Assembly (NCBI RefSeq): GCF_003334785.1
Contig: NZ_QOWV01000032.1
Direction: 5' to 3' (one strand)
Source: Escherichia coli
GTDB lineage: Bacteria; Pseudomonadota; Gammaproteobacteria; Enterobacterales; Enterobacteriaceae
Length of the DNA stretch: 19,881 nt
Shown here: piece after piece, positions 1 through 19,881 of the stretch
Layout of the letters: each line of letters opens with the position of its first letter
Numbering within the stretch: position 1 is the stretch's first letter
The notes under the pieces: model-generated
Databases searched by the model: none
Seen by the model: only the letters and a program-made list of their open reading frames with translations
Told to the model about the DNA's origin: nothing
Program-made: the position numbers and the translations under genes

Positions 1-8786: not shown

Positions 8787-9254
8787 ATGACAGCGGCAGA
8801 AAATCACACTGTTCCGGAAATGAATAAAACGGTTGAGCAAATGCTGGCACAAGGACAATGGCAGGATGCGCTTGATTTCTGGATTAATAATACCGATTCG
8901 TTAACATTAATTAAATGGCTGGCACAATTCATTTCTCAGTCCTCTTCTGAAGATGATTCGGTACTTTTACAGTCTATTGTAAAATGGAAGGAAGGCGATG
9001 AGGAACAACGCTGGGAAATATTTAAAAACTCGGAGTCTGCCGGATTTTCCTCTCAGACAGGTGCCCTTGGGTTATCATTATTTGTATCACAGGGAAGTCT
9101 AAGTCCGCCCCCGTATGAACCAGTCCATGCACCGTCATGTTCAGAAAAAAAAATTATATATGGTGTCTTAATGACTCAGTCGTGTAAAGCTCATGATACG
9201 CCGGATGAAGGTGTGTTTTTTCTTTTTCAGCATTGGTGTAATAGTCAACCTTAG
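8787..9254 (+). CDS. hypothetical protein (155 aa) between vgrG and PAAR; candidate spike-associated accessory/adaptor or cargo
   Basis: Good RBS (AAGGA) upstream and tight spacing to vgrG (10 bp) and PAAR (8 bp). Trp-rich N-terminal half (QGQWQDALDFWINNTDSLTLIKWLAQFI) and Cys-containing C-terminus. No family recognised by eye. Contains an A9 tract at 9145-9153. Confidence 0.6.
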   Translation: MTAAENHTVPEMNKTVEQMLAQGQWQDALDFWINNTDSLTLIKWLAQFISQSSSEDDSVLLQSIVKWKEGDEEQRWEIFKNSESAGFSSQTGALGLSLFVSQGSLSPPPYEPVHAPSCSEKKIIYGVLMTQSCKAHDTPDEGVFFLFQHWCNSQP

Positions 9255-9262
9255 GAGGGGAT

Positions 9263-9562
9263 ATGCCTCAACCCGCTGCAAGAGTGACTGATATGCATGT
9301 ATGTCCTATGGTGACGCCAGGTTTGCCACCTGTTCCTCATGTAGGAGGCCCCTTGTTACCACCAGGCTCTCCGTCTGTACTCATTGGGGGATTACCGGCA
9401 GCGACGCTGGGGAACCAGGCACTTTGTACCGGGGCAGTGGACGTCGTCATTATGGGCAGTTTTAAAGTTTTTATATGCGGCAAACCGGCCGCACGGATGG
9501 GCGATAACTGTGCTCATGGGGGGGTAATTGTCAGCGGATATCCTCAGGTATTAGTGGGATAA
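9263..9562 (+). CDS. PAAR-domain spike tip protein (stand-alone, no toxin extension)
   Basis: 99 aa with strong RBS AGGAGG. Three PAAR-type repeats visible: PAARVTD, PAATLGNQALC, PAARMGDNCAHGG. Confidence 0.9.
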   Translation: MPQPAARVTDMHVCPMVTPGLPPVPHVGGPLLPPGSPSVLIGGLPAATLGNQALCTGAVDVVIMGSFKVFICGKPAARMGDNCAHGGVIVSGYPQVLVG

Positions 9563-9565
9563 AAA

Positions 9566-10642
9566 ATGAATAAATTCGAGACGGACACATTACTGTTTCC
9601 TGTTATTGGAGAATCGCCGGCAGGTGAAGATATTGAGTATGATCCGGTGTATAGCGAAATACGGGAAGCAAGACAAAATGATCCGGACTACATGTCCCAG
9701 GGGGAATGGGCTGTCAGTGAACCCCGCAGAGCTGACTGGCGAAAGGTAAGAAAATTATGTGAGGTTACTTTACGCAATAAGAGTAAAGACCTGCAGATTA
9801 GTTGCTGGTATGTGGAGTCCCTGACGCAATTGTATTCGCTGGAAGGGCTGCACTGCGGACTGGAATATCTGGCTAAATTTATTTCTCAGTACTGGACTAT
9901 ATGTTGGCCATCGCACGAAGAAGGCCCGGAAATACGTTACAGTAAATTAGTCCGTCTTGATATGGATTTATCCGAGTATCTGAAATCCTGTCCTCTTCTT
10001 GATGATAAAGAAATCACGCTTGCTGAATGGTATAAGGCGCTGGCGTTTGAGCATGGCGCAAGTTTATCTGAAGAGGGAAAGGAAAAATTAATAGAAAGCG
10101 AAGGCGATCACTCGGTTGAAGCGTTCAAAAAATCTGTCGGTAAATATAATACACGCAAGATTAGTGAGCAATTTCTTAAGTTTTCTGATTTGCCAGACAA
10201 AATTGATGAGATTGAATCCTTTTACTTCTTTCATACGCATGAAGACATACATCATATTTTCGCAAAAACCAGACATACCATCAGTGAAATCACTGAGTTA
10301 CTGAGCCGTTTTTTACCACAAGACGTACAGGATACCAATGCAGTTTCACCGTTATCAGTTGAACCCGGGAGCAGGGAGACAGACAGGACGTTGCCGGCGG
10401 AACAGCAGGCGTTTTATGCTGCCTTAACCCCCTCAACAGATAAAGAGATGACAAGGGAGAAAGCGATAGAACAACTGGAAAAAATAGCTATTTTTTTCAG
10501 GCAATCTGAACCCACCAGTCCTGTCCCTTATCTTCTTGAGAGAGCAGTACGCTGGTCAACAATGACTATGTCAGAATGGCTTGAGGAACTACTTAAAGAT
10601 AATGACTCCGTGGAACAAATAAATCGTGTTTTAAAAGGATGA
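9566..10642 (+). CDS. tssA: TssA-family protein (ImpA N-terminal domain), short form
   Basis: 358 aa. The N-terminus GEDIEYDPVYSEIREARQ...WRKVRKLCEVTLRNKSKDLQISCWYVESL...YW matches the ImpA_N signature. Shorter than many TssA proteins. Confidence 0.8.
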   Translation: MNKFETDTLLFPVIGESPAGEDIEYDPVYSEIREARQNDPDYMSQGEWAVSEPRRADWRKVRKLCEVTLRNKSKDLQISCWYVESLTQLYSLEGLHCGLEYLAKFISQYWTICWPSHEEGPEIRYSKLVRLDMDLSEYLKSCPLLDDKEITLAEWYKALAFEHGASLSEEGKEKLIESEGDHSVEAFKKSVGKYNTRKISEQFLKFSDLPDKIDEIESFYFFHTHEDIHHIFAKTRHTISEITELLSRFLPQDVQDTNAVSPLSVEPGSRETDRTLPAEQQAFYAALTPSTDKEMTREKAIEQLEKIAIFFRQSEPTSPVPYLLERAVRWSTMTMSEWLEELLKDNDSVEQINRVLKG

Positions 10643-10649
10643 AAAATTA

Positions 10650-11201
10650 ATGACTGTTAAGGAACTGCTACTGATAACTATGGTATTACCTTTTTTTATT
10701 ACTGCCTGTTCGGATAAGTATTCTGAGCAGGATAAAATACAGGCCATTAATAATGTTGATACTCCATTTGGCGCTGGTATGCTAACTTTTCAGATATCAC
10801 CGGACACACAATTAAACTCACTTAACGAGATATCAAATAGTTGCGCATTATTATTCTTGCAGTCTTCAGGTAAAAAAACATTACAGGACTTAATGAATAA
10901 TCCTGCATTGATTAAACAGTTTTTCAGCGGGTCTGGTAAAGCAGATGGTATTCTTAAAGTTGATAAGTATATCGCAATGCCGGGACAGGAGATAACACTA
11001 CATATAGACAGAAGTGAAGGTGCTAAATATGTGGGGGTTATTGCCGGATATTATCCGTTCCCCGGAAAACAACATATGTTGCTTTTAGATATTCCCGTTG
11101 ATGTTGTTGAGGAAGGTTGGTGGAACAAATCATTACATGCATCACTTTCACCGCTTTCAAAAAATATATCGATGGGTAAAGAAAGTATCAGTATAAAATA
11201 A
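10650..11201 (+). CDS. tssJ: T6SS outer-membrane lipoprotein TssJ
   Basis: 183 aa. Hydrophobic signal peptide ending in a lipobox-like FITAC (Cys ~20). Size and position immediately before tssK fit TssJ. Confidence 0.78.
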   Translation: MTVKELLLITMVLPFFITACSDKYSEQDKIQAINNVDTPFGAGMLTFQISPDTQLNSLNEISNSCALLFLQSSGKKTLQDLMNNPALIKQFFSGSGKADGILKVDKYIAMPGQEITLHIDRSEGAKYVGVIAGYYPFPGKQHMLLLDIPVDVVEEGWWNKSLHASLSPLSKNISMGKESISIK

Positions 11202-11219
11202 TTGTACAGGTATTACTGC

Positions 11220-12599
11220 ATGCAAGAAGAAGAGCAACTTGTTTATTGGTATTCAGGGCTTTACTTACAACCTCAGCACTTTCAGTCCATTGATTTGCAT
11301 CATAGTTTCATGCTGGCCAGAACCAGGCAGTTATCACAACCTCATCATCAGGGTTATTATGAATGTCGTATAAATGATGATCTTCTGAAAGAATACACTG
11401 TTAGAATCGAAAAAATAAAAGCAGTGTTATCTTCAGGACATTATATCGAGTATCCGGGTAACTGTGTGGTGCAGGATAAGTGCCTGACAAATCTCCGGGG
11501 TACAGATCCCGGCACCGTAACGTTGTGGCTTGCTCTTAAGCGATTTAATTCCGGACATAAAAATGTATCTGGCATCAATGATAAACGCGGCTCTGCCAGA
11601 TGGGTAAGTTCCGATGATGAAGGCAACATGCGTAATGTGTATCATGACAGTCAGGATGCCGGTATCACAAGAATAAAATATGATATTCAGATCCTTACCG
11701 ATGAGGAAAAAGAGAATACCACAGACTTTGAATACTTACCTCTGACAAGAATTATTCATGACAATAATACATTGTGTATTGATGATGAATATTCATTTCC
11801 TGCAATGAGGTTATCAGCGAACAGCAAACTTAGAGATAAGATCGCAGAGATTCATGCTGATATTCAATTCTACAAAAATAAACTTGAAGAATACCGATAT
11901 ACAGAACGAACAGTGTCCGATGGACATCTTTATAATTTTTTGATCCTGTGTGCTATTAACAGAATATCACCGCTTCTGTCTTCCTTTATTAATGAAGATG
12001 CCATTCACCCATGGTTATATTATATGGCATTGTGTCAGTTTACAGGGGAAATATCGACATTTAAAAATTCTGTATTTTCAGAGGCAAGAATTGTTGATCT
12101 AACATACAATCATTATGAGCAGGTTTCCTGTTTCAGTAATCTTCAGTATTATATTAAAGTAATGCTTGATAATTTATGTAGAGATAAGATTATCGGTGTT
12201 GAATTTAAAAAGATAACAACAGATACCCTGGTCTGTAATTTTGATGAGTACAGTTCCAGAAATAATTCAGATTACTATATTAAATTAACTTCAGAGACCT
12301 TTAAAAAGAATAACTCAATTGCATTGCCCGAGATTAAGATTGCTCCATCTGAACATATAGATCTGATCATTCAGCATGCGCTTCCAGGCATTACTTTTAC
12401 AGTGATGGATGTCGTTACATCTGAGTTACAGGTAAGAGACAATATCATCTGGTTAAAGATCGATAAACATTCAGAGTTATGGAAGTCAGCTCAGGTCCAG
12501 AAAAGGGTTGCATTTTATTGGTCATGTAGCCCTGATGATTTACTGGTAGAGTTAGTATTATCGCAGGAAAAAATATGCAGTAAGCCGTCTTCCGGCTGA
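11220..12599 (+). CDS. tssK: T6SS baseplate protein TssK
   Basis: N-terminus LVYWYSGLYLQPQHFQSIDLH matches the conserved TssK start (VxWxEGMxLxPQHFQQ). ATG 11220 chosen; the ORF track extends to a TTG at 11202 directly after the tssJ stop. Confidence 0.9.
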   Translation: MQEEEQLVYWYSGLYLQPQHFQSIDLHHSFMLARTRQLSQPHHQGYYECRINDDLLKEYTVRIEKIKAVLSSGHYIEYPGNCVVQDKCLTNLRGTDPGTVTLWLALKRFNSGHKNVSGINDKRGSARWVSSDDEGNMRNVYHDSQDAGITRIKYDIQILTDEEKENTTDFEYLPLTRIIHDNNTLCIDDEYSFPAMRLSANSKLRDKIAEIHADIQFYKNKLEEYRYTERTVSDGHLYNFLILCAINRISPLLSSFINEDAIHPWLYYMALCQFTGEISTFKNSVFSEARIVDLTYNHYEQVSCFSNLQYYIKVMLDNLCRDKIIGVEFKKITTDTLVCNFDEYSSRNNSDYYIKLTSETFKKNNSIALPEIKIAPSEHIDLIIQHALPGITFTVMDVVTSELQVRDNIIWLKIDKHSELWKSAQVQKRVAFYWSCSPDDLLVELVLSQEKICSKPSSG

Positions 12600-12936
12600 G
12601 GGGGCGAACCAGACGGCGGATGGCAGAGAAGGGTCCATTCACTGCCAGTGCCTGAAACAGCTTTTTCTCCGTCAGTGGAATCCGGATCTCAGAACAAGAC
12701 CTGTCAGGCGCTACAGGGAAACCTGATGGCAGAACAGAAAATGGCAGAATGTTCGTGAACACGATGAAGGAAGCTGCATCGCGTTCATGCCTGACCATAT
12801 GTAAGCTCTGCAGTGGTTCGGACATTAAGGAGAGACCTCCGCACAGTGCACGGGTATGTTGCTCACCTGGCGAATGTCAGTATCCGTGGGCAGATTTCAG
12901 TTACAGTTTATCGTTTCCGGGGACAAAACATGTTAT
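12600..12936. other. GC-richer, apparently non-coding block interrupting the otherwise tightly packed operon between tssK and tssL
   Basis: Only intergenic gap >12 bp inside the cluster. Base composition is visibly G+C-richer than the flanks. The octamer ATGGCAGA occurs three times (12620, 12726, 12741). Only short or Cys-rich ORFs of doubtful reality. Confidence 0.5.
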
Positions 12937-13554
12937 ATGAATATTTATGTCATGGAGGTACTGGTGAATATTGTTGAATGCTATATGCCAGTATTTAAAC
13001 TCATATCATCTGTTAAAGTCTTTCCAGAAGAATATGGTGATTACGACAGTACCAGAAAGCAGATAATTGATACTGTTGAAGATGTCGTGCGCAATAGTGA
13101 AAAAATATCTTTAAGTGACAGTGAACTGGATGCGGCATTTTATTCAATAGTTGTTATGCTTGATGAGGTTATTTTGTGCTCTGAACTTCCGTACAGAAAA
13201 GAATGGCGCGATAATCTTTTACAGATTAAATATTTTGGACATTCCACTGGCGGTGTTGAGTTTTTTAACATGCTTAATAAAGTCATTGAATCCGGAAGTC
13301 AGGTTGCATGGGTTTTTCTCTTATGTCTCTTACTTGGATTCAGGGGGAAATATTCTGTAAGCAATGATGATGAAATCCTGGATTATATATCAAGACTGAA
13401 AAAACAATGCGGGTTAAATATTCGTGTTGAAGAAAAAAATAAGATCGCATTTAAACAAAAAAAGAATAAATCATCATGGTTTAATTTTTATTTGTCACTT
13501 GCAGGTATCATTATTATTTATTTCGTATTGTTGTTTGTGATATATGTGAGATGA
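12937..13554 (+). CDS. tssL: T6SS membrane protein TssL (DotU-like), short form with C-terminal TM anchor
   Basis: DotU-like cytosolic region followed by a single C-terminal hydrophobic helix (WFNFYLSLAGIIIIYFVLLFVIYV). Start uncertain: in-frame ATGs at 12856, 12937 and 12952; 12937 chosen because 12856-12936 lies in the GC-rich block. Confidence 0.78.
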   Translation: MNIYVMEVLVNIVECYMPVFKLISSVKVFPEEYGDYDSTRKQIIDTVEDVVRNSEKISLSDSELDAAFYSIVVMLDEVILCSELPYRKEWRDNLLQIKYFGHSTGGVEFFNMLNKVIESGSQVAWVFLLCLLLGFRGKYSVSNDDEILDYISRLKKQCGLNIRVEEKNKIAFKQKKNKSSWFNFYLSLAGIIIIYFVLLFVIYVR

Positions 13555-13560
13555 TCTCTT

Positions 13561-16500
13561 ATGCTTAAGAAGATATTTTCATTGTTTCTCTGGATTTTTG
13601 TGTCTGTTTTCGTTTTATCTGTTTGTTATGTCATTGGCGTGTTCAGAAACTGGACAGATACTACAACTGTATTTTACTGGATTTTTGTAATTCTGGTTAC
13701 ACTCACCCTGAAATTGATTGTGGATTGTATCCATAATTACTTTTCGTCAGGTAAATACAGAAAGCTGGTGAGGTTATTTTCCAGGAAAAAAAGAACAATA
13801 ACACTTGATTCATACTTCAGGAAAGGAATGAATATCATAAGTAAAAAAGGAAGAGGCGTGGTCCCCTGGTTTTTACTTACGGGGGATTCAGAAAAAAACG
13901 CTTCCCTGCTTAAGGATATTAATCTTCCCGTCTTTCACAGTAATGAGTTAAATGGTATTTCTCAACAATTCAGAACAATTCGTTGGTGGTTTTTCAGGGA
14001 TTCAAGTGTACTGGAGTTGTCAGGTAAGATATATGACAACCCGGGGGTGCTGAACTCTGTGATAGGTTTTTTATCAGCACGTAACTCTAAAAAACAACCA
14101 CCTCATGGCATTGTTCTGGTTATTCCTGTTGAAACGTTACTTGATCATGATTACTCCTGTATTCAGGTGTTATCTCAAAAAACAAGAAATTTTACAGAAC
14201 AACTGTCGTCACACTTACATCATAATATCCCAGTTTTTCTGGTTATAAGTGGATGCGAGCACATCAGTGGGTATTCATCGCTGGCACAAAAAATTCATCA
14301 AAAAAATAACAATGGGTATCCGGTATTTTGGGCAACCAATAAATCAGACACAAATGCATCTGAATATGACTCATCATATATATTGTCATCATTAAAATCT
14401 AATATTACGATAGAAATATGTCATGTACTTGATGATACATTGAGTGACCAGGAAAAAAACGAGATCCTGTTGTTTCCGGATAAATTGAATGATCTAAAAC
14501 ATTCACTGGATGTGTTTATTTCAACATTCAGTATCGATAACGTGTTTTTTTCTCAGACAGAAGTCTCCGGGGTCTGTTTATCTGGTGAACTCGTTTCGGG
14601 TAAGGATAAAAATTGTACTTTTTCTGATGTTTTAGTTTCTGAGATCCTACCACAAATACAGAACTCAGAAGTTATTCACGTTAATAAACGAAGAATAAAA
14701 ATGTCATTCAGATCCGTTATGGTTATGACGGCGCTGTGCTTTATTGGATATAGTGCATATTGTTCATATCATATATATGATGTCAGGCAAGGTTCTGTGG
14801 AGATCAGCCCTGCATTCCTGACTGAGCAAATATTAAAATATGAAGATAAAGTCAGATCTAATATACTTTATTTACCTTTTAAACCGGCATTGAATGATAA
14901 ATATTTATTTTTCAGAGAGTCTCTTTATAACAGTAGCAGATTCGAGACCCGTCCTGTTTCATGGCGCGTTGATGAATATAAGAAAAAATTCCTTGCGGCT
15001 TCCCCATCAGGAAAGCGTGAATTGATTCTGTCGCTTGCCTCATCGCTTATCGGTTGGGATAAGATGGTTAAGGATGAATCACTGCTTGATTTAACAACAT
15101 TTCCGGGTATTCATGAATCAATAAAAATAACCAGACCTTATGATAAAATATCATCAATAGCTTCACTGGCTTTAGAAAGAGATGAGATACAAAAAAATCA
15201 TGGAAGTGAAAATATTGATGTGTTCAGAAAACTCCTTAGCGAGTTTATTCAGAGTGATCCATCTTATTCATGGTTTGTTTCTGAATATGTTGATATTCCG
15301 GCCGTAAAAGTTACGGATTTCTGGGAAGATGAAAACGCATCTGTCAGTCTGTCTGGTATATGGACTCAGGAGGGACAGAATAAACTTCATCACTGGTATG
15401 AGAATATCAAAGAGGCATATGGACGTGATACGGTTCCGGAAGCGTTTTCATCTTTTGTGCAGTACCTGGAAGAAAGTCGTCAGGAGCATTTCAGACAGTT
15501 CATCATGGCTGTCGCAAGGGAGCGTAAAGATTCACATTCAGGGTTAATGAGTCCGCTGCAGTTGACAGATATCATACAAAATCGTTCATCTGAGCATAAA
15601 TTCTTTAAGTTTGTTGATGATGAATTACATAATATCCCGGCAAGTTCAGCGCAGGACTGGCTTTCTGATTTCAGGCTGCTTTATCGTCTGTTTTCTCTTA
15701 AAGTGGATAACGGAATGAAGCGTCAGATAGAGCAGTTTGACATCATGGTACGTATATATCTGATGTCTGTTTTTAATAACAGTCAGATGAACAGGACAAC
15801 GGCTCATGTAACAGCATGGAGAGACTGGCAGAATGTGCTACGTAATGCCGTAAATTCAGAGTTACATACAGCATCATCCGTTGAACTGATCCGTAATGCT
15901 ATGCGTTCAGACCCAAAAAACAAGCTGGTAATATTATTTGATGAATTTGAAAAGGTTCGTTCAGTGATTAACAGTAATAATACAGATCCAGTGATTGATT
16001 CTGTATGGGATATTTATGAACGGCAAAATTATAAACTTCTCGACCATGCAGTCACGTATACGGGGTGCAGGGTTGATGAACAATGGAGAAATTCTGTTTT
16101 AAGCCAGTTAAATTCAGATAAACACAATTCCAGTCATTCTGAAATGCAGGGTAAAATATATAAAAACATTATTGGTTTTTTAAATGGATCCGCTAACGGT
16201 GTTTTAGCACTTGATGCCGAAGGTGCCAGAGTATTGTCGTTCAGGGAAAGAAGTATACCGTTTACGCCTTCATTCATTAGTTTTCTCAATGACGTTGTTT
16301 CTCCGGATGATTTGCTTGACGTTCAGCTCAGAGACCGAACGCAAAACAAGGATGAGCTGATAAATGTACAGGGACAATTAGACGTACTGAATCAGACCCT
16401 GCAAAAGATTGAATCACAGCCTTACAAAATGACGGTAAGTAGTGCACCTGCGACGATTTCAGGTCATCATGGCGTTAAACCAACAGGTACAACTCTGACT

Positions 16501-16965
16501 CTTGAGTGCAAAACAGGTAACAGCAGTATAAGAAGCATGAATTTTGCCGATTCAGGTCTTTTTACCTGGTATCCAGGAAGTTGTCATTCTGTCAGCATTG
16601 ATATTTCGTTCCCTGACTTTTCCACCACCTATAAATTCACAGGTGAAACAGCCTGGATTGATTTTATCAACAAGTTTTCGGATGGAGAGGATGAGTTAAT
16701 GACAAAGGACTTTTCTCCGGAATCAAGAAGTTTTCTTGAATCAATGGGTATAAAAAGTATCCTCGTCCGTTACAAACTGAGTGATACCGGCGATCTCAGT
16801 CAGGCATATATCGAATGGGAACAGTTAAAACAGGAAAAGGATAAACTTGAAAATTTGCAGATTAGTCTGAGTAATAAACTGCTTACCACTCATAGCTGGG
16901 AGAAAAGTGGCTGGATTTCCAGATTGCCTGGCAAAATAACAATATGTCCGGCAGTACAGGAGTGA
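13561..16965 (+). CDS. tssM: T6SS membrane complex protein TssM (IcmF-like) with degenerate Walker A
   Basis: 1134 aa. Two N-terminal TM helices, cytoplasmic domain, third TM (MSFRSVMVMTALCFIGYSAYC), large C-terminal periplasmic region. Where canonical TssM has PWYL..G.PG.GK[ST], this one reads VPWFLLTGDSEKNAS. Confidence 0.95.
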   Translation: MLKKIFSLFLWIFVSVFVLSVCYVIGVFRNWTDTTTVFYWIFVILVTLTLKLIVDCIHNYFSSGKYRKLVRLFSRKKRTITLDSYFRKGMNIISKKGRGVVPWFLLTGDSEKNASLLKDINLPVFHSNELNGISQQFRTIRWWFFRDSSVLELSGKIYDNPGVLNSVIGFLSARNSKKQPPHGIVLVIPVETLLDHDYSCIQVLSQKTRNFTEQLSSHLHHNIPVFLVISGCEHISGYSSLAQKIHQKNNNGYPVFWATNKSDTNASEYDSSYILSSLKSNITIEICHVLDDTLSDQEKNEILLFPDKLNDLKHSLDVFISTFSIDNVFFSQTEVSGVCLSGELVSGKDKNCTFSDVLVSEILPQIQNSEVIHVNKRRIKMSFRSVMVMTALCFIGYSAYCSYHIYDVRQGSVEISPAFLTEQILKYEDKVRSNILYLPFKPALNDKYLFFRESLYNSSRFETRPVSWRVDEYKKKFLAASPSGKRELILSLASSLIGWDKMVKDESLLDLTTFPGIHESIKITRPYDKISSIASLALERDEIQKNHGSENIDVFRKLLSEFIQSDPSYSWFVSEYVDIPAVKVTDFWEDENASVSLSGIWTQEGQNKLHHWYENIKEAYGRDTVPEAFSSFVQYLEESRQEHFRQFIMAVARERKDSHSGLMSPLQLTDIIQNRSSEHKFFKFVDDELHNIPASSAQDWLSDFRLLYRLFSLKVDNGMKRQIEQFDIMVRIYLMSVFNNSQMNRTTAHVTAWRDWQNVLRNAVNSELHTASSVELIRNAMRSDPKNKLVILFDEFEKVRSVINSNNTDPVIDSVWDIYERQNYKLLDHAVTYTGCRVDEQWRNSVLSQLNSDKHNSSHSEMQGKIYKNIIGFLNGSANGVLALDAEGARVLSFRERSIPFTPSFISFLNDVVSPDDLLDVQLRDRTQNKDELINVQGQLDVLNQTLQKIESQPYKMTVSSAPATISGHHGVKPTGTTLTLECKTGNSSIRSMNFADSGLFTWYPGSCHSVSIDISFPDFSTTYKFTGETAWIDFINKFSDGEDELMTKDFSPESRSFLESMGIKSILVRYKLSDTGDLSQAYIEWEQLKQEKDKLENLQISLSNKLLTTHSWEKSGWISRLPGKITICPAVQE

Positions 16966-16968
16966 GAA

Positions 16969-19881: not shown

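Follow-up and report, generated by a model that had tools for sequence, protein, structure and literature searches.

We examined a small gene of Escherichia coli in a window of 19,881 nucleotides, the whole stretch of DNA analyzed here, which holds an entire T6SS cluster. All genes of the cluster lie on the + strand, in the order tssB, tssC, hcp, tssE, tssF, tssG, vgrG, the gene under study, PAAR, tssA, tssJ, tssK, tssL, tssM and clpV. The gene under study, a DUF6931-family gene at the aaiH position of an aai-type T6SS operon, runs from ATG to TAG at 8787-9254 (+ strand) and encodes 155 aa. It starts 10 bp after the end of vgrG (8776) and ends 8 bp before the start of PAAR (9263), confirming both gaps on which a first-pass annotation of this DNA had based a tight coupling to the two neighbors. 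The good ribosome-binding site claimed there is also present, as a Shine-Dalgarno-like AAGGA (8776-8780, + strand) that lies 6 nt 5' of the ATG and overlaps the last base of the vgrG stop codon. The ribosome-binding site of PAAR, AGGAGG (9253-9258, + strand), overlaps the stop codon of the DUF6931 gene.

The upstream neighbor, vgrG (6737-8776, + strand; TIGR03361, E=4e-105), encodes a 679-aa protein that lacks a C-terminal toxin or adaptor-binding extension and is a candidate partner of DUF6931. The downstream neighbor, PAAR (9263-9562, + strand; NF033420), encodes a bare 99-aa protein that is the most likely partner. Neither VgrG nor PAAR carries a toxin extension, no effector/immunity pair is visible in the window, and the DUF6931 gene is the sole non-core gene of the operon among neighbors that are T6SS core components, all as first described. 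The DUF6931 protein has a pI of 4.6 and a mass of 17.4 kDa, with neither a secretion signal nor an enzymatic domain. Five of its six Trp residues (25, 32, 44, 67, 76 and 150) fall within the first 76 positions, in agreement with the reported Trp-rich N-terminal half. Cys residues (118, 133 and 151) are indeed found in the tail, but we discarded them as a motif because they are not conserved in the family.

Positions 8000-10000 of the window match plasmids of E. coli, such as pWP7-S17-ESBL-04_2, at 100% identity, and in these the cluster is flanked by IS elements and adjoins type IV pilus genes. The window represents a plasmid-borne copy of the aai-type T6SS of E. coli. The T6SS island on the plasmid is preceded by remnants of IS21/IS100 and a truncated gene for a type IV pilus ATPase, and is followed by a fragment of IS3 and a gene encoding a VasL domain (window 1-1086 and beyond 19497; locus L001 1-4718 and 23873-26001). 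The tssM gene is an intact 1134-aa ORF in the window (13561-16965). In NZ_AP022179.1, which is 100% identical over 8000-10000, tssM has one additional base and carries a frameshift annotation (L001 17562-20967), reflecting either a sequencing error in that record or an inactive system. Between tssK and the annotated start of DotU/tssL, 337 bp (12600-12936) hold no annotated gene; a program-called ORF at 12856-13554 would lengthen tssL upstream by 27 codons, and an antisense 126-aa ORF (12445-12825) overlaps this intergenic stretch. By the gene lettering of the aai operon, aaiM falls somewhere near 12600-12936. By far the most diverged gene relative to the chromosomal cluster of E. coli M18 is hcp (3054-3575), with 68% amino-acid identity and a dN/dS of 0.48, whereas the adjoining tssC is 96.5% identical to the M18 copy with a dN/dS of 0.06. 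This divergence of hcp points to recombination, or else to diversifying selection acting on the tube protein.

The first-pass annotation had found no motif that it could assign in the 155-aa product. Pfam PF22011 (DUF6931) nevertheless matches it (E=1.7e-12, 48.1 bits), aligning residues 16-133 with model positions 2-122 of 145, and RefSeq names the identical protein WP_032179440.1 'DUF6931 family protein'. The fold and the core motif described below are also common to the ORF product and other DUF6931 members. By profile and motif, then, the product is a typical member of this catalogued DUF family. Apart from DUF6931, a Pfam scan at E<=10 returned only an insignificant Adipogenin match, and single-protein searches of NCBIfam, PHROGs, PADLOC and PDB sequences returned no match. 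The adaptor classes that had been proposed for comparison, DUF4123, DUF1795/Eag and DUF2169, were likewise unmatched in Pfam at E<=10 and in NCBIfam. A split TssA was considered and rejected, since hhalign of the family alignment against the window TssA gave a probability of 0.2%; the window TssA is itself complete (TIGR03363, residues 7-356). When the family profile was run against PDB sequences at E<=10, it recovered only designed helical-repeat proteins through summed weak repeats, which we judged spurious.

To place the gene within E. coli, we compared it with the chromosomal copy of strain M18. The plasmid-borne product shares 86% amino-acid identity with the M18 copy, and the dN/dS of the ORF is 0.20, next to 0.205 for tssA, 0.199 for tssM and 0.226 for vgrG. 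A ratio like that of the core genes indicates that the ORF is a real gene and not a chance frame; on these values, the DUF6931 gene is under purifying selection equal to that on core genes. Matches occur in 99 of 5426 complete E. coli genomes (51 chromosomal, 48 plasmid), all covering at least 80% of the ORF, and among the matches listed (30 records) the match falls under a gene annotated as DUF6931 family protein. No complete E. coli genome with the cluster lacks the gene. Enteroaggregative E. coli (EAEC) 55989 and O104:H4 carry the chromosomal orthologue (85.5% nucleotide identity) in their aai cluster, whose third gene is annotated aaiC, the only aai gene named in the record. We assigned the ORF to the aaiH position because of the gene order in the aai cluster. 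A survey from 2014 gives the genes as aaiA-aaiN and also notes a divergent homologue of aai that is probably carried on a plasmid; aaiC, aaiH and aaiI were undetected in the strains that carry it (PMC4028294).

Beyond E. coli, DUF6931 is a small and divergent family, as an HMMER search of 1.84 billion representative proteins found only 37 clusters at E<=0.001. Foldseek searches of AFDB50 place it in the Enterobacterales genera Ewingella, Kosakonia, Hafnia, Tatumella, Rahnella, Yersinia, Cedecea, Salmonella, Photorhabdus and Morganella, and also in Alphaproteobacteria and Planctomycetes. Nine of the best 50 AFDB matches carry an N-terminal FHA or YscD-type domain, in proteins of 283-394 aa, and such FHA-DUF6931 and YscD-like-DUF6931 fusions are frequent in Planctomycetes and other phyla. 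One of them, the FHA-DUF6931 fusion P0037, is encoded between VgrG and a 99-aa PAAR (L009) and retains the phosphothreonine-binding residues GR...SxxH...NG of its FHA domain. Two profile searches of a 5.8-billion-protein set gave stand-alone DUF6931 proteins only and no natural fusions with PAAR or VgrG, and thus no Rosetta-stone evidence.

Gene context is the strongest evidence on DUF6931. At about 20 independent loci, which range from E. coli to Planctomycetes, the gene directly downstream of DUF6931 is a PAAR gene. Of 12 look-ups of distant homologues in metagenomes and genomes, 11 placed DUF6931 in this position, the twelfth contig being too short to show neighbors, and in those 11 contexts vgrG is directly upstream of DUF6931 wherever the contig reaches far enough. 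The DUF6931 stop codon overlaps the PAAR start codon in L004, L011, L016 and a JGI contig. The gene is likewise found between vgrG and PAAR in a Pseudovibrio T6SS described in a preprint. Across nearly all loci vgrG is the direct upstream neighbor. The one exception to the slot between vgrG and PAAR is one of two DUF6931 copies in L007, which follows vgrG, a HEAT-repeat gene and a 299-aa gene and precedes another vgrG. That segment (L007 3066-5617) encodes VgrG, the HEAT-repeat protein (330 aa), the 299-aa protein, which has a proline-rich N-terminus and no Pfam match, and a 213-aa DUF6931 protein, with no PAAR of its own; it may be a module for cargo, with DUF6931 acting for a partner other than PAAR.

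We also scanned 100,044 species genomes with a degenerate DNA motif, which yielded eight loci: three in Rahnella, two in Kosakonia, one each in Citrobacter youngae and Enterobacter sp., and one in a MAG. The order tssG-vgrG-DUF6931-PAAR-tssA-tssJ is found in every scan locus that extends far enough. Identity to the window across these loci is 32-38% for DUF6931, 35-47% for core proteins and 70-75% for PAAR, so by this measure DUF6931 diverges about as much as core proteins across genera. In the plasmid collection PLSDB (tblastn), DUF6931 occurs in 84 records and the adjoining PAAR subclass in 87, with identical counts in the genera that they share; of the 84 plasmids carrying DUF6931, 47 are predicted to be conjugative. 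Among the three extra PAAR records is Serratia marcescens pE46_2, which has in the slot a 198-aa gene whose product is a divergent DUF6931 protein (hhalign 99.3%, E=7e-21). In the record of pE46_2 (L027), this gene is labelled hypothetical and the PAAR at 4001-4291 is unannotated. The first-pass annotation had proposed that a known adaptor profile, a split TssA or absence of the ORF from syntenic clusters would count against its reading; we found none of these, and the vgrG-DUF6931-PAAR order is kept in every syntenic cluster examined.

The PAAR proteins next to DUF6931 form an unusually conserved subclass, which stays about 70% identical all the way from E. coli to metagenome contigs of planctomycete-like type in a comparison that took in window 9263-9562 and L005, L007, L009, L010, L012 and L017. 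They share the N-terminal signature M-x-Q-P-A-A-R-V-x-D-M-H-V-C-P-M-V-T-P-G-x-P-P-x-P-H-V-G-G-P. Among solved structures, the relative nearest to them is SalCis10, a tip protein (chain 9rce_c, E=1.7e-31), and not the classical T6SS PAARs 4jiv and 4jiw. In some loci PAAR is extended by a toxin domain, either Peptidase_M91 (L005/L006 and L017) or an anthrax-lethal-factor-like (ATLF) domain, a metalloprotease domain (L007/L008). The fused genes lie at L005 8729-9601, L017 1728-2741 and L007 8642-9550, and the PAAR start of L005 is mis-called, with the true N-terminus about 35 codons upstream. Toxin-bearing loci have separate small ORFs downstream, in the usual immunity position, and these unannotated ORFs after PAAR-M91 and PAAR-ATLF may be immunity genes.

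An alignment of 27 members shows that R75, G86, F99, G103 and S104 are invariant, within the family motif R-W-x-I-F ... G-F-x-T-P-x-G-x-L-A-L-S-x-F-W-S-x-G-S-M-S-P-x3-E-P-V-Y-P. The most conserved segment, codons 75-118 (9009-9140, + strand), reads R75-W-x-I-F, G86-F, L96, F99 and G103-S104-(M/L)-S-P-x3-E-P-V-x-P. W25, W67 and W76 are kept among enterobacterial members. The same motif is present in distant homologues beside bare or toxin-bearing PAARs and in the divergent Serratia member. An AlphaFold2 model built from the family alignment has eight helices (pLDDT 95.5, pTM 0.88), and codons 75-118 correspond to helices 5-6 and the 17-residue loop 102-118, which is ordered in the model (pLDDT 94-96) and bears the G-S-(M/L)-S-P...E-P-V motif. 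When DUF6931 was folded as a fusion to PAAR through a (G4S)6 linker (13 paired and 17 unpaired rows), the PAAR half came out unfolded, with a pLDDT of about 30 and a pTM of 0.56.

What is new here is the consistent, phylum-spanning vgrG-DUF6931-PAAR linkage together with the FHA fusions, and the two point to a distinct family of spike accessory proteins. We propose that DUF6931 acts in the cytoplasm as an accessory or chaperone and binds either PAAR or the tip of VgrG, a reading based on sequence and context to which we give a probability of roughly 0.5. The DUF6931 product would be a cytoplasmic, acidic, all-alpha protein that is dedicated, as an accessory, to the VgrG-PAAR spike module of this T6SS lineage. 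The surface formed by helix 5, helix 6 and the loop (R75, G86, F99, G103-S104 and the proline-rich E-P-V-x-P loop) would serve to bind either the conserved domain of PAAR or the tip of VgrG. In this way DUF6931 would keep PAAR competent for docking and would promote or license the step in which the VgrG trimer is capped, before the trimer is enclosed by the baseplate and membrane complex. DUF6931 would then be an assembly chaperone or adaptor, neither a toxin nor an immunity protein. FHA-fused forms would tie spike loading to phosphothreonine signaling. Inheritance and divergence with the core machine fit a housekeeping spike accessory better than a toxin, a toxin-specific immunity protein or a niche effector. 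Such an accessory also fits with the one surface motif that is conserved whatever toxin PAAR has or lacks, with the frequent translational coupling to PAAR, with the lack of a secretion signal or enzymatic domain, and with repeated fusion to a cytoplasmic phosphopeptide-binding domain.

A bolder version of this proposal, which we regard as improbable, is that DUF6931 is an unrecognized, phylum-spanning PAAR-docking chaperone that covers the face with which PAARs of one ancient subclass bind VgrG, and passes PAAR on to the VgrG trimer. It would then be an essential, subtype-specific 'fourteenth' component, perhaps exapted from an immunity-protein fold, and its FHA forms would be the long-sought link between threonine phosphorylation and spike loading.

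DUF6931 could also stay on VgrG/PAAR as a passenger and be fired with the spike, either as a tip decoration or as a small effector without enzymatic activity, directed for example at eukaryotic hosts. The tight linkage to vgrG and PAAR, the small, acidic and soluble nature of the protein and the lack of a visible effector/immunity pair in the window are all compatible with such a passenger; to our knowledge the aai system, a virulence-associated T6SS, has no known effector, which also counts in its favor. We nonetheless think it unlikely. Effectors usually vary with niche, whereas DUF6931 keeps one motif from enteric bacteria to Alphaproteobacteria and Planctomycetes and diverges in step with the core machine; its recurrent fusion partner, FHA, is a cytoplasmic signaling module; and searches of Pfam, NCBIfam and PADLOC gave neither a catalytic domain nor a known toxin domain. 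The first-pass annotation had suggested a spike-loaded factor or a structural accessory. Spike association holds, given the order kept in syntenic clusters, but a small cargo effector is less likely because of the co-evolution with the core machine, the constancy of the motif across PAAR toxins and the cytoplasmic FHA fusions.

The same FHA fusions could instead mean that DUF6931 is the spike-docking half of a TagH/Fha-like checkpoint, a regulatory scaffold that lost its FHA half in E. coli and that gates or times assembly with no chaperoning of PAAR. The frequency of FHA-/YscD-like-DUF6931 fusions in Planctomycetes and other phyla, the location of P0037 between VgrG and PAAR and a Ser/Thr kinase gene near the L007 cluster are consistent with a scaffold. 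However, kinase, phosphatase and FHA protein are all absent from the window, and the Pfam scan gave no match to any T6SS FHA-associated family, leaving this a quite unlikely account, although it overlaps with the accessory/chaperone reading rather than excluding it. That DUF6931 is a relative of SsdAI/Imm5 that neutralizes a toxin, as it is labelled in the Pseudovibrio preprint, the only paper in the searchable literature that names the family, is very improbable, because the window holds no toxin, the same family lies upstream of bare, M91-fused and ATLF-fused PAARs and is thus independent of toxin type, a gene upstream of PAAR is in the wrong order for an immunity gene, and DUF6931 evolves with core genes.

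The accessory/chaperone reading bears on two poorly understood matters, the delivery of bare PAAR tips to VgrG and the extra conserved spike-module genes of some T6SS lineages. Should DUF6931 be a PAAR/VgrG assembly factor, it would represent a fourth adaptor/chaperone family, one that serves the machine itself and not its cargo, and the only unassigned gene of the aai T6SS would be explained. The aai T6SS is a diagnostic virulence locus of EAEC, and the aai-type system also spreads on conjugative plasmids. The FHA fusions would in addition give a way into how spike loading is controlled post-translationally. If DUF6931 is dispensable, it is one more conserved hypothetical gene. The searchable literature returned no experimental data on aaiH or DUF6931, and we advise caution either way with the 'immunity' label that is now entering annotations of the family.

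We also compared DUF6931 with the closest known systems. Like TagH/Fha, some DUF6931 proteins have an N-terminal FHA domain and are located in T6SS spike modules. However, FHA is found only in fused homologues such as P0037, the 155-aa window protein has no FHA domain, and the window cluster has neither kinase nor phosphatase. SsdAI (PDB 7jtu_B), Imm-5-like proteins and DUF416 differ from DUF6931 in that identity is 6-8%, no profile matches and no cognate toxin is present here. The family profile did not recover SsdAI from PDB sequences even at E<=10, so the likeness to immunity proteins is a weak one at the level of fold, without demonstrated homology. Edwardsiella EvpJ, another candidate that we considered, looks like a PAAR gene and not DUF6931, and its deletion-primer sequence encodes an end of ...VLIGG followed by a stop.

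A closer parallel in position comes from TagA/B-5, TagB-5 and TagC-5 of the Burkholderia T6SS-5, which occupy the slot between vgrG and a PAAR-like tip gene in nearly the same gene order. Secretion of Hcp-5 depends on TagA/B-5, whose gene separates vgrG-5 from the PAAR-like tagD-5, and TagA/B-5 does not count as an effector (PMC6335564). By analogy, this likeness of slot supports an accessory class of function for DUF6931. The likeness is positional only, since the Burkholderia proteins belong to pentapeptide-repeat and DUF3540 families and fill the slot with three genes instead of one; equivalence with TagC-5 was rejected because TagC-5 is a DUF3540 protein (PMC6335564). DUF4123 (Tap/TEC), DUF1795 (Eag) and DUF2169 proteins resemble DUF6931 in being small and cytoplasmic, in being encoded beside vgrG and upstream of the PAAR or effector gene that they serve, and in not being toxins, but the DUF6931 protein has no profile match to any of them. 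In the EAEC aai (T6SS-3) cluster, the gene at the aaiH position shares with the window ORF the Pfam DUF6931 profile, the motif, the length, the neighbors and the slot. There is no difference in kind between the two, and the window ORF is a plasmid-borne allele of the chromosomal gene.

Follow-up and report, generated by a model that had tools for sequence, protein, structure and literature searches.

The tssA gene of an Escherichia coli T6SS operon most probably encodes a short-form TssA (TssA_S, clade TssA1 of Dix et al. 2018) that carries a Burkholderia cenocepacia-type C-terminal domain (CTD) and serves as a ring-forming core subunit of the secretion system; we put the probability of this reading at about 0.9. 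The DNA analysed, referred to here as the window, is a stretch of 19,881 nucleotides. Within it the gene runs from an ATG to a stop codon (358 codons plus the stop), as seen in the list of open reading frames and in the translation, and its product is an acidic protein of 358 aa (41.7 kDa, pI 4.9). RefSeq assigns the name tssA to the same coordinates (WP_087896590.1) in a plasmid with 100% identity over 2.5 kb. The assignment draws on identity, domain layout, fold match, the motif and salt-bridge residues, constraint and genomic context, all observed for this gene.

NCBIfam holds two TssA equivalog models, one for the short form and one for the long. The short model (TIGR03363) was matched at positions 4-352 of 353 with 226.2 bits, above its cutoff of 160.85, whereas the long model (TIGR03362, 476 positions) reached 77 bits against a cutoff of 230 and did so through residues 8-118 only. 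Published ranges for the two forms are 340-380 aa (~40 kDa) for TssA_S and 470-540 aa for the long TssA_L (PMC11106082, PMC7896307). When 1.84 billion cluster representatives were scanned in full with HMMER, 5114 relatives were obtained. Full-length sequences make up 146 of the best 150; their median is 365.5 aa, and 72% of the 146 fall between 340 and 380 aa. The length is 348-361 aa in close relatives from E. coli, Salmonella, Yersinia and Serratia, whose architecture is the same.

These lengths bear on an earlier interpretation made from the sequence alone (the sequence-only reading), which described the protein as shorter than many TssA proteins and suggested that its size marks a particular class. 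The size does mark a class, the short form, but the shortness itself is not noteworthy: 358 aa is a typical length for that class, and "shorter than many" is true only against the long form. The oddity that the reading implied is refuted, since the TIGR03363 match, the length and the likeness to both B. cenocepacia domains identify a standard-length member of a characterised TssA class. The useful outcome is therefore a negative one, in that short length and a compact C-terminus define the short-TssA class and are no anomaly. The protein is already annotated, its class is structurally characterised and its T6SS type (aai/T6SS-3) is known in E. coli.

Table 1. Positions of tssA, its protein domains and the neighbouring T6SS genes. 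Positions are those of the window, except in the last row, where they refer to two other loci (L004 and L006).
Feature	Position	Strand	Evidence
tssB-tssC sheath genes, expected docking partner of Nt1	1087..3044	+	TIGR03358 166 bits, TIGR03355 674 bits
hcp (AaiC-like), tssE, tssF, tssG, vgrG, DUF6931, PAAR, upstream of tssA	3054..9562	+	NCBIfam, RefSeq; DUF6931 Pfam E 1.7e-12
tssA ORF, short-form TssA (AaiJ-like)	9566..10642	+	ORF list, TIGR03363, RefSeq tssA
Nt1 domain, residues 1-250, 11 predicted helices, presumed sheath/baseplate docking	9566..10315	+	AlphaFold2, Foldseek, phmmer to 6hs5
ImpA_N region, residues 12-130	9599..9955	+	PF06812 E 5.7e-30, model positions 3-116 of 119
Variable linker, residues ~251-295 (~45), predicted disordered	10316..10450	+	pLDDT, identity, dN/dS
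C-terminal oligomerisation domain (CTD), residues 296-358 (63), four helices	10451..10639	+	phmmer, Foldseek, dN/dS
EPxxP signature EPTSP, residues 315-319, loop between CTD helices one and two	10508..10522	+	translation
tssJ, tssK, tssL, tssM, tssH (clpV), downstream of tssA	10650..19497	+	NCBIfam, RefSeq
TagA-like genes in two other relatives	L004:18855-19949; L006:19654-20736		ImpA_N, one hydrophobic helix, VasL; family 360-383 aa

Domain layout, predicted fold and selective constraint

In clade TssA1 the Nt1 domain, of ~250 aa, contains ImpA_N and is joined through a variable linker (40-60 aa) to a conserved CTD (60-75 aa) that bears the EPxxP motif (Dix et al. 2018; PMC6232143), and all three parts were found in the window TssA (Table 1). 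ImpA_N was its sole significant Pfam domain. The sequence-only reading had recognised both a clear, canonical ImpA_N domain and a compact C-terminal region, and both descriptions were borne out, the latter in the form of the linker and CTD listed in Table 1.

The fold was predicted with AlphaFold2 as a single chain, using a 25-sequence alignment, and the model has a mean pLDDT of 81. It shows 11 helices in residues 1-250, where pLDDT is mostly 80-96, a low-confidence stretch at residues 256-292 and four helices within residues 297-357; the combination of 11 Nt1 helices and four CTD helices is the layout described by Dix et al. (PMC6232143). Within the linker pLDDT drops below 50 at residues 256-277 and 287-292, and the CTD helices are predicted at residues 297-314, 319-332, 335-342 and 346-357. 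When the protein was searched against PDB sequences with phmmer, the significant matches were T6SS TssA entries only, the best being the Nt1 domain of B. cenocepacia TssA (6hs5, E 1.1e-14); its CTD (6h8f/6hs6, E 1.6e-12) was matched by query residues 296-356. Foldseek against the PDB likewise ranked 6HS5 at the top (E 1.3e-9, TM(target) 0.80 over 250 columns), and residues 1-250 superpose on the complete 249-residue chain of that entry, leaving no space for an Nt2 domain. Next came the CTD chains of 6HS6 (TM(target) 0.85, rmsd 1.2-2.1 Å, 39-43% identity), and the other matches were non-specific helical repeat proteins.

The closest structural counterpart, B. cenocepacia TssA (I35_RS01755; TssA1-B; 6HS5, 6HS6, 6H8F, 6H8E), likewise has a flexible linker that joins an 11-helix Nt1 domain containing ImpA_N to a four-helix CTD, and the EPxxP loop and an R/E salt-bridge pair are common to the two proteins. 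In contrast to the similarity of their CTDs, the Nt1 domains are only ~21% identical; the B. cenocepacia protein also carries EPHSP where the window TssA has EPTSP, and it is 373 rather than 358 aa long.

Selective constraint was measured against the chromosomal tssA copy of E. coli O104:H4, which is 87% identical at the DNA level. The dN/dS value was 0.14 overall; split by segment, it was 0.10 for Nt1, 0.43 for the linker and 0.054 for the CTD, and identity to distant homologues in the alignment was 37% for ImpA_N, 5% for the linker and 48% for the CTD. Hence tssA is a real gene under purifying selection, and by segment both measures place the strongest constraint on the compact C-terminal region, which is not a truncation.

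It could be argued that the protein is instead a truncated or decaying long TssA, which has lost Nt2 and a VasJ-type CTD and is possibly non-functional in an IS-ridden plasmid island. The island is indeed flanked by IS remnants, tssM is frameshifted in one near-identical plasmid, and Pfam gave a faint VasJ match (E 0.024, residues 300-334). However, this history is refuted by the end-to-end match to TIGR03363, by the 348-361 aa length and the architecture shared with relatives, and by a constraint that is strongest on the CTD, and we consider it extremely improbable. In addition, the window TssA has no WEP motif, which is a hallmark of the long-form CTD (PMC6232143), tssM is intact in the window, and tssJ begins 8 nt after the tssA stop codon. 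Long TssA proteins (EAEC EC042_4540, V. cholerae VCA0119, A. hydrophila AHA1844; TssA2 or class A) have only the N-terminal ImpA_N region in common with the window TssA; they possess Nt2 and a VasJ-type WEP CTD that forms 10- or 12-mers, none of which is present here.

The sequence-only reading had also raised the possibility of a TagA-like protein. Such proteins, class B among those with ImpA_N, would be accessory factors rather than core TssAs, with ImpA_N fused to a membrane anchor by which the extended sheath is arrested and held. ImpA_N is common to the window TssA and to TagA proteins, but the remaining domain content refutes this identity: a hydrophobic membrane segment is lacking (the 19-residue Kyte-Doolittle mean peaks at 0.61), and Pfam detected no VasL domain. 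Moreover, the C-terminus is homologous to the ring domain of B. cenocepacia TssA, the full-length TIGR03363 match lies above its cutoff, and a separate TagA-like gene (ImpA_N, helix, VasL) exists 3′ of tssH in the lineage. The chance that this tssA product is a TagA-like accessory is accordingly negligible.

The EPxxP motif and the sub-clade of the C-terminal domain

In the 25-sequence alignment P316, S318 and P319 of the EPTSP motif are invariant and E315 is nearly so; R297, which lies outside the motif, is invariant as well. R297 aligns with B. cenocepacia R306 and E315 with E324, and in the B. cenocepacia protein these two residues form an inter-subunit salt bridge (PMC6232143, in which EPxxP is also defined).

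Dix et al. distinguished sub-clade TssA1-A, with EPSxP (e.g. P. aeruginosa PA0082), from TssA1-B, with EP(H/Q)SP (e.g. B. cenocepacia) (PMC6232143). Read literally, EPTSP fits neither rule, as threonine replaces the H/Q of B and the S of A. Among the 146 relatives taken from the best 150 of 5114, EPHSP was counted 108 times, EPSSP 17 times and EPTSP twice, and a neighbour-joining tree of the 146 representatives placed the query in a 25-member EP(S/T/G/C)SP branch beside the EPHSP majority. Sub-clade A was considered, given that EPSSP, the motif of the nearest 50%-cluster representatives, conforms to EPSxP, and that the query sits in the EP(S/T/G)SP branch; it was ruled out by the A-type sequence that follows the motif. 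According to Suppl. Fig. 2a of Dix et al., available as noisy machine-read text, the A-type CTD continues after the motif with ..LL.RA..LVG.DF.E and the B-type CTD with PV.YL..RA..W..M.L.EWL..V.KD. At this position the window TssA reads PVPYLLERAVRWSTMTMSEWLEELLKD, in which, judged against the same machine-read figure, the B-type pattern is present and the A-type pattern absent.

The assignment to sub-clade B therefore follows from the rest of the CTD sequence and from the PDB match rather than from the motif; the PDB contains no A-type structure that would make the comparison symmetrical. Taken at the level of sequence, the window TssA appears to be a TssA1 member whose CTD is clearly B-type and whose motif is a variant. 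The motif rule by which Dix et al. separate the sub-clades thus leaves out an enterobacterial branch in which EPTSP or EPSSP is combined with a B-type domain, an observation of modest value.

Two characterised pseudomonad proteins illustrate the distinction. P. putida TssA1 (PP3088) is short, has a B-type CTD (EPHSPV.YL..RA..W.NMPLSEWL) and belongs, like the window TssA, to group 4B/i4b, making it the best functional analogy. P. aeruginosa TssA1 (PA0082; TssA1-A; H1-T6SS) is also a short protein, of the 344 aa class, in which ImpA_N is followed by a linker and a small EPxxP CTD, and it forms rings; however, its A-type CTD (EPSSPV..LL.RA..LV..DF.EL) is without the RW..M...EWL..KD pattern of the window TssA, and it pairs with TagJ/ImpE in group 3 clusters.

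Proposed ring assembly and sheath docking

The mechanism proposed here takes stoichiometry, partners and localisation from characterised homologues. In B. cenocepacia the CTD ring contains 32 subunits (D16), with the Nt1 domains hanging on flexible linkers (PMC6232143). By analogy, the 63-residue CTD of the window TssA would self-assemble into a large, double-layered hollow ring; the 32-mer is known from structure in B. cenocepacia, whereas the ring in the present low-GC enterobacterial aai-type cluster is predicted by homology. The flexible linker of ~45 residues would tether the 250-residue Nt1 domains at the ring periphery, from where they may bind the cognate TssBC sheath and baseplate subunits. 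In short TssAs, Nt1 binds its cognate TssBC sheath with high specificity while the CTDs are interchangeable (PMC11106082), and B. cenocepacia TssA contacts TssE, TssF, TssK, Hcp, VgrG, TssC and cytoplasmic parts of the membrane complex (PMC6232143).

If the window TssA behaves as its analogues do, it would prime sheath/tube polymerisation at the baseplate and probably ride the growing distal end of the sheath. [quoted passage not shown] The main rival on mechanism is a short TssA that acts at the baseplate only, a "class C" initiator as defined by Schneider et al. It has a precedent in P. aeruginosa TssA1, likewise short, which localised at sheath initiation sites and was proposed to act without a role in polymerisation (PMC6745524). 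Nevertheless, we regard a baseplate-only role as unlikely: the P. aeruginosa fusion worked only beside a native copy and its authors left a dual role possible (PMC6745524), and the closer analogue is PP3088 of P. putida K1 (group 4B, TssA1-B-type), which travels from the baseplate to the distal end (PMC7896307). Nothing in the sequence itself discriminates baseplate-only from distal-end-riding behaviour. That the class of TssA bears on firing dynamics is known biology according to the literature.

The T6SS cluster, its plasmid island and a TagA-like gene

The window contains a complete T6SS operon on one strand, in the order tssB, tssC, hcp, tssE, tssF, tssG, vgrG, DUF6931, PAAR, tssA, tssJ, tssK, tssL, tssM and tssH (Table 1). 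Its open reading frames of at least 200 aa are all T6SS core genes, and the only unassigned ones encode a 122-aa protein and a 155-aa DUF6931 protein. A 30-kDa partner of the TagB/TagJ type has been described for many short-TssA systems; none was found in the window among its open reading frames or by NCBIfam and Pfam. In a soil-metagenome relative of the EPHSP type, an ImpE/TagJ gene adjoins tssA.

The GC content of the window is ~39%, far lower than that of the E. coli chromosome, which is roughly 51%. Over 2.5 kb the window shows 100% identity to E. coli plasmids such as NZ_AP022179.1 (locus L001), in which remnants of IS100/IS21 and IS3 flank the island within an IncI-like type IV pilus (pil)/tra region (L001:1-5150 and 24873-30501). 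The pilus ATPase gene of this region is truncated. Of 5426 complete E. coli genomes, 158 have related copies, 107 on plasmids and 51 on chromosomes. The chromosomal form corresponds to the aai cluster of EAEC/O104:H4; in O104:H4 its gene order is identical and includes the gene that RefSeq names aaiC/Hcp2, and the aaiA-U cluster is the T6SS-3 of E. coli (PMC10725161), a system of subclass i4b (PMC12282107). The window TssA is therefore the AaiJ-position counterpart in an aai/T6SS-3 (i4b) cluster, located on a conjugative-type plasmid. A short TssA is expected in T6SS groups 3-5, including 4B (PMC7896307). The AaiJ-position TssA of EAEC/O104:H4 also has 358 aa and EPTSP, with 85% protein and 87% DNA identity to the window protein and gene; the two differ in that the O104:H4 copy is chromosomal, whereas the window copy is plasmid-borne, IS-flanked and embedded in the IncI-like pil/tra region.

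In the matching plasmid a TagA-like gene of 383 aa (L001:26163-27314, plus strand) is found ~1.3 kb past the 3′ end of the window and 1.6 kb past tssH, and in the plasmid of the window an IS3 remnant precedes this gene. The encoded protein has the same architecture as V. cholerae TagA, with ImpA_N at residues 14-112 (E 9.8e-6), a hydrophobic helix at ~228-246 and VasL at 278-365 (E 5.3e-8); a PDB sequence search with it gave no match. In two relatives, one from Yersinia enterocolitica and the other a more divergent E. coli, homologous genes stand directly 3′ of tssH, and the three proteins are 32-43% identical over their full length. The TagA-like gene is as AT-rich as the T6SS cluster, and megablast matched it to 32 complete genomes of E. 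coli, where it is mostly plasmid-borne. It was absent from the 5 kb downstream of the chromosomal cluster in O104:H4, and none was seen in the Serratia relative.

Short TssA and a TagA-like gene thus co-occur in this lineage, and a functional pairing of the two products is hypothetical. A published survey describes short-TssA systems as being without a TagA-like partner. Dataset S1 of Bernal et al. lists no group 4B cluster from E. coli, indicating that the survey did not cover the lineage of the window. A short ring-type TssA and a TagA-like protein encoded together in the aai-type (T6SS-3) clusters of E. coli and Yersinia might therefore break the published rule, a suggestion that we offer tentatively. 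If the two proteins do cooperate, short-TssA systems could also use membrane anchoring at the distal end, and the connection that has been proposed between TssA class and firing dynamics would have to be revised. A branch that combines a short TssA with a TagA-like gene is likewise of modest value, as a system in which one could ask if the way a sheath is stabilised really depends on TssA class.

Several further features of the cluster and its surroundings were noted. Downstream of the TagA-like gene and outside the window, a 171-aa protein (L001:27480-27995, plus strand) is labelled "kinesin" by RefSeq and has no NCBIfam match; the label is probably wrong, and the protein could be an effector or immunity candidate. 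Upstream of tssB, a 122-aa open reading frame (349-717, plus strand) has no Pfam or NCBIfam match and is a hypothetical protein in RefSeq. Between tssK and the RefSeq start of tssL the otherwise tightly packed operon contains a gap of ~340 nt (12600-12936) with ~50% GC, which also occurs in O104:H4, is shorter in Yersinia and is absent in Serratia; an antisense open reading frame of 126 aa (12445-12825) overlaps it, and an Rfam scan of the whole window, the gap included, gave no match.

TssJ, TssE and Hcp gave weak or no NCBIfam matches, and TssM (13561-16965, plus strand, 1134 aa) is highly divergent, reaching 45 bits with TIGR03348 (cutoff 388) via residues 170-340. For the TssM proteins of relatives only the IcmF-related_N Pfam domain was recorded, while TssM of the soil-metagenome locus (L008) matches all four IcmF domains. 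In the near-identical plasmid NZ_AP022179.1, tssM (L001:18562-21967) carries a 1-nt indel at window position ~16718 and is annotated by RefSeq as a frameshifted pseudogene. Finally, the DUF6931 protein (8787-9254, plus strand, 155 aa) occupies the AaiH position between vgrG and the PAAR gene; its gene is kept in every relative examined (E. coli, Yersinia and Serratia), and the protein may be a candidate spike-associated adaptor.

Follow-up and report, generated by a model that had tools for sequence, protein, structure and literature searches.

The block that separates tssK from tssL in a plasmid-borne type VI secretion (T6SS) cluster of Escherichia coli (about 12581–12930) is very probably the decayed, non-autonomous fossil of an IS2-like insertion sequence (IS) of the IS3 family, left by an old insertion between the two genes. 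The closest living relative found for the fossil is ISEc48. We established homology to and collinearity with this element, a right junction shared by all lineages, an empty site in the outgroup and the loss of coding capacity. All positions refer to the stretch of 19,881 nucleotides that was analyzed (contig NZ_QOWV01000032.1), here called the window.

The window is 99.98% identical to pWP7-S17-ESBL-04_2 and contains the genes of the cluster in the order tssB-tssC-hcp-tssE-tssF-tssG-vgrG-DUF6931-PAAR-tssA-tssJ-tssK-[gap]-tssL-tssM-tssH. The gap is 337 bp long when measured to the annotated ATG of tssL at 12937 and 364 bp to the likelier GTG at 12964. An earlier note on this DNA had pointed to it as the only long gap in the cluster, which is correct: the other junctions overlap or reach up to 18 bp in both the ORF list and the RefSeq annotation. 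In the literature, nothing specific was found on this plasmid T6SS or on the tssK–tssL spacer.

Some features of the wider region also deserve mention. The window and NZ_AP022179 (99.98% identical) differ by two mismatches and two gaps over 19.9 kb. The tssM gene is an intact ORF of 1,134 codons in the window (13561–16965) and is annotated as frameshifted in NZ_AP022179 (14972–18377), which could be a sequencing error or a real inactivation. IS debris brackets the T6SS island on both sides (window 1–150 and 19795–19881; NZ_AP022179 436–1559 and 26288–26374). A truncated IS100/IS21-family element lies directly upstream of the island in the parent plasmid, and the last 87 nt of the window recur in inverted orientation ∼5 kb downstream, amid IS3-family fragments.

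The block stands out by its base composition, as had been claimed from the letters alone. The G+C content is 53.0% for 12584–12930 and 51.6% for 12600–12936. The average of the window is 39.8%, and the flanking 347-nt stretches of tssK and tssL have 35.4% each. Only 0.04% of all 347-nt segments reach the value of the block, and the maximum of the window (0.533) begins at 12576. The high value is explained by the source of the DNA, since an IS of ∼50% G+C (ISEc48 49%, relic 53%) lies inside an island of ∼38% G+C (T6SS 40%). The only other stretches of at least 50% G+C in the window, 9154–9400 (PAAR gene and start of tssA) and 17568–17976 (tssH/clpV), lie within coding genes and therefore reflect gene composition and not insertions. 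On the mRNA strand the block has a GC skew of +0.11 to +0.18, and such an excess of G over C is unlike Rho-utilization sites.

When compared by megablast with 5,426 complete genomes of E. coli, the block was found in 22 of them, always between tssK and tssL and never with an annotation. It occupies a median of one place per genome and at most two, the latter where a later IS splits the block. As it is confined to the T6SS locus and typically occurs once per genome, the block does not qualify as a dispersed repeat, and in this it differs from REP/BIME, ERIC and box elements. A more sensitive blastn search of 72,556 plasmids returned 360 records; those outside the T6SS locus match only query positions 145–220 (about 12740–12815 in the window) and sit in IS3-family elements or in unannotated DNA. 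In hundreds of plasmids, the segment 12740–12805 matches the 3′ part of IS3-family transposase genes (ISEc48, ‘IS2 ORF2’) with 84–91% identity and on the same strand.

As reference we used one complete copy of ISEc48 (about 1,337 bp, 49% G+C), and its right terminus (...GGGGGCAAGAACA) was set by the position where 2,288 E. coli records cease to match. The OrfB protein of this element is an IS2-type IS3-family transposase according to NF006918 (E = 1.6e-116) and NF033516 (200 bits vs. a cutoff of 160). We also observed that the complete copy in the chromosome of E. coli 3R is flanked on both sides by the 16-nt sequence AGCACAACGATGCACT (207–223 and 1561–1576), which far exceeds the short target duplications expected of IS3-family elements. 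Searches with blastn aligned ISEc48 to the relic of the M8 plasmid with 68.6% identity over 331 nt (E = 4.5e-36), to the NMBU-W12E19 relic (E = 3e-29) and to the window copy at 12740–12903 (E = 4e-14), with 85.5% identity for 12740–12805 (E = 7e-16). Smith-Waterman alignment extends the homology in the window leftwards to 12609 (z = 5.9 vs. shuffles for 12609–12735, z = 0.5 for the reverse strand). A semi-global alignment shows collinearity of the block with the final ∼351 nt of ISEc48 (70% identity, 311 aligned pairs), from about codon 168 of orfB to the right inverted repeat (IRR), and the block reaches the tip of the IS, ending ...GGGGACAAAACA at 12930. To judge from the alignments, the block belongs to the class of relics by its collinear nucleotide homology to a true IS3-family element up to the terminus. 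The earlier suggestion that foreign sequence was inserted here, as a scar left by a decayed gene or a mobile element, was in this respect correct, as shown both by the ISEc48 homology and by a Yersinia cluster that lacks the block.

Little is left of the transposase at the protein level. Fragments found by tblastn in the window are collinear with OrfB residues 212–218 and 245–259 and are sub-significant; in the 63-aa ORF of the block, FVNTMKE aligns to FVKTMKE and PPHSARVCCSPGE to HPHSALGYRSPRE. The window copy taken alone gave no significant protein-level match, either by tblastn with OrfA and OrfB or by Pfam and NCBIfam searches with the 63-aa ORF, and the case therefore rests on the DNA homology and on better preserved sister copies. 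Active IS3-family elements of the IS2 group carry overlapping orfA and orfB, from which a programmed −1 frameshift yields the OrfAB transposase. No orfA signal was obtained in the window by tblastn, and orfB codons ∼168–265 are recognizable only at the DNA level. The DDE (rve) domain is not intact, as only the region around the third catalytic residue (NGMAE) is left, and this is frame-broken. The parts of the relic are listed in Table 1, together with the neighboring genes and the variability of each segment.

Table 1. Features of the tssK–tssL region and variability of the segments of the relic; divergence is the pairwise mean, and p-values are relative to 4-fold sites of the flanking genes.
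Feature	Position	Strand	Description	Divergence	Variable columns	p
tssK (baseplate subunit)	11220–12599	+	RefSeq annotation of near-identical plasmid; 61% identical to Yersinia TssK			
Relic left junction	12581–12608	+	Possible IRL-tip trace (TAAGCCGTCTTC vs. ISEc48 TGAGCTGGCCCCC), then internal deletion point; weak positional match			
Decayed 3′ part of orfB	12609–12895	+	ISEc48 OrfB codons about 168–265; indels break the frame			
Local 15-nt repeat ATGGCAGAACAGAAA / ATGGCAGAATGTTCG	12726–12755	+	orfB ‘MAE’ codons			
63-aa ORF	12749–12940	+	Chance open frame through wrecked transposase C-terminus (FVNTMKE / PPHSARVCCSPGE)			
GTT target site of second IS3-family element in sister plasmids	12816–12818	+				
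Right inverted repeat (IRR)	12896–12930	+	Ends ...CCGGGGACAAAACA-3′; aligns to ISEc48 end ...AGGGGGCAAGAACA			
Surviving native AT-rich spacer	12931–12963	+	30% G+C; homologous to Yersinia spacer end ...caGGAGGTagtaGTG			
tssL (DotU family)	12964–13554	+	Likely start GTG 12964; RefSeq start ATG 12937			
Segment A, left junction	12584–12608			0.30	60%	0.27
Segment B, orfB	12609–12739			0.165	33%	0.053
Segment C, orfB	12740–12815			0.09	21%	7e-4
Segment D, orfB	12816–12895			0.21	42%	0.55
Segment E, inverted repeat	12896–12930			0.06	14%	6e-4
4-fold sites, flanking genes				0.24–0.29	46.5%	

The decayed orfB part includes the ...NGMAERFVKTMKE... region and the ...HPHSALGYRSPREY motif. The right end of the relic is present (...AAAACA at 12930), and the left end is a doubtful trace at 12581–12600. 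No pair of inverted repeats was detected in 12500–13000. A target-site duplication could not be recognized either, as the flanks TGCAG (left) and TGTTA (right) differ; it may have been erased by decay or by a deletion of the left end.

The alignment to orfB also accounts for the octamer ATGGCAGA, whose three copies on the + strand of the block (12620, 12726, and 12741) had been pointed out before. The whole window holds four copies vs. 0.66 expected, a number reached in 1 of 200 shuffles. The second and third copies arise from the 15-nt repeat, and the ‘MAE’ codons concerned are single in both ISEc48 and the Salmonella Newport relic, while the first copy aligns to decayed ‘QWLTDNG’ codons of orfB. 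None of the ORFs that cross the block is long or conserved. The Cys-rich 63-aa ORF had rightly been called unconvincing: it contains a stop codon in the NMBU-W12E19 relative, has no match in Pfam or NCBIfam, and represents the decayed C-terminus of the transposase.

The gap is occupied in 50 of the 50 E. coli and Salmonella plasmid records found with this T6SS. Every lineage has the same right junction (...ACAAAACA/TGTTATATGAAT), which points to one ancestral event. Some sister plasmids have kept parts that the window has lost. pCFSAN004178P_02 retains a fragment of orfA (tblastn E = 2.6e-10) and the C-terminus of orfB (E = 1e-5), RHB38 has a recognizable IRL (76% identity to ISEc48 219–268) that starts at the tssK stop codon, and M8 keeps 14 nt of orfB that are absent from the window. 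The left part of the window copy has no similarity to the left remnants of pCFSAN004178P_02, and each lineage has therefore kept different pieces.

Two outgroup clusters, examined in a comparison of the kind that the earlier note had proposed, have tssK and tssL side by side. A plasmid of Yersinia enterocolitica has the same tssA-J-K-L-M order and a tssK–tssL spacer of 71 bp with 21% G+C. Nucleotide similarity between Yersinia and the window restarts just past the IS tip, at about 12942, and at the sequence level the Yersinia spacer looks like the empty site. The tssK–tssL gap of a distant E. coli plasmid T6SS is 34 bp. As the two genes are adjacent in both outgroups, adjacency is therefore ancestral and the block is an insertion.

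These observations can be combined into a simple scenario. The IS very probably entered the short AT-rich tssK–tssL spacer of a plasmid-borne T6SS, reading in the direction of the operon, at a time when the E. coli and Salmonella plasmid lineages that now carry the cluster had not yet split. Later deletions in the lineage of the window then took orfA and the first ∼60% of orfB. The remainder, i.e., the last ∼350 nt with the 3′ end of orfB and the right inverted repeat, has since gathered substitutions and frame-breaking indels.

The insertion has left its mark on the end of tssK. Homology of TssK to the Yersinia protein stops at ...VELV, and the final codons (about 12581–12599, encoding ...ICSKPSSG before the stop) come from the inserted sequence. 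A run of A residues at 12568–12573 has six copies in the window, NMBU-W12E19, pFII-FIB and L014, and seven in M8 and p2-S1-CAM-01-A. The length of the run shifts the frame of tssK, which ends either in ...QEKNMQ (stop 12581–12583) or in ...QEKICSKPSSG (stop 12597–12599), and the run has the look of a site prone to slippage, from which two different C-termini result. Five lineages have zero substitutions among them in the final 38 nt of tssK (12546–12583), with the length of the A-run as the only difference, while the same lineages differ by about 24–29% at 4-fold sites. This may reflect either a recombination tract or a constraint on the 3′ end of tssK and the IS left junction.

On the other side of the relic, a Shine-Dalgarno sequence (GGAGGT, 12954–12959) is followed 4 nt later by GTG 12964. 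The Yersinia tssL ortholog is annotated from the equivalent GTG, and it is from residue 10 of the annotated TssL onward that the protein resembles distant DotU proteins. An in-frame ATG at 12952 is lost in pFII-FIB, and GTG 12964 is TTG in L014. From these sequence features, the true start of tssL is probably GTG 12964, which would put the RefSeq start at ATG 12937 27 nt too far upstream. We infer that tssL is translated from its own conserved GGAGGT-GTG start and not by coupling to tssK.

Indels of 1, 2, 4, and 14 nt distinguish the relics of the different lineages, and the relic has diverged more than the flanking coding sequence. Judged by these frame-breaking indels and by this divergence, the relic is non-coding. 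The flanking genes are under purifying selection, with amino-acid divergence of 0.06–0.15 vs. 0.16–0.28 at 4-fold sites, and the cluster was thus evidently preserved while carrying the fossil. Variability is unevenly distributed along the relic, which has 32.7% variable columns overall vs. 46.5% at 4-fold sites (p = 0.013). The left junction (12581–12608) is the most diverged segment, with a mean pairwise divergence of 0.30, and the IRR is the least variable part (5 of 35 columns). The low variability of 12740–12815 and of the IRR counts against fully neutral junk. We regard it as a weak hint of constraint in the sequence, because the segments are short, local rate variation is large, and rate heterogeneity or recombination is evident. 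Indels are tolerated inside 12740–12815, with 4-nt and 14-nt ones in M8-type lineages, and the inverted repeat is much less conserved in RHB38, the deepest lineage.

The block was also searched for regulatory and RNA signals. No sigma-70-like site was found on either strand in 12400–13100 (0 vs. 1.9 expected). A search for the sigma-54 pattern, prompted by the TGGCA in the octamer, gave no site in the block with two or fewer mismatches, and there was no enrichment window-wide (86 matches vs. 79 expected). The internal promoter that had been suggested for this region is not borne out by these searches. No intrinsic terminator was found on the + strand of the block, and one weak terminator-like hairpin lies on the minus strand (12717–12700). 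In Rfam, searched with a permissive E-value, the sole match was mir-16 with 17.4 bits vs. a gathering score of 36.5 (E = 1.1), i.e., a chance match, and a scan of the block for tRNA and tmRNA found none. The fold of the single sequence is unremarkable (z = −1.96). Alifold analysis of five lineages gave a negligible covariation term (−1.4), with 34 of 116 consensus pairs broken in at least one lineage.

Promoters at the ends of IS elements deserve separate mention. IS2-type ends that abut in a minicircle form a junction promoter, Pjunc (PMC3299598). The relic resembles such IS-derived promoters in that its IS2-type right end faces the start codon of tssL from a distance of 33 nt upstream. With the IS2 bases that form the −35 of Pjunc placed by our own reconstruction, the relic shows TCGTT at the site of TGGAAA in the right end of ISEc48 (alignment by eye). 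The −35-equivalent of the relic is in our reading degraded, and it differs further from Pjunc by having no −10 at a workable distance. A Pjunc-like hybrid promoter at the tip of the inverted repeat was accordingly rejected, both for the −35-equivalent so reconstructed and for a transcription start that would hit or pass the tssL ribosome-binding site.

Could the fragment have been put to use? It might be an exapted piece of an IS, with 12740–12815 and/or the IRR plus the 33-nt spacer acting as a cis-regulatory element for tssL-tssM-tssH, e.g., as a weak or regulated internal promoter, an element for mRNA processing or stability, a context for translation initiation, or a binding site for OrfA/OrfAB of a resident IS2-like element. 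The two slow segments, which vary 2–3 times less than 4-fold sites, fit with such a role, as does the retention of the relic in all 50 plasmid records at up to ∼23% amino-acid divergence of TssL, and IS2-type ends do contribute to Pjunc when abutting in the minicircle (PMC3299598). We nevertheless consider exaptation unlikely. The promoter searches described above were negative for sigma-70 and sigma-54, the −35-equivalent as we reconstructed it by eye is degraded, and transcription from a promoter at the tip of the IS would begin no earlier than the ribosome-binding site of tssL. There is likewise no covariation to indicate an RNA structure, the RHB38 repeat and the M8-type indels speak against constraint, and the test on these short segments was partly post hoc. 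It is similarly doubtful that the slow pieces have been domesticated as a control point that uncouples tssL-tssM-tssH from the upstream sheath and baseplate genes, via OrfA/OrfAB or an mRNA element.

A small RNA with a regulatory role, or a structured leader, encoded on one or the other strand would account for a long untranslated G+C-rich stretch, for the marginal fold z-score and for the weak minus-strand hairpin. A small RNA had also been among the earlier suggestions. The Rfam match was nowhere near the gathering score, however, no tRNA or tmRNA is present, about 30% of the consensus pairs are broken in at least one of the five lineages with negligible covariation, and promoter-like sites are absent on both strands, which together make this very improbable. 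Even less credible is a native origin, in which a T6SS accessory gene, or a longer version of tssK or tssL, would have decayed on the spot. The position inside the operon and the short broken ORFs on the + strand are what such a remnant might look like, but the sequence is homologous to the transposase DNA of the IS3 family and to the terminal repeat of an IS, the composition fits the IS and not the island, and in both outgroups tssK and tssL are neighbors without an intervening gene. The native-gene explanation is in effect refuted. The IS fossil is now probably a passive intercistronic spacer that is transcribed through. It would have been tolerated because it carries no + strand terminator.

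The relic has itself been hit by other IS elements. pJKHS016_1 contains a full IS3-family element (4230–7802) that carries a group II intron (ltrA) and is flanked by a GTT duplication, and p2-S1-CAM-01-A (1121–1155) has a 32-bp footprint of the same element together with the GTT duplication. In p1_ST866 (about 1520–3992), what looks by eye like an IS911-like end is found at the equivalent of about 12786 in the window, and an IS30 is also present. The tssK–tssL gap of pCFSAN004178P_02 is enlarged to 2 kb (2198–4227): besides remnants of an ISEc48-like orfA and of the C-terminal part of orfB, it contains the left end of an IS2 and an IS110-family transposase with a frameshift, none of which appear in the PLSDB gene table. 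Other IS3-family debris was seen in the RHB11 and RHB38 plasmids. This amounts to at least three to five apparently independent secondary IS events among about 50 plasmids, and the fossil may thus also act as a ‘safe’ landing pad for further insertions.

The relic shares features with several known kinds of elements. Like ISEc48 and IS2, it has the NGMAERFVKTMKE and HPHSALGYRSPREY coding regions and an IRR ending in CA-3′, collinear with the last ∼350 nt of the element; it has a similar G+C content and lies on the same strand as orfB. Unlike ISEc48, to which it is ∼70% identical, it has lost orfA, the frameshift site and the greater part of the DDE domain, which amounts to about 74% of the element; its frames are broken, it has no usable left end, it is single-copy, and it cannot transpose. 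The block is a fossil and not a member of any active IS. A comparable case is the ‘IS2 ORF2’ fragment that precedes ospE2 on virulence plasmids of Shigella, which is likewise a truncated 3′ part of orfB in an intergenic region and matches 52 nt of the block (12740–12791, query 145–196) at 89–91%. The Shigella fragment lies at another locus and represents an independent event. One record annotates it, whereas none of the records examined has an annotation for the T6SS fossil.

A miniature mobile element (MITE) or an internally deleted IS would also be short, non-coding and IS-derived, and the left junction of the block may retain a few IRL bases. The block differs from a MITE by having no matching pair of inverted repeats, no recognizable target duplication and one copy per replicon, and by its truncated 5′ end. 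The idea of a miniature mobile element, also raised in the earlier note, did not hold up on these grounds, and there is no sign that the block was ever mobilized in its present form.

The fossil is thus an ordinary IS relic, a new instance of a very well known kind that holds nothing surprising for a specialist. It explains both the compositional anomaly and the unusual 340-bp gap in a T6SS operon whose genes are otherwise closely packed, and it draws attention to an IS remnant without annotation in about 50 public plasmid records. If the slow pieces had indeed been domesticated, this would tie the output of the plasmid T6SS to the IS-element activity of the host. The repeated IS hits illustrate how a dead IS can turn into a tolerated landing pad inside an operon. 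Finally, the shared fossil is a phylogenetic marker, according to which the T6SS copies on E. coli and Salmonella plasmids share an insertion-bearing ancestor that the Yersinia copy does not.

What the first reader, a model, noticed from the sequence alone, without database searches (positions are those of the whole stretch)
13840..13900. TssM cytoplasmic NTPase domain has lost the Walker A P-loop
At the position where TssM/IcmF proteins normally carry GxxGxGK[ST], this protein reads VPWFLLTGDSEKNAS (no Gly-Lys-Ser/Thr). The surrounding fold-defining blocks (GIVLVIPVETLL, IPVFLVISGCEHISGY) are retained. This predicts a TssM that cannot bind or hydrolyse NTP in the canonical way, a known but minority state, and says something about how this system assembles.
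Basis: partly seen in the sequence, partly recalled or inferred. Interest (0 to 1): 0.45.

Follow-up and report, generated by a model that had tools for sequence, protein, structure and literature searches.

The report
TssM with a dead GTPase-like domain
The membrane-anchor protein TssM of this plasmid-borne E. coli type VI secretion system keeps a GTPase-shaped cytoplasmic domain but has lost all three nucleotide-binding motifs; this is a real but already recognised state, shared with the working aai system of enteroaggregative E. coli.

Summary
ORF 13561-16965 (+) is the TssM of a complete T6SS cluster. It is 100% identical to an E. coli eatA plasmid and syntenic with the EAEC 042 aai/Sci-2 (T6SS-3, i4b) locus, at 84% nt identity. 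Canonical TssMs read PWYLvIG-esGsGK[ST] here; this protein reads PWFLLTG108-DSEKNAS115, one residue shorter, with Lys->Asn113 and Thr->Ala114. The 1134-aa protein contains no GK[ST] at all.

The loss is lineage-wide. The wider Enterobacterales clade has a shortened GxxCGK[ST] loop, and the E. coli/Yersinia branch lost GK[ST] entirely. EAEC AaiO has the same dead motifs and is reported to be required for AaiC/Hcp secretion, so the state is compatible with function.

Best reading: a pseudo-GTPase scaffold, with ClpV as the only canonical NTPase encoded in the cluster. The literature already says that these motifs occur in some but not all TssMs. Interest is low to moderate.

The parts
1087..19497 (+). 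Complete aai/Sci-2-type (T6SS-3, i4b) type VI secretion cluster: tssB, tssC, hcp/aaiC-like, tssE, tssF, tssG, vgrG, DUF6931, PAAR, tssA, tssJ, tssK, tssL, tssM, clpV
   Evidence: ORFs. RefSeq annotation of the 100% identical plasmid NZ_CP069544.1. Same gene order as EAEC 042, where the third gene is annotated aaiC/Hcp2. NCBIfam hits for TssK, TssA, TssL and ClpV.
13561..16965 (+). tssM (icmF/aaiO-type), 1134 aa
   Evidence: Pfam PF14331 at res 175-347, E 9e-16. TIGR03348 scores only 45 bits against a cutoff of 388. 1045 homologs at E<=1e-3. 80% aa identity to EAEC 042 AaiO.
13561..13737 (+). N-terminal transmembrane hairpin (TM1-TM2, res 1-59)
   Evidence: Two hydrophobic segments, res 1-31 and 34-59 (KD19 >1.6). 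They are followed by 13 K/R against 1 D/E in res 58-100, which places the loop in the cytoplasm by the positive-inside rule.
13738..14715 (+). Cytoplasmic domain (res 60-385): a Ras/Rag-like G-domain fold followed by a helical subdomain
13882..13905 (+). Degenerate G1/Walker A: G108-D-S-E-K-N113-A114-S115, one residue shorter than GxxxxGK[ST]; Lys->Asn113, Ser/Thr->Ala114
   Evidence: Alignments. No GK[ST] anywhere in the protein. The loop varies among E. coli alleles: GDSEKNNS, GDSIQNTS, GISEKGNS, STSGENTS. No helix alpha1 is predicted after beta1, whereas the canonical control has one.
14008..14028 (+). Degenerate G3/Walker B: VLE152-LSG155-K, where canonical TssMs have hhhDTAGR (Asp->Glu)
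   Evidence: Alignment. The A. tumefaciens Walker B is hhhhD188xxG191 (PMC3346141).
14107..14142 (+). Conserved beta-strand block GIVLVIPVETLL (res 183-194), aligned with canonical NGlivtvsadkL
   Evidence: The model shows a strand followed by a helix over res 183-194 (domain res 124-135).
14227..14274 (+). Degenerate G4 block IPVFLVIS230-G-C-E233-HISGY, where canonical TssMs have PVYvlvTKcDlixGF ([NT]KxD): Thr->Ser, Lys->Gly, Asp->Glu
   Evidence: ISGCEH is invariant in all five E. coli alleles compared.
14707..14769 (+). Third transmembrane segment (res 383-403, FRSVMVMTALCFIGYSAYCSY)
   Evidence: Read from the sequence. It is moderately hydrophobic and falls below the KD 1.6 threshold. Its position matches TM3 of the TssM topology described in PMC6517824.
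14770..16962 (+). Periplasmic domain, including the conserved C-terminal region (res ~950-1075) shared with canonical TssMs
   Evidence: The best phmmer stretch to many canonical TssMs is query res 950-1080. dN/dS is 0.16-0.22.
16969..19497 (+). clpV/tssH (aaiP-type) with both AAA+ Walker A/B pairs intact; the only canonical NTPase encoded in the cluster
   Evidence: TIGR03345 at 940 bits, above the cutoff. Walker A GEPGVGKS215 and GPSGTGKT584; Walker B ILFIDE283 and VILLDE652.
12937..13554 (+). tssL (DotU family), the membrane partner of TssM
   Evidence: TIGR03349 at 91 bits. Annotated start (locus 15377 minus an offset of 2440).

Best explanation
The gene encodes the TssM (IcmF/AaiO-type) inner-membrane core subunit of a plasmid-borne aai/Sci-2-like type VI secretion system. 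Its cytoplasmic loop keeps the shape of a small GTPase, but the three elements that bind and hydrolyse nucleotide have decayed. Walker A/G1 is shortened by one residue and lacks Gly-Lys-Ser/Thr. Walker B/G3 DxxG is ExxG. G4 [NT]KxD is SGCE. The domain is therefore most likely a pseudo-GTPase: a passive, conserved scaffold. It would hold TssL and dock the baseplate (TssK, TssG, TssA) under the membrane complex. Energy would come from sheath contraction and from ClpV-driven recycling. What is shown here: the motif loss, the fold retention, the purifying selection and the lineage-wide distribution. What comes from the literature: the orthologous AaiO is required for AaiC secretion in EAEC. What is inferred: the absence of nucleotide binding and the scaffold role.
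Against: No biochemical data exist for this protein or for AaiO. Some pseudo-GTPases still bind nucleotide without a canonical P-loop. [quoted passage not shown] The missing helix alpha1 rests on a prediction of only moderate local confidence. The scaffold contacts (TssK, TssG, TssA, TssL) are extrapolated from work on EAEC Sci-1 that I recall (Logger 2016, cited in PMC6517824). They were not tested here.
Confidence: 0.8

Rival explanations
1. The domain still binds or hydrolyses nucleotide through a non-canonical site, for example using K112 or S115 of the remnant loop together with E152-xx-G155.
For: ELSGK and ISGCEH are invariant among five E. coli alleles, and S115 is conserved across the whole family. 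Most of the wider clade keeps a GxxCGK[ST] loop, which suggests some residual constraint on this site.
Against: K112 is not conserved: it is Q in TCM3e1, E in PEC41 and N in the Yersinia/E. coli representative P0011. The loop carries two acidic residues (D109, E111) where the phosphates would sit. The G4 Lys and Asp that hold the base are both gone. The loop is one residue too short, and no alpha1 helix is predicted.
Confidence: 0.1
2. The motif loss reflects a decaying, non-functional T6SS carried passively on an IS-rich plasmid.
For: The cluster is flanked by IS elements and transposase fragments. The type is rare, found in 96 of 5426 complete E. coli genomes. Several core proteins fall below NCBIfam cutoffs.
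Against: All 13 core genes are intact ORFs. tssM dN/dS is about 0.2 in every domain. The same motif state is found in EAEC 042 AaiO, whose system secretes AaiC and is reported to mediate bacterial competition. The loss is old and shared with Yersinia homologs at 35-46% identity.
Confidence: 0.07
3. The by-eye register is wrong and a canonical P-loop lies elsewhere in the cytoplasmic domain.
For: None found.
Against: There is no GK[ST] anywhere in the 1134 residues. The multiple and pairwise alignments agree on the register.
Confidence: 0.01

Closest known systems
AaiO (IcmF/TssM) of the EAEC 042 aai / Sci-2 T6SS (E. coli T6SS-3, subclass i4b), pheU island
   Same: 80% aa and 84% nt identity, the same length (1134 aa) and identical gene order from tssB to clpV. 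It has the same degenerate motifs: GDSEKNNS, ELSG, SGCE. It is reported as required for AaiC/Hcp secretion.
   Different: The window copy is plasmid-borne, on an eatA plasmid of ETEC type flanked by IS elements, rather than in the chromosomal pheU island. The cytoplasmic domain differs at about 26% of residues. AggR control of this copy is unknown.
Agrobacterium tumefaciens TssM (ImpL_M), the biochemically characterised TssM ATPase
   Same: The same family, the same topology (TM hairpin, cytoplasmic G-like domain, TM3, periplasmic domain) and the same partnership with TssL.
   Different: The A. tumefaciens protein has Walker A G139xxxxGKT146, Walker B D188xxG191 and a distal (N/T)KxD. It binds and hydrolyses ATP, and both motifs are needed for Hcp secretion (PMC3346141). 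The window protein has none of the three motifs.
EAEC Sci-1 TssM (EC042_4539 region), the structurally characterised TssJLM membrane-complex subunit
   Same: It is also a functional T6SS TssM with no GK[ST] in its cytoplasmic domain; it reads KIRILLITGTASEVELL at the equivalent place. This shows that a P-loop-less TssM supports an active system.
   Different: It belongs to a different T6SS subtype. Its cytoplasmic domain is too divergent for phmmer to align with the canonical set (no hit at E<=10). The query gave no hit at E<=0.01 when searched against all PDB chain sequences.
Edwardsiella tarda EvpO and Francisella PdpB
   Same: These are examples where the TssM nucleotide site is dispensable or absent. 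EvpO Walker A substitutions did not change secretion (PMC9972734). From my own recollection, not checked here, PdpB is described as lacking a Walker A box.
   Different: EvpO still has the motif. PdpB belongs to the very divergent T6SS-ii, with 18% identity to V. cholerae TssM (PMC5924787).
Pseudo-GTPases (G-domain proteins that have lost the G1-G5 motifs and act as scaffolds)
   Same: A retained G-domain fold with degenerate G1, G3 and G4 motifs, under purifying selection.
   Different: This is a general concept, not a homologous family. Here the domain is an internal loop of a polytopic membrane protein.

Membership tests
TssM/IcmF (T6SS inner-membrane core subunit) | Full-length sequence homology to TssM proteins | tested here: met
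   phmmer finds 1045 representatives at E<=1e-3 and 58 at E<=1e-30, with end-to-end alignments to ~1130-aa proteins. Foldseek hits are annotated TssM/IcmF.
TssM/IcmF (T6SS inner-membrane core subunit) | Pfam IcmF-related_N and the NCBIfam TIGR03348 equivalog | tested here: inconclusive
   PF14331 is matched at E 9e-16. TIGR03348 reaches only 45 bits against the curated cutoff of 388, and PF06761 and PF06744 are not detected. This is a divergent subfamily.
TssM/IcmF (T6SS inner-membrane core subunit) | Topology: TM hairpin, cytoplasmic domain, third TM, large periplasmic domain | tested here: met
   Hydropathy and charge bias, plus the TM3 candidate at res 383-403. TM3 is only moderately hydrophobic.
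TssM/IcmF (T6SS inner-membrane core subunit) | Encoded next to tssL within a cluster holding the other core T6SS genes | tested here: met
Active P-loop NTPase / TRAFAC-type GTPase | Walker A / G1 GxxxxGK[ST] | tested here: not met
   The site reads G108DSEKNAS115, and the protein has no GK[ST].
Active P-loop NTPase / TRAFAC-type GTPase | Walker B / G3 hhhhDxxG | tested here: not met
   The site reads SVLE152LSG155: Asp is replaced by Glu and the Gly is kept.
Active P-loop NTPase / TRAFAC-type GTPase | G4 [NT]KxD base-specificity motif | tested here: not met
   The site reads S230-G-C-E233.
Active P-loop NTPase / TRAFAC-type GTPase | G-domain alpha/beta fold | tested here: met
Active P-loop NTPase / TRAFAC-type GTPase | Nucleotide binding and hydrolysis | not testable with these tools
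   This needs a biochemical assay.
aai / Sci-2 type T6SS (E. coli T6SS-3, i4b) | Synteny and high identity with the EAEC 042 aaiA-P locus | tested here: met
   84.2% nt identity for tssM. The gene order is identical, including aaiC, DUF6931 and PAAR. The i4b/T6SS-3 label is taken from the literature (PMC10761095, PMC10725161).
aai / Sci-2 type T6SS (E. coli T6SS-3, i4b) | AggR-dependent expression | not tested
   The promoter region 717-1087 was not analysed, and no aggR gene lies in the window.

The most novel reading that the evidence does not exclude
The aai-type T6SS lineage holds a natural decay series within one conserved gene architecture. It runs from the canonical G1/G3/G4 motifs, to a 7-residue 'GxxCGK[ST]' loop with the G3 Gly and G4 Lys already lost, to complete loss of GK[ST] at least three separate times. 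If the short Cys-containing loop still binds a ligand, or acts as a switch, while the E. coli/Yersinia branch works without it, the series would give a direct genetic handle on a disputed question: whether TssM NTPase activity has any role in T6SS assembly.
Probability: 0.2. Interest if true: 0.5.

Novelty: new member of a known kind. Interest (0 to 1): 0.25.

Why it matters
The role of TssM nucleotide binding is unresolved: it is required in A. tumefaciens and dispensable in E. tarda. This locus and its EAEC orthologue show a complete T6SS whose TssM has lost all three nucleotide motifs, yet the domain stays under selection. That supports the view that the cytoplasmic domain is mainly a docking scaffold. 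It also explains why curated TssM models miss this protein, and why aai-type TssMs are annotated only as 'N-terminal domain-containing'. Beyond that it is a modest, confirmatory observation.

Tried and rejected
- A sequence search of the full protein against PDB chains found nothing, so no solved homologue could be aligned directly.
- The word-index homolog search with the N-terminal 408 aa returned only close, mostly partial E. coli proteins and gave no distant relatives. The exhaustive representative search replaced it.
- My first regex screen, G.{4}GK[ST], wrongly suggested that the whole near clade lacks a P-loop. The alignment showed that most of the clade has a one-residue-shorter GxxxGK[ST].
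- PADLOC gave no hits for TssM or the unassigned ORFs.
- The 'Walker A' hits in two E. coli T6SS genomics papers were author names in reference lists.
- The search for 'aaiO' by word start returned ophthalmology papers on AAION. The whole-word search worked.
- Journet & Cascales 2016 and Ma 2009 are not held in the library. Statements about them come from papers that cite them or from my recollection.
- phmmer could not align the Sci-1 TssM cytoplasmic domain to canonical TssMs. Its motif register is therefore given only by MAFFT placement and by the absence of GK[ST].

Full report
**What is in the window.** The 19.9-kb window is one co-directional type VI secretion (T6SS) cluster. The gene order is tssB, tssC, an Hcp-like gene, tssE, tssF, tssG, vgrG, DUF6931, PAAR, tssA, tssJ, tssK, tssL (DotU), tssM and clpV. 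The tssM ORF (13561-16965, +, 1134 aa) is 100% identical to a gene on plasmid unnamed2 of E. coli FDAARGOS_1248. That plasmid also carries eatA, and there the cluster is flanked by IS elements.

Related copies occur in 96 of 5426 complete E. coli genomes, 45 on plasmids and 51 on chromosomes. One chromosomal copy, at 84.2% nt identity, is in EAEC 042. There the syntenic locus contains the gene annotated aaiC/Hcp2. The window therefore holds a plasmid-borne version of the aai/Sci-2 system, which the literature calls E. coli T6SS-3 or subclass i4b. PMC10761095 found i4b systems only on plasmids larger than 100 kb in ETEC; see also PMC10725161. The window's G+C content is 39.8%.

**The observation.** The protein contains no [AG]xxxxGK[ST] and no GK[ST] tripeptide at all.

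To test the register I collected relatives with an exhaustive HMMER search, which gave 1045 hits at E<=1e-3. I then aligned the N-terminal ~450 residues of 127 full-length proteins. The flanks anchor the site firmly: PWFLLTG aligns with PWYLvIG upstream, and SLL aligns with [ST]xL downstream.

- 83 proteins carry a canonical GxxxxGK[ST] at this position.
- The query has G108-D-S-E-K-N113-A114-S115. This is one residue shorter, with Asn at the Lys position and Ala at the Ser/Thr position.
- In 83 of 85 independent pairwise HMMER alignments to canonical TssMs that cover the motif, the first Gly pairs with G108. Gap placement varies, but no register produces G-K-[ST].

A. tumefaciens TssM is the biochemically characterised ATPase. 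It has Walker A G139xxxxGKT, Walker B hhhhD188xxG191 and a distal (N/T)KxD (PMC3346141). These correspond to a GTPase-type G1, G3 and G4.

| Motif | Canonical TssMs in the alignment | Query |
|---|---|---|
| G1 | GxxxxGK[ST] | G108DSEKNAS115 |
| G3 | hhhDTAGRY | VLE152LSG155K (Asp->Glu) |
| G4 | PVYvlvTKcDlixGF | IPVFLVIS230GCE233HISGY (Thr->Ser, Lys->Gly, Asp->Glu) |

Across the family the three motifs decay together:

- Of 83 canonical-G1 proteins, 64 also have DxxG and [NT]KxD.
- None of the 23 proteins with a shortened loop has DxxG, and only one keeps [NT]KxD.
- Of the 21 proteins without any P-loop, only one keeps both DxxG and [NT]KxD.

That correlation is what one expects if the three motifs form a single functional unit that has been given up.

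**Lineage history.** The near relatives (P0014-P0041, 22-28% identity) include proteins from Pantoea and Dryocola and from several other Enterobacterales genera. The one whose context I fetched has the window's gene order (L007). Most of these proteins carry a 7-residue loop, G-x-x-[CS]-G-K-[ST], with the G3 glycine and G4 lysine already gone.

A rough NJ tree places three separate complete losses of GK[ST] inside that clade:

- the E. coli/Yersinia aai branch, which contains the query (with P0011, P0012 and P0013);
- P0019/P0035;
- P0018/P0021 (P0018 is from Pantoea).

Other Walker A losses are scattered among otherwise canonical lineages. EAEC Sci-1 TssM, the subunit used for the TssJLM cryo-EM work, also has no GK[ST] in its cytoplasmic domain. 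Loss of the TssM nucleotide site is therefore recurrent. [quoted passage not shown]

As a control I modelled a canonical TssM domain (P0072, GESGSGKT) with the same pipeline.

| | Query (res 60-385) | Canonical control (P0072) |
|---|---|---|
| Mean pLDDT | 85.9 | 93.2 |
| Segment after beta1 | coil, pLDDT 73-80 | P-loop then helix alpha1, pLDDT ~97 |

The missing helix suggests that the P-loop/alpha1 element has collapsed structurally, not merely changed side chains. This is a prediction of moderate local confidence.

Nei-Gojobori dN/dS between the query and four E. coli alleles (68-86% aa identity) is 0.21-0.28 for the cytoplasmic domain and 0.16-0.22 for the periplasmic domain. The pseudo-GTPase domain is therefore under purifying selection and only slightly relaxed.

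Among those alleles the old P-loop reads GDSEKNAS, GDSEKNNS, GDSIQNTS, GISEKGNS and STSGENTS. Four of its eight positions show three or more residue types, against 70 of 326 positions for the domain as a whole. ELSGK and ISGCEH are invariant. The sample is small, so I treat this only as consistent with a loop that has no specific job.

**Does such a TssM work?** EAEC 042 AaiO has the same dead motifs. VFDB-style naming equates icmF with aaiO and clpV with aaiP (PMC11531133). Two reviews report, citing Dudley et al. 2006, that aaiB, aaiG, aaiO and aaiP mutants still make AaiC but do not secrete it. They also report that aaiA-P suffices for secretion in E. coli HB101 and that T6SS-3 contributes to bacterial competition (PMC6730261; PMC10725161). 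I could not read the primary paper.

In the window cluster, ClpV keeps both Walker A/B pairs and is the only canonical NTPase encoded. No fha, ppkA or tagF-like gene is annotated in the cluster.

**Most likely mechanism.** The cytoplasmic domain is a pseudo-GTPase scaffold. Its conserved surface would hold TssL and dock the baseplate. Sheath contraction and ClpV recycling would supply the energy. The scaffold contacts are inferred from work on EAEC Sci-1 (Logger 2016, cited in PMC6517824) and were not tested here. I put this reading at about 0.8.

The rivals, with my estimates:

- Non-canonical nucleotide binding (about 0.1). In its favour are the invariance of ELSGK and ISGCEH and the retention of GxxCGK[ST] in sister lineages. 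Against it are the non-conserved K112, the acidic loop, and the loss of the G4 Lys and Asp.
- A decaying system (about 0.07). Against it are the intact ORFs, the low dN/dS and the working EAEC orthologue.
- A mis-register (about 0.01). This is refuted by the sequence.

**Novelty and score.** Three things may not have been written down before:

- all three G motifs are gone in the aai-type TssM;
- the wider clade carries a shortened Cys-containing loop;
- GK[ST] was lost repeatedly within that clade.

This is a modest addition: a new member of a known kind, with interest about 0.25. The most novel reading still open is that the decay series gives a natural experiment on whether TssM NTPase activity matters at all.

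Noticed in passing
Related proteins P0014-P0041; example locus L007 10001-13432: A clade of Enterobacterales TssMs carries a 7-residue 'G-x-x-[CS]-G-K-[ST]' loop, one residue shorter than Walker A and usually with a conserved Cys. L007, the one context fetched, has the window's gene order. None has DxxG at G3, and all but one lack the G4 Lys. Whether this loop still binds anything is unknown.
   Followed up: partly
L003 25249-28638 (EAEC 042 Sci-1 tssM): The TssM of the structurally characterised EAEC Sci-1 system also has no GK[ST] in its first 480 residues. It reads KIRILLITGTASEVELL where the P-loop would be. Its cytoplasmic domain is too divergent for phmmer to align with canonical TssMs.
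   Followed up: partly
Related proteins P0051, P0064, P0069, P0083, P0097, P0105, P0109: Scattered, apparently independent losses of the Walker A Lys or Ser/Thr occur in lineages that otherwise group with canonical TssMs. Nucleotide-site decay in TssM is therefore recurrent.
   Followed up: no
window 3054-3575, 3584-4006, 8787-9254, 10650-11201: The Hcp/AaiC-like protein, the TssJ lipoprotein and the DUF6931 protein get no NCBIfam hit. TssE scores 24.5 bits against a cutoff of 53. The whole aai-type apparatus is sequence-divergent, not only TssM.
   Followed up: no
window 12600-12936: A 337-nt gap lies between the end of tssK and the annotated start of tssL. The aai letter scheme (aaiO = icmF, aaiP = clpV) implies that an extra ORF ('aaiM') was once called around here. 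The ORF listing also offers a longer tssL start at 12856 and an antisense ORF at 12445-12825 that looks spurious.
   Followed up: no
window 1-1087 and whole window: The window's G+C content is 39.8%. On the identical plasmid the cluster is bounded by IS21, IS3 and IS100 elements and lies near a frameshifted eatA autotransporter gene. This is consistent with a horizontally moved island. The 370-nt region upstream of tssB (717-1087) was not examined for AggR-type control.
   Followed up: no
window 349-717: A 122-aa GTG-start ORF upstream of tssB is annotated as hypothetical in RefSeq. It has no PADLOC hit, and nothing suggests a function.
   Followed up: partly
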